A DNA stretch of 64,000 bases from Sphaerodactylus townsendi (Eukaryota): assembly GCF_021028975.2 (NCBI RefSeq), contig NC_059426.1, positions 44,578,001 through 44,642,000 on the forward strand. The letters run 5' to 3'. Position numbers and translations under genes: made by a program. Below the pieces are notes generated by a model. The model saw nothing but the letters and a program-made list of their open reading frames with translations. It was not told the DNA's origin and made no database searches. Positions 1 to 64,000 of this stretch are shown here, in pieces. Positions within the stretch are counted from its first letter, which is position 1. The number at the start of each line of letters is the position of its first letter.

Positions 1-171
1 CTAATATCTGCAAGCATTATTTAAAAATGGCTTTTGAAAAAGCAAGCTTGCTTATTGGTCATCTCATGGATTCAACTAGCCACTAGCAGTGGCTAGTTTC
101 CTTCTTCCAAGGTTGGGAACAGAGGGTGGCACTGGGAGAGAGGATATCATAATGCCAGTTGTTAGTGTGCT

Positions 172-420
172 GGGTCCCACAAGGAATAGTCCTTTCCCCA
201 ATGCTGTTTAGCATCTATACGTGTTCTCTAGCCTAGCTGGTATGGAGTTTTGGACAGGATTGTCATCAGTATGCTGAGGACATCCAGTTATATCTGTTGA
301 TGAGCAGCCAATCAGCTGTCACTCTGGACAACTTGACCAGTTGTTTGGATGCTGTGGTGGTGTGGATGAAACAGCCAGCTAAAGCTATATCCAACAAAGA
401 TGGAGGTCCTGTGGCTGAGA
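172..420 (+). mobile_element. L2-type LINE fragment, reverse-transcriptase core (degenerate)
   Basis: Translates to VPQGIVLSPMLFSIY ... HQYAEDIQLYL ... LTSCLDAVVVWMK, matching RT motifs PQG..LSP.LF.IY and YADDTQLY; frameshifted. Confidence 0.8.
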
Positions 421-1326
421 AAAGGTCAAAGAATTATGGGTTTAAAAATAGGAGAAGAATTCAAGATAAAGACCTTGACAGTTATGCAGGTGCCTTCATT
501 GTGTGTTTTGTGATGTTTATAGAGTTACTGGATTTTGATAGCACTTCATGAAAATGTGCCTCATGCATTTTTGCTAGGTTGACAGAAGTTAGACAATAAC
601 CTGCAACTTCCGCTTAACCTGTTGTCAGTTTTCAAGTGTCAGGCTTAATTTGTGCTAAATGTCTTTGGATAGCAAAGCAACAGCTATGAGTAAAGACACC
701 CATAGTAATCTCACTGTGTTTATTTGCATGTGTCTTCAAACAGTTACACTAATTCAAAATGAACAGCGCTCATTTATATTAATTGTGACCCTGTGGTGTA
801 AGGTGATGTTGCGCATTATTTGAAAAGCCACAGTATGTTTTGTGACATCATCATGACATGATGTAAAACATCATGTGACAGGTTATATTGCCCAGATGCC
901 AGTACATCTTGCATCAAAATCCTGAAAACGTCTTTTGTCAGAATACTAATTACCTTATAGCTTGGGTGTATGGTGTTCATTCTTTTCATCTTGGGGAAAT
1001 GAAGTAAGAAGAATAAAACAATATCCCTTCTACTGTTTCCCATGTCTAATATTATTAGGTGAATCATTTGTTTAATGGAATGAGGTTTCAAACCAACTGT
1101 GCACAGAATTCTCGCAATGCGGTCTGCTTGTTCTAACCATTCAGTTAGGCTAGGTAGCATTTTCACAGAAGGAAAAAAATCCACATTTACTGTTCTAAGT
1201 TGTTTTGGGGAGCTAGAGACAAACAGTATGGGAGCCCTTCCATGAAGTATTTATGGAGAGAAACCTTGGTCAGGTCCCTGCCTGGTATTCAGAATGTGTT
1301 CAGTTCAATCTGTGATATCACTCGTT

Positions 1327-1459
1327 CAGGGGTCTGCAACCTGCGGCTCTCCAGATGTTCATGGACTACAAATCCCATCAGCCCCTGCCAGCATGGCAAA
1401 TTGGCTGATGGAAATTGTAGTCCATGAACATCTGGAGAGCTGCAGGTTGCAGAGCCCTG
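1327..1459. mobile_element. Palindromic hAT-type MITE (~133 bp)
   Basis: TIR CAGGGGTCTGCAACCTGCGGCTCTCCAG / CTGGAGAGCTGCAGGTTGCAGAGCCCTG; whole element folds back; degenerate 8-bp TSD cactcgtt/aactagtt. Confidence 0.85.
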
Positions 1460-1494
1460 AACTAGTTAATGGAGCTTTGATGACAGATGTTTTG

Positions 1495-1600
1495 AAAGAC
1501 CCCTCTCTGCCTGGCCCTCTGAAGAGCTGCTGTCAGGTAAAGCAGATAATATTGGCCAGCATGGACTGATGTTTTGACTTGGCATAAGTCATGTATATGA
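1495..1600 (+). mobile_element. Squam3-like SINE, 3' portion
   Basis: gaaagacccctctctgcctg...gaagagctgctgtcag...gataatattg...atggactgatg...tgacttggcataag resembles the body and tail of squamate tRNA-derived SINEs. Confidence 0.55.
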
Positions 1601-1665
1601 TTTGGCAAAGCTGTGGTATGCACATGGGCAGCATGGATTACATTTTATTTTCCCTCCATGTTATC

Positions 1666-2148
1666 CAGAGGCATAGCTGGGCCAAACTGAGCCCGGTGCA
1701 CAGTCTATATTCCGCCCCCCATGACCCCCTGTGGCACCCCCCTGCAGTGCTCCCCTTTCCCCCTCCCACACTTACCTTAGTTCCTTTCCTATTCCTAGAA
1801 CTTTTTCAGACTGAAAAAAGGTCTATTCACAGTTCAGGCTTAAAAACGGCCTGATGGGAACTATACTTCCCAGAAGACCTTGTGAGCCCCAAGGTCTCCT
1901 TGGAACTGTAGTTCCTCAGGCCATTTTTAGCCTGTACTGTGAACAGGCCTTTTTTAAGCCTGAAAAAGTTCTAGGAAAAGGAAAGGAACTAAAGTAAGTG
2001 TGGGAAGGGAGTGGGGGGTGGAGCGCTGTGGGGGGAAGGAGGAGGGACCTGGGGAAGGGGGAGGGGGAATTTTGCACCCCCCACAAGACCCAAAACCATG
2101 CACCCGGTGTGTGGCACATTCTCCTGTCCCCTGGTAGCCCCGCCTCTG
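1666..2148. mobile_element. hAT-type MITE with long internal inverted arms
   Basis: Ends CAGAGGCATAGCT / AGCCCCGCCTCTG; 8-bp TSD atgttatc/acattatc; internal inverted arms ~1750-1880 vs ~1900-2020. Confidence 0.8.
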
Positions 2149-2764
2149 ACATTATCATTGTTCATCCCTTCTAAATAGTAAGGCTAAAGTAGTTTACATC
2201 TTGAAGAAGCAGCTTCCATGCATGAATGTGCACATGTGTTGTCAGTAGGGGAAACTGTCTGCTTCCAAAGGACAGAAAGTGTTTTTTTCCCTTCCACTAT
2301 CTCCAAGATGAAAAACTAGGTAACATTCTATAAAATGTGGAGGTTCAGTCAATGAGAGAACAGATGCAGTGTGCAAATGAGATGAAAAACATGCATGGTA
2401 TGTCCTTTACTGTAAACAGAAAGTTTAGAACATTCCCTGCTGAAACTTTTAAGAGAAATGTGGAGGGGAAAACACTCTGCAACATCCCTCAATATGATTT
2501 ATAGTTGTTGTCATGGAAATCAGCTACATTTGAAGTTAGTCCAAGCTATTACTGATATAAACTGGAGGGTAGAAAAAGACAAAAACAGGAGTATTTCACT
2601 TGGATCAAATGTAGTTCATAATCAACCAGTGCCAGCACCAAATAATGACTCGTAATCTTTAATCATAGTCCCATTTATAAATTCCTTTGCTTTGCACTGA
2701 TGCCAAGGTTGCTCACAGTAAACATAGAAACAAACTTTGAAAGGAGAACTTTAACAAGTCTTGG

Positions 2765-2880
2765 GCGGGGGAAAGCTTAGCTTAGTTGTAGTAAATCTGT
2801 TCTGTATGCAGAAAGTTCCTGGTTCAGTCCTTTGTGTCTTCGATTGCACACACTGGAAAGGACTCTCCTTTGCTGAAGTG
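2765..2880 (+). mobile_element. tRNA-derived SINE head (Squam3-like), degenerate
   Basis: tagcttagttgtagtaaatctgttctgtatgcagaaagttcctggttcagtcc contains A-box- and B-box-like motifs; similar to the copy at 10214. Confidence 0.55.
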
Positions 2881-3944
2881 TCTGGAGTATCACCGCCATC
2901 TGAGACAACAATACTGGTAGGCCAATGGTCTGCCTTGTAAGGCAGTTCCATATGTTCATCAAACAAAACTGAAATTGTATAATACTACAGGGTATAAGAG
3001 GTTTAGAGAAGTCACAACTGGTGTCCATAAGTGAATAGGCTGAGAGGCCACAATATAGCAGCTGTAATTAGAACACTAATTTTCAGGATGTATTACAGAG
3101 CATACGGTGGTGCAATTCAATGAGCCAAAGCATACCTTGGAAAACAGCACCATCCAACTCAGAATGTATTGATTTCAATGGATTTAGAATTCAATGGATT
3201 TAGAATGGATTCTTTGAATTGCACTGTAAGGGACTTCATCTTAGATTTATCTTCTCTGATGGAAGGCCCAGTGCAAGATTGATTCCCATCCCTTTCTGTG
3301 ACATCATATGTTCAGTGGCATCATAAGTGACTCGTGACTCGAGTGTTGGTACTGGAGAAGTGACTAAAAAGAAGGGATAATTAATTGCTTAGCTATTCCC
3401 CACCCGTAAATTCCTCAACCTAAATCACTCTTTTTCCTTCTCTGTATCAAAATATTGCTTTAAATAATCTGGTGGAATATTTCTGATGGCTCTTCAGCCA
3501 CATGAGGCCAAATTGTTGGACTGTCCAAGGCAAAGACATGATCCATGCAATGAAGTGGCAGAGCAACCTTAACAGCTCAAACTGAGGGACAGAACACTCA
3601 TGCGATAGTCATGAAGTAGATCGTTATTGACTCTGGCAGTTTCCATGTAGTAGTCACTGTCCAGAATCAAAATTATTATAAAGTGTATGATGAACAGGAT
3701 TAGGCCAGAGTTGAGACCCTTCCCCATCCTCAAGTATTTGCAGAACAGTCAATTAATAATCCTCAGGGAGTTTTTCCATATGCTGAAAAACTATGTTTTT
3801 TCTCACAGCATTGAAAATAATGCTCTGAAGGGAAGAGTAATCATTAGACTTGTTTCTTTTGTTATTCATTATAGTACTTACGAAAACAGGGTTGTAATTA
3901 TTGTCGTTAATATAAAGATGACACAAATTCCCTTTCTAAACCTT

Positions 3945-4170
3945 CAGAAGCCAAACAGGTGGTGACTAGAGACAGGACATTTTCTGTGGTGGCATCTTGC
4001 CTCTGGAATGCTCTTCCCCCTGAAACTCACCTAGAGCCTCCTTTATTTTCTTTTAGGCACCAAGACAAAATGTATCTTTTCTACCCAGACTTTCAATGGT
4101 TTTTTAAAAAAATCTTAATTGGGGTTTTTATCTTATCAGCTTTTTAATGGTCTGTTTCTGTTTTATGAAT
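3945..4170 (+). mobile_element. L2 LINE 3' fragment (ORF2 C-terminus and start of 3' UTR)
   Basis: TRDRTFSVVASCLWNALPPETHLEPPLFSFRHQDKMYLF matches the L2 C-terminal motif RAFSV.AP.LWN.LP...R.....FR...KT.LF. Confidence 0.85.
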
Positions 4171-4172
4171 AA

Positions 4173-4216
4173 CTAGCAATAAAGCACATTGTGTGAAAAA
4201 ATACAACGGGCTCTAG
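4173..4216 (-). mobile_element. Helitron-like 3' terminus (subterminal hairpin plus CTAG|T)
   Basis: Minus strand reads ctag-agcccgttgt-attttttcac-acaatgtgct-ttattg-CTAG|T: an imperfect 10-bp stem (8/10) ~10 nt before a CTAG end followed by T. Confidence 0.55.
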
Positions 4217-4265
4217 AAAACTAATTCTCTGATGACAAGAGATGTGAATGAGGCATATCCACAGG

Positions 4266-4778
4266 AATGTCCTCTCTAGTTCCCACTTACAGGTTCCCAC
4301 TTGCTAGAACCCACTATATTTTTTTCATACAACAGGCTCCTCATCTTCACAGGCACCCTGCGGGCTCTCCCCCACAGTAGGGATTCAGCTTTACGAACAG
4401 AGGGTGCCTATGGACAGGGGGACAACTCTCCATATTTTCACAGGCACCCTGATGCTCCCCTTTGCAAAGCTGGGATGCAGCTTTGCAAATGGCACGTGCC
4501 TATGAAGATGGGGAGATCTCTCCCCATCTTCACAAGCACTATGCTGCCCCTCTTTGGCAAAGTTGGGATGTTTGCACTGCAAAGGGGAGCACCAGGGTGC
4601 CTGTGAAAATATGGAGAGTTGTCCCCCTGTCCATAGGCACCCTCTGTTCGTAAAGCTGAATCCCTACTGTGGGGGAGAGTCCGCAGGGTGCCTGTGAAGA
4701 TGAGGAGCCTGTTGTATGAAAAAAATATAGTGGGTTCTAGCAAGTGGGAACCTGTAAGTGGGAACTAGAGAGGACATT
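4266..4778. repeat. Long near-perfect inverted repeat (palindrome)
   Basis: 4266-4466 is the reverse complement of 4578-4778 with 2 mismatches. Mirror ORFs 4301(+) and 4743(-) give near-identical N-terminal peptides. Inner 14-bp stem at 4503-4516/4519-4532. Confidence 0.97.
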
Positions 4779-4968
4779 GCCACCTTTTCCTTCTGTTCTC
4801 CCCTTCTTTTCTGCCTCTCACTCTCCATCCTGCCATCTCTTCTCTTAATATTCTCTATTTTTGTCCCACTACCTCAACTCTCTTTCCTATCCGCAACTCC
4901 AGCTCTCAGTTCCACTACCCCAGCTCTATTTTTAACTTTCTGCCTGGCTACCCCAGCTCTGACTTTCT

Positions 4969-5109
4969 GGCTCATTCCACACATGCAGAATAATGCACTT
5001 TCAAACTGCTTTCAGTGCTCTTTGAAGCTGTGCAGAATGGCAAAATCCACTTGCAAACAGTTGTGAAAGTGGTTTGAAAACGCATTATTTTGCGTGTGCA
5101 GAAGGGGCC
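4969..5109. mobile_element. PIF/Harbinger-type MITE (141 bp, palindromic)
   Basis: TIR GGCTCATTCCACACATGCAGAATAATGC / GCATTATTTTGCGTGTGCAGAAGGGGCC; 3-bp TSD tct/tct. Confidence 0.8.
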
Positions 5110-6374
5110 TCTCTGTCTTTCTGCCCTGTTACCCCCAACTGTTTCTGCCTTAAGAAGTGTTACTGGTGATTTTTGCTCCTGTCCCCTCCCCCCATTTACA
5201 GCTGGCATACTACCAGACATACCCACACATCCTGTAAAACCCACAACAGCCAATTGTTGTTGTTGCTGTTGTCATTAAGAGGAACTGAAGGCTAAGGAAG
5301 CACATTTCTATACAGCTAATGGTGAGGTAGTTTTGCATCCATCCTTCCCACAGAATTGGAGATACCAAACCTTGGGGGTAAGGATGGGTAAAGGTGTTGT
5401 GTTCAGTCAATAAAGTGGCTTAGTGTACAAGGTCATTCTTTCCTACAATATCTAGAAATGGTTTAAAAACATGAACAAATTGTTAAAATAAATATGTGTC
5501 TTTTGAAAGGGAATTTCAGGGTTTTATAACTACTTTAAATATTTTTCACTAGTGAAGTACTGCTTGCCTTGACCAACAAATATTTGTACTGCTGCTACAG
5601 TTGTGATTGCAATGAAAGAATCTTCTGCAGAGTCTGAGCTGATGTTTTCAATCATCGCCTTTTTGTGGGTTAATAAGATTGGAGGATACAGGCTGAGTGT
5701 GTGTTGCCGAGCTCTCATAGATGTCCCAAAGCCCTGGCTTCACCAGGCAAATGAGAAAGGTTTTAATTTAAGGTTTGATTTAAAGGAGAGACACTTTTTC
5801 ATTAGTGTAGCAGTTACCCACTCAGTTGGGAGCCATTGGAAGAAATTAAAGTACATTTGGCAATCTATATGCTTCATGTGGGAGTGAAATCTATCTTTCT
5901 ATTTATCTACCTATCTGTCTAATCATCTAAATGCCATGGCATTGAGTGGTAAATTTACCTTTCTCTAAACTTTTGCAAAATTTGTCTATAAATCCATTAG
6001 AATGAAGACAGCTGTAATTCATTGTTAGCTGCTCCATCGACCCTCCACTTCAGTCAGCAACTTCCATTTACATTTTCACAAAGCTAATTCCTTTGTCCAT
6101 GAAATAGACCAATTTCCCTTTTCACTGTTTCAAATACACCTGAAGCAACTGTTTGGGATGGTCTGTATTTATTCAGACTGACAACAGGCTTTACACACAT
6201 AACTGCATGGAGTGATTCCTCTTCGGCAAGTGTGAGGATGAGCCTGCTTAATTATCCTCTTCATTTTTGAGGATTTCTGTGGAAGATTTAGATAAATATA
6301 GTTAAGCTCATTTGTAAAAGTATTGGTAGCTGCCACCAGCAATGCTGGTTCCTGGATTCTGGATCCTGGTTGAA

Positions 6375-6490
6375 TGTTAAGCTGAGATAATGTCTGGACC
6401 AAGGTCACCCAGGGAACTTCCATATGAGAGTGGGGATTCATACCTTGGGATTCCTAGATCCGACACTTTAACCACCCCACCAAACTGACT
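6375..6490 (-). mobile_element. tRNA-derived SINE (Squam2/MIR-like)
   Basis: ccaaggtcacccag...gagtggggattcatacc...actttaaccac...accaaactg is the reverse complement of a SINE head and core. Confidence 0.6.
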
Positions 6491-6536
6491 TCCTTGGGGA
6501 CCATGCAGTAAAACCAGAGTATGCAACTCCAAGCCA

Positions 6537-6715
6537 GAAAGCCAGCATGGTCTAGTGGTCAGAGTGTTGAATTCAAATTCCCACTCTACTATGAAAACTT
6601 ACTGGGTGACTTTGGACCCATCACTTACTCTCACCCTGGTCAACTTTGCAAGACTGTTGTGATTATAAAACAGAGGAGAAGAGAACAATGTATGCTGCTT
6701 TGAGTCCCTACTGGA
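6537..6715 (+). mobile_element. tRNA-derived SINE (Squam2/MIR-like)
   Basis: agccagcatggtctagtggtcagagtgttg...ttcaaattcccactct...ctgggtgactttgg...ctgctttgagtcc. Confidence 0.6.
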
Positions 6716-6824
6716 TTCTTCCCTTTTAAATTCCTACTTTTTTGCAGTTGGAAAGTGGAATTTGGACACTAAACAGTTCTGTTCCACTAATTAGGGACTC
6801 AACTGGTTTCAGAACATTATCAAA

Positions 6825-7524
6825 GGGCGAATTCCCACTGCTTCCTTAGCACGGTTTCGGGCCACTTACTAACACGGTTTCATCGACGTCCTCCCCATGA
6901 CTTCTGTGGCAGCAACCGTTTCTGACGCTCGTTCGCCCTGTTAATCTGCATTCTGGCAGAACCTGGATGCAAGTGGTTCAGGCCCCGTTATCACAGGTTA
7001 CAGCTGTTCCGAGGGGAGGAACAAGGTTTGGAACCTGGAGTTGTTCCCTGCCCCAGAGCGTGACGTGCATTTCACGCAGCCAATCAGATTGATTTGACCC
7101 TTGCGCAGTCTACTTCCGGGTTGATGGAACGATCACGTTTCTGAGCATGTGCAATACAAGTAAACGGTCGCCTGGTAACCGATTTAACGGTAAAACTTTC
7201 AGAAAATAGTTGCTTTACTGTAAAATGTGACAAGTATTCATAGTGGATTTGCACTAAAGCGTTAAGCACAGGTTTTTTAATGGGTAAAAGTGGGTAGTGT
7301 TTCTGGAAATTGTGGCTAACAAGGTCCGCCCAACTGAACACTGACCAATCAGATTAGGGCAATGAAGCGCAATCACATGGCTGTGGGGATTGCAACGATG
7401 CCTGCACCCGGGAGTGTCTGCTGTGTGCTCGCTGTGGTGGGGAGGGAGAAACTGCGACGAGGAGAACACGGATTCACAAGGAACAGGTTTGGATCCGCTT
7501 GCAATTTCAAGTGGGGATTCGCCC
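6825..7524. mobile_element. PIF/Harbinger-type non-autonomous element (700 bp)
   Basis: TIR GGGCGAATTCCCACT / AGTGGGGATTCGCCC; aaa on both flanks (3-bp TSD); CpG-rich interior. Confidence 0.75.
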
Positions 7525-8139
7525 AAAATAGCATCTGCCTTGCAGACTCTCACCAGAAGCTTACTTATATCCTATAAAACTTACTCTCTTAATCTTTGGG
7601 TATGACACTTGCTCCAAGTTATACCCTTTTGCACCTTCCTTAGTGCCCAGTCTAGTCACAGGATGGTAGTGGTGATGTGCATTTCTGTAGGTGATGTGCA
7701 TTTCTGTTTGGTGGTGGAGATGAATCTTCTCAGGAGTGTGTTCTTTCCTCCTCCAGCAGGGAGAATGTTTGTGCAAACATGCCAGTTCTGCATGCATTGA
7801 TGCAGAAAATCAAATATACTAAAATATTAGTTTAGTTTTTTATTTAACAAATTTCCAGATGTACACATCCTGATCTTGTGGTGACAGAGTTGTAAGCTGA
7901 AGCATATACATGATCAACACTATGATGTCTTCCTAGGATTCAAGTTGATCCCTCCAATCCAGGCAGCACATTTGACTTCCCCTGATCTGGCAAAGCTACA
8001 AATATTTCTGGGATAGCATTGGTTGGGCAATAGTCAGCATTCCTGTGGACTTCTTAGCAACTAGACACACCTTCTAAGATCCTGTCTGGTCATGTGTTCT
8101 TCGGCATGATTGGAAGCTATTTAAATGCTCACTGTGTAC

Positions 8140-8275
8140 AACTGCAGTTCACATAAAACATATGCCACAATTTAGGAAAGATACCATCAAAACGAAGAGG
8201 ACACTAGCCTGGTTAATCAGTAAAGTCAAAAAGGCCATAAAAGGTAATAACCCTTCATTTAAAAGTAAAACATTA
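8140..8275 (+). mobile_element. CR1 LINE ORF2 fragment
   Basis: MPQFRKDTIKTKRTLAWLISKVKKAIKGNNPSFK resembles the CR1 EN-RT linker IP..RK...K.KR.P.WL...VK.AI. Confidence 0.6.
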
Positions 8276-8299
8276 AGGAGCATAAATGTATGTCAGTGG

Positions 8300-8591
8300 C
8301 AGTGGTGGAGCTACAAGGGGATGGTGTGTGTGTGTGTGCATTGCACCATGTGCGGGCCTGGGGTGTGTGAAAATCACCCCCTGCCCCCACTGCCCCACCT
8401 GGCCAGGCCTGACCCCACCTCACTAGCCTGGCCTGTTTTCAGCTGGCAGAAAGCTGTTTTCTGCCAGCTGGAAAAGGTAAGTGGGGGGGCTGCGGGGGAG
8501 AGGGCAGGGCCATGGAGGAAGCGGGCAGGACCACAGGGGGCAGAAAACACGGAGTGAGCCTCGGGCGCACTCCTGTCCAGCTATGCTTCTG
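8300..8591. mobile_element. hAT-type MITE
   Basis: Ends CAGTGGTGGAGCT / AGCTATGCTTCTG; exact 8-bp TSD GTCAGTGG (8292-8299, 8592-8599). Confidence 0.85.
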
Positions 8592-8686
8592 GTCAGTGGT
8601 AATGCTGTCATGGACAGCCAAATGAAAAGGTTGACTGCTGTGATAGAATTTATAATTTCAAGATGTTCTTTTATGTTAATCTAGTG

Positions 8687-8820
8687 CATAGGTGTCAAAC
8701 TTGTGGCCCTCCAGATGTTATGGACTACAGTTCCCATCACCCCTGCCAGCACCATGCTGGCAGGGGATGATGGGAACTGTAGTCCATAACATCTGGAGGG
8801 CCGCGAGTTCGACACCTGTG
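8687..8820. mobile_element. Palindromic hAT-type MITE (134 bp), related to 1327-1459
   Basis: TIR CATAGGTGTCAAACT / AGTTCGACACCTGTG; exact 8-bp TSD ATCTAGTG; shares the core ccagatgttatggactaca..tcccatca with 1327-1459. Confidence 0.92.
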
Positions 8821-9798
8821 ATCTAGTGTGTTAATTTGAAAACTTAGTATGTTAATTTGAAGGCCACATGTTCACAAAGGCAGTTCAGTTAGGTGAGAGT
8901 GCTTGCCTGAACCTGCTGGAGTGTCTTCTTAGATCAAATATTGTACTACCAATTCTGAACTAGTCATCCTTTTGGTCTCTCCTTTTGGAATCCAGAAACA
9001 TTACATTGACTAATTTGGAAAAGGCAAATGCTATGCTAGAGTACAAAATTCTCAGTATTAGAATGTTCTTGTTTGGATTTATAATTCACCCACATTTGAA
9101 ATATTGTCTCTGCCATCACACTGTAGAATGGAGAAAAGGTGTATTCACTCGAGGAAAAGGACAACTAAAAAACAAGGTGTTGGAGTATTTTACCTACATT
9201 CATGTTGGAATAAGCGACTTCTGCATGCCTGGACACTGGGGGGTGCTGTGCATCTCACTCTAACTGTGATGTTGCCTCTCTTGTTTGCCCTCCTTGTCTG
9301 GGCCAGGAGACCACCCACTAACTTCCTTTCTTTTCCATTCTGGTTTCACCTCTGCCCTAGCCTTTGACCTGAGCACATGGTCAATGGCAGCCTGCTCAGT
9401 GGGGCTTTCCCACTGTAGCATTCTCTCACTTCCACACATGTGATGGCGCGGTGCCCACTTGTTCATAGGGAAAGTAATCTCTTTAGACTAGGGTTTCTTT
9501 CTATCTACCTTTTTCCTGGAACAAAGCTGTGAACTGGAGATGCTTGAATAAATGTAAGTTTTACCTTTTACATTTATCTCTTGAGAAGTTTCTATAAACT
9601 GCACTCACACACACTACTGGGCAGATCCATGATTCTAAACTAAATCTAACAAATCATTGGCTTAAACGTTTTGAACATTTTTTTTTCACTTTAGAGAAGA
9701 AATGGCTAAGGTGGAGTACAGCATGGAGTAGAGAAAGTGGATGAGAAACAACTTTTTTCTTTATGCCAAATATGAGGATACCCAGTGAAATGTACAGA

Positions 9799-9799
<1 letters not shown>

Positions 9800-9875
<76 letters not shown>
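9800..9875. repeat. (ATT)n microsatellite, within a probable CR1 3' remnant (~9690-9920)
   Basis: About 25 perfect ATT units. Confidence 0.97.
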
Positions 9876-9876
<1 letters not shown>

Positions 9877-9934
9877 AAATCCAAGTAAAATTACATTATA
9901 CTGTTTTTCACACAGTATATAATGAGTCTCTCAT

Positions 9935-10210
9935 GTTTATATCTCACCCGTCCCCCAAAGAACTCTAGGCAGCACACATGATTCTTTTCTGCTCATGACT
10001 TCACAACAACTCTATGAGGTAGTTTAGGCTGAACAATAAATGTGTTAGCCCCAATGAACTTCATGTCCAACTAGAAACTGGGAGACCCAGGTTCAAATCC
10101 CAACTCTCCCATGGACGTGCACTGGATGGTCCTGGGCCTGTCACCCATTCTCAGCCTAAACTACCTTACAGGTTTGTTGTTGCACCGATAACATGGAAGA
10201 GGCGAGAATG
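9935..10210. mobile_element. Two tRNA-derived SINE fragments in opposite orientation
   Basis: Minus copy ctcacaacaactctatgaggtagtttaggctga; plus copy gggagacccaggttcaaatccc...ctcagcctaaactacctt. Confidence 0.6.
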
Positions 10211-10213
10211 GGA

Positions 10214-10340
10214 GGGAGGAGCCATTACAGTGGTTGAGCATCTGCTTGGCATGCAGAAGATCTCAGGTTCAATCCCTGGCATCTCCGTTTTAAAAGGTTT
10301 TTGGGTGATGTGAAAGATCACACCTCACAACCCCAGAGTG
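10214..10340 (+). mobile_element. Squam3-like tRNA-derived SINE, interrupted by a LINE insertion
   Basis: cagtggttgagcatctgcttggcatgcagaagatctcaggttcaatccctggcatctcc...ggtgatgtgaaaga (tRNA head with A and B boxes). Confidence 0.8.
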
Positions 10341-10672
10341 TATCATCATCACCAGTCTTTATTTGTTAGCCATAGGCCTTTCAAATTACATGACAGATCA
10401 ACAAATTAAAACAGAAACCATATTAAAACCAAATTATATACAAAAATGGTGGTAACATGGCCTTAAGAGTTTACAACTTTTCAGATCTTACATCATTTCT
10501 TACCAAGCTTCAGATCTTCCATCTTATAACTTATTCTTTAAGCTACAACCTTTCTGCATTCTAAGTTTAGTAGAAAGGAACATAAATGAAGCAACCCTAT
10601 GTGTAACTTCCTCAAAACATCAGCCAACAAGAAACACACTTTATCCTTTTATAATATACCAACTGTCTGAGG
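10341..10672 (-). mobile_element. 5'-truncated LINE 3' end (RTE-X-like)
   Basis: Exact 12-bp TSD AACCCCAGAGTG (10329-10340, 10673-10684); short (GAT)n tail with AATAAA on the minus strand; residual peptide KVCFLLADV..EVTHRVASF. Confidence 0.7.
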
Positions 10673-11059
10673 AACCCCAGAGTGGAAGTCAGCTGTTTGG
10701 GTGTTCACGTGGATTGTACACCACTTTGAATCTCATTGATGGGAAAAGTAGAGTATCAATGTATTCAAATAAAAACATTCCAGCATTGCTCTTTTTAGAA
10801 GTTAAGCCTGGGTATGATTCTCCTCCTTGAAAGGTTCCTATAACTCCATCTCCACTATTTTAATTATCGTTACTGGAAACAAACATGACTGTGTTTTTAA
10901 AAAGTCAGTTTTACAAACTCATCTCAACAAAACCTGCGAGTGAACTGATTTGGAGGAGAAATTTATGCAGAGGGCGAGATCCAGGGGACAAGGGGGGAAA
11001 GTGCTCCAGGGAGTGAGCGGGGGGTGGTGGTGGTGGTGGCAGAACGTGAAGGAGGCTCA

Positions 11060-11320
11060 ATTGCATGGAAGAGCTGCTCATTCTGCAGAGCATGTACCCT
11101 ACTCCCATTGTAAGACTGCTGCTGGGGAGTGGGGGAGGCTCAGTGGTATGGAAAATATTACTTGTTCTATCCACAGCATGTGTGTCCCTGTCCTCCAATT
11201 AGACTGCTGCTAGGAGATGGAGGAGGCTGAATTACCCAGCAGAGATGGCTCATTCTGCAGCACATGTGCCAAGTTCCCCCAATTAGGTTGCTGCTAGGAG
11301 GTGAGGGAGGGGCAGGGAGA
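11060..11320. repeat. Degenerate tandem repeat, ~85-90 bp unit, 3 copies
   Basis: Recurring cagcatgt...cccaattagactgctgctaggag...ggaggct; gctcattctgcag at ~11075 and ~11248. Confidence 0.65.
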
Positions 11321-12062
11321 CCCTCGGCCTCAAAGGGGAGTTGGAGCCCATGGTAATTCATAAGCTGCAGGTATTAGTTGGTCAAGATTATGGCGAGTGA
11401 AGAGGAGGAGGATCTGAAGGCTCCTTCCTTGGCCTCAATAATCTCCCTCCCTCTCTCAGTCAAGGCACCCTTCACTCTTCCACCTGCAAGACCTTCCAAT
11501 TCCGTTGTCTTCCCAGCCTGTTTCTTCTTCAAGAATTTCATGTGGGTAATGGCCATAGTAGGCTTTGAGTACACAATACTTTTGGGTGGGGGGGACAGGC
11601 AGGACTTAAGGCAAATTCTAAACACTAGAGGGAAAAGAGTTTTGGGGTGTGGTGACCATTAATGGTTTAGAATGCCTGATATGTCCCTCTTTCCCGCCCC
11701 CCTCCCTTGTGCTCTGTTGAAAGGTTGCAAGCCCCGGAATTGAAGAGGGAAGAGAAAAAGAGGACAGACTCTTTTCTCTTCCCTCTGCCACCCCCAGCTG
11801 TTACTTTCAAACTGGGAGCTGTGTTATGCTTGACTTTACCAAAGGCCGCAAGTAGACCTGCTCATTTGATAGGCTTAACCTTCCCCCAAGAGCCTGATTT
11901 TACACCTTGGAAAAGGGGGGATGAAATCAGAGGCCTGTTCCTCTTCTGACTTACGAATCAATGATTTCCAAAACATTCTCTCATTAACAACCTTGCTAGA
12001 GGTCATGCAGACTGAGGGCTGTAGTTTTCTTTATTGAGTGAATCTATCTCATTGTAATACTC

Positions 12063-12390
12063 CAAAATGTGACCGATTTTGTTCTTGCTCAGCAGGTCTG
12101 CCTGAGATGACAGCACACACACTTCTCTGTTGTAATAACCTGGCGTCTATACGGTCACTTTTTATTGAAGCTTTGTTGAAGAAGAGACCTGAGAGAAGTG
12201 ACCACGAAACAGTAGCTTACTTGCTCAGTGACCAACATCCATATATCACAGAGATGGTAGCTCTGTTCTTATTTAAGGCTTTTAGTTCCTGAGAGTAATT
12301 TTTATGAGTTTTATATTTTGTCTAAACTTATTCTGAATCTGCTCTATTTTGTGTACTTATGCCATTAAAGGTTTTTGAATTTGAATCTGA
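12063..12390 (+). mobile_element. RTE-X-like LINE 3' end with C-terminal Cys/His motif
   Basis: RFCSCSAGLPEMTAHTLLCCNNLASIR..FIEALL...SDHETVAYLLSDQHPYITEMVALFL; tail ttatgccattaaagg(tttgaa)n; 7-bp TSD aatactc. Confidence 0.75.
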
Positions 12391-12406
12391 AATACTCTTA
12401 TCTCAT

Positions 12407-12707
12407 GAAGAGCCAGCATTGTGTAGTGGTGAACAGTGATGGACTCTAATCTGGAGAACTGGGTTTGATTGTCCACTCCTCCAGAGGAGCAGTGAACTCT
12501 AATGCAGTGAACCAGGTTTGTTCTCCCACTCCCGCCTGCTAGGTGACCTTAGGCCTGTCACAGTTCTCTTTGAACTCTCTCAGCCCAACCTACCTCCCAA
12601 AGGTGTCTGTTGTGAGGAGGGGAAGGGAGGGTGATTGTAAGTCACTTTGAGACTCCTTTAAGGAAAGGAAAAGAAAAGCAGGGTATAAAAATCAACTCTT
12701 CTTCTTC
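12407..12707 (+). mobile_element. Squam2-like SINE (gecko type, duplicated B-box region, L2-like tail)
   Basis: gagccagc..tgtgtagtggt...gactctaatctggagaactgggtttgatt...tgtaagtcactttgagactcc...gggtataaaaatcaactcttcttcttc. Confidence 0.8.
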
Positions 12708-13379
12708 CTGTTTTCTTAGTCTTCAACATTTCCTAGCATTATTGTGTTTTCCAGTGAGTCTTTTCCAGTGAATAAAGCACAGTAGCTTCAGTTTATTCAT
12801 TTTACCTTCAAGCAGCCTAATTGCCAGATAAAGCTTTTCTTGGGCTGCACTTTATCAGGCTGAGAAGGAGTGTGATGTGTGTTTGGTGTTTCCTATGTCA
12901 AAATTATGTGTGCTGTATTTTTTTAAAAAATCTGCAGGAAAAAGCTAGGCTGAAAAAACTTTCTGCTTGGGTTGGGATTTTATGTGTGCAGGGTTGAAGG
13001 AATATTCAAACATTATAGATAGATAAATAATGTCAAAGTGTAATTATTCATTAACAGTTCCATAGAGGTCAACATAATTTATTCTACCATTTAAAAGAGT
13101 TGTTGATTATATGTGTATATATAAAGAAAAAATATGCACACAATATGCATATGCATGTGGGAGGGGGTGTCAGTTTGTACTTTTGCCCCCCTTCAGTGTA
13201 GATCTGGCCCTGTTTCCACAGCTCCATTATTGACATGCACTTTCCTGCTCTCTTGCAGAGGTTAGCATAAAGTTTTGCAGATTATTTTTTGTCAAAAAAA
13301 ATTATGAAAGTGTCACTTTCCCTTTGCAGTTAATTCAGGAGAGATCCTCAATTTGAGCAGGGCACATTTTCATGCAAAT

Positions 13380-13639
13380 NNNNNNNNNNNNNNNNNNNNN
13401 NNNNNNNNNNNNNNNNNNNNNNNNNNNNNNNNNNNNNNNNNNNNNNNNNNNNNNNNNNNNNNNNNNNNNNNNNNNNNNNNNNNNNNNNNNNNNNNNNNNN
13501 NNNNNNNNNNNNNNNNNNNNNNNNNNNNNNNNNNNNNNNNNNNNNNNNNNNNNNNNNNNNNNNNNNNNNNNNNNNNNNNNNNNNNNNNNNNNNNNNNNNN
13601 NNNNNNNNNNNNNNNNNNNNNNNNNNNNNNNNNNNNNNN
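13380..13639. other. Assembly gap or masked run (260 N)
   Basis: Run of N. Confidence 0.99.
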
Positions 13640-15274
13640 CCTCCTCGTCTCCATTTATGAACCTATAAGAAAGTCAGTAAATGGAGCCATAAGCTCCACG
13701 TTTCCAGGAGCTATTCCTTTTGAATCTAGAGGGTCTATTAATGCAAAGATAGGCGTCTGACTTTTAAAACCTAAGCTGTATGTATCGTGTAGCTGTTGTG
13801 TGAGTGTGTGTATGTATACACGCATACCGCATTGGGACTGTCAGCTGGCGAAAGATTTTTTAGTAGATTAACTACAGTTTTTTTATTCAACTCTATTTAA
13901 ATACTTTCATTTATTTTGATTGATTGCCTCCACTCAATCCTTCAAGCAGAAATCAGCAGGAGTAGAATCATGTTTCTCAGAAATGTGCGGCTTGCCCTGT
14001 CTTTTCCCACAATGACCCTGAGCACCAAAGGCCAGCCCATCCAAGCCGGTCTGAAGATGCTTCTGAAAGTTACTCAGGCGGGACTTTGCATCTGCAGTGG
14101 AGTTTGCATATTGTGAATGTACACATTTTAAATGTACATGTTTTACCAATATCAGTGAATCTGCATTAAAGAAAAGAGTTAGCTTGCTTTGGAGTATGAG
14201 AGCACTTACAATTCAATGCACAAAATGTCCCCATCCTTACTGGAAGAGTAGGGCATCTTTATCTCTTCTTGACTGAGCATTGGGATTTGGCATCTTCTCC
14301 ACTGGCCTATGCAATATTGCAACACTAACCACTCCTGTAAAGGTATTTCCAAGGAACTGCTTGGAGAGTTAGGGCAATTGCAAAGAGAACTGATGGGTGG
14401 GAGAAGAATTTAGCACCCCTCAGGTTTACTAATACTTCTCTGGAAATGCCCCACATCAGTTTGGCAAAAAGAAAGAGAATGTTTGCTCCATAACCAGAAA
14501 TGAAGAAATCAGAAAATATGCTTGGGTTGAACTAGAATTTATTCATTACAAACTGTGCAAATCATTAAACTAAGCCCCCAACTGTGTGGGCTTCGAAGAA
14601 GGCTGTTCCACTGGTTTGTGAGCACTTGGGCAACCTACCCTGGTTCCAAGTTCAACATGGCCACAATGTTGCTCATCAACTCCCACTCACTGCATTTACA
14701 TTTGCCTGCCACTCAAATAGCCCCATTGGGGAAATTGGCTTATACCACACTTTTGCATGACATAAATCTGTGGTCCCAGAGAGGAAAGTTCCTGGGCTGG
14801 AAGCCTGGTGGAAGCTGACTAAAGTCAACTCCGCTACCAGGTATGCTCCCGGCCTATCCCTCCCTCTGCCAGCATCCCTGGCATTGCCTACTTCCAGGTT
14901 TGGCCATTGCAACACTGAGTAGCATCCACACGCCTGTGTCTTTGCTCTTCACTGGCATAGGTGCTCCTTATGCCAATGTGGGGGATGGGCCAGCATGGGT
15001 CTCCCCCACTCCCAAATGTCGATTCACCTCCCCCCCTATCTGGATTGGGTGATTATGGACTGGTGTTCGCATTACTGCTTGTGTGTTTGAACCCTCATGG
15101 AAGCTTATGCGCTGATAAATTTGTATCTATTGAAGCGGCAACAAGATTTCCCCCTTGTTTTTTTGCTGGAAGGAAAGCAATAGCCGGTTTTGGATAACCC
15201 AGAAGGAACAGTAATCTTTCTGGAGGTTTTGATCTGAGGTTCTGCACTGAGTCTACTATTTGAGGGGAAATACA

Positions 15275-15520
15275 AAGCCAGTATGGTATAGTGGTTAGGA
15301 TGTAGAGTCTGGGAACCCAGGTTTTTAATTTTATTTATTTACAACAATTTTTATTAGACATGTAAGGGAAGCCAGGTTCGCATCCCCTCACTGCCCCAGG
15401 TGACCTGAGACCTGGTATTCTCACAGTGTGGTGGTTGTGAAAATCAATCTGAAGAGGGAAGAATAATGTTGCAAACCATTTTGGGTTCTCATTGGGGGAT
15501 AAAGAGCAGTATGAATACCA
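15275..15520 (+). mobile_element. tRNA-derived SINE (Squam2/MIR-like), degenerate
   Basis: agccagtatggtatagtggttagg...ctgggaacccaggtt...ggtgacctga...ttgggggataaagagcagtat...aataaat. Confidence 0.55.
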
Positions 15521-15789
15521 AAATAAATATTTAAATACATATATAGCTTTTAAAGCATTGGTTGATGGTAAATTGTACAGAGCTAAGATGACATCCTCCA
15601 ACTTTTCCTTATTTACGAGATACCGTTTCCGTTTTTTGGAATTTCTCTGTAGTACATCACCATTTGTGTTTTGTTTCTTGGAAGAGATTTTGGCATTGCC
15701 ACTGATGTGCGCCCCTTTCCCCTCCCCTTTACACTCTGGGCCCCCTGATACTTATGGGGGCCCTCCGCTCCCTTGTTCTGTTTCTTCCC

Positions 15790-15931
15790 AGGGTGGGTTT
15801 ATGAAGTTTTATGCTGGACGCCAATGTAATTTTGTTAATTGCTGTTTTAATGGGATTTTAATGTAATTGTTTTATTGTGTTGTTCACCGCCCAGAGCCCT
15901 TCGGGGGAGGGGCAGTATACAAAATCAATTA

Positions 15932-15986
<55 letters not shown>

Positions 15987-15987
15987 A
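15790..15987 (+). mobile_element. L2-type 3' tail ending in (AAAT)n
   Basis: tgttcaccgcccagagcccttcgggggaggggcagtata then (AAAT)n at 15930-15987; the same tail occurs at ~17390-17455 and ~32530-32665. Confidence 0.75.
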
Positions 15988-16616
15988 AGTTTTTGCTAGT
16001 GTGTCTTGCTACAGTTGGCCTTCTTTAGGTTTCAGACACTTAGAAGTTCAATTGGAGAAGCATACTCATAGACAGAAAACTTTGCTACATTCTCCCTTAA
16101 CTGTCCATACAACCATATGCCCCTACTACACATGTAGTTCAGGAACTAGATTATTTTGAAGGGAAGAAGCATTCCATCCTATGAGTCCCCACATATACTC
16201 TCCAATGGTACGTTTCAGGCACAGGTTTGCCATCTCAATGAGAATTTGAGCCTCTTTGAGCAAAAATGATACAAATTGCATAGCCGAATTGTATGGTGGC
16301 AAGGACCTAGCACACTCTTCCTCTCTCTTGTTCATCGTGCCATTCCTCCAAGGAGTTCAGAGTCACATAAATGTATCTGCCCTTCATTCTATCCTTTTTC
16401 TACTTCAGTGAGAACAAGACCAATAAGAGGCTGGTTCTAGGTCATCAGCCTCCACATGGGTTCTGACGTTCTCCTGGAATTATTTATAACTGCTCTCTAG
16501 ATTACAGGAATCCATTTTGGAGGGTGGCCTCTGTGGCATCATAGCCCCACTGAGCTCCCTCCCCTCCTAACTCTGCTCTCCCCAGAAATGGCATCCACAT
16601 CTCTAGGAATTTCCGA

Positions 16617-17310
16617 AAGTGGAGCCAACAAAAGTGCAGCCATGTCTTAGACATGATTGCCATTGCGAAGGGGTGGCCCCAATGAGGGCCATTTGTTTGC
16701 CCAGTGGCTCGCGCATGTGCGAGGACCAGGCCCTGATTGGGGGTGTGCTCTTGCATGGCGTGATGAGAGCACATCATCAGAGTGGGCCAGGCAGGGCCTA
16801 TATAAGGCCCTGCTTCGTGGCCTGGGCTCACTCTGAATTGGATTGCTGGAGCATTTCCCACCCACTTGTTCCCTGCAGCTCAGCTTGCTTTGTCATAGCG
16901 AGGCTCGCGGGTTGCACATGGGGGGGGGGTGATCCTCTGGGAAGGGGGAGCTAGGGAAACTCCCCTGTTATTATACTTCCCTAAGAGGTTGGGGTGGAGC
17001 AAGTCCATGGTTGGAATGCCCCGCGGGGGGCTGTGGCTTGTGCCTCTAGCAGTGGTTGGAGAGGGACACCAGATGGGCACATCGCCCACCTGGAATGCCC
17101 CACTCTAGTCTTGCCACTAGGGTCTATTCCTCCAACGGGCTGGCTTGAGGAATTTGGTTTACTCTGGGGAACAGCACTCAGACTGCCCAGAGGCTTGGAT
17201 CACCCCTCCCATGCTGTGCCAGTTGCTTTCTTCTGCTTTATTTCAATAAACTGCTGGCTATGGCCTATTTCTTACCCACACAAAGTTGTTATGTGTTTGT
17301 TATTTCAAGT
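16617..17310 (+). mobile_element. LTR-like terminal repeat relic (possibly Ngaro/DIRS type)
   Basis: GC-rich block with TATATAA at 16799 and AATAAA at 17245 followed by ctgctggctatggcc..., then ttgttatgtgtttgttatt; no internal ORF. Confidence 0.45.
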
Positions 17311-17656
17311 CTTATGCTAGGTAACCCAAGCATGAGGATCCACACCTCGGCCCACAATGCTACCCCTTACATTCTAATTCTATGGATTTAAGTGGCCCTT
17401 CGGGGAAGAGGCGGCCTATAAATCTAAAATATAAATAAAAATAAATAAATAAATAGTTAATAGGAGCAAATCTGTGTTCTTCCCTACTTACAAGATCTGA
17501 TTCTACAACTAGTGCCTGGAACCAGGATCAATTAACCAAACAAAATGAAACAGATTCTTGATCCAAACATTCAACCAAGTCTACAATCCATGCACTCCCC
17601 TGATGTTCTTTCTTCTGAGAATTGGGTTGGGCAGGAGCTTGTGGTATGACATAACT

Positions 17657-18138
17657 CTGTGGTGGCGAAATGGCACAGGTGCCAGAGGTGGCACTCAGAG
17701 CGCTCCCTGTGGGCATGCGCGCACAGAGTTCGTCATGTTGGGGGGGCGCCCCCCTCAAATCTAGGCTGGCCTGGGCCTCTGGGCATGATGTGTAGGTAAC
17801 CCTGTTAAGTGCTGTTAAACCCCACTGATTTTCATGGGGAGAACTAAAGCGCAATCCTTTACCTGGGAGTAAGTTCAGTTGCTGGCAATGGGGCTTGCTT
17901 CTAAACCCTACTAGGATTGTGATTCACCCATTAGAAGCGTTGCATGGTTGCTTCAAAGCAAAGCCACTGACTACCACCAAGCTTACTCCCAAGTAATGTA
18001 TGCCTTAGAGCCAACCGTTTTTTTCTAAATTAAAACCTCAGTATTCAGGTTAAATTGCCGTGTTGGCACTTTGCAATAAATAAGTGGATTTTGGGTTGCA
18101 GTTTGGGCACTGGGTCTTGAAAAGGTTCACCATCACTG
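17657..18138. mobile_element. hAT non-autonomous element (CAGTGATGGCGAACCT-type TIR)
   Basis: Left end ctgtggtggcgaa, right end aggttcaccatcactg; exact 8-bp TSD ACATAACT. Confidence 0.88.
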
Positions 18139-18815
18139 ACATAACTGATATATCAGTTCTGAGTGTCTTCACAGCAGTACAGTCTCTAAATACAAAATAA
18201 CTTGCACTTTTCCATTGTTTCACTTGCAGCGGTAGCACCTGCAGCTATTTTTTTTTTTAAAAAATGGTATTGAGGTAAATGTCATTGTCCCTGTACAGCT
18301 CGTGTATGTTTTTCAAGAACATAGCTCCTTTGCCTTGTGCTTTGTTGAACATAGTTAATGAGACTCCAGGACTGTAAATGAAGTGAACCCTGTAAGCCCA
18401 CAGACAGAAATACCTCAGAGATTTTAATGCTCATTAGACTTAAGGAGCCTTCACATTTATCAGCACAGAATACTGAAAACAGGCGTCTTAAAAATTGCAA
18501 AAGAAAAAAAAGTGAATTATTTCTCATATTCAGTTTTGTATTGTTACATTTAGAATTCTTTTTTTTAACCATAGCACTACAGTAAGCAAGGATGCTGCGA
18601 ATTTCATGGTGAATCTGTTGAACGGTTGAACATATGTTCAGCTTTGGTGACTGGATATGATCACTGACGGGGTCTGTTTGATTGCTGGGAAAATTTTTCT
18701 GCTTTCACAGAATCACCCTTCTCTCATGGCATCTAGGAGATTTGAGATAACCTTATTTTCAACCGTTAAGTGACATGGATTTAAATGAAACAAAACAAAT
18801 CCTTTTCTTTTTTAA

Positions 18816-19307
18816 GGCTGTTTCTGCATGGCCAGCTGAGCGGGGTGCATCAGCATAGCTTATGCCGATGCACCCCCCAGGACCATTCGCATGGACGGTC
18901 CCACTGGCTGCACAGGCTGAGCCACCACCAAATGGTTCTTACCTTCTGCCGCCTTCTGTCGCGTTGTGGAGTTCAGGGGACACGCCACCATGGCCAGAGC
19001 GATGGCTCTGGGGTCGGAGGGCCAGGAGGCGTGTCCCCTGGCTTCCACAAAGTGACAAAAGGCGGCAGAAGGTAAGAGACGTTTGGGAGGGCTGCGGGGA
19101 AAATGCTGACTTTCACCTGGTGCCGTTAGCTCAGCACCAAATGGAAGCTGGCATTTTCCAAAGCAAGGTTCAAAAACTCTGTTTCAGGTGGGAGGGGGGA
19201 AGAGCACTGCTGCATTGATTTGGCAGTGGCACCTATGCAAAGGGTCCCCCCCAAAAGGGTGTTTTACCGGGCCGAAATCAACTATTTTGGCCCATGCGGA
19301 AACAGCC
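18816..19307. mobile_element. PIF/Harbinger-type MITE (GGCYGTTTCYGCA family)
   Basis: TIR GGCTGTTTCTGCATGG / CCATGCGGAAACAGCC; internal ggcgtgtcccctggc motif shared with 25442 and 51562. Confidence 0.8.
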
Positions 19308-19399
19308 CTAGTTATTGGGTAACTTTGCTTCACATACCTAAATCCAATAACAAGGGCATCATGCTTGATCGGACTAATGGTCCATCTAGTCTAACGTCC

Positions 19400-19655
19400 T
19401 GCTTTACGCAAAGGAAAACTTGTCCTGAAGAACCACCAAACAAAGCAAAGATTGCAAGGCCTTCCTCTGTTTATTACCCTGGTAATGGTAGTCAAAGGTT
19501 TATTACCTCTGAACATTGAGGTTCTCTTTAGTCACCATGTCTAGGAGCCATTTATGAACCCATCCTCCATGAATCTGTCTAATCCCCTTATAAAGTCTAC
19601 TAAATTAGTGGTCTTGACTATGGAAGTGACTTCCACACTTCAGTTATTCTAGGAG
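19400..19655 (-). mobile_element. CR1 LINE 3' end
   Basis: atggtccatctagtctaac...cctctgaacattgagg...ccatgaatctgtctaatcccctt...gtgacttccaca; the same tail occurs on + at ~28550-28820 and ~41510-41710. Confidence 0.65.
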
Positions 19656-19660
19656 TGAAT

Positions 19661-19948
19661 AGAGTATCAGTTGGTGTAGTGTTTAAGAGTAGTGGAGAAC
19701 AGGGGTTAATTCCTCACTTCTCCATGTGAGCTGCTGACTCTAAACTGGTGAACCAGGTTTGTTTTTCCACTTCTACACATGAAGCCCGCTGGGTGACCTT
19801 GGACCAGTCACAGTTCTTCAGAACTCTCTCAGCCTCACCTACCTCACAAGGTTTCTTGTTGTGTGGAGAGGAAGGGAAGGAGTTTGTAAGCCGCTTAGAG
19901 AGTACTTGTGGCTGAGAAAAGCATGGTATAAATCCAAACTCTTCTTCT
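19661..19948 (+). mobile_element. Squam2-like SINE
   Basis: Same family as 12407: cagttggtgtagtgtttaagagt...ctgggtgaccttggaccagtcacagttc...gcatggtataaatccaaactcttcttct. Confidence 0.8.
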
Positions 19949-22304
19949 CATCATCAGCCAAATGAAATACAAGCACATTCTAGACAGCTTAAGTTGGTAC
20001 TTTCTGAACAAGCATTGGAATTTCATTGTTGGAATCCCAAAGAAAAGGGTATGATAAATGAAGAATGTGTTGTGGTCATGACAGACAGACTGAAGCAATG
20101 AAGCTTGCATTAGAATCAGAAATGTGTCACACTAGATTCCATTTGGATGAGATCCCTCACAGCACAAATATCAATCAGCAAAAGCATTATTTATTTTTGA
20201 AAATACAATCTGGAAATGTAGTGTTTATGTTAACTTTAATTCTGGCATGATTACGTGATTACTCACAATCTAAAGGAGGTGACTGGCATTTTGTGTGACT
20301 CTTTCACTGTTTGTTAATTTGCCCCAGCGAAGCCTTTTGTCTGGTTTTTATTTTTTTTCCCATTAAAACACCTAAAATATGCCATAGATTCTTCTTATGG
20401 AATTAATGACCTTTTCCACACAGACTTCAAAAGTTAACTCTTGCTTGAATGAAACAGGCAGTTGTAAAATCCTAACAATTTCCAAGAATTCTCAAGATTG
20501 ATCAGCCTTCCCTGTCTTACAATAAAGAATTTAAATAATTTTTCCAGAGCACACCACTAAAAGTCGTTTAACTTCAGGTCCCCCAGTCCTAGTCCAGCAC
20601 TTTAGCCATTATCCCACACTATATTTGTAATGAAAACAAAGAAAACATTTAATGGGAGTGAAAGTTCCTCCTTTCAAATTCCTAAGCAATAAACACTCAG
20701 ACTTAATTCAGTTTAGTAATTACCTCATCCCAGAAAATGCTAAAATCATTATCTTCTCATGAGAACATGGTAGAGTTTTAAGATTCATTCTAGACATATG
20801 TTGTCAGGTTCATTACAAATACCTCTTGTCCAGTGAGCTTGTAATAATATTCACATCAAGGATTTTGATAGAAACTGCTTGATACAAATTTGACCATATC
20901 ACCTATGCTCTCTGTATTTTCTTCCCTTTGGCATGCAGGCTGACAGTTTTGAATGCAATGTATATGGTTTTTGTTTACCTGAAGTAGACAAATTATGAGT
21001 CTTGACGTTACGTACCCTAAGGAGTCCTTTGAATATACAGTCACTTGAGTAGAACACGTAGGTCAACCTATTTTGCAGAAAGCATTGTGGCCTTCTAGCT
21101 TTTGCATGATCCACCAGAAAGTGGATGTTTTTGGTTTTGTAGGCATCATTGAAATCCAAAAGGCATTTTCTCAGGAAACATCTATTACAGAATGGGAACC
21201 CACTCTCTAGTACTGAGGAATTATTTTCCATTGTTCAGTTAATTCCAGTAATGGCTGAGTCCTTATATTATGTTTGTTGTAAGTTTAACTGACCCATTCA
21301 GGTCAGATAAACTACTTAGTTATCCAATGTTACCATTTTCAAAATGTTTCTCATGTACCAGAACATGTGCTGTAGTGCAACTACAGCTACAACAAGGATT
21401 TTTTTTCCAGTTTGAGTTTAAATGTTTCATAAATATTTTAAAATAATTTAATCAAAATTAGGGTTGTTGGTATTACATAAGTTCAGTAGGGCTATTAATA
21501 GCAGATGGAGGACGTGTGGTGGCTGGCTTTAAGAAATTATTTTAGGTACAGTGGTACAAATTAGGGATGCTTTGAAACATCTGCTGGTTCAGCACATACT
21601 CTGTTTACTGATCATAATCAGGGAGCCAGTATTCCATTGGTCAGTTCAGCTGTTCACAAACAGTTGGAGCGTATTTGTCAGGTTACTGTGCCATGTATTC
21701 AAAAAGTATACTACAGTGTAATTGGCATGACATTTTTTCATGGGTATTTGGCATGACATTTTTTCATGGGTTTCTCTGCATGTCAAGGACACGTGGAGCC
21801 AAAGGAAGGGACAAACAAGGCCCTTCCATGGCAATTTCTGCTTCTAAATACAGCATAGAAGGGAACGGTGAAGGCCTCCACCAGCTGGACTCCGAGCAGC
21901 CCACTGAGTCTGATTGGAGTCCTTTTCTCCCCCACCCCACAGACATATTTTCATTCTATGCTACTCAATAGACAGTTGCATAAATAAGCAGTGAGAAACT
22001 CAATCAGCTAACAATAATACATTAAATATATTTTTTAAAGTCATAACATTTGTTATTCTTGTGGGAGAATCTTATGAGAGTAGTAGTTCATTTAATGACT
22101 TGATCTGACCCTCCACAACCCCGGGTAGAATTATCTCACCTACTGCACAGATGTAAAAGACCCTTTAAGAAAAGGAAATGACATTCTTTCATTACAAGAA
22201 AATGAACTTTCTCAGCCATTCAAGGCCTGTGGTCTGAGGTTCTGCTCAAATGTGACATGTTGCATGTGATTGTGCCTGACAAATCTGTGAATTTACATGT
22301 TACA

Positions 22305-23350
22305 GTGAACACCATTACCTCCTGCATGTTTTTATGCACATGTGTTTATTAGAAAGAATTCCTCTTTGGTGATTTCCCCCCTTTTCCATTTCTTGTACAT
22401 GTCCCTTTTAAATTTCAGCTCAGTTGAAAGTTCTCCAGACATCCATTCTGGTTTCCTTATACATGTCTCATTTTTTCTCCTCATTGGAACTGTTTGAAAT
22501 TGTGACTTCAAGATCTCACTTTTAAGAACCTCCCATCCATCATGAACTCACTTCTCTTTTAGTATTCTTAACTATGGGATCACACCTAACAGTTTCCTAA
22601 GTTTACTAAAATCAACTTTCTTAAAGTCAAGAATGTATGTCTAACTATGCTTGGCATCCCCTTGGCACTCTATAACAAACTCCAGGAGAATATGGTTACT
22701 CCTACCTACCACTAAGGAGCCTGCCACTTCCATCCCATTAACCAGGTCATCATTGTTGTTTAGGAGCAGATCTAAAATAGTTGATCCGCTTGTTGCCTTG
22801 ACTCTAGACCATGAAATTGAAATTGAAATCTCTTGTAGGATTAACTTAGGTAAGTTAAGGGAGGGGGAGGGGGTCTGACATCTGGACATGGCCCACCCAC
22901 CCTAGCGAAGGGAGGAAGAGGGGTGGCATGCAAGGGAAGGGCAGTGAGGAAGGGGAAGGGAGGGAGGGGTGGCATGCAAGGGAGGGTGAGGGAGGGGTAA
23001 GTGAAGAATTTTTGGGATCTTACAGTCTTGGCAGAGTTTGACTCCCAACAAATATCAGGATAATTGAAATCTGCCATTACTACTACTTCTCTCCTTTCTG
23101 AAAGTTTGGTCATCTGTTCCAGGAAGGCATTATCCAAATCTTCAGTCTGATGGGGGGGGGGGGGGGGGAGGTCTGTAATAGACCCTCACAATGAAATCAC
23201 TGTTGTTTCCCCATTAATATTTACCTAGATGCTCTCAACCTGACTTCCTGGATTTGAGTCACCTGCTCACAGGTATAATCATCCCTCATATATAATCCTC
23301 CTCTTCCTTTCCTAGTTGGTCTATTTCTCTGAAATAAGTTATACCCCTCA
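22305..23350 (-). mobile_element. CR1 LINE fragment, APE endonuclease domain (pseudogenised)
   Basis: DNAFLEQMTKLSERREVVVMADFNYPDICWESNSAK and TSGSTILDLLLNNNDDLV..GSL...SNHILLEF match the CR1 EN motifs GDFN.PDI.W and LDL...SDH; purine-rich insert at ~22857-22998. Confidence 0.88.
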
Positions 23351-23910
23351 GTTAGATCACATCTATATTATATAGCTGAAATTATCTCCATGTGGGGTCG
23401 CACATGAAAAGTGTTCAGAAACTTCAATTTGTACAAAAAGCTGCAGCCAAAATGTTGTGTGGAGTGGGTTATAGGAATCATACCACTCTTGCCTGGGCTC
23501 ATTTACTCTGGCTTCCAATTTGTTTCTGGGCTCAACTCAAGCTGTTTGTCCTGACATTTAAAGCCCCATATAGCTTAGGACCAGTAAACTTGAAGGATAA
23601 TTATTCTTTATCTTTTGTCCTTATTNNNNNNNNNNNNNNNNNNNNNNNNNNNNNNNNNNNNNNNNNNNNNNNNNNNNNNNNNNNNNNNNNNNNNNNNNNN
23701 NNNNNNNNNNNNNNNNNNNNNNNNNNNNNNNNNNNNNNNNNNNNNNNNNNNNNNNNNNNNNNNNNNNNNNNNNNNNNNNNNNNNNNNNNNNNNNNNNNNN
23801 NNNTTTTAAGAGGAGATTTTAATGTGTATTTTTGAAAATTTGTCACCTGCTTTGCTGGCTGCATGAGGGCAGAAAGGCAGGGTGAAAAATCTTATTAATA
23901 ATAAATAACC
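23350..23910 (+). mobile_element. L2 LINE 3' fragment spanning an N gap
   Basis: KSVQKLQFVQKAAAKMLCGVGYRNHTT..AHLLWLPICFWAQLKLFVLTFKA matches LQLVQNAAAR...LHWLP....QFK; L2-type tail after the gap. Confidence 0.85.
23626..23803. other. Assembly gap or masked run (178 N)
   Basis: Run of N. Confidence 0.99.
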
Positions 23911-24587
23911 TTTGGACCTGTCTTTAGTCACAGAGCACATATGTCTCATTGCACAGTGGTGAATACCCAGGGATGTTTTGGGTGAGGGTGGGGCATCTGG
24001 TGCTAGGCAGTGTGAGAGGGGCCAGGCTGGCTAAAGCCAGGTTTTGCTCCCTGCTGAGGTACTAGACAAGGCACAGATTACAGACAACATCGCTGCTGCC
24101 ATTGAGGGACAGTTAGTAACATGGATAAGCAGGGATGTCAGTTCTTCACTTGGCAGGATTTTCCTATCTTTTGGTTAAGCAGAGAATCTTGAATTAGACA
24201 TTGTGACTTATGATTTCTGGTGTCTGCTGCATGGGCATGGTACGTCATTGCACTGCTTCCCTGACATCCCTATCATAACCACCAATTCAGATAGTAAATG
24301 TTATTGAATGTGTTTGAGTTGTAACAACTGTATAATATGTATGCATTAACCAAACCCAATGCTGGATTAAAAGTTCCATTAAACATTCTAAAGGATTTTT
24401 AAAGGAAAATTGTCTGGTTAGTTTAGTGATATATCTTGTTTCATAAGTCACTGAAGGATGGATCACTGCAGAATAAATAAATATAGTGCACAACAAGTAG
24501 AGAAGAGCTTTCAGCAGTATGTTTTTGAGAAAGAGGAAATCAAGCAGGATTTCTTGATATGCTATTAGGACAATGAAAAGTCTTGTT

Positions 24588-24810
24588 GAAGAAGAGGAGT
24601 TGGTTTTTATACCCTGCTTTTCTCTACCTTCAAGGAATCTCAAAGCACCTTACAATTGCCTTCCTTTTCCCTCCCCACAACAGACACCCTGAGAGGTAGG
24701 TGGGACTGATAGAGTTCTGAGAAAACTCTAACTAGCCCAAGATCACCCAGCAGGCTTCTTGTGGAGAAGCAAACCTGATTCTTCAAATTAGAGTCCACTG
24801 CTTGGAGTAA
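24588..24810 (-). mobile_element. Squam2-like SINE
   Basis: gaagaagaggagttggtttttataccctgcttttctctacc...ctccccacaacagacaccct is the reverse complement of the 12407 family. Confidence 0.8.
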
Positions 24811-25441
24811 AAATGTCATGGGAAAACATTTATGATACAAAGAAATATCAAAACCACTAACATCCATAACCTTAGATTCTGATTACTAGCACTGTACCAC
24901 AGTATGCAAGGTAACCTTGAATTCTTCTCCAGCTTGGATTTGAATCTGAGCCTAAGAAAAAGCCTGTATACAGCCATTTAATGATAGAGCAACAACACTG
25001 TGGAAGATATGTCTGTGTCTCTGCTCCCCATCACTGAAGATGCGATATCAACTGCTGGTAGAGAGGAAATGAAGATCGAATGTAAGACTCCTCCTTACAT
25101 TTGCTCCCAGAATGCTGCTGTCAAGACTGACCCAGGCACCAGACTCCCAGGTGTCATGGAGAAAGAAAAGATGTGACTTCCTTCCTCCCCTTCTAACCTC
25201 TATACTTTGGAGAGCAAACCTTCCTTCCTCCAAACTGTTGTCACTGTGGAACAACCAGAGCCAACATGTCCATCACAGGGGCAAAAGTTTGAGGTCTGAT
25301 GGCTAGAGGCATTGGGGGCGCATGCTGAAGGTCTAGCAAATAGGAATTTTTTCTCTAATGCTGTTCATAATTTGCAGTGTTTTTTCTGGCTCAAGCTTGC
25401 ACTGATTACTACAAAAAAAAGACCTGAAACATTATCTCAAA

Positions 25442-25896
25442 GGCCGTTTCTGCACCGCCACACTTGGGGGGTGCGTCAGCGTATACGACGCCAACGCATC
25501 TCCCCGGGACCGTTTGCAGAAACAGTCCCGGTAGTGGCGGGGAAGATAGCGCAGCGCTGTGCCGTCACCCGAACGCCTTATCTTCCCTCCGACCTTCCGG
25601 AGCGTCGCCCAGGAGTCGCAGGGCAGGGGGCGTGTCCCCAGGCCTGGACAACGCGCCGGAAGGTCGGAGGGAAGGTAAGGCGTTCGGGAAAGGGGAGCGA
25701 TGGCAGCGATTAAAAGCCACTGTTTTCGAAATGCCTCGCCCAGGGAGTGAGGTTCGGAAACAGCGGCTTCATGCCGCTCGGGGGTTGCGAGGCCGCCGCT
25801 GCTGTGATACAGCAGTGGCGGCCGTGCAAACCCCTCCCCAGGGACGCTGTTTTTAGCATCCCTAGGTCGCTGTATTCCGCCCGTGCGGAAACAGCC
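25442..25896. mobile_element. PIF/Harbinger-type MITE with internal GC-rich fold-back
   Basis: TIR GGCCGTTTCTGCAC / GTGCGGAAACAGCC; internal arms cccgaacgccttatcttccctccgaccttccgg / ccggaaggtcggagggaaggtaaggcgttcggg. Confidence 0.85.
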
Positions 25897-26928
25897 ACAG
25901 ACCCTATTTGGCACTGTTTTGGTCCTTTCTGTGGCCTCTGCTTTGGTGGCCTTTTTTAAAAAAAAAGGGTGGTGGTTTTTATTGACTTGCCCATCAAGGG
26001 TCAAGTTGCGAGTGATGACATTTTCACACCACACAGCTGATTCTGATTGGCTCTGCAATTATACCACAGAGCCAAATCAAAGCAAGAACCATGTGTTTTC
26101 CTTTCACACTTTCATGTTATATTGCAGCTTTTCCTTATCAGCAACAAAATTGGTGTGGGGACTAGTTTGGCTAGAAATGTATGGGATAGAAATGTATGGG
26201 AAAGCACACCTTTCTTCTGCTCTATTAATAGGTACAGAAGAGTGCCCCATTTTCAGACATGCAAAGATGGAGCATATGAATTTTGCCTGACTGGGATGCA
26301 GGCCTTGAAAGAAAACTGGCCAGGTGGTATAGAAAACCAGCTGGGCTGGTTTAAAACAGGCCAGATGGCATCTCAGATTCTTTGTCCTTTTCCCATACAT
26401 GAAGAAGATGCAGACCCAGTTTGCCTGCTTTTTAGATTGCTCTCAGGTTTAAGTGAAGGTGCAAGCTTTAAAGTTATTATAACTTGGCTGTTTTCTTTGA
26501 TAAATTACATGAATAACATTTGAGACAATCCATGGTTAAATATTTATGCCTAGCACTATAGGACCAGGAATAAAAGCACAAAGAACCCCTAGAAGGATAA
26601 ATATATTTACCTAAATAAATTACCAAGACAAATACACTCCTATGTGTTCTGTACCAATAAACAGTAGGTATTCACTAAATTGTGAAATACAAATGGCTCA
26701 TTTCCTCTGAATGTACACTGAAAGATCTATAACGTGTTACACATTTCCTGTATTTTGCATATATATTTCAATATTCATCATGAAAAGGCTTGCATATGTG
26801 TCAATATACATTACTTTGCATACATTAAGAAAATATTTTGGTGGGGTTTTTTACACTTTATGGGTGCATTTTAACATAGGTGGGGTGGAGAATGTGAAAA
26901 TTCTATTTCATGATTAACCCTTTGTCGG

Positions 26929-26948
26929 CCTCTCTCTCTCTTTTTTTT

Positions 26949-26980
<32 letters not shown>
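26929..26980. repeat. (TC)n / T-rich microsatellite
   Basis: Direct inspection. Confidence 0.9.
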
Positions 26981-26983
<3 letters not shown>

Positions 26984-27288
26984 ATCAACATGACATTTTC
27001 ACAAAATGAATTGCTTGCTTAGACACAGCTAACTAAATAAAAGCAGGCCAGAGCCGATAGTATGAAAAATGGATTTTCATTACTATCTCATTGATTCTTG
27101 TAAATAAGGGCCCGAGGCCTGCTCCGAAAAGGCTGCAAAGAGTAATAATTTAATCTGAGGTGACACAGACCAAAATGTATGTGGACAAAAATCATCCTTG
27201 AATATTAAACAACAGCCTCAAGACAGAGGAAAGTGTTAGGGGCACATTTAAATGTATGCAGATCGGTGGGTAACGTATTTAAAAACAG

Positions 27289-27556
27289 NNNNNNNNNNNN
27301 NNNNNNNNNNNNNNNNNNNNNNNNNNNNNNNNNNNNNNNNNNNNNNNNNNNNNNNNNNNNNNNNNNNNNNNNNNNNNNNNNNNNNNNNNNNNNNNNNNNN
27401 NNNNNNNNNNNNNNNNNNNNNNNNNNNNNNNNNNNNNNNNNNNNNNNNNNNNNNNNNNNNNNNNNNNNNNNNNNNNNNNNNNNNNNNNNNNNNNNNNNNN
27501 NNNNNNNNNNNNNNNNNNNNNNNNNNNNNNNNNNNNNNNNNNNNNNNNNNNNNNNN
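27289..27556. other. Assembly gap or masked run (268 N)
   Basis: Run of N. Confidence 0.99.
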
Positions 27557-28078
27557 TTGGAGGCCCTTTGAATGTTCTCTATAAAAATAGATAAAATAGT
27601 TCATTATTCTATTATGCATGTAATTTGTTTGGCTTCCTTACTCGCTGCTGTTTTTATAGAGAAGGGTCTTTTTTCATATTTTAAAAAACTATCCGAAATT
27701 CTATATTGGGCCATACCATTGGCTTCAGAAACTTGGTTCTGTTGGCAGTGGTGGGAGAAGCTGTGGACTTTTACAATGATGATTCCTAGCTCTGTTTTCC
27801 ATGGGCAGATCCAAATAAGCTTTTATATTTTCAAACCTAGGCCAACTATTGCCTTTTTTATCCCACCATTCTTTGAGACAACCTGGCTTAAATTAAGTGC
27901 ATCTGTAAAACGGCCTCCTGAATCTGTTCTCCTCCCATATTGCAAACTGACCTTCACCATGCCCTGTACACATAATATATTTTTATTTTCTTTCACCCGC
28001 AGCATTTTAAAACATCCTGTTCTATGATACTTTAAAAACTAGGCCATTATTTTGTAGCATTCAGTTGGAATGAATAAA

Positions 28079-28423
28079 TAGGGTTGCCAGCCTAAGCGAG
28101 ATGATGGACCAGGAGAGTTGGGGATGGGGAGATGTAGGGGGCAGCATCAGAAGTGTGATAGAATCACTTTCAGGGAAACCCCGAAACAACAGTAGTATCT
28201 GTAGGAATCAGCAAAAACTCTTTAAAAAAACCACATAGTTTTTAGTGTTTCCTAGAGCTACTGGCTTTCTTCCAGGTTCTTCCTGAAAGTGACATCATCA
28301 CAATGCTAGTGTTTTATTTAAAAAAAAAAACAACTCACACGCAGAGAGAGCTTGAAGTGGCAGCAGGCAATAGAAGCTTGAGGTAGGGGAGTCTCCACCC
28401 CAACAAGGGGTTTGGCAGCCCTA
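28079..28423. mobile_element. MITE with TAGGGTTGCCA TIR (hAT-like)
   Basis: TAGGGTTGCCA...TGGCAGCCCTA; TSD tgaataaa/ctaataaa. Confidence 0.75.
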
Positions 28424-29799
28424 CTAATAAAGGATTTATGCTGCTATACTGATTTCCACTATTTGTCAGCTACTTTTTCAGTGTAGTTCTGTGGTTAGAT
28501 GGGCATGGTACAGACCATGGTTCATATCCCCACAAGATTTCATGAGGGCCACTAATTTAGCTGGCTTTAAAAGGATTACACAAATTCATGCAGGCCAGGT
28601 TCATTGGTTAGTTATGATGACTAAATAGAATCTTACATCCACATTCAGAGGCAATGGCTTTCAGAATGCCAGTTCTGGAAGGCAGCAACAGTCAAAGCCT
28701 TTGCCCTCTGTTCTTGGTTTGGGTTTTTTTTTTAAAGGGCATCCAATTGGCCACTATGTGAAACAGAATGCTGGGCTAGATGGACCATTGGCTTGATTCA
28801 GCACAGCTGTTCATCTGTTTGTATGCTGTTACAACAGGTAAATTGTACCAGCCTCTCCAGCAAATACAATGCTGTAGCACAACAGTGTGCTGGGTCTATT
28901 CATATTTCCATTGTAATATTACAAGTGATTGAATTGTTTCTCAAATCTCTAATCCAGGAAACATCCTTTTAAGCAAAGGATTGCCTTCAAATCTCCCGTG
29001 GAAACTATTTACCTTCGGAAACCATATCTTAGGATATTATTTCGAAAAGAGATGGGAGTGAATCCCCGCTTGGCTTTGATTTTGTTAAAAAAACGATATT
29101 AACATTTTGAAGAGACAGAAAGAAACTTCAGGGACTCACTTTAAAAAAAATTACTAATTCCTTCCAACATTCACAAAAATATCAAGCTTGGCAAGCAGTT
29201 GCTTTGCAAAGATTAGCAGATTCGTTCACAGCCCTGTTAAGAACGGCCCCTTTGGCAACTTTATCCTTGCAGAAACAAACCCAAAGAACATGCAATATTT
29301 TATAGGTTACACATGTGCATCATTGCCCTGATGTGTCATTAGTAGGTGGTGTCGCACCAAATTGCTCTGCTTTACACTGCATATTTCATTCTGGAAAACA
29401 GTCTGGGTTTTTTAAAGCATCATTTTTGGCAAATGTAAGAATGTCATGTTTTAGAAATCTAATATTACGAGAGAGCTTCAGTCCTAGAAGAAAATGTTAA
29501 AGGGAAATAGTGGGTGCATAATTTGTTGTGGACATCAACTGGTCAGGCAATCAGAATCAACCTAGAAGTTGCATTGCACATAGGAATTATAGAAGTAAAA
29601 CTGAATACCCGTCGACAGAGAATGAATGAATGAATTGAGTTTATTTGCATATGGCCATGGGCCTTTACAAAACATTGCAAACTAACTGGACACTTTATGA
29701 AATGCATATGAACATTACAATTAGAATTACAGTGGTATGAGCAACTTTGAAATGATAAGTAACAATAAAACAATCAGGATGTTCAATCAACCTGTTCTC

Positions 29800-29905
29800 C
29801 TTGATGCTAGTTGGCTGGGGTCATGGCTGAAAAACACATGGCCCTGGCTGAGGACTGCCAGATAGGTTTTGGGTCAGGGACCACTAAAAGATTGTTATTT
29901 GCAGA
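29800..29905 (-). mobile_element. L2 LINE small fragment
   Basis: SANNNLLVVPDPKPIWQSSARAMCFSAMTP matches L2 LL.VP.....R.RAFS..AP. Confidence 0.6.
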
Positions 29906-31188
29906 GTACAATTTTTTTTGCAGGGGGGTGGGGGGCGTAACAAAGTTCTGGGGGGCATATAACATGTATATTTCCTTAAAGGTCAATGGTTCCAATGTAA
30001 GAAAACACAGCCAGAACAACCAAAGTTGTATGTGTTGTTATCTGTGAAATCTGAAACCCAACAGATCAGCTGTCTGGTAGGGCAGGAAATGAATTTAACC
30101 CCAGTTTCTCCCAAGTTGTTCATTGGTTGAAGTTTTAACTTTTTCAAAAGGGCTCTCTGTTCTGCTTTGGCAATTGGATCTCATAGGACAACTGTGTGAG
30201 CAATATCTGTCTCTATGTGTAGTCAATAGTTTCTCAGATCAGTGTTGGATGTACATGGGGAAATTGATATATTTTACCACAAAGAGAAACCAGTCAGGTG
30301 GTTTTTGCAGAGCTGGGTGTACTGAATCTTACTACAGATGTGGTACGATTTCTAAACCCAAGCAGTTTTTTTCCTGTAAGCTGTCTGGGTGGGAAATTGT
30401 CTGGAATCTATTTGCTTGCAAGCCATTCTAAGGTCTAACAGCAAACAGAAAGCCTGAACTTGTTTGCAGTCTTCTGTAGTTCTAATAGGACTGTGTCCTG
30501 AGACACAAGACTGTCAATATGTACTGAGTATCAACTTCATAGCCATCAAAATTAGAGTATAATGATCAATAATGTTGAATTATAGTCATTACTTTTGTTG
30601 GAAATGGTGTTTTCCATGTGACAGCGTGTGTTTCTGTACCAAAATCTATGCCCCCAACTATAATCTAACACATACTTTACAGGGCCAGGATTGGGCTGTT
30701 AACTACATACATTGCTAACAGTTTTGCCGCTAACAGTATATGCAGTGAAAAGGAAATGTTTCCACATGCCATCTTTTAATTTGAATAGGTGTTGCAGCTA
30801 AAAATAGTGATCTTGAGCCAAAAGTGCATTCTAGCATTTTTCTTTCCTGTGTTGCTTTTTTTAAAAAAAGCTAAGACAATTGGTAGTCATAGCCTAGCCT
30901 TGAAAAAAAATTCTGTACACAAACCCAACCATGATTTACTCATAGTTATATTGTCAAGAAATGCAATCAAACAATATTTCCTGCTAATTAATTATTTGGC
31001 ATATTTATTTAAATGGTTCCTTCTGCTATAAATGGGGCCCAGTATGGCTTATAGGTATGTTTAAATAAACCAACAAAAACTGTTATAAAAGATTAATAGA
31101 AAATATTAATAGTGTCAGTAGTACATTCCTAAGGAAACTTCCTTGAGAGTAAGCCCCATTGGCCACACCTGTTTAGAACTGTTTTCCA

Positions 31189-31276
31189 ACAGTGCAGTCC
31201 TAAATGGAATTACACCCTTCTAAAACCATTGCCTTCAATAGCGTTAGAAGGGTATAACTCGGCTTAGAATTGCATT
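31189..31276. mobile_element. ~90-bp palindromic mini-MITE (other copies at ~3105-3227 and ~37665-37740)
   Basis: cagtgcagtcctaa...ttacacccttctaa..ccattg..ttcaat...ttagaagggtataac...ttagaattgcatt folds back on itself. Confidence 0.7.
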
Positions 31277-31877
31277 ATTGATTTCCTTTGGGTGAGAGAT
31301 TACTGGTGATTTAAACAGTCTGTATATTTCCTCCCCATCCCCCAAAAAAGCAAAGCAAAGAGAAATGCTTTCAAGACAGCAGGGTGACTCACTCCAATGA
31401 CTGTTCAAATCAAGGGAAACTGAATGCACCAAGGTGATTTACCAATCAGCTACCTCACCACTCTTTCTGTGTCTCTGAAAATTCAGAACTGCTTTTATTT
31501 CTCATGTACCACCTGCCAAATGCTCATCTCAGATCTTCGGGTACACTGTAGATTCAGGATTGAGAGCATCCCTGCAGGTTCTTAGTTGCCTACCAAACTC
31601 TAAGGTGCAACTTCCAATGGGCATGATGAAGGTGGAAGCCAGGTGGAAGATAGATGGAATCTATCATCTATTTATACACAGCTGAAGACCAGCTTAAAAT
31701 CTCAAGGCCTACTCCCCCTGATCCTTCAGGACAAATGCCAGTCCAAATGGTTCAAAACACGTTGACTCAGTCTTGAGAGTTTAGACTTCTCTCCACATGC
31801 ACTTCAGCAGTTGGGATTAGAGTGAGCAAAACAAAGAGTAGACAAAGAGTAAAAAACAAGATCTGTTCACTTTGATC

Positions 31878-32168
31878 CAGGTGTCCTCAGCGTTTTTGAC
31901 CTTGTGGATACCTTTGGAATTCTGACAGTGGAGGGTGCCACAAAATAGCTGCCACAATATGGCTAGTATTGCAGGAGGTGGAGTTGGCCACAAAATGGTG
32001 ACAACAGCTGTAAAGTCAATGTTTTGAAAAATCATCAATGGCCAATTAAAAGCCTTGCTGACAAAAGCCACACCTGGCTCCACCCACTTTCTAAAAACAT
32101 TTGGTGAGTGCCAGGAAAGGTGTCGATGGGCACAATGGTACCCACAAACACCCCACTGGGGACTTCTT
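31878..32168. mobile_element. hAT-type MITE, degenerate
   Basis: Ends caggtgtcctcag / ctggggacttctt; TSD ctttgatc/ctctgatc (7/8). Confidence 0.65.
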
Positions 32169-32769
32169 CTCTGATCAAGTTCATAATATTATCAATAACA
32201 GCAGAAACCATAATAACAAGAGGCAGCAGCACAGAAGGGGTTCTTATATTACCTTCTGTGGAAACAAAAAGTGCAGTGAGATTTCAGAAAAGTTGCCGGC
32301 CTTATATATACCATCTGCAGGATTGTATTGTATGACAGGCACAAAATATGCTCCTATCAAAAGAAGGAACTTCTGGCAGTGGGTAGGAAAACCTGTCAAT
32401 CTAGCTCTGGCTAAGTATTGGTTCAATCTGCCAGGCGTTTGGCCAGCCTGGTTAAAAATACATCTACCGTGTCATCTGGTCTCCCATGGGCACAAGGAGG
32501 GGAGGGGGGTAGCCAGACGCCATCCACATTTTTAATGGGTTCTGTTTTTATGTAATTGGTATTTAAATTATGTTTTAATGTATGTTTTAACCTGTTGTGA
32601 ACCGCCCTGAGCCCTCAGGGGGAGGGCGGTATATAAAACTAATTTAAATAAATAAATAAATAAATCAGTGATTGTGGCTCATGATAACTGATTCAGGCTG
32701 GGAACCAGATGGATATCCCAAAACCCAAGAATTGTATGTATAGCAACAATTCACTTATGTGATTCCAAC

Positions 32770-34124
32770 TAGGAATGCATGGTCCAAATATCCTGGGGTG
32801 AGCAAGAGAACGATCCCTGTGCGGCGATGAAGTTCACACGGGCTGTTTTTGCATTTTCTAATGCTCTGTGGCTTATCTGGGGAGTGTATCTGCTGCGGGG
32901 CTTCTCACCCTGCATGTAGTTCCCCACTGCTGCCCATCTCTGTCTTTCACTCGAATCAGGGCCGGTGAGTGAAGTCCCAAATGGTTTCCCACAAGCCCAG
33001 GGCTTTGCCATAAGCACAGCTTAAGCACTGCAAGCTCTACCAGATTCTCTTTCATGCATGCACAGGCAGCTTCCATTTCCTGCATTCAGATTGGCTGAAT
33101 CTTGCCCCATTCCCCCCACTCACTTTCACTATTTTAGTTGTACTTGACAAATCAGGCACTGTGAATTGACGCCCTTGCCCCTCCGATCTAAAATCCTTGT
33201 GTATGCGATGGGATAGCGGTCCTCCACCCCCCACCCCCGTCTCAAATGTCAATCTAAAACCCTTTCAGATGCAAGCAAATCGCTGCCCTCCCATTCACGG
33301 CACCTGTACACACAACTTTTCTTCCCAAGGTTTCTCCCTCCTTTATAAAAACCAAGATTTATCCCTCTGGACTCAGGGTGCTGCTTCTCAGCGCATTCCA
33401 TTGGTGGGGCAGGCCAGAGCGGTGAGGCAGGAAAACTGGCCCCGTTTATGCTATGGAGGAATTTTGCACACCGGTGGAAGCCTCCAGAGCAACAAAGGGG
33501 GCATTTCAAAAGGACCTCAACCTTTGCAGTTCAGGAAATTCGCAGATCAAAGCCATTGCCGCAGGGCGGCTCTGGGGCAGAAACGTGGCAGCCACGCTGC
33601 AGCACCAAGGGCTGTGCGAAACTCCTGATTGCATCGGGGCAATTCCCATACCAACAGAGGAGCAATTTGAGTGTGCAAAAACATCCACGGTTCCCAGTCC
33701 TAACGTGGTTTTGTCCCGTGATATTTCCCTCCTCCCAGGATATTGAAAAATCACCAAATTGGTGATTCTTTTCCAAAATCCTGGGGTGAACCTGCTACCA
33801 TGCAAACACCATGAGAGCAGACCAGTTTATTTTTCCTGCCCAGCTGGCTGATCTCCCTACCCTTCCGCCTACCCCCCTGATCTCCCTGCCTGATGTTAAT
33901 TCAAGCTGCCACTCAAAAACAACAGCCAATCAGAATACAGGACACTGGGCATGCTCAGATACACTTGCAATGTAAATACAGAAGTCCTGGGCTTGTGTGA
34001 AAGGAATTAGAGTATTTCCTTCACAAAATGGGCAGCCATGCGAAGAGAGATACCAGGATAAAATAAACCCAGATTGTAAGAACCCGGTTGTAACCAGGTA
34101 TGATTGTGCCGTGCGGAAATGGCC
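32770..34124 (+). mobile_element. Degenerate Harbinger-like element with a possible transposase remnant
   Basis: Right end GTGCGGAAATGGCC is the same TIR as the local MITE family; possible transposase-like peptides at ~33450-33695; left TIR not found. Confidence 0.45.
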
Positions 34125-35887
34125 TAGGATGCTTGTAAAGGTGCCATTTTCCATCAATGCCTTTTCCTCGTATGCTTCTCTTGATTGTGACCTCTGGTTA
34201 ACACTGAGGATGTTTTGATCATAAACATATTCTAACTCAGGGTTTCCAAAAGTTGCTTATTGAATTTGCTCTCTCCTTAGAAGTACTATTTGCTGTTTCT
34301 CTTTTAGCTGAAATTAGAAATCAACAATATTTTCCGTGTATGCTATTGCTTTGGTTGCTGTACTGGGAAATAAACTGCATCAGCAAAGTATAACGAACTG
34401 TAAGAGAGCCCATGTGGAGAATCTGGGTTTGTTTTTTTCTCTCAAGCTTCAATTCTCCTGAGCTGAAAATCCATTAAGAAATTTGATGATCTACCTTCCT
34501 TTCACCTAACTTTCCTGGCTTAATTATTTTTAATGGGTTTCTTTCTGGTTTTGAAAATGCTCAGTACGTGCAAGTGATTTATTGATATGTGCCCCACCCT
34601 TTCTGGACTGTAACTGGAAAGCCTCCAATGCTGGTTCCATTTAAATGATGCATCAGGATAATTTCTTGATAGTAATACCTTCTAAGTGAACAGGACCACT
34701 TTCCTGAGGGGCCCACAGTGGCTATTGTAGGCTTCTGTGGGTTGGGTTTTTTTCTTAATTAATGGTTTCTCTACTTGATATTTGTCAGGAATCCTTTCAG
34801 TGATACAGCAGATGCCTTTCCTCAGACATCCTGCTGTGTCCTCACTTTTAGTAGCTCTTCCAATGTAACCCAGTATTAATTTGAGGCATTTGTAAAAGCT
34901 GGCTCTTCAGTTCTGCTTCATCACTTTTTGGTCTTAGTAGTGCAAAGGTGACAGATTAGAGTAAAGAAAGTAGGGTTGACCCCAAATGTCCTCTTGTTTC
35001 TTTTTGATTCTGTATGTTTTTGTGGGCTATGGTTTCAGCTTGCCTTCCATTTCTCTTGTTGATTATGTCTTTGTTTTATTTGTTTCTTTTATGCTCAGAA
35101 CTGAGGAATTTTAACTCAGGGTTTTAAAGGAAAGGTTCTGTCTTTAATCTGTTGTTTAATGGCTTGCTTGTAGTTACAGGATGTTCACTATGTTGCAAAA
35201 TACCATTATATGTACTTTTTATGTCTCTCTCACTCAAGCTTATTGCTTGCTTTATTTCAAGCTTTAATATTGATCATTTTATTGTGACTTTATTATACTT
35301 TTTAGTGTGTGAGGCATCTCAATCAAGAATCTGGAAAAGAATATATATATATTCTCCAGATAAATACATCTGAGCCACCAGGTGTTCTTACATTGATGGA
35401 TAATATTTTTTCCCCTAAGAATTCAGAACCGAGCTGTGCGGAAGACTGTTAGGTTTGTGAAGAAACAAGAAAAATGCTTCTGGCTATGCAGAGCATAACC
35501 ACTGGACAAACATTCTAGTGACAATACTCTGGTGAATTCCACACAGCATATGCATAAAAGGGTTGCAGTTGTTATAAAGGAACCAGTTTTCCTTTTTCCC
35601 ATTCGCATGTGTTCCCTTCACCCATTCAAGCAGCAATTGGAGCCCATGTAAACAATCCGGATTGCTTTTGCAACTTTGCACAGAGATGCTTCTCTTTTTT
35701 TCATTTCTTGCAACACATGTGTAGCTGCACAGGCACAGAGAAATGAACCCCCGCAGCCACGTTGATTGTCCCACAGTCTGATCAGTTGCACCTGATCAGT
35801 TGCACCTGTGCATGTGCAACATAAAAAAGAAAAGAGACCTCCCTGCAACAACCGGGCAATAATGAATGTGTTGCTGTAGATTGGTCT

Positions 35888-36620
35888 CAAACAAACAAAC
35901 AAACAAACAAACAAACAAACAAACAAACAAACAAACAAACAAACAAACAAAGAACCTTTATTGGCATAACAATATTATATACACAAGTCCACTTAACCAA
36001 ATAGAGGGAAACTAAAATAAATGTACAGGAAAAGAGGCTGATGGTCAGGATTTGCTCCTAGAACGCTGTTTCATGTACAAATCCAAAAATTTGGCGACTG
36101 CATCGTTTGCATCACTACTGGGACTGTCCAACAGAAAGATAATCTTTTGTAAGTCAGATGCATACTCTTTTTTGAGTAGCAGGGATGACAGGTATTTGAC
36201 TCTGGATACAGCGTAGAGTGGACAATAAAGTAAAATGTGATCTATAGAGTCTACACTGATCCATTGCATATGCATAGCCTTAGGTGGTAAGGGGTTATAG
36301 TGAATCTCCCTGTTGATACGGCTGATGGAAGGGCATTGCAACGGGCCAACATCATTGCTCTACGGAGACTGGGCACGGTTATCTGGTGCAGGTATTGAGC
36401 CCCCTTATTGCCAACGTAAGTGATACCCAGAGCTAAAGGAGAGCAAGTCCTGGAAGCCTTTTCAAGTAGTATCTGATGTTCCTGGTCACATAGCCTTCTC
36501 TTCAAAAGTCGAAAAGTCTCTTTAGATGGTAACATGGCCAGATAATCCAAAGAATAGCCTAGTTTGTTAATTTTTTGTTCCTATAGTGCCCCACCATTCC
36601 GAATGACAAGAAGTCTTGAG
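35888..36620 (-). mobile_element. RTE-X-like LINE 3' end with an (AAAC)n tail on the + strand
   Basis: LRRAMMLARCNALPSAVSTGRF..TPYHLRLCICN [frameshift] SVDSIDHILLYCPLY..SR...VAKFL; 3' end ttatgccaataaagg as in 12063; microsatellite at 35888-35951. Confidence 0.85.
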
Positions 36621-38133
36621 GGCTTTATATGACAAGGAGGCGGCATCGCGGTTGAAACAGATGTGCAGCCAAAATTTGAGCGTGGTAAGCCATGCTCTTG
36701 TCTCTAAAAGATGTTGCCCAGTTTCGAGACATATTCGCTGCCACAGGGAGAAAATGTGCTTGGGGAACTTTGTACACTGTTAAGCACTCAGAGAATTTTC
36801 CCACAACCTGCTGGGCAACCTGCACAGAATGGCAAGTAGGCAGATTTTCCCTGACAGTGGATGGCGTGGAACTTAAAATGAACAGGTGGAGTGGAGGTGT
36901 TAGGTCTCGAAACCTTCGGTCAATAAACAGACTCTGAAGTATTGATCAGTAGCATTTATTGAAGAGGTATCGAAGCACCACACTTGACAAAGCCAGTTCT
37001 GATGAAACTGGTATTCACAGTCCCCTTTATTCCCTGCTGGAAGCCCCCCTCCCATTTTCCCAAGAGTTTGTGAAAAACAGTCGTTGGAGCTGAGGCGCCC
37101 GAAGGTCAGCAGCAGATAGCAAGAGAGAGCCACAAGATAACAGATGTAATTATTTTCTCATGGGACAAAGGTACTAGGGAAAGCCTAGTTGTCTACAAAG
37201 CATGTGAAGCCATAAAGTAAAGATCAAGGAAAGAATGCACAGATGGCAGTGGTTACATATAGCCGGCTGGTTACATATATCTTTCTAGCAGCACTGATTT
37301 GTTGTCTTGAGCAGTTACATTGAATTGGGAATGCATCTCAATCACATAGATAACATCCCCTTGACAGGAGGGAAATAAAGAATCTCCTGCCTGTTGTGTT
37401 CATGCAGCAGGAATGCCTCCAACCTGGGATTGTGCAAAAGGATTGTTGGTTTAGCAAAATCCCAGGTTGAGGGGAATAAAATGGGCCAGATTTGTTTTAG
37501 GAATGGGACCTGTGTGAAGTCCCCTCCAAAATGGTTTATATAACATCATACACTTGTTATATTTGGCCTGTGTGGAACCCAGCTCTGTGATCTCTGTACT
37601 GTACAATCTGTTTTGAGATTTAGTGAGGAAGGTGGATTAAAAATAAGGTAAATAAACAGATTTTACAGTGCAAACTTAAAGAGAGTTATACCCTTCTAAA
37701 TCCTTTGAATCAATTAATTTGGAAGGGTGTAAGATTAGGCTCACAGTGTCAGTCTCAGGACTCTGCCTGCAACTTTTGCACATGTTCCAGAAGCAATCCC
37801 TATTCAGGTATTGGATCTGAATCCCTGAAGTGTAGTGTCGAGTTTAGGGACTGGTTGTTTTACTGTGATGTCTAAGCTGGACAGCTACTGGTTTAAGGCT
37901 AGGCAAAAAGGGCATGGTTGAGGTGGATCCTATTATTCATTACACTAACTGTAGACCATTCCTCTGGCAAAAGGTGAAAAAGGTTCCTTGTGCTGAAGGC
38001 AGCTTCCCTAAACTATAGCAGTGGTTCTTGATCTTCAATCTCCCACCCCTCACCAAGCATTTATTATTATCCTTGAATGCCCTGCCGACCATTTTGAAAA
38101 ATAGGACCGCACACAAAGCAAATTTATTTAACT

Positions 38134-38249
38134 GGTTGTGGTGGGTTTTCTGGGCTGTGTGGCCGTGGATCTTGTTCCTAATGTTTCGGCAGCATCTGTG
38201 GCTGGCATCTTCAGAGGTGTATCACAGAGGTAAGTCTGTTACACACTAC
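38134..38249. mobile_element. Penelope-like element terminal fragment
   Basis: gttcctaatgtttcggcagcatctgtggctggcatcttcagagg matches the Penelope terminal motif acgtttcg...catcttcag. Confidence 0.6.
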
Positions 38250-38257
38250 CCCAGAGT

Positions 38258-38649
38258 CAGTGGTGGGATCCAAACATTTTAGTAACAGGTTCCCATGGTG
38301 GTGGGATTCAAACTGTGGTGTAGCGCCAATGGGGATGGGCGGGGCACGACGGGGGCATGGCTGGGCATTCCTGGGGTGGGGCATTCCTGGGCGGGGCTGT
38401 GGCAAGGATGCAGCTGCTGCGCCGGTCCTTGGGCGGGAAACGAATGCACGCAGGCGCAGGCCGCCACGCACGCTGGTGCACCTCCTGCTAGACTGCTTCA
38501 AGTTCTGCGCACTACTGCTGAGAGGAGGGGCATAACTAAGGCAAAAATCACGTGGCAAAATCACCAATTAGTAACCCCCTCTCGGCACACACAAATAATT
38601 AGTAACCTACCCTTGGGAACCTGTGAGAACCTGCTGGATCCCACCTCTG
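38258..38649. mobile_element. hAT-type MITE (392 bp)
   Basis: TIR CAGTGGTGGGATCCA / TGGATCCCACCTCTG; exact 8-bp TSD CCCAGAGT. Confidence 0.92.
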
Positions 38650-41600
38650 CCCAGAGTCAGCGGTAGTTGGGTCAGGTGATGCAGAACTACCACTCCCATA
38701 AGACTATATGAAAATGTATGGGTATAAAATCCCTCCTTCCCTCCATTCTTCCTTTCCCTTTTTCTTGGTCTCTCTTTCTTTGATTCTTTCCATTTTTTCC
38801 TGCTAGACCTGTAAGACCTCCCCCTTATAAGAATTCTGTATCTCCATATAGGTGATAACTCCTCTTGTATTAGAGATTAATGCCACAAATTCTATTATGT
38901 ATTAGATTAGGATTTATGATTTTAATTATAATGTTTTTATGTTATTTATATTCTAACTCTATTAACTGCTGTTGGAGGCTGTCCCGAGCCCAGCTCTGCC
39001 AGGAAAGGGTGAGTATAAATCAAATAAACTAAACTAAACAATATTGATAACACAGATTTTGCCAACCTATAGTTTATTTGTAATCTGTGGCTTGTTCACC
39101 GTATATGTAGATGATTGGTTGCCAAGTGACATGTTGTGATGGCATGTTTGTTGTGGAGGCACTAGGACTCACACTGGGCTGTGTGAGGATGAGGGTGCCT
39201 CAAATTTAGCTGATTGCACTCCACTGTATTGTCTAGCTATGCAGAAAGTAATTCAACAAATGCCCAAGCTGTTAACAGACAAATTACTTAAGGAAATCTT
39301 GTCTTCCCGCTTGTGACTGGCCCACAGACCATGAGCCAAACCACCAGTTGCTCAAGCATCTCTAGAAAGGGTTCCTAAAATCCCAAATGCCCCACATATA
39401 TCACCCAAGTTCTGAAAGCTCACCAGAATTTATACATTACTTCTGAAGCACAGTGGTCCTTATTGAGAATCATGGCAACAGAGAAGTCTCTTCCCTACTT
39501 GGTGAGAAAGATTCAGATTCCAACACAATGATTCAACAGTCATGAGGGTATCTTAATACAAAATAATTTGTGAAACAGGAGGAACTGTGATTGGACTAAT
39601 AATGCTGTGTTACATGATACATTACTGGCATAATTTTCAAGATGTTTTAATGAACAGATGTGGATATTCTTATTTCCTTTGTTTATTTGCTTGAGAGTGT
39701 TACAAAGCACATATTTTAGACACCAAGAATAGCATTCATGTCACAGATCTCTTCAGTACCACTTCTTAATTGTTGTATTTAAATAATATTTGTTTTATCA
39801 TTTTTTTACTAGCCATATTAACAACAGCTTTATTTTACTTGAGAATAACAACATACTTAGAAAAGCTACTTGATTATAGCAGGTAGCCATTCTTAGTAGA
39901 GAAGGAAAAAAGAGATTACAAATTTTAAAAAATCAGTGACATTTTTTATTGTTAGTATGCAGGACCTCTTTAGAAAAGAGTAAAATACAAGCCACCCACA
40001 CCCCCAAAAAAGACAACTGTCATTAATAAAACCCCTGCTCATTTTGAAAAAGTTGCCCTTTGGAAATTCAGCAACCTACCCAAACATTAAAACAAAGGCA
40101 TGCAGAGATCTATTTACAGCAATATATTTTTCACCATTATTGTGACATTGTGCATGTATAGAACATGCCTTTTTTCAGGGTTAATTTTGAAGCCTTTCAT
40201 ATCCACAGCTGGTCATGCTCCTAAAGAAAACTTTACTTCTCAGCAAAGCCACTGTCTCCTAATCACTTACTGCAGTCAGATCCAGTGAGGTCAATGAGAA
40301 TCCTCTGGAGTAACAGGTCTGAGGATTGCATATGAACCCTTCAAGGAATATTCTGCACGTAAGTATATCCATTTCTTCTTTTCCTTGCTTGCCAATTATC
40401 AGTGTACACTACATAGCTGTCACTGTCCTAACTACCTTGCAGCCATCAGATGAAAAGCTTTCTATGCTATGCTGTTCTATTCATCAGGAAGCCGGCAAAA
40501 ACATGGTTTGTATAGCCTCCTGTGAGAGGCCCTCCTACTCAATTGATTTTTGGTCCCTAATGAACCACAGGCTGATGGACAATTATTCATCTTGCTGAGA
40601 CATATGGGACTTTTAAAGCTATGGTACTTGGGATCTTGTAAAACTGTATGCCTTCCAATTTAATATTAGCAATCATTTTTGACTCAAGAAGCCTCATAAC
40701 AATAACGCTGTTAAACATCAAGCAGAATAGCCCAGTAATGGTCAAAGTGACTTTTGTTTCCAGCTTGGGCTTTCTACTGTCTGTAGGCAGAAAGGCATGT
40801 AAGAGCAAAGTTTAACAATTTGCACAGCAAACGTTTCGGTTCAGAAGGGGGGGGGGGGCTACTATTGTTGTATCCTGCAAATAAAGATTTTTTTTGTTAA
40901 AATAACAGGGAAATAATGCAGGAAATAACTTAAATGGATATAATTTCAAATGAAAAAAGTTTCTAGCCATTAAACTGCATTAACAACTTAATCCACAAAT
41001 CAATTAGAATGGATTTAAATCCATTTAGTCCCATTACATCCATATACTATTGCTTAATAGGTTCATCAGCTGGGCAGTATTGCTCCTTTGATTGGCTCCG
41101 TAACTTAGCTAAGATTGGAACGTTATAGTTTACTGTAAAATGTGTTAAAATTATCTCATTTATGAACTAAGGAGGTTTCATGTGTTTATAGGGAAAATGT
41201 ATTTCTCTGTGTCTGCTCACCAATAATTGGAAGGGCTAGAAGTAGAGGTCTGCTAGGCAATGTCATGGAGTTGAGTTAAACCATGTTACTTACTATGCTT
41301 TTAATTTTATAGCAGGAGACATAAGCTCATCTTTTTCGTCAGCCCATTACAGAACGTTGCTTTGGGTTCTGCAATGTCTTCAGTCCATACCATGAAGAGC
41401 TGCATACAGATGTGCACATCGCATCTGCTATCAGGATATAGTTAACTTTTAGCATTTACTGCTGCAGGACAGAATGACAGCTGCTGGTTTAATTACATTT
41501 AATGGGGAATTAAAGCAAATTCATAGAGTATGGGTGGTTATCAGCCATGGTGACTAAACAGAACCCCTCTAAATACCAGTGATGGAGACTACAACAGGGA

Positions 41601-42169
41601 AAGGTTTCTGAATCCTGGCCGTAGACCTCCCAAGAACATGTGACTGCCTTATGTGAACAGAATGCTGGACTAAATGCACGTCTGATCAGATACAGCAAGG
41701 ATATGTTCTGATGCTAATATACCTACTCAAAATAAGAGTCTTTAGCATGTTAAAATACACATGTAAATCTGCCTGGAATGCTGGGACATTTTTAATGTGA
41801 GCTGATATATGATATATGCTATGTTTTTCAGAGGCAGGGAAGGAAACTGGAAGGTATACAACATAGATGGAACTTTAGTTCTCAGTGTAAATACTAATGA
41901 TGCTACTAGAATTTAGAGTTAGAGTTAGAGTTCCCAATTAGAGTTCCCAATATACCTGCTGTTGTGTGGGATGGTAGTAATCTGCTGCTCTCCTGTTTTT
42001 AATTTCCAATCATTGTTCAGACCACTATGGATATACAGTTTGCTTCATTTTTAAATTTGTAGTTTTTTACCCTCCAGATTACCAGTGCAAAGAAGTGCAA
42101 ATATACATTCATAAACAGCAACATACAATGCTTTCTTGATTTGTTTGTTCACTTTATTTGTACTCTACT

Positions 42170-42372
42170 TATTTACCCAATGAGAACCCATCATTTATAT
42201 CATTTTTCTTCCTTCCATTTTAATCTCACAGCAACCCTGTGGAGGTAGGTTAGGCTGAGCCTGAGTGACTGGCTCCAGGTAATCTAACTAGCTTCTATGG
42301 AAGAGAGGAGTTTCAAGAATGTGTCTCTCAGATCCTAGCCTAGCATTCTAACCATCATACCATACTGGTTCT
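42170..42372 (-). mobile_element. tRNA-derived SINE (Squam2/MIR-like)
   Basis: ctcacagcaaccctgtggaggtaggttaggctgag...gagtgactggc...ctaaccatcataccatactggttct; a second fragment lies at ~42560-42720. Confidence 0.65.
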
Positions 42373-43380
42373 CACACCATACCGACTGTCATAATTACTT
42401 GGCAAGATTTTTTCTGCCACAGGTATGAATAGATTAAATCACTGTGCAAAAAGTACTGTGTGAGTGTTCAATACCCTTGTTTGCCATTCTGCATTGGTAA
42501 AGAAAACGACAACTTGCATTTTGTTTGCTACTCTAGTGGGAATGGAATGTTGTGCCTCACTTTCCCATGAAGTTTTTTCCTGTCCTATTTCCAGGAACCT
42601 CAGAGTGGTATTCAGGGTTCTCTTCTCCTTTACCTGTGATAGGTTAGGCTGAGAGAGAAAGAGGGAGCCCTGTGTGAGGCAACCCAAAATTGTTATGGGT
42701 GATGAAGCTGAGAAGTGGTAGCTCAACTTTTCTTTTGATCAAAGTTGTGAACCTTACGTTGGTTTCAGCTGCGTAAAGATTAGGCTACTGTAAGCCATCT
42801 AAGGATCACTGCCTGAGAATTCACAAGATAAAGGTTATGCTGCCTGGATATCAAGCCAGCATAGATATAAAAGAACAAAAAAGAGGGGGAGGGATTCCTT
42901 AATCCATCTGTCCCTCTTACCCTGATTAAGGCACAACATTCTGGTTGACATTTAGTCCGTGAGGACTTCATTGCATAAATTAAAGAAGTCCTGAGGTTGC
43001 TTTCATAGTTACAACAGGCAGTGCAATTCTTCATTCAGCGGACAGAAAAGCAGACAGATGAGGGACAGATTTCTGTCATTCTGTGCTGTAGAGTTTGGTG
43101 TGGGTTGCTCTGGAGGGTATTCATATAATACTTCCTGTGTAACATGTTATGTACCCCTTCCACCCCACATCTCAGATCACGCATCCAAGCTGGGATATTT
43201 ATAAATACAATATATATGTGAGACATATTTCTGAGTTATATTAAGGCTAACAAATAGATATGGTGTGGTGCAGGATAAAATAGGCTAACTGCAAGCCTAA
43301 GAAATAGCAAACAGTCAGTAGAAAATAAATCTACTCATTTGCTCCTTGATGTCCACACCCAGAGCTACAGTCAATAGAGT

Positions 43381-44240
43381 TGTAAATGTGAACTATTCCT
43401 TGCTTGAATTGAGATGCTGCAACCTTCCTTCCCTTCAGCTGTTCCTAAAAGCTCCTAAGTGCTCCCATTCCTGATTTAATCTCGCTGCCTCAGCTAAATT
43501 ACAATAGCCAGAGACTCGCTCTTCCGACCACCTATTCAAGGTGTTGCTAATGTAATCAAGGAAACGATTGGCTACCAACCCCTGGGTTTAGGACAATAGA
43601 TAGAGCTGCTGATTAGCTCAGCCCCTGCAATCCAGCACAGCTGTAAGAAATGAAACCTAATGCAAAGGGTCTCTTTTCCTGCCAAACTAGCGATCCACCC
43701 TATAAAAGCCCTGCTCACCTTAAGCTCATTGCTCACTTCCAACTTGAACCTCCCTTGGTCAAGTTGGTGTGAGACACGATATCGTCCTTCTAAGGGATCT
43801 CTGTGCTGGCATAGAGTCCCTGCCTTCTACTTCGTCTGCTGCATTGGAACCATTAGGTAACGTATCACCCTGCTGCCTCCCAATTCCCTCTCTATCATCC
43901 AAACCTATTTTTCTCACCTTTTTATATCTCTAGGAACTTGTGTGTATGTGCCTACATATCTTCCTGTATGTGTGTTTGAAACCAAATTTATATAAACATT
44001 TTAAACTTGATTTGGACTCCTTGTGTTACTCTGTGAAACGCTCCTTGCCATATTTCCCCGTATACATAGTCTAAAAGATCCCCTCCCAGTCTGCCTCTCG
44101 CATCGCCATTTCCCCAAAGCATTGTCAAGCCGAGTTATTTTTCCCATCGCTATTCTAAAGATATTTGTGTGCTGTTACACTCTTAGCAGCTGGTGGAGAT
44201 TCCTTAAAAATACGTTTATAACCTGTTAAGCTGGGTAACA
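43381..44240 (+). mobile_element. Probable solo LTR (Gypsy/ERV-like)
   Basis: Begins TGT and ends AACA; TATAAAA at 43701; CT-rich and (TG)-rich R/U5-like segment; no TSD found, so boundaries are approximate. Confidence 0.5.
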
Positions 44241-44425
44241 AACATCTAAAGAAATTTACATAGAGAAAATACATAAACATGTAGTCTTTTTCACCATCCT
44301 TAGTTGTGATTGGCTGAGCTGGAATATTCCACTAAAATTTTTCAGGACTATAAAGATAGTATTCTAGAAAAGCTGGCCAATCAAATTGCAGAATATTGAA
44401 AAAGTCAAAATGGAACAAAATATTG

Positions 44426-44678
44426 TTATGATTTACTTTAGCTATAAGGCACTATAATTATTGGTGCTCAGGCAACAAGAGGTACAGGATGGCCCGCCCT
44501 GCCCATGTAAGGCCACAGCCCAGCCTCCTCCAGGCACATCACTTGTTTGCACTGGCAGTTGGACAGGCCAGCCCCACGCAAGTCTGGATGCCAGAGCTGA
44601 GCCTGCCCCACCCCCGGGCAGCAATGGCAGTCAAGGTAAATCTCAGCCGCTCTTTATGATTTACTTTAGCTATAAGGC
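44426..44678. repeat. Exact 25-bp direct repeat flanking a 203-bp GC-rich insert
   Basis: TTATGATTTACTTTAGCTATAAGGC at 44426-44450 and 44654-44678. Confidence 0.92.
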
Positions 44679-45551
44679 GCTCGCATCCTCATGATGAGAA
44701 GATGAAAATAATATGGCTAAACCTTCCTGGCAATAATATTATCAAGGAGAGAAAATGATAACAAACTACCCATTCATTGAACTGTAATTTCAGAAGGATG
44801 CTGCAGAAGGGTCAAGGACATTTTTACAGCTTTACGGCTAAAACTGAACTTTGTCAATGTTGTATCTATAAACGTTCATTTTTTTAAAAAAGAAAAACAG
44901 TAGCCCTCTTCACATGTGGCATTACTTTATCTGGTAGAAATATACTTAACATATTAATATTTATTACCCCAGTGAAAGCTTCAGTACAGAGAACAGTTAT
45001 TCTATCCTGATCCACAAAATATTATGGGTCTCCACTGTAATAGAAACTTAGGATTTCAGCCACTATTTGTATCTTTGATCCATATTTCTACTTGTTAGGA
45101 AGTGAAAAGAGCATGTGAGTTCATCACAAGTGCAGGTATTCCAGCATTGTTATGGAGAGATAAATTTCTTTAAAAGAGGGGTTGCTCTTTCATTTCATCT
45201 CCTCAGCCCTTGCAGTTTGTCATGTCATATACCATAGGTGGTGCTCTTGCAGGAGGATAGGAAGACTTGGCAAGAGTTTACCTGCCACTGAGTATCTACA
45301 AAGGAAAATTATAAAATTTAGCAAAACTTCCTTTCCCATCCCTCCTTTTGCTGAATTTCTCTTAGATCAAAACAGAGATATTATAAACAGTCTCCAAATT
45401 CCCCAAAAGCAGAGGTATTATAAACAGTCTCCAAATTTCCCAAATTCCCCCAAAGCAGAAAATAAAATAATTGTTGGTTTTCAGGGAGAAATTGGGTGAA
45501 AAGGAGTGAAGGAAATTTCTTTCAAACATTAACAGGGCACTGTATTCTACA

Positions 45552-45705
45552 CAATGGTGTAGCGCCAAGGGGAGGGGGGTGAGACACCCCAGGCACGTGC
45601 CAGGGTGGGGGGCATGGCCAGGGCATGGAGGGGGCAGGAGGTGTCAAGGCAGGGGCGCAGGGTGTGTGCGTGCCCCAGCTGCAGTTCCCCCTCGCTCTGC
45701 CCCAG
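45552..45705. mobile_element. hAT-type MITE (154 bp)
   Basis: Ends caatggtgtagcg / cgctctgccccag; TSD attctaca/attctacc. Confidence 0.7.
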
Positions 45706-45949
45706 ATTCTACCCTACTACTTCAACACATGTATGATACTAGAAGTTAAGCCAACTGTAGTAAACAATACAGCGGGCTCTAAACAGCTATTGTTGGCAGG
45801 CACAGCAACAATGCAATATATAGTTTCCCCTCCTTTTTATTTTAGAAGATGTGTCTTCAAATCTTCATAGACTCGATATGAGAACCCTGTTGATTCTCAT
45901 GCCAAGTCTGTGAAGCTTCTAAGACATGTCCTCTAACATTAAAAAAGGG

Positions 45950-46430
45950 ACTGATCCTGAATGCTGGACTGAGCACACTCTCCTTCCCCCACCTCTCGTC
46001 CCAAGGCCCGCAGCTCTTGGGAAGGGAAGGGGGCATGAAACTGCAGCTGGACTGAACAGTCTCAGTCCAGCACCCAGGATCAGGTTTTCCTCCAGTCCCC
46101 CCCACTTCTTATCCCAAGGCCAGCAGCTCTTAAGAAGGGACGTGGTGAGCACAATTCTGCATGCTGGACTGTGTGCACTTACATCAACACCAAGGATCAT
46201 GCTCTCCTTTCCCCCACCTCTCATCCCAAGGCCCTCAGCTCTTGGGAAGGGGGTTTAGGGGCATGATAGTGAGTGTTTGACTGAGCACGCTCCATTCAGC
46301 ACCTAAAATAGGACTCTCCTTTTCCCCCACCTCATATCCTAAGGCCCGCAGCTCTTGGGAAGGGTGGTGGGGGCATGATCCTGCATGCTGGACTGAACAC
46401 ATGCTCAGACCAGCACCCAGACCTTCATTT
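45950..46430. repeat. Tandem array, ~113-bp unit, about 4 copies
   Basis: Anchor cc(c/t)aaggcc..cagctcttgggaaggg at 46000, 46113, 46225 and 46338. Confidence 0.85.
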
Positions 46431-48681
46431 TTAAGGAGGGGGGGGGGTGCAACTCCATCCAAAACAGTGAATTATCCATTTTCTGAGAAAAGATGCTGAA
46501 TTAGGTGGTCCACTGGTCTGATCCAGCAAGGCTTTTCTTATATTCTTAAGTCTTACTTCAGCAATTAAGCTAACCTTTGACCAATCACATGCCCACAACT
46601 TAACATACCTCGCAGGTCTGCAGAGAAAATAAAAAACAGAGAAAATCACACAGGCTGATTTGAATTTGTTGGAGGAACAGCAAGGTTAAAAAAAATGTTA
46701 AATACATATCTATTTACAGTAGTGTTAATTTAAGATCTGGATTTTGGTATTTTAGTGGATCTTGTTGGACAGATCCACAAGATATGGATCTTGTTGGACA
46801 GCTACTGTGAAGCCAAGAACTAGGAGGCGGCCTCTTCAGATTGGTGAACAAACCTTATTCAGAAGCTCTGTAGAGACCAGGAATATCACCTGACTTACTC
46901 TGTTCCATTGATGTAAGGATGTTTTCTTAGCTTGTTCAGCTAACTTCCTCTCCCTTTAGTCCTCTATATAGTCTTTCCTGGAAGCACGCAGGCAGAATCC
47001 TTGTCTCCCATTCCTGAGGTCTTCAGTTTAAGATGTGTTGCCAGGCAGTCTCTAAACTAGAACCTATCCTGAGTTCTTGAATTTTTAAGGAAAGCAAATT
47101 TTGCATTAGCAGAGGGAACATGTTTGATTACCATCAATGCTTTTTTTTCAAATGACATGAGTTTGACAATTCTCTAAGATTTCCCAGTTTTATCTGCTTT
47201 AAATCCAGATCTTTTTGTTCTCCAGCAAATATTAATGAGACAGTGATTTTGGTTAAGCATTTTCTCGGGGTATATAGATACTGGTTCTTTTTTGTACCAT
47301 ATTTCATTGATACTAATTGGAAGCAAATAACCTTCCTGATGTGTAAATATCAAGAAACACGGCATACCTTTTATTCTTCTTCCCCTTGAACAACAGTTTT
47401 CATAAAGGAGGAGGCCTTAAAGTCCAACCTGAAGATTGTTGGGAAGCTGAGCTATACCTAAGTACTAAAAACTACCAATGCCTGAAAACAAGAAGTATTC
47501 CGAATTTTGATCTTCTGTGGTCTCAACTGGCAAGAAACAAGATTATATTAATTTTAGAAAGTATGAGCTTTGGGCACTGACTTTCATTGGCTAAGATGTT
47601 AATATTTTATGGGAGCCTAAAGCATGCCCAATTAAAGCAAGATCAGAAACATCCACAAGTATATTCAAAGACAAGCATTGCAGTTTTCGACAGCACCATA
47701 AATTCATATGCCAAAAAAGCTACAGCAAAATAACATTAAGGCCCTGGCAAGGGGGGAAGAGGGCCAAAAATGTCATTTCTTTGTACTCCGCCAAGCCCTG
47801 TGGTATGCTGAAAAAGCATTGCCACTAATCTCATAAAAAAAGAAAATTACTGCCAGAAAGGCACAGGAACAACAGATGCAAAACTGGCTGAGAACACCTG
47901 GGTAAAAAAAAAAAGGGCAGGCCTAAGTGTTGAATCTTCACACTTTTTGCTGGTGATAAACTAAATTTCTTGCTCTCTCCTGCCTTTCTGGCTCTCAGCG
48001 GTAGCAAAATTACTTAACTTTGACTTAATTAAAGGTCAAACAGGTAAGTGGAGAAAACAGAAATATCTTCCTGCCCTTCCAAGTCATCTCCTCAGTGCAA
48101 CTTCAGCTGGTTTATCACAGACTAACCTCTTTTTGTGATTACCTGTCTCCAGTGCTCTCTTTGGCCTTGGTCTGTCTATCACCAGTTGCTGGATTCCCTC
48201 CTCCCTTGTCCTTTCAGATAACTCTTTTCTCATCTTAATTTATGGAGGTCTAACACTCTTAGAAAGTTAAGCTGTTTCCAAAGACCAGTAAGTAAGTATG
48301 GACGGAGGAGGTGGTATACACTCAAGGTACTGAAAAATATATAGCTGCAAATATTTATGCTAGAGTTGTGCTGCTAAAACCATTGTGTACTGCAAGTTTT
48401 TCTCTCTCTTTCTTAGTGGTTCCATGAAGTTTGGAAATTAACAGGCCTCTAATATGAATTTCTCAATGTTTAATTTATAATCAAAAATGATGCGTCTTTG
48501 AGATTGTGTATCATATTTGTATATGCAAAGTTGGAATTTACCACATCAGTCTGCCAAGCCAATAGGTGCTGTGGGTTCATGCTCAGGATTACATTAACTC
48601 CTTGCTGGATCTCAATAAAGCAGTCTTAGTTGGTAAAGCTGACTTGCGCTTTTTTATTTTTTTGAAAATGTAAATATTACT

Positions 48682-48830
48682 GGGGCCCTGGTTAGTAATC
48701 CAGTGGAAGACTACACAGGGATACCAGGGTTGTTATGTAGAGGAGGTCAATGGCAAACCATCCACGTTGGTCTCTTGCCTTGAAAATCCTATGGGGTTGT
48801 GTGGGTTGGCTGTCACAACAACACTTCATG
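48682..48830 (+). mobile_element. 5S/Sauria-type SINE fragment
   Basis: ccctggttagta...ggaagac..ggatacca (5S-like) followed by aatggcaaacca...tcttgccttgaaaatcctatgggg (Sauria/BovB-like tail). Confidence 0.65.
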
Positions 48831-50234
48831 CACAAATGCTACTGGTGGTTCTGCTCCTTCCTCTTCCATGATTCATGATGGCACATGGGGGACGGTAGGC
48901 AAAAGTCAGACCTCTCTTCTTTCCAGTTATTGAACTACAATGGAAAATAGGAAAGGAAGGAAATTCTCTGTGGTCAGAACTGTACCGACTTCCTGTATTG
49001 GGGTCCATCAAGCCATGATCTGGACAAAACTGATGCCTATGGGTTCTTGGTTTTAAATTCTAATGTGTCTTCTTACCAGCATGTAAGAAATGTGTCTGAG
49101 ATACTTGGAACAAGTACAAAAGTGAAGTAGCTGTACCATGTCTCATCAGCCAGTTTACTCTCATGTAGAGAATGAAAAAGATAAAAAACGATGTATACTA
49201 AAGCAAAAATTTGGGCTATTTTCAAGTGACTATCACAGCTTAAATACTACTTTAGCCTCTCTGGTCTCATAGGTTATAATTTCCTGTTATCTGGGTAAGG
49301 ATGTTTTAAACAGCTTTTTGTAGATGATTAGGTATTTGCTGATCATTCAGGACAATTTACAAAGATAAATATATGTTAAATGGTTTTCTTGTTAAACCCA
49401 ATGTAGAAGTAACCCCTCGAGGCCAGCTAGTAATTACTCCTAATAACAAATTAAAGCATTACCTACTTCTTTTTCCGTTTTTCATTTTGAAGGGGAAATT
49501 ACCTTACAGAACTGAACACACTCAAAACTGCAGATTCATAATTTTTTGATAAAAACCGCTTATTTCTTCTTTTTTAGCAACTGAAGGCAAAAGAATGAGC
49601 ATATTGAAAGGGATGGGCTACATACCTTTTATTTTTGCACTCTATTCAACTTCTAATGACCTTATGAAGAAGCCACTGGTATGGTTATCCAAGAGTGGAA
49701 AGGTTGAGTGCACTGAAAAGGGAGAGAAAATAAATCAATTATTATGTTTGTGCCGGGGTGGGGGGAATGTAAAGGAATAAAATGATATTTTTAAAAAACA
49801 AAAAAAGTTTAGTACTGATTTAAAATTGAAGTTGGATGCTGGGAACCTATTTAAACTAAACTGACGGTCGTATTTCTTAATGGAATTCTATTTGGGCTTT
49901 TCATTCCTGTACCACTGTACATATTGGATTTTACATTCCTGTTACCATTGCACATATCAGAACTGGCAATCCCTACTAAGTACACATAACAGATTAGGTT
50001 CTTTGATACCACTGTGGTAACACCCTGATAAGTATTTCCATTCTACCAGGAGGTAAAAAAAATCCTCAGCTAATCTAGGTCCCAAGTTACTAGATTATTT
50101 CCAGTGGTCAGGCACATTTGTCTATTAACCTGCACCATTCATAAATGGTGCCTCAGAAACCCCATGCAGAGAAACATTCCCTCGTCATCAAATTATACCA
50201 CTTTCTGAGGCAAAATCTCCTAAGGTTTAAGATA

Positions 50235-50945
50235 ATTTATTTTTATTTTATTTTATTTTTTGGAATTTATACCCCACTTTATGCAGGGTGGCTTACAAAA
50301 TGAGAAACAACAGTAAAAACATCATTGCATATGATGATCGTAAAACTATAGTATTACCCACCCACGTAGCCTCCCCCACCCCAGATTGGCACCCTCTAGA
50401 GAGGGCATTAAGGAAATCAAAGGCACTGGTTTGAACTGAACACACTTGAAACTGAAGATTTATAATTTTTGATAAAAACAGCTTATTTCTCCTTTTTTTA
50501 GCAACTGAAGGCAAAAGAATGAGCACATTGAAGGCTTGGATAAATAGGAAAATCTTTGCCAGATGCCGAAACCCATAAAGAGTTGGTGCCTGACAAATAT
50601 CCATGGATAGGCTGCTCCATAGTCTGGGGCTGGCCATGGAGAAAGCCTTCCCACACACTCCCTCCCTCTACACCTCAGCGGAGGAAGGGACCACCAGGAA
50701 AGCCTCTGCCTTCCCCTCCTTCTGCTCCTGCTCAACCTCAGTGCTTGGGCAGGTTCATATGGGTGCAAGTGTTCCTTCAGATAGGTGAGACCCAAGCCAT
50801 ATAGGGCTTTAAACATCAGCATCAAGACCTTGAATTGAGCCTGGTAACAAATAGAGAGTCGCTGCCCATCTTTCAAGAATGGTGTTATGTGGGCTCAGCA
50901 AGTCCCATCAACAGTCTGGCTGCTGCGTTCTGCACCAGCTCCAGC
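50235..50945 (-). mobile_element. L2 LINE 3' fragment
   Basis: ELVQNAAARLL...AQFKVLMLMFKALYGLG..YLKEHL.PYEPAQALR and KAFSMASPRLWSSL...FRHLAKIFLF. Confidence 0.88.
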
Positions 50946-51561
50946 TACTAATCCTGGCCTCCACCACCAGTGAAGGATCTCCAGGATTACTAGATGCACA
51001 GAAATCTAATGGAAAGATGGTCCTCAGTCTGGGGCTCAAAGAAGTGGCCTCAAGGCAGGCAAACACTATACTTCAGAGAAGGATTCTTTCCCCAGTTATA
51101 GGGCATACAGACAAGTTAATTTCTTTCAGGACTTGGAAACAAATGGAGCCACTGCATAGGCCAGGTATCTGTCCCAGCTGTATAGAGAGAAGGGTTTTGT
51201 CATGCCCCCAGAGAAGCTCTTATTATTTCTTTATAAGTCTCAGTTTTAGTTACAATGGGTTTAGTTCTTTCGTAAGTGTTCTAAGGGAGGGAACTTTAGT
51301 CAGATCCTGTTCCTTTACGAATTCCCCTAGAGGCAGTTTTCCTTTCATTACCCAGTAATGCCTCTGTTTAGCTAGTGCTAGTGGAGTTGGAAGACTGTAA
51401 TATCTCTTACATCTATGGTGTATCATCTATGGTGTATAGTCTATAAAGAATCAAGTCAAGGTGTTAACAGAAAGTAGAATCCAGATAAAGGACACTGAAG
51501 GAACCAAGAGAAAGCACAGACAAAGGTGGACTTTCTTGGAAGAAGTCAAGAAAGAATCAAA

Positions 51562-52094
51562 GGCCCTTTCCGCACGGGCCTAATATGGCGGCCTGGGGAC
51601 GGCAAAAACACCGTCCCCAGGGAGCCGTTCGCACAGAGGGCACAGCTGCTTCGCAGCCACGCCGCCCTCGCGGTGCGAAGCCACCGTTTTCCTACCTCAC
51701 TTCCCAAGCGAAGTTTACAGAAAACGGCCATGGACTTCGAGGCATGCCGCTAGCCGATAGCGAGCAGCGGCTCAAGGCGCCCTTCCCTCTCCCCATGTCT
51801 GGTCAGCCTACCACCTGCTCTGTGGCCCTCCAGTGGCGTCGCCCCGAGGAGAGCCTGAGGCACGCGCCCCTCTGCCCTGCGACTCCGGAGTGGTTGCGCA
51901 GGGCAGGGGGCGTGTCCCCTGGCCTCGGCGATGTGCCAGAGGGCCGCAGAGCAGGTAGGTCGACAGGACGATGGCGCAGCGCAACACCGTCGTCCCGGGA
52001 GGTTCTGGGACCATTCATGCGAACGGTCCCAGAGGGGTTGGGTCAGCGTCATGTACATCGACCCAACCCCTACCGTGGCTGTGCGGAAATGGCC
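51562..52094. mobile_element. PIF/Harbinger-type MITE
   Basis: TIR GGCCCTTTCCGCAC / GTGCGGAAATGGCC; TSD aaa/aaa; CpG-rich; shares gcagggcagggggcgtgtcccc with 25442. Confidence 0.85.
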
Positions 52095-53568
52095 AAAGTC
52101 TCATACTTCAAGTTGTTCCAGTCAAGCAAGTACTTTATTTTAGTCAGACCCTGGGAGTTAGGGTCTTAATTCTTCTAGGAATAACTTTTTAAAAACTGTT
52201 ACACCTTGCTTGTGAGAGTCCCACTCTGTTCTGGCCGAGTACAGGGCACCTAAGATGTTTTACTTGGGGAACAGAGCAGGTTTGTTTGTAAGTTCAGGGT
52301 TTATTTTATAGAAGCCTTGGGCTCAATTTGAGTGCTGCTTCTGGCTGATGTAATGAACTGGCCTACAGTGACTATGTAGATTCAGTCAAAATAGGAATCA
52401 AGAAAATATTTTCATGATAACAAGCCTTTCACATCTGAAGTTACTTAATTGTGGTCTGATCACTTCTGAGACACATTCTTTGAGCAAGGCATTTTCAGGG
52501 TACTCCCAGCTAGTTTGATTGGATTAAGTAGTCACACTCTTTCCTAAAATCTGTCTGTCCTCTGCAAGCCAGATTCTATCTGTATCATCATTCTTAATAT
52601 AATAACTAACTCAGACATTATTTTTTCCAATATATCCTGTTGACCATACTGTCATGGTGATATAAAATTAAAAAAAATTAATGAAAGGAAGAAAGTGTTG
52701 GTTTTACCTTAATGTTGTTTTCTTTTTAGAAATGAATCATCAGATTTGAGAGTGGCAAATGTATATATAGATATTCCTATCTAAAAAACAGCAAAGTATC
52801 ATAGCACTAAGGATGCATATTGAGATCTATGCTAGAGAAGAAGGAAAGAGATAGGCAAAATGGATATAGCTTTTCTTAGTTAGTTGGATAGCTTCAAAGA
52901 TTGTTAATTTAGATTTGTTATCAGAACAGTTCTCCATTATCTTAGTTCACTATCTGGTCACTGTTTTGCTGAGCCATCCTCAGTCCCACCTACTGAAGGG
53001 AATGGCCATGGCACGATTATCAAAGATATGATATAAGGACAAAAAAGACTGAAAAATGAAGCCCTTTGTTATCCAAGGGCTTCTTTTCTTAACTCTAATG
53101 TACTTCAATTGAGCATTTGGTCTATTGTGAATCCATTTGTAAAAAGCAAATTATGAAATGAAGTTCATTATTCCTATTTGATTATTACATAAAGTCATTT
53201 TATTATTTTCACATATCATCCACTTTGTGATATGTGAGGAAGTCACTATAGGTTTGCAATCATAAAATTCTGAGTGAAGGGGAATAACTTAGGGGAAAAT
53301 GTATGAGGGACAAGACATTTTTTAATCATTTCTGCCCATATATTTGGAACAAAATGTGCTCCAAGACAGCTAGTAATTATTTTAATGTTGCTGAATGAAA
53401 CCTTGGGTTTTTCCCAGGTTTGTAGAAAGATTCCGTTTCTGTATTTATGTATCCAATTCAACTAGATATGTTTAAAAGAAAGTATCTGAACAGTAACACC
53501 CACTGATTTCATTGGCTGTTTTAAGTTTATCCATTGAAAAAAATGAAACAAAAGTTCTTCACCCAGAT

Positions 53569-54688
53569 CAAGGGTCTGCAGCCTGCGGCTCCGCGTGGCT
53601 TGGGTCCTCTCAGCCTCCTTTGGAAAGTCGCCTTAAGGGTTAATGGGAAAGAGTCCCTGTTCCTAGAGAGGCACAGCCGGAGACGGCTATTCCAAGCAAC
53701 TTCCGGCTGTCTAGTTGGCTGATGCCGGTGATGACGACGTGGGGTGGGGTCAGAGCACTGCTGTTGGATCCTCTTGAACAGGTGAGTGGCAAAGGGCGGG
53801 AAACGGAAGGGAGTTGCAGGAGCACAGATTTTCAGCACAATTCTAACCTCAGTCTGCCCCCCTTGAATGGGGGGTCAGGGGTCGACTCTGCTTTGGGTGG
53901 CCTCATTTCCCCCTCCCCTGGGTCCTTCTTGGGGGGCAGGACCACATAGGGGACCCTAGAAGTGCCACCTTGGGTTGCAGACCCCCCAGCAGCCCCGCTG
54001 AGCTCCAGGGGCTTTCCTGGCGAATGGCAGCCTGGCTGAGTCCAGGTGAGAAAGACAATGTCAGGTTTTAAAGGAGTTATTACCTGCAGCCCTGCACTTG
54101 TCAGGGCTGTTTGATGGGGAGGCGGGGGTGGGTGGGAATTGTTTGCTTCTGCATTGCCAAGGAGGGCAGGAGGGCATGGGGAAAGCCTTGCACATGGATC
54201 TTGGAAGGTTTACTTCAGAGTAAGCCAGTGGAGGGTAAGCTTGTAGATCGTGGAAGGGAGGAAGGCCAGGATCATCCTCAGCCATGGTTGTTGCAGGTTG
54301 CCAACTCCCAGCAGGCAAATCCCAGGACATTTGGGGGTAGATTCTCAGAAGCTGTGGCTTTTGGGACCAGGGCGGGGGGCATGCTAAGTGAGGAATATGG
54401 CTGTCGAGTCCACCCTTCTTGGCAGACATGGAGGTCTGTTACTATTTTTTAAGAGTTCAAAATGTTCAAAATGTTTACATAAATAAAATATAATTTTCTC
54501 TGTAGCACTTCATGGATTTCATAAGCAACACACTATAACTGTTTATGCAAAGCATAAAGGTAAAAAACAATATATACAGTGTTATCTTCATTTTAAATGT
54601 CAAAAAGTATTTGCGGCTCCAAGTGTTTTCTTTTCTGTGGAAAACGGGTCCAAATGGCTCTTTGGGTGTTAAAGGTTGCCGACCCCTG
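53569..54688. mobile_element. hAT (Charlie-like) non-autonomous element, 1120 bp
   Basis: TIR CAAGGGTCTGCAGCCT / AGGTTGCCGACCCCTG; subterminal tgcggctcc at both ends; exact 8-bp TSD ACCCAGAT. Confidence 0.9.
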
Positions 54689-55000
54689 ACCCAGATCATG
54701 GGATTAATCATTTTCTGACAACTGATTCTTACAACTGTGAGCAGGTCTCAAGTTTGCCTGATCAGTGGAGATGTTTATAAGCAGAGGTGCCCAAAACTTA
54801 ATGGTAAACATGCTTGGAAGGAAAACATGATATCTTTGACATCTATGGTCACTTGTGAAGGGGAACCATCCACACAAATGCTTTTCATTCTCCCTACATG
54901 CTGTTTTTGACAAGGGTGAAAGCCAAAGTGTTCTTGTCTGAATGGGCAACACATAGACTGAACCCCCACCCCCACCCCCACCCCAAATCAAGATTTCATG

Positions 55001-55248
55001 TAGGGTTGCCAAGCTCCTGAAATTACAGATGCTATCTAGACTGCATAGATTGCCTATCTATCCATCTATCCATCTATCCATCATCTATCCATCTATCCAT
55101 TTATCCTACTTATCTAGGAGAAAATGGCTGCTTTGGAAGGTGAATTATATGGCATTTTACGCTATGGAGGTCCCTCCCTCCTAAAAGCTACCCTCTTAGG
55201 CTCCCCTCAAACCTCCAGGAATGTTCCAACCTAGAACTGGCAATCCTA
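55001..55248. mobile_element. TAGGGTTGCCA-TIR MITE with internal (ATCC/ATCT)n
   Basis: TAGGGTTGCCA...TGGCAATCCTA; TSD atttcatg/gcttcatg. Confidence 0.78.
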
Positions 55249-57363
55249 GCTTCATGTAGCATGTGCAAGAGATGCAAGTGTGAGTAAAATTCATGTGTTG
55301 CTTCCTTTCAGTCAACATAATAGTCCTACATACTGGAAGGTTACAGGTACCATAGACTCTCAATGCACATAGTTGGCAGGCTCCCAGTGCACAGTCACTG
55401 TGTATGAAGAAGATTAAAAACAGGGTAGACTCTTAAATGTTTCTGTTCTCTCAGGGGGTTATCCCCATATTTTTTTTAAAAAAAGAATCAGTATTTTCCT
55501 GCAAATTTGAGAATTCTTCCATGGTTTGCAGATATCTGTCTTAGCCTTACATGTCTTAGCCCCTTCAGATTTTTTGTGTGGATTTCTTGAGGAGTCTCAG
55601 CTTAGCGATAGACATCTGATGAAATTTCAAATATGTGGCCGGTATCAACTGGTTTGTAAACAAAAAAAATCAAATATGTAGAAGGAACGAGAGAAAGTAG
55701 TCATATAACATGTTTGCCTGCACTGATCTAGGATGGAATCTATCCAGGATAAGATTCATAGGCTAGAAACCTGTGTTTTCCAAGCAGGTTTCTGAAGTCT
55801 TGGTTCATAATCAGGGTTATAAACAAATCAGGTTCATTCACACAGTAAAAAGACCCACATATGCTTTCCTCATTGTGACAGCTATAATGCAAATAAAATT
55901 TTCTCCAGATAAGGACAAATGTCTGCTTCTCTAGCCACAAACGACTGCTTCCCTCTAGGCCTATGCTTGTGTTGGGTAAGACTGATCACATGATTCAGCC
56001 TTGCAGCGGAGGTAGTTATTTGCCTTTCTTTTGAAATGCTCAGCAGATGTCTAAGGAGAGGTGGCCAGTTCTGTGCAGACTGTGGGGGGGAAAAACCTGG
56101 CCAGAGATACTCACAAGGGTAGTAAGAAGCGAACTAAGAATCCAGGTCTGCTCTAATCATGACAGGCACAATTAGGGATTTCACAGTTTTGTCTTTCTAG
56201 GCACCATTTCATTTGGAAATATTGCACAGATATATGTCACTCACTATTGATAGATTTATTTGACTTTCTGTCAAATCTATGTACATTGACAAAAATCTAT
56301 TTTGTTGTTTTTGTCACAGAAATCTATACTGGCATTTTTCCCTGTGGAGATTTGGCTAGTCATTGTCAGCATGAGGTGCCAGCGAGAGCTTTTTACTGTT
56401 TTTTATTGTGCCAGCTGCTTCCTTGGCTTAGGATCTTTTGGTTCAGATTTATAAACGGGGGCGAAGAAAATCTATATCCACCTCAGCCTGCTCGATGGAA
56501 GATGACAGGGATTTGATTTATGAATTCTTGTTGTACATCTTAGAACAGATAGAAGCTAATGTGTATTGTTTGACTGGTGAAAAACTGCTGAAAATTCTGT
56601 TGGTGATTCTTCAAGGATTTCGGTGATGGATCTTAAGGTTGCTGGCAAAGTAGTACAAAATATGAATCACAGTTTGGCAAACCTAACATGCTATCTTAAT
56701 TCATCATATTGGCCTCTGACGGGATTTATTTCGTTCTCTAACATTCTTGTTGTAGTGGTCATTTTAGTCTAAACCCTGGGGTACTTAAGAACCCTTTGCC
56801 TTGTTTTTGTTTTTAAATGGTGGTATTCACATTATTCTGAAAAATGTTTAGATTTCAGGGAAGCTAATCCGGGGGTGCAGAATGAAAGAATCAATCATGG
56901 TAAACAATCTTCCATAAAAGACAATGTTCCCATCACTACCTATCTTCTACTGAAATGTATACTTAAAGGAGTGTGAGATGTGTTAGTCCACTTCCAGTTC
57001 ACATGGGGCTATAATGAAGCCTAGCAGATCTGGCCAGTGTCCTGTGAAAACTAAGCAAGCATCCTCAAAAGGCATCCCCTAGAATTCTGTGCAGACTTCA
57101 TCGCAGATGTCTCAAGGTTCCCTCAGAGAAGAAAAAGACAAGTCAACAAGAAAAGGGAAAACATTTGAAAACTATTATTTGAAAAGCTGGCACCAGATCC
57201 CAAAGCATACTGAGTGATGTTCAACATATATTCTGAAGTGTGGTAGAAGTGGTTTGAACACACACTAATTGCACTCTTAGGTCTGGTATATTCATGCAAC
57301 ACAGTAAGATGATAGAATTATGGGGTGGTAAAATGGGCTGTGGGAGGTTAGGTGGCATTAATA

Positions 57364-57531
57364 CAGCCTGATCTCATTAGCTCTTGGAAGCTAAGCAGGG
57401 TAGGTATGTAGATGGAGACCACCAAGAAAGAATCTTGCAGGGGAAGGCAATGGCAAACCACCTCCGTTTCTCACTTGCCTTGACAGCCCCTTGCTTGGGG
57501 TGTCATTAGTTGGTTGCAACTTGATGGCACT
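57364..57531 (+). mobile_element. 5S rRNA-derived SINE (5S-Sauria type)
   Basis: gcctgatctc...ctcttggaagctaagcagggt...gatggagaccacca (5S rRNA-like head) followed by ggaaggcaatggcaaaccacctc...cttgatggcac (Sauria tail). Confidence 0.8.
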
Positions 57532-60500
57532 TGTATACATGTAAAGAATGGGCTATACCACTTGGTACTTTACGGAGGGGTTTCTAATGTACATAGCAAC
57601 CTCACATCAAAACTCCCTATAAATTAAAAAAGTAGTAGAGAAAGGAAAGGATTACCCCAGTATGCTGTATTAGTTTCAGAAGAAATTATCAGAAAACTTT
57701 CACCTGCCTGCCAGCTACCACCTCAACACTCCACTACATCATCACCACCTCATTCTGTTGCATGTCTAGACCAGTCCTACCAGGCATTTATTTTCATAGC
57801 TGAGCTTGTGTGTTCAAACTGCTTCCACTATACTTAGGTTGATGTTTGTCTTTACTCTTTTGAATTAGTGTCTGTGATACAGATAACCGTGCATGAAGCT
57901 GGGTCAAACTGACAGAAAATAAAATAAACCGTAATGCTTGTATTTTGTGATCCAAATGTAGAGCTTATCTCAAAAAGGATAGGATGCTTGCACAATTGGG
58001 TTTTTTCCCCCCTTCCCTTTTCCAGTTTTGCTGTTTGGAATATTGGCAGCAAAGTCCTGCCTAGTTATGCATGTCTAAGTGCCTTTGATTTCAAAATGGG
58101 AACAATAGTGCAGCCATATGCTGCTCAACAGGAAGTTACAATGTTTGCTACCACACACCCCAAATAAGGATGCCAGACATGTGTTTGGGTTAAGCTACAA
58201 CTTATTAAAAGCTGAACGGCTAAATTTTTTTACATTAATTTAAATTTGAAATGGCTTCTAATGGTTTTGCTGTTATTTGGATAGACCCATCGTGACCCAA
58301 AGCTTAGCTTGGTACCATCACCATGCTTTGCTTGTCGTTGCCAGCACTTCAAACCTGTGCTGGGGGATGTTATTCCTTAATGCTGTTCTCCTGTGCTGGT
58401 CAGCACGAAAATTCAAATAACTATGCTCAACCCTGAGAGAGTTTCTTGACAGGCATATACACTGGCCAACCTGCAATTGGTCATCTCCATAATCACAGAT
58501 GCCTCAGGATGCTTGCCTAGCTAGACTACCTATCCTAAAACACCTATAAACTCTCAAGGGAGAAGGAGGAATAATTCTCCTATCAGATGTCTTATGATAA
58601 GGGTTTTATTTCCTTTATTTTCAGAATTCGGCAATGGCAACAACTAATGGATTTCAATAAGGGATTTCTTTATTGAATTAATTGAGAGTTTCTCAGACTG
58701 ATTGTTTTTTTGATATGCAACAGTTTCACGCTGTAGATAATCCCCTTTCAATGGCTAGGGAGACTGGTGGGAGCTTTGGTTTGGTTTTGTAGAGAGATGA
58801 AGGTATGCCATGATAGTGTCCTCCACTTTGGTTCCCACCTGCAAGTTGCAAGGTTATTGAATTTTACCCTTCAGCTGGACCATAGATCCTTTACTGGTAT
58901 CTTTCTCACAATCTGTTCAAATAAGCCAGACTAGTCTGTCAGGATTAGTCATCACTTCTTATGATGCAATCTTGTTTTAGGAAGATTTCTGTTGCGTATC
59001 TGGAAAAAGAGTCCAACTTCTGTTGTTCTTCTGAAGAACTCTCTGCTTGCTGGTTGTGCCTCATCTGGGCTAAATTCTTCTGATCCTTCTCTCCTGTTGA
59101 GAAGGAGGATACATTGATATGGCCATGGTTTGTTTCTTGTTGATTTGCTGCTGTCTTTCTTTTTGGTTTGCCTCGTTTTCATTGCCATTGTTGACAAATA
59201 TTTTGTTTCTTTGAAGCAAAGTTGTATGGGGAAACGTATTCTTTTTAATGGGGGAACGGTAGACTTAGGAAAAAGAAGCTGGCATAAAATGAAAGCTCAC
59301 AAGGCTATTTCTTACAAGAAACAAAATATGAATGGCAAAACCAGACACTTTTCAAAGTTCCATGCTCCCAACCCCACTTGTGTGTGGGCCTTTTTTCTTT
59401 GTTTCTGGAAATGTTGGTCATTATCCGCAGCACTGCTCTCATGGACGCTGGTCCTTTTCCTTCTTATTGTTGCTCTCCTCAGCACTGCAATCAAGACTGG
59501 TAGCTGTCACCCTTCCCTGAAACTCTATCCAAACTTCCTTTTTTCTTAGGTAGCACCTGTATGCTGTGTGTGTGTGTGTTTGTTGCTTAAAATATATTTC
59601 TTGGTTTTACTATTTTATTGTTCAATAAAGCCCATTTTAATAACACAGCCACCTGCTCATTTAAGAGTTCTCACCCGAGATGATTCTGGTATATGTAGGT
59701 TATTGATTCCAGTTACCCCCTCTTAGTCTCTGTCTCCAGCTAATTCTCCCCAATTTAAGTGGAGACAGATTACCCAGGGTAATATCTAAGACTTCCTTTG
59801 GGCTCTTCAGTGGATTGTATGGATATTAGCATGGATTCTAAGGCTTTCTTTCATTTGTACTACTTTGCAGGGGTAGTCCCCAGTGGCAGAGTGAACTAGG
59901 AGCTTCGGCTCATGTGCCACTAACTTTTTCAATGAGCTAAAAAGCACCTTGCCCCAGAGGAATGCACTGGGCAGTTAGGAATGCCTTTGCAGTGCAAAAG
60001 AGGGACACAAATGGATGTAGAGCTCCGGATGAAAGACTTCCTTCAGGAAGTCCTGTAACCCAGCCCTTAAGATTTTATACTCTCCCTAGACTTTGAACAC
60101 AATTCTTTCCAAAGTCTCAGGAGATCTTTCCAATTGAGGATTTTGAATTTGAAAAGAAATCATTCTCCATTTTAAAAAACCCTCCAACCTTGTTATTTTT
60201 TTTTACATTACGTTACAGAATCTATGCTTCCCTTTTATGTAGACCATATGCAACATTTCCCCATTGTATGTTAAAAAAGCCTTGCCATCTTATCTACATA
60301 TTCCTTTGTAAGCATTTCCAACTTCAATGGAGAAGTTTTAAAACAAAGACCCCCCCAAAACAGTTTACGCTTTCATTTCATTTCTTCTCTATTTATATTT
60401 TTAATAGAATACTACAAAGAGGAACTTTGGGTCCCCATTACCAGGAAAGGCCAGTGTTACAACATCAGTTAATGGCCACAGACTTTCTATTTGAGCTTAC

Positions 60501-61966
60501 CTGGCACATTTGGCTCTGCCAGATGTAGGCCTGCTATCACATCATTTGATCTGCTGACAATGTGCACTGCCTTAAAAAGAGGAAAGGAAAGGAAATGCCT
60601 AGGTGACTCTTTTCCAAATCGCACATATTCTTTGAGTTAAGAACGAAACGTGAGACCAAAGTTAGCTTTTAATTACATTTCCTTCCTTACCTCCAACAAA
60701 CAAAATTTTATAACTTTCCCAATGAAGAAGGCCATGTTTTGTGAATTACTTGCTTGGAATCTTCCCAGGAGCAAAGTTTCTTAGGAAACGTTCTATTATT
60801 TGGATTAATCAAAGGTAGAATCTCATTTTCAAATATTGGCTTGACTTATTTTGCAGGGCACTTGTGGCTTTTTCTTTTCTGCTTTGAAGCTTTCATTTAC
60901 TTGGCTACCTGGGAAGGGTTCCTTGCAGTGGAACGAACATGACTTGAAGCAAGATGTTGTGTATGGGAGAGGGAAGATAGAGAGGAAGCATTGCCTTCTA
61001 TTATAGAAATGAATGCTCTCACGTTTGTATTAAAAGAACAATTTAAAGTCATGTGGAGAAGGAAAGACATCTGTGGAGAGAAAACCAGAGTGCTGTTTAA
61101 ATGAAGTATTCAAAATAAGTATCATTTAAATTTGTCCTTCCTAATAACATGTGACCCTCCCCCCTCCAATTCCTTCAGTTTTGGCATTGTGGGATGGTAT
61201 CATTTTGTAAGGATTAAAATATGAAAAATGTGTCTACATTTTAACATGTGATTAAACAAGCAAGGCTAAGTATTAAATCTGACTCCTCAGTACGCTGAGG
61301 AGCATTTTTACAAGTGGAAAGTTATTCTGCTTAGACGGATCATCCATTTTCCAGAACCTTTTAAACCCGCCTAATATATTGAACGTCAAAAAGGCCATAA
61401 AATCTCTCTTAACTATTGATATCTATTTGTAGATGGCATTATAAGTCCTGACATGCCTTTGAATAAGCCAATGGCTTTATTCAAGCAAAGGTTGGGTACT
61501 TTGGTCTGCTAATTTCACAGCAATGCTGCCTTGTTAGAGTGGAGAGCTGTTGATTTTTTAAAAAAAATAGAGTCCAATCTGGATCTAGAAAGATTAGCAT
61601 GGCTTTTGCCTTTCTCTCTTCAGTGGGATATGCATTGCGCCTGTAGCCTTTTAGCTCTTTCTATTCGTGATTAATCTGGTTGGTAAAATGTTGTAAAACT
61701 TAAGTTCCTGATTCACTATATTTATTTTTAGATTTCTTTGCCAGGCAGTGCAGAAAGGGCATAGTCCACTTGCACCACAATTGTTCATGGGAAACTTTGA
61801 TCTGTATCCTATTGAAATCATTGGAAAAAAATCCTGCTGTATTTATTTAAAATATTTATACACTGCCTTATGTTCCGAAACTCAAAGCAGCTAACAAAAC
61901 AGCAAAAGCTGCAACAGAGATATCATAAGGGTCCAGTAAGTTAAAATCAATGCACAAGTAAGCTCA

Positions 61967-62452
61967 GGCTGTTTCTGCATTACCCCAAAACAGCACTCTT
62001 GGGACGGTAAAAACATCATCCCTGGGGCACTGTTTGCACAGCTGCCGTGCTCACCCCTCCGAAATGGCAGGAAAACGCTGTTTTCAAAACTCGCTCAATG
62101 AATGAGTTTTTTGGAAAGTGGCGTCTTCCCACTGGTGCCATGCGAAGCACTGCTGTGAGGGCGCTGCTTTTAGCCGCTTCCGGTTTGTTGTTTGTACCTA
62201 CCTTTTCTCCTGCGAAGCTCTGGATGGAGGAAAGTTGGAGGGCAGTGTGGGTGTGTCCCTTCGTCTGTCCAAAATTTCACAGGGAGAAAAGGTAGGTACA
62301 CAACAAACTGGAGGCAGCTCCATGTGGAGCCGCCCCTGCAGGCCACATCAACATTGGGACAGCCCACACGGGACTTTGCGATTGGTCCCGAGACTCCACT
62401 GGCATAAATTATGTCGGTGGCCAGCTGCTTCTGGTGCTGTGCAGAGACAACC
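61967..62452. mobile_element. PIF/Harbinger-type MITE
   Basis: TIR GGCTGTTTCTGCA / TGCAGAGACAACC; TSD tca/tca. Confidence 0.78.
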
Positions 62453-64000
62453 TCAGTTAAAAGCCAGCATATTTAGAACAAAGACAGTTTACCCTCCTAA
62501 ACAGTTTACTGATTTTTTTGATCCAGATTGCATTCAATGTATTTGAAGGAAAAATAGAGCTCAGTGGGTGTATGCTCACATACAGATACAAATATGCTGA
62601 TGCAATTGGCCATTAGGGGAAGTGAATTATGTGCTTCCCTTATTCCTATTCAGTCCATTTCCCTATTCCTTGAGATATGTTCCCTTCTAGACTAATATAT
62701 AGGGCGAGAAGGTGTATGGCTGGATGAGGATGGGTAAGGCATGCACAGGCCTCTCATTGCCTCTAACATCTCCTTGTGCAGCAAAAGTGTGCAGCAAGAC
62801 TTTATTAATATCCCCCATGTGCTAAAGTATGAGTGGATTTTGCCGAAGGAGTATACTGTAATAGCTTGTTCTTAAGAATAGACCCTCAAGAAAAAAGGCT
62901 GCAAATATAGAGGCAAGCCTCCTAAAAGATGGATGGGCATGCAGGAAGAAAGCTAGAGCCAAAAAGAGAATGGTGGACCAAGGAAAGGGCTAGTTGGGAT
63001 TACCAAATCCATTCAGCCACATCTGGCTGTCCATCATTGACAAGCTCCCACTATTTAGAATCCATCTTTCAGTCAAGGCCACAGGGATGGGCTTCAAAAA
63101 TACCAGACTGCCTGGACCCAGAGAAGGTGGCATTGAGGCAATAGACATTGGTGGACATGATACCAAGTCAAAGGGACAAAAAGACAGAAGAAGCTAGGGA
63201 CAAAGGGAAAGAAGAAGTGGGCATTGCCACTTACCCATTTGACTGCCATCCAAAATACAAACAATACTCACTGTGAAATGCATATTTCTTCAAATAATTT
63301 GGTGGCATTCTTTATAAAACTATTTGGGAACATGGCCCATAAAATTCAAACAATAAATTGGATCTCAACAGCTTTTCTTCTGGTGAAAAGAGGGAGCAAG
63401 TGGTCCCCTTTGACCACTAAAAAGGCTGTGCTAGGGGATCATAATACTTTCATTGACAAATATGAGGGTGTAGTAAAGAAGGGAATGAGGTAAAACTAAG
63501 TGAAAACCCTGGGTAAATCCAAGCCTGTGATCCTACAATATTCACTGATAGCACACAAGAAAATTACATTTTGAAATCCTAGTCAAGTGTTTATGTTACC
63601 AGTGTTTGCACGATCTTCCAGACACACACAATATTGATCTAAGTATGGGATGATTTGCAGATTTTGACCAATAATGTGCAGGGTTTAAATATATTCCCCA
63701 GATTGCAACTGAACTATCGCTAAAGTGGAAAACATTTCATGTATTCTGAAAGGGAGAGGTGTTGGATAAAACTGATTAGAGATGAAGCACTCTTTTCAGA
63801 TCTCCTGAGATCCAAATACATCCCTTGTGCACTGACCATCTTTTTTACCCTCAAGGCAGCATTTTGGTTTTCAAATCATTTAATCTATTTAGTGCGGCAG
63901 AACAGAATGAAAAAAGGAGAACCTGGCAGGAAGCTCTGTAGCCTTTTACAACAATTGTCTGTTTGGCTGTGCTGCCTCATAAGCAAGTGGTCTAAAATCC

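What the first reader, a model, noticed from the sequence alone, without database searches (positions are those of the whole stretch)
4173..4740. Three copies of a Helitron-like terminator hairpin: one at a CTAG|T end and two inside the palindrome arms
Seen: 4183-4216 (agcacattgtgtgaaaaaatacaacgggctctag) aligns with 4706-4740 (agcctgttgtatgaaaaaaatatagtgggttctag), and its mirror lies at 4305-4339. Most differences are transitions consistent with CpG decay of a GCCCGTTGT...ACAACGGGC stem, and both arms carry identical changes. Established: Helitrons end in a hairpin ~10-15 nt before CTRR, insert before T and move by rolling-circle replication. Inference: the palindrome was made from an already decayed Helitron end, possibly by terminator bypass or fold-back during rolling-circle replication. 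That would be a route from a Helitron to a palindromic, MITE-like element.
Basis: partly seen in the sequence, partly recalled or inferred. Interest (0 to 1): 0.7.

Follow-up and report, generated by a model that had tools for sequence, protein, structure and literature searches.

The report
Recent palindrome inside an old Helitron
The hairpins are real ends of a common rolling-circle jumping gene (Helitron) in reptile-like DNA, but the 513-base mirror repeat around two of them is seen only at this one spot and likely arose as a recent DNA-copying slip long after the element landed, so it is not a new kind of mobile element.

Summary
Copy A is a canonical Helitron 3' end on the minus strand. 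In three genomes 180-193 contigs each stop sharply at its CTAG|T, against unrelated flanks. A second copy in the window ends the same way (45738).

Copy B is a decayed internal hairpin. Other family copies carry it collinear with a 92-bp unit, a tail and the body, and they run straight through the arm's outer end at 4778. The arm ends are therefore not element ends, and there is no TSD.

The arms differ by 1%, against about 15% for family copies. Two close relatives lack the second arm, and one shows the spacer in the opposite orientation. One template switch in the chromosome (known type 1-3-4-2/3-1-2-4), primed between self-complementary 92-bp units, explains both arms and the flipped spacer.

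Fold-back during rolling-circle transposition and a Helitron-to-MITE route are not supported. Terminator bypass plausibly explains the internal hairpin only. The 5' TC end and the empty site were not found. This is ordinary biology with a well-dated example.

The parts
4172..4216 (-). Copy A: Helitron 3' terminus. 10-bp stem (4183-4192 / 4203-4212, 10-nt loop), 6-nt spacer, CTAG (4176-4173), target T at 4172
   Evidence: Sequence. Loose ends before 4171/4172 in 180 of 1500 (X21), 189 of 1495 (X22) and 193 of 1611 (X23) laid contigs, flank agreement only 0.40-0.42
4217..4265 (-). Element body next to the terminus; its last 12 nt resemble the start of a 92-bp unit that is cut off at the left arm
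   Evidence: Paralog X1 record 4 matches 4172-4267 with 16 differences, then diverges. 10/12 match to the U1 start; 94 of 3000 random 12-mers do as well, so weak
4266..4466 (.). Left arm: inferred new inverted copy of 4578-4778
   Evidence: 2 of 201 mismatches. Family copies continue from the tail into 4779+, not into 4265
4304..4338 (+). Copy C: mirror of hairpin B inside the left arm, no CTAG end after it
   Evidence: 35/35
4337..4707 (.). Array of about four self-complementary ~92-bp units (U1 4337-4427, U2 4428-4519, U3 4520-4616, mirror of U1 4617-4707), a high-copy minisatellite unit
   Evidence: 73% unit identity. U2 folds with z = -4.75, U3 z = -2.4, U1 z = 0.1. High contig depth and tandem joints
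4467..4577 (.). 111-nt spacer, inferred to be inverted relative to the ancestral allele. Junction 4466|4467 restores the unit core; junction 4577|4578 carries an extra 5 nt
   Evidence: Organism E joins 4467 to the arm that runs into the RIGHT flank (X22 record 20 = record 13)
4578..4778 (.). Right arm, at the original position: half of a unit, mirror of U1, hairpin B, 38-nt tail
   Evidence: 11 of the 16 pieces listed for X22/X23 are paralogs bridging 4778 by 31 letters or more on both sides
4706..4740 (-). Copy B: decayed internal terminator-like hairpin, followed by the unit array instead of CTAG
   Evidence: 6 of 16 listed X22/X23 pieces start at or before 4685 and reach 4805 or further
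4779..5136 (-). Pyrimidine-rich element body, interrupted by a MITE; its far (5' TC) end was not found
   Evidence: Paralog cover to 4960; their loose letters behind 4960 resemble 4961-4968 plus 5113-5136
4969..5109 (.). Unrelated 141-bp palindromic MITE inserted in the body with a flush 3-bp duplication (TCT)
   Evidence: (I3)
45738..45790 (-). Second family copy in the window with the same CTAG|T end and hairpin
   Evidence: 73% over 52 nt; best non-self score in the window scan

Best explanation
An old, high-copy, likely non-autonomous Helitron ends here on the minus strand in a hairpin plus CTAG|T, and a recent one-off polymerase template switch in the chromosome likely copied 201 bases of its interior backwards, making the palindrome and flipping the spacer. 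Shown: the family end at 4172; hairpin B collinear with unit, tail and body in other copies; arms 1% apart; a single arm with the opposite spacer orientation in organism E; no spacer-to-right-arm junction in organism F. Inferred step 1: B is an older terminator that lost its CTAG and became internal when the family gained the unit array and a new end A (read-through, or insertion next to another copy). Inferred step 2: the ancestral allele was left flank + about 20 nt + inverted spacer + arm + right flank. Inferred step 3: a nascent strand stopped in the hairpin core of one 92-bp unit, re-primed on the matching core of the next unit on the opposite strand about 111 nt away, copied about 312 nt (spacer, then arm) backwards, and returned at 4265. 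This is the four-point type 3-1-2-4/1-3-4-2. Timing: after the split from F, about the time of the split from E. The palindrome probably does nothing.
For: Family boundary at CTAG|T in X21, X22, X23 and X1, and 2 of 4 contigs laid from distant organism C carry the same end in front of the hairpin. Stem ends 10-11 nt before the 3' end, as in Helraiser (11 nt; PMC4778049 passages). Family runs through 4778: 11 of 16 listed pieces, and no row at 4778 among the six loose-end rows per run. Age: 2/201 between arms, against a pooled 15.1% (13-19%) for 15 listed paralog pieces; expected 30 mismatches, P(<=2) = 3e-12. Organism E (0.85% from the window in the flank): three overlapping contigs give left flank to 4067, inverted spacer, one arm identical to the window's left arm, right flank (X22 records 16, 17, 20; record 13); the deletion joint has 3 nt of microhomology. 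Organism F (2.7%): record 30 matches 4460-4576 exactly, fails at 4577, and its depth is not in the sum at 4395. Type 1-3-4-2/3-1-2-4 gives exactly an inverted repeat with an inverted spacer and was 23% of 794 filtered human-chimp events (PMC5453318 section 6).
Against: No contig showing the intact ancestral allele was displayed. E carries its own deletion, and F's state is deduced from what record 30 does not match, since its other 83 letters were not shown. Contig depth does not count arms: X21 shows single-copy depth on the arm although the window has two. The pieces listed are the longest, so they lean towards collinear copies (791 pieces not shown, 6601). About 312 nt is long for the short-range model, whose paper speaks of clusters of tens of bases. 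The two junctions are imprecise (extra 5 nt; at most 2-3 nt of inferred microhomology). The left junction 4265|4266 was not seen in a listed contig. No 5' TC end, transposase or empty site was found.
Confidence: 0.72

Rival explanations
1. Same recent, locus-specific origin, but by break repair or in two steps: cleavage of a unit hairpin followed by microhomology-mediated synthesis, or a plain fold-back followed by a spacer flip between the arms. E would then come from the palindrome by a flip plus deletion of one arm.
For: The window's junction (4577) and E's breakpoint (4568) lie 9 nt apart in the core of unit U3. The junctions are imprecise. E's arm equals the window's left arm (0 of 221), so the order of duplication and D-E split is not resolved.
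Against: Needs more events than one switch. F also joins 4467 to the arm and lacks the 4577|4578 junction.
Confidence: 0.14
2. One reading: the palindrome arose by fold-back or terminator bypass during rolling-circle transposition and is the start of a MITE-like family, its arms kept alike by conversion.
For: It lies within 50 nt of a Helitron terminus. Helitrons pass through single-stranded circles and can bypass their ends (PMC4778049 passages).
Against: The arms share locus-specific decay and differ by 1% against 15%. E and F lack the second arm junction. The unique middle of the arm is covered only by the orthologous contig in X21 (4395) and in X22 and X23 (4651-4661). The arm ends are not family ends, and there is no TSD.
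Confidence: 0.05
3. The palindrome is an assembly or library artefact (the window has three N gaps, so it is a scaffolded assembly).
For: The left junction was not displayed in any contig. X21 may be the window's own sample. Whole-contig fold-backs do occur in public data (L001).
Against: X21 record 14 bridges 4577|4578 (118 and 201 letters), carries both right-arm variants and ends exactly at the arm end, where E's contig runs on. X1, from another study, has an arm piece whose inner 67 letters do not continue into 4467. The arms differ at 2 sites.
Confidence: 0.06
4. The 513-bp palindrome is a TIR (cut-and-paste) element inserted into the Helitron.
For: Long inverted arms; other palindromic MITEs occur in the window.
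Against: No flush TSD (best 4 nt, offset by 3 and 1). The arm is continuous with the right flank in paralogs and in E.
Confidence: 0.02

Closest known systems
Canonical Helitrons (Helitron1/HLE1), e.g. Helraiser/Helibat1 (PMC4778049; passages and section 12 read)
   Same: Hairpin 10-11 nt before CTAG-3', junction to T; composite elements with de novo 3' ends made by read-through, or by insertion beside another Helitron, are documented in Myotis
   Different: Longer hairpin here (10-bp stem, 10-nt loop). No 5' TC end or RepHel gene identified. The internal hairpin lacks CTAG and is followed by a minisatellite array.
Heli1Xen1 (Xenopus; also Lacertidae, Cordylidae and others) and minisatellite-filled Heli2Xen (PMC12001565; passages read)
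   Same: Reported RTS hairpin CCCGTTA...TAACGGG resembles the stem here (CCCGTTG...CAACGGG); CTAG end; present in lizards; Helitrons largely made of minisatellites are known
   Different: One stem pair differs. No sequence comparison with Heli1Xen1 was possible, so membership is untested. Its supplements (terminal logos) were not looked at.
Four-point template-switch mutation, type 1-3-4-2/3-1-2-4 (Loytynoja and Goldman 2017, PMC5453318; passages and section 6 read)
   Same: One event creates a new inverted repeat with an inverted spacer; little pre-existing homology is needed
   Different: The copied tract here (about 312 nt) is much longer than the clusters that paper targets, and lies in repeat DNA, which that comparison masked; it borders on FoSTeS/MMBIR scale.

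Membership tests
Helitron1 (canonical) | 3' CTRR end, consistent across copies | tested here: met
   180/1500, 189/1495 and 193/1611 laid contigs end at 4171/4172 with unrelated flanks; X1 47/1165 at 4172; second window copy
Helitron1 (canonical) | GC-rich hairpin about 11 nt before the 3' end | tested here: met
   Stem ends 10-11 nt before the end; family letters restore the stem. The window's decayed copy alone folds weakly, z = -1.3
Helitron1 (canonical) | Insertion before T | tested here: met
   Boundary rows are at 4172 and 4171, which include the target base; no 4173 row among the six largest per run
Helitron1 (canonical) | 5' TC start preceded by A | tested here: inconclusive
   No convincing candidate within 4780-9000 or 45800-50000. 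An unrelated 124-nt element in L001 pairs the same stem and CTAG|T with A|TC and a TATA-rich start, which supports the motif class only
Helitron1 (canonical) | No TSD; A|T empty site in a relative | tested here: inconclusive
   No empty-site junction was seen. E has a deletion across the end; B and C gave no orthologous piece on 4640-4965 (17 and 4 contigs laid)
Helitron1 (canonical) | RepHel transposase in an autonomous partner | not testable with these tools
   No genome is held. The 58 window ORFs of 110 aa or more were listed but only one was scanned against Pfam
Heli1Xen1 | At least 80% identity and cover to the family consensus | not testable with these tools
MITE / TIR element (the 513-bp palindrome) | TIR ends coincide with family boundaries | tested here: not met
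   11 of 16 listed X22/X23 pieces are paralogs bridging 4778
MITE / TIR element (the 513-bp palindrome) | Target-site duplication | tested here: not met
   No flush duplication; the control MITE at 4969-5109 shows a flush TCT
MITE / TIR element (the 513-bp palindrome) | Multiple dispersed copies | tested here: not met
   Only the orthologous contig covers the arm's unique middle at 80% likeness or more in X21, X22, X23; contigs show presence, not absence, so rare copies are not excluded
Template switch 1-3-4-2/3-1-2-4 | New inverted repeat plus spacer inverted against the ancestral allele | tested here: met
   E's contigs give the single-arm, opposite-spacer arrangement; F is consistent but only indirectly
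Template switch 1-3-4-2/3-1-2-4 | Arises in one replication event (not repair, not two steps) | not testable with these tools
   End products look alike

The most novel reading that the evidence does not exclude
The self-complementary 92-bp minisatellite carried by this Helitron family is a built-in template-switch hotspot. It repeatedly turns element ends into long palindromes (two rearrangements break within 9 nt of each other here in under about 1% divergence), and some such copies are then re-mobilised. This locus would be a dated birth stage of Helitrons with giant sub-terminal palindromes.
Probability: 0.1. Interest if true: 0.55.

Novelty: new member of a known kind. Interest (0 to 1): 0.24.

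Why it matters
It mostly shows that the finding is ordinary: a non-autonomous Helitron with a nested old terminator, plus a known replication error. Its value is as a well-resolved natural example. The pre-event arrangement can be read from close relatives, so it dates a 201-bp-arm palindrome to long after transposition and separates chromosomal template switching from rolling-circle fold-back. It also points to a high-copy, possibly uncatalogued Helitron family (no Dfam or Repbase check was possible) whose hairpin units could be counted genome-wide as rearrangement hotspots.

Tried and rejected
No whole genome is held, so HelitronScanner-style genome counts were impossible.

Arm-to-arm conversion in F: at first suggested by two X23 contigs sharing 4395 A. 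Rejected, because one has three insertions and only one contig covers the mirror position.

Contig depth as an arm count: rejected (X21 shows single-copy depth with two arms).

Organisms B and C (8% of words): no orthologous piece on 4640-4965; this is a hole, not an empty site.

The exact motif search in the window gave 0 matches. A generic hairpin plus CTRR|T scan passed 7 of 490 sites and missed A and the 45738 copy, which are too decayed.

5' TC search: no convincing candidate.

Metagenome scan: 3 loci. L002 and L003 are the same sequence around the match, followed by a T-run, and look like a prokaryotic terminator or chance match. L001 has two inverted copies of a mini-Helitron, but the whole contig is a fold-back with small indels, so it is not counted as a head-to-head case.

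Rfam: one MIR839 match below the gathering score (112.9 against 200), taken as generic long-hairpin likeness.

The ORF at 819-1250 found nothing in Pfam or PDB.

Paper searches for a described Helitron-to-palindrome or Helitron-to-MITE route: 0 papers, and only general reviews or unrelated papers by their listings (3, 46: 1, 50: 2). The library lacks most subscription papers, so this does not show absence from print.

Earlier-finding look-ups by sequence, long word list and genome gave nothing.

Full report
Setting. The window is eukaryotic, repeat-rich DNA with three N gaps. I judge it reptile-like from recalled repeat motifs; no call names the organism. No whole genome is held, so family evidence comes from public contigs of coded relatives: D (0.94-0.95 of words, may include the window's source), A (flank piece 197/197 identical), E (5 substitutions and 1 gap in 588), F (16 and 1 in 590), B and C (0.08 of words).

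Observation. The three copies are there. 4183-4216 against 4706-4740 has 8 substitutions and 1 gap, better than all 1000 resampled controls. The mirror is 4304-4338. Seven substitutions are transitions but only three are at CpG sites. The decayed copies fold poorly alone. The end that matters is on the minus strand: stem, 6-7 nt, CTAG, T at 4172. The plus-strand CTAGs after the stems are followed by A and C.

Is it a Helitron end? Laying contigs on 3400-4577, the motif has a sharp family boundary. 67+113 of 1500 (X21), 62+127 of 1495 (X22), 62+131 of 1611 (X23) and 47 of 1165 (X1, one row listed) have loose ends before 4171/4172, with AT-rich letters that agree only 0.40-0.42. About 90% of depth has C at 4186, restoring the stem. 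A second copy at 45738 ends alike, and 2 of 4 contigs laid from organism C show the same end before the hairpin. The geometry matches Helraiser (hairpin 11 nt before CTAG, junction to T; PMC4778049 passages), and the stem resembles that reported for Heli1Xen1 (PMC12001565 passages). An unrelated 124-nt element in a metagenome contig pairs the same stem and CTAG|T with an A|TC, TATA-rich start (L001). The element's own 5' end, a transposase and an empty site were not found, so it works like a Helitron1 and meets three of the six membership features listed; the other three stay open.

What is hairpin B? On 4640-4965, paralogs run collinearly from the 92-bp unit through hairpin B and the tail into the pyrimidine-rich body. 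Of the 16 pieces listed for X22 and X23, 6 start at or before 4685 and reach 4805 or beyond (only 2 have 31 or more letters left of 4706), and 11 are paralogs bridging 4778 by 31 or more letters on both sides. These are the longest of 715 laid contigs, so the sample leans to collinear copies. No loose-end row at 4778 is among the six per run, though depth dips there and small indels cluster at 4777-4780. Majority letters restore B towards A. So the internal, CTAG-less hairpin is a family feature and the right arm sits at the original position. Inference: B is an older terminator made internal when the family gained the array and end A. Read-through and insertion beside another Helitron are both documented in bats (PMC4778049 section 12). 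The body continues across a later MITE insertion with a TCT duplication (4969-5109).

When was the palindrome made? The arms differ at 2 of 201 sites, while 15 listed paralog pieces differ from the window by 15.1% pooled. About 30 mismatches would be expected had the arms aged since insertion (P = 3e-12). Conversion could hide age, but relatives argue against it. In E, one 435-nt contig joins spacer position 4467 to an arm identical to the window's left arm and runs on into the RIGHT flank (record 20, record 13). Another joins spacer position 4568 to 4067 on the opposite strand (109 and 106 letters; 3-nt microhomology). E thus has one arm, the spacer reversed, and a deletion that removes copy A. 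In F, one contig joins the arm to 4467 and another matches 4460-4576 exactly, fails at 4577 and is not counted on the arm at 4395; its other 83 letters were not shown, so this is indirect. In D, X21 record 14 bridges 4577|4578, carries both right-arm variants and stops exactly at the arm end. In A (another study) an arm piece does not continue into 4467, as expected of the right arm.

Mechanism. Junction 4466|4467 restores the unit core, 4577|4578 has an extra 5 nt, and 4265|4266 cuts what looks like a unit start (10/12; 94 of 3000 random 12-mers do as well). Taking the ancestral order as left flank, about 20 nt, reversed spacer, arm, right flank, a single switch-and-return gives the window's allele. 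This is the type 1-3-4-2/3-1-2-4 of PMC5453318 (section 6), which creates an inverted repeat with an inverted spacer. The self-complementary units supply priming homology about 111 nt apart. The tract (about 312 nt) is long for that model, and repair-based or two-step routes give the same product. I put 0.72 on one switch, 0.14 on repair or two steps, 0.06 on artefact, 0.05 on transposition-time fold-back and 0.02 on a TIR element. PMC8604942 (search listing only) reports arm homogenisation and spacer inversion by template switching in yeast.

Is it a route to a MITE? Not on this evidence. The arm ends are not family ends, there is no TSD, and only the orthologous contig covers the arm's unique middle in X21, X22 and X23. 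Contigs cannot prove absence. Earlier scan notes describe family-wide giant terminal palindromes in Helitrons of sponge-like DNA (unchecked). This case differs in being single-locus and young, and those notes are not support. My paper searches found no description of a Helitron-to-palindrome route, within a library that lacks most subscription journals.

Verdict. Observation confirmed; interpretation partly supported. A new member of known kinds: a composite non-autonomous Helitron plus a template-switch inverted duplication. Interest 0.24. Novel case (hairpin-unit arrays as hotspots feeding palindromic Helitrons): probability 0.10, interest 0.55.

Noticed in passing
window 4068-4568 (organism E, run X22): E lacks copy A and 4068-4265: a contig joins 4067 to 4568 on the opposite strand with 3 nt of microhomology, 9 nt from the window's own junction at 4577, both in the core of unit U3.
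   Followed up: partly
window 45738-46420: Second family end followed by a different minisatellite (about 112-bp unit, four copies, 45977-46420); the family seems to carry different arrays near its 3' end.
   Followed up: partly
window 4969-5109: 141-bp palindromic MITE with a flush TCT duplication, inserted into the Helitron body.
   Followed up: yes
window 1320-1466, 1760-2009, 6396-6618, 8681-8826, 18928-19086, 25568-25688, 62172-62319: Several other short palindromic, MITE-like elements; 1320-1466 and 8681-8826 are one family (77%).
   Followed up: no
window 3956-4080: Another high-copy repeat fragment just outside the Helitron end, with loose ends at 3956/3958 in all four runs.
   Followed up: no
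L001:2707-2830 and 3355-3474: 124-nt mini-Helitron with A|TC start, the same stem and CTAG|T end, in a metagenome contig that is a fold-back over nearly its whole length (likely an amplification or read artefact).
   Followed up: partly
window 816-1250 (minus): 144-aa open frame with coding-like composition, no Pfam or PDB match; may hold an exon, untested.
   Followed up: partly

What the first reader, a model, noticed from the sequence alone, without database searches (positions are those of the whole stretch)
4266..4778. 513-bp near-perfect palindrome built from sub-repeats, with a second hairpin at its centre
Seen: ~201-bp arms differ at only 2 positions, whereas neighbouring repeats are visibly decayed. 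The 111-bp spacer holds a perfect 14-bp stem (TGAAGATGGGGAGA-TC-TCTCCCCATCTTCA). The sub-repeat TTCACAGGCACCCTG recurs in each arm, with a variant in the spacer. Established: long, nearly identical inverted repeats form cruciforms, tend to be unstable, and give long dsRNA (an ADAR/Dicer substrate) if transcribed. Inference: this is a young fold-back element, a recent template-switch inverted duplication, or a pair of arms homogenised by gene conversion.
Basis: partly seen in the sequence, partly recalled or inferred. Interest (0 to 1): 0.75.

Follow-up and report, generated by a model that had tools for sequence, protein, structure and literature searches.

The report
Young copying-slip palindrome in lizard repeat
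A real 513-base near-perfect DNA palindrome in a probable lizard genome appears to be absent from a close relative, whose sequence there points to one arm with the middle reversed, so it likely arose recently in a single DNA-copying slip inside an old repeat: a known kind of mutation, longer than most catalogued cases, with no function shown.

Summary
Observation confirmed: 201-nt arms, 2 mismatches, 111-nt spacer, perfect 14-bp central stem.

It is not a fold-back transposon. It has no target duplication. No second locus at 94% or more over the arm core was seen in 4 runs. Diverged paralogs run straight through its right end.

Contigs of relative C (about 2.5% diverged) join the left flank to the reversed spacer and carry the right arm into the right flank. 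That is one arm with an inverted spacer. A paralog present in 4 of 4 runs has the same left join.

The window equals that state after one inter-strand template switch of type 1-3-4-2, which copies 312 nt backwards. The single-arm model restores the host repeat's 92/92/91 period. Youth explains the 2 mismatches; conversion is not needed.

The host repeat looks like a non-autonomous Helitron (partly tested). Relatives B and D are ambiguous. Expression is untested.

This is a known mutation class; its tract is longer than the ape survey maximum of 128 nt. The scan has noted this class on other DNA, but no look-alike of this sequence.

The parts
4266..4466 (+). Left arm: the new, inverted copy of 4578-4778; keeps the ancestral letters at both mismatch sites
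   Evidence: no left arm in organism C contigs; organism B contig is identical to it over 221 nt and is joined to the right flank
4467..4577 (+). Spacer, inverted relative to organism C and to a paralog
   Evidence: X7 record 16 (joint 4267 to 4576, opposite strands, 0 differences in 117); joint 4266 to 4574 in 4 of 4 runs
4266..4577 (+). Inferred 2-to-3 fragment copied backwards in the switch (312 nt), replacing about 121 nt; net gain 189 nt
   Evidence: model
4503..4532 (.). Perfect 14-bp stem with 2-nt loop; junction of two oppositely oriented units of the host repeat; older than the event
   Evidence: present unchanged in organisms B and C; about 90 contigs per run read A at 4517
4578..4778 (+). 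Right arm: the original sequence, continuous with the right flank; carries both derived substitutions (4592, 4680)
   Evidence: paralog records cross 4778; X4, X7 and X8 records cross 4778
4265..4268 (.). New junction 1 (left flank to arm); only 2 nt (AA) shared by both sides
   Evidence: X3 record 1 exact over 4200-4295
4576..4578 (.). New junction 2 (spacer to right arm); TTTGCA on both sides with 5 extra nt; it makes the 101-nt anomaly in the 92-nt period
   Evidence: bridged in X2, X3 and X8
4337..4707 (.). Array of about 92-nt hairpin units (24-nt motif in alternating orientation, 8 copies) belonging to the older host repeat
   Evidence: paralog joints with other unit arrangements (tables 5, 5c)
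4173..4222 (-). Helitron-like 3' end of the host repeat: decayed 10-bp hairpin, then CTAG followed by T; heavily covered by paralog contigs
   Evidence: second copy at 45739-45789, E 0.0067; summed depth 36,998 against 72 on unique flank in X2
4709..4741 (-). Possible second, bypassed Helitron-like end inside the right arm (mirrored at about 4303-4335); weak
   Evidence: 10 of 1000 shuffles score as high
4779..4960 (.). Continuation of the host repeat; its far end was not located
   Evidence: paralog records 4683-4805, 4717-4854, 4736-4861 and joints to 4912-4918

Best explanation
The palindrome is a real local inverted duplication with a reversed middle, likely made recently by one replication template switch inside an older hairpin-rich repeat that is probably a non-autonomous Helitron. 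Write L for the left flank, A' for 4578-4778, S for 4467-4577, R for the right flank, x for 11 unread letters and rc for reverse complement. Shown by contigs: organism C joins L through x to rc(S), and A' to R. Inferred: these link as L + x + rc(S) + A' + R, and this is the ancestral state; the window reads L + rc(A') + S + A' + R. Inferred mechanism: the polymerase, perhaps stalled by the hairpins in rc(S), left its template after about 4267, primed on the opposite strand at 4778 and copied 312 nt backwards. It then returned at 4578, beside a shared TTTGCA hexamer. This is order 1-3-4-2, or its mirror 3-1-2-4. The arms are 99% alike because the copy is young. It is most likely a neutral mutation scar that could fold into a long hairpin when single-stranded.
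For: X7 record 16 bridges L (68 letters, 3 differences) to the reversed spacer (117 letters, 0 differences), and record 19 runs 4578-4832 unbroken at 0.81x flank depth (1.70x expected for two arms). These records differ from the window at 13 of 440 letters, like C's flanks (14 of 656, Fisher p 0.43) and unlike 4 paralog records (60 of 503, p 1e-7), so they are orthologous. A diverged paralog shows the same join from L to the reversed spacer in 4 of 4 runs, which polarises the change. The window's motif spacing is 92/101/91 and the single-arm model gives 92/92/91. Organism B shows neither new junction. At 4680, B, C and D carry the left-arm letter; at 4592, B does. Expected arm differences are 1.2 to 5.0 for an origin at the A/B or A/C split; 2 are seen (P 0.35 and 0.13). 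Type 1-3-4-2 is defined as an inverted repeat with an inverted spacer and makes up 23% of human-chimp events (PMC5453318).
Against: All evidence is short-read contigs; no listed piece spans the locus or ties C's records to unique flanks. C's join from rc(S) to A' is inferred from 7 shared letters and 20 unaligned letters, not bridged. B's arm contig sits at 1.5x depth, close to the two-arm expectation of 1.42x, and its left side is unexplained (103 unaligned letters, no cover at 4244-4265), so B could be a secondary loss. D shares the new right junction, but no left junction was laid and its depth ratio is 0.96 against 1.43 expected, which would fit a two-step origin. X3's arm depth is 1.13x against 1.43x expected (X2: 1.65x against 1.80x). 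The tool warns that depth is no copy number. Microhomology at junction 1 is only 2 nt, and junction 2 has 5 extra nt of unknown origin.
Confidence: 0.72

Rival explanations
1. Same young local origin, but in two steps. Either the spacer first inverted between its flanking TGCAAA/TTTGCA hexamers and the arm was duplicated later, or a small inverted triplication or fold-back formed and then lost one segment.
For: Organism D shares the new spacer-to-arm junction exactly but shows no left junction and no depth excess. The ancestral spacer is flanked by a 6-nt inverted repeat. Small inverted triplications have a median 160-nt inverted part and 6-nt junctions and are unstable (PMC13334657 passages).
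Against: It needs two events where one explains both junctions. D's run is shallow (record depths 3-13), its spacer record starts with 7 letters of arm sequence, and a hole proves nothing. No third copy of any segment remains.
Confidence: 0.15
2. An older palindrome whose arms are kept alike by arm-to-arm gene conversion, with the single-arm relatives being later losses.
For: Palindromes are deletion-prone (PMC3855049 passages). B's contig (left-arm letters joined to the right flank, 1.5x depth) is what a flipped two-arm allele would give.
Against: A paralog with 16 differences in 104 letters has C's arrangement. C's state would need an inversion, a deletion and an 11-nt insertion. The 4680 change was not copied to the left arm, and 2 of 201 fits the age without conversion.
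Confidence: 0.06
3. Assembly or library fold-back artefact: the left arm does not exist in the animal.
For: The window has 3 N gaps; no long read was available; left-arm alleles are not displayed in organism-A contigs; X3's depth excess is small.
Against: A second sample holds the left flank plus 30 nt of arm exactly, mirrored by 30 nt of arm plus right flank, which is the pattern of a graph branch at a two-copy arm. The new inner junction is bridged in 3 runs of 2 studies. The left arm carries letters found in relatives, not in the window's right arm.
Confidence: 0.04
4. A young mobile fold-back element or long-TIR MITE whose ends are 4266 and 4778, or a palindrome formed during Helitron transposition and inserted as such.
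For: Long inverted arms built of sub-repeats resemble fold-back elements (recalled); the genome is rich in palindromic MITEs.
Against: No symmetric target duplication was found, while MITEs at 8687-8820 and 38258-38649 show perfect 8-nt ones. At 94% likeness the arm core is covered by one record per run, whereas the MITE at 4969-5110 has sharp loose ends and about 100,000-fold summed depth. Paralogs cross 4778, and the ortholog in C is already in place with one arm.
Confidence: 0.03

Closest known systems
Short-range template-switch mutation, four-point type 1-3-4-2 / 3-1-2-4 (Loytynoja and Goldman, PMC5453318: passages and the human-chimp results section read; Walker et al., PMC7954356: passages read)
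   Same: One reverse-complement fragment between two switch points gives an inverted repeat around an inverted spacer, with net length gain; needs an inter-strand switch.
   Different: The copied fragment is 312 nt, against median 12 and maximum 128 in the gold-standard ape set. It lies inside a repeat, and both surveys exclude repeat-masked sequence, so their length range is not a biological ceiling.
Small inverted triplications, SIT (PMC13334657: passages read); ODIRA inverted CNVs (PMC10766183: abstract and outline only)
   Same: Replication-error origin, sub-kilobase size (SIT inverted part median 160 nt), short inverted microhomology of about 6 nt at a junction.
   Different: No DUP/INV/DUP: nothing is present three times, the spacer is inverted, and about 121 nt were replaced. 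Here it is a germ-line change shared by at least two samples.
Inverted tandem duplication with deletion in human long reads (Frith and Khan, PMC5829575: passages read)
   Same: Local inverted duplication next to a deletion, described as a rare rearrangement.
   Different: Spacer inversion is not stated in the passages seen; I did not see their figures or sizes.
Non-autonomous Helitrons (features from Grabundzija et al., PMC4778049: passages read) as the host repeat
   Same: 3' CTAG followed by T, hairpin about 10 nt upstream, no TIR or TSD, possible bypassed internal end.
   Different: The 5' TC end was not located, no RepHel partner could be sought, and no repeat library was available to name the family.
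Fold-back elements and long-TIR MITEs (recalled, not from a call)
   Same: Long inverted arms with internal sub-repeats.
   Different: No TSD, no dispersed copies seen, arms are not element ends.

Membership tests
Template-switch mutation type 1-3-4-2 | Derived sequence equals F1 + reverse-complement fragment + F3 of an ancestral sequence | tested here: met
   Window = L + rc(rc(S)+A') + A' + R against organism C contigs; linkage of C's two contigs is inferred
Template-switch mutation type 1-3-4-2 | Inverted repeat with the spacer inverted against the ancestor | tested here: met
   Joint 4267 to 4576 on opposite strands in X7; paralog joint 4266 to 4574 in 4 of 4 runs
Template-switch mutation type 1-3-4-2 | Polarity: single-arm state is ancestral | tested here: met
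   Paralog outgroup and regular 92/92/91 period
Template-switch mutation type 1-3-4-2 | One event rather than successive events | tested here: inconclusive
   Organism D shows the right new junction only; organism B's left side is unresolved
Template-switch mutation type 1-3-4-2 | Arose at a replication fork | not testable with these tools
   Inferred from pattern only
TIR MITE / fold-back transposon | Target-site duplication at the arm ends | tested here: not met
   best exact match is a 4-mer placed asymmetrically; two MITEs in the window show 8-nt TSDs
TIR MITE / fold-back transposon | Dispersed copies with the same two ends | tested here: not met
   One record per run over the arm core at 94%; paralogs cross 4778. 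Contigs show presence, not absence
TIR MITE / fold-back transposon | Empty site in a relative | tested here: not met
   Organism C keeps the spacer and one arm rather than an empty site
TIR MITE / fold-back transposon | End-to-end match to an annotated consensus | not testable with these tools
   No Repbase or Dfam library; Rfam gave 0 hits in the window
Conversion-maintained palindrome | Arms more alike than their age allows, sharing derived changes | tested here: not met
   2 of 201 against 1.2-5.0 expected; the 4680 change is unshared. Low power
Small inverted triplication (SIT) | DUP/INV/DUP with a segment in three copies | tested here: not met
   Self-comparison shows two near-identical arm copies only
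Non-autonomous Helitron (host repeat) | 3' CTRR followed by T | tested here: met
   Minus strand ends CTAG then T at 4173/4172 and at 45739/45738
Non-autonomous Helitron (host repeat) | Short hairpin about 10 nt upstream of the 3' end | tested here: met
   Decayed stem in both copies; whole-piece folds only -3.1 and -6.6 kcal/mol
Non-autonomous Helitron (host repeat) | 5' TC end preceded by A | tested here: inconclusive
   Far end not located; similarity continues past 4900 and is cut by a MITE
Non-autonomous Helitron (host repeat) | Many copies ending sharply at the CTAG; AT empty site; RepHel partner | not testable with these tools
   High summed depth at 4156-4212, but loose ends there were among the 2425 rows not shown; no genome held

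The most novel reading that the evidence does not exclude
Hairpin-array, Helitron-like repeats of this lizard lineage are germ-line hot spots for long template switches of Okazaki-fragment size. The same process would have built their alternating 92-nt arrays and would keep producing near-perfect palindromes of 200 bp or more. This one locus may show four different states in four close relatives (one arm in C, altered left side in B, interrupted stem in D, full palindrome in A). That would be a class of 100-500 nt events that repeat-masked surveys exclude, and a route to fold-back-like elements without a transposase.
Probability: 0.17. Interest if true: 0.58.

Novelty: new member of a known kind. 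Interest (0 to 1): 0.27.

Why it matters
As it stands it is an ordinary mutation scar, but a well polarised one. It shows that a structure resembling a young fold-back transposon or a conversion-maintained palindrome can come from one copying slip. Its 312-nt tract falls between the short switches catalogued in apes (maximum 128 nt, repeats masked) and kilobase inverted CNVs. If such events prove common inside this repeat family, they would be a measurable source of long hairpins, with possible fragility or double-stranded RNA. Template switches are reported to create miRNA-type hairpins (PMC10710096, passages). None of this is shown for this locus.

Tried and rejected
No whole genome is held, so no genome-wide BLAST. 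Rfam: 0 matches in 64 kb. No RNA holder listed among 11 runs; this is no evidence on expression. A 30-nt unit motif gave 0 matches in metagenome contigs. Gene context is unresolved. Pfam on 40 of the 58 long ORFs found only a LINE-type endonuclease fragment below its cut-off; the 18 left out overlapped N gaps, known repeats or each other. Pfam on 15 of 59 crude exon candidates found that same fragment and one weak hit at E 0.09. PDB searches of 2 candidates gave 0 hits. An hAT MITE reading from the recalled look of the right end was rejected for lack of a TSD and because paralogs cross 4778. No cover at 4244-4287 in X8, at 4244-4265 and about 4575-4660 in X4, and at 4376-4441 in X3 are holes, which the tool says prove nothing by themselves. 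Earlier-findings search by sequence found 0 look-alikes. Literature: 'Helitron'+'gecko' gave 14 papers, 13 listed, none by title on such a family; 'gecko'+'palindrom'+'repeat'+'template switch' gave 5 papers, 4 listed, all unrelated. No supplements were read; length distributions in the supplements of PMC5453318 and PMC7954356 may bear on how unusual 312 nt is.

Full report
Observation. The arms are 4266-4466 and 4578-4778, 201 nt each, differing only at 4364/4680 and 4452/4592, around a 111-nt spacer. The 14-bp stem with a TC loop at 4503-4532 is perfect and lies 4.5 nt off centre. A 24-nt motif occurs 8 times in alternating orientation, in units of about 92 nt. The region folds at -300 kcal/mol as DNA, and 0 of 100 shuffles match that. 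The next-longest unrelated inverted repeats in the window are 84-92% complementary. The source is probably a lizard: this rests on earlier AI notes on the same genome and on repeat families I recall from geckos, not on a call that names the organism.

Is it real? No genome is held, so I used public runs: 11 listed, 5 laid as short-read contigs. In X3, a second sample of organism A, exact contigs cover 4200-4295, 4460-4778 and 4749-4843. The first and last each end 30 nt inside the arm, as expected if the assembly graph branches at a two-copy arm. The left one is one letter short of the tool's 31-letter bridging rule. The inner junction 4577/4578 is bridged in X2, X3 and X8. Arm depth is 1.65 times flank in X2 (1.80 expected) but only 1.13 in X3 (1.43 expected); the tool warns that depth is no copy number. 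No displayed organism-A contig shows the left-arm alleles, which I attribute to bubble removal (inferred). An artefact is unlikely but is not excluded by long reads.

It is not a transposon with these ends. No symmetric target duplication was found, while MITEs at 8687-8820 and 38258-38649 show perfect 8-nt ones in the same output. At 94% likeness, the arm core is covered by one record per run in all 4 runs. The true MITE next door (4969-5110) has sharp loose ends and about 100,000-fold summed depth. Diverged paralog contigs run from the right arm through 4778 into 4805-4861, so the right arm is internal to an older repeat.

The ancestral state. In organism C (X7) one 200-nt contig joins 4200-4267 (3 differences) through 11 unread letters to the reverse complement of 4576-4460 (0 differences). 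A second runs 4578-4832 without a break at 4778, at 0.81 times flank depth, with 20 unaligned letters in front of 4578. These records differ from the window at 13 of 440 letters, like C's flanks (14 of 656) and unlike 4 paralog records that I picked (60 of 503), so they are orthologous. C therefore reads left flank, 11 nt, reversed spacer, right arm, right flank; the link between the two contigs is inferred, not bridged. A paralog with 16 differences in 104 letters shows the same join (4266 to 4574, opposite strands) in 4 of 4 runs, which makes the single-arm state ancestral. The window alone agrees: its motif spacing is 92/101/91, the odd value spans 4577, and the single-arm model gives 92/92/91.

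Mechanism. The window equals the ancestral left flank, plus the reverse complement of (reversed spacer + right arm), plus right arm and right flank. That is the four-point type 1-3-4-2 or its mirror 3-1-2-4: an inverted repeat with an inverted spacer, 23% of high-confidence human-chimp events, requiring an inter-strand switch (PMC5453318; passages, and one results section). The copied fragment is 312 nt, replaces about 121 nt and adds 189 nt. The left junction shares only AA. The right junction has TTTGCA on both sides with 5 extra letters of unknown origin. The reversed spacer can fold a hairpin of about 20 bp (-31 kcal/mol for the 111 nt) just past the first switch point, a plausible stall; this step is inference.

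Why the arms are so alike. B's arm contig is identical to the left arm over 221 nt. B, C and D have C at 4680, and D shares the window's letter at 4592. Both differences are thus most simply substitutions on the right arm after the event; C's letter at 4592 was not displayed. Divergence from the window is 0.61% for B, 2.46% for C and 0.5% for D. Expected arm differences are 1.2 (A/B split) to 5.0 (A/C split), and 2 fits either. Conversion is not needed, though power is low.

Results against the reading. B lacks both new junctions in the displayed records, but its arm contig has 1.5 times flank depth, near the two-arm value, and 103 letters beyond 4571 are unexplained. It may be ancestral with a deletion, or a secondary loss. 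D has the new right junction, but no left junction was laid and there is no depth excess (0.96 against 1.43), in a shallow run. Its spacer is split into records ending at 4522 and starting at 4515, perhaps an insertion with an 8-nt duplication. A two-step origin therefore stays open (0.15). Tables were cut: 393 joints and 2425 loose ends were not shown.

Host repeat. On the minus strand, 4222-4173 ends in a decayed hairpin, six letters and CTAG followed by T. A second such end lies at 45739-45789 (E 0.0067). These are the 3' features described for Helitrons, including end bypass (PMC4778049, passages). A possible bypassed end inside the arm is weak (10 of 1000 shuffles). The 5' end was not located, so it looks like a non-autonomous Helitron but membership is not established.

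Function. None is shown. Rfam gave 0 hits, and no host gene was identified. Long inverted repeats with short spacers are fragile in yeast, tested with 320-bp arms and a 12-bp spacer (PMC3855049, passages). This spacer is 111 nt but partly self-pairing, so hairpin formation on single strands is plausible and cruciform extrusion is unknown. Template switches can create miRNA-type hairpins (PMC10710096, passages); expression here is untested.

Novelty. The class is known. The tract exceeds the 128-nt maximum of the gold-standard ape set, but that survey excludes repeat-masked templates (PMC7954356, passages). Replication-born small inverted triplications of similar size are described (PMC13334657, passages), as is a human inverted duplication with deletion (PMC5829575, passages). 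Two searches found no paper on this family or locus; no repeat library could be checked. The scan has noted spacer inversions and inverted duplications on other DNA but no look-alike of this sequence. Verdict: new member of a known kind, interest 0.27. The bolder reading, that this repeat family is a hot spot for long switches, has probability 0.17 and interest 0.58.

Noticed in passing
window 4969-5110: Very high-copy palindromic MITE inserted in the right flank; sharp loose ends at 4968/4969 and 5109/5110 with T/A-rich flanks; PIF/Harbinger-like by recall.
   Followed up: partly
window 45738-46420: Second Helitron-like 3' end (minus strand) followed by three to four tandem units of about 113 nt, unrelated to the 92-nt units.
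   Followed up: partly
window 8687-8820, 38258-38649 and 1327-1459: hAT-type MITEs (family by recall); the first two have perfect 8-nt target duplications, the third a 6-of-8 match. Used as positive controls.
   Followed up: partly
window 4515-4522, run X8 (organism D): Spacer split into a record ending at 4522 with 107 unaligned letters and one starting at 4515; possibly an insertion with an 8-nt duplication in the loop of the central stem.
   Followed up: no
window about 4000-4265, run X4 (organism B): No orthologous cover at 4094 or 4244-4265, and 103 unaligned letters after 4571; possibly a separate deletion on the left side, or a filter hole.
   Followed up: no
window 60501-60570 (minus): Best-scoring exon-like stretch with strong splice signals and a 23-codon open frame; no Pfam or PDB match.
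   Followed up: partly
window 22707-23185 (minus): Decayed LINE-type endonuclease fragment, PF14529 at E 9e-05, below the curated cut-off.
   Followed up: no
window 1760-2009, 18928-19086, 25568-25688, 62172-62319: Further palindromic cores lying inside longer repeats; candidates for the same template-switch test.
   Followed up: no
window 25501-26000 and 51501-52000: Two CpG-rich 500-nt bins (observed/expected 0.87 and 0.81) that share sequence with each other.
   Followed up: no
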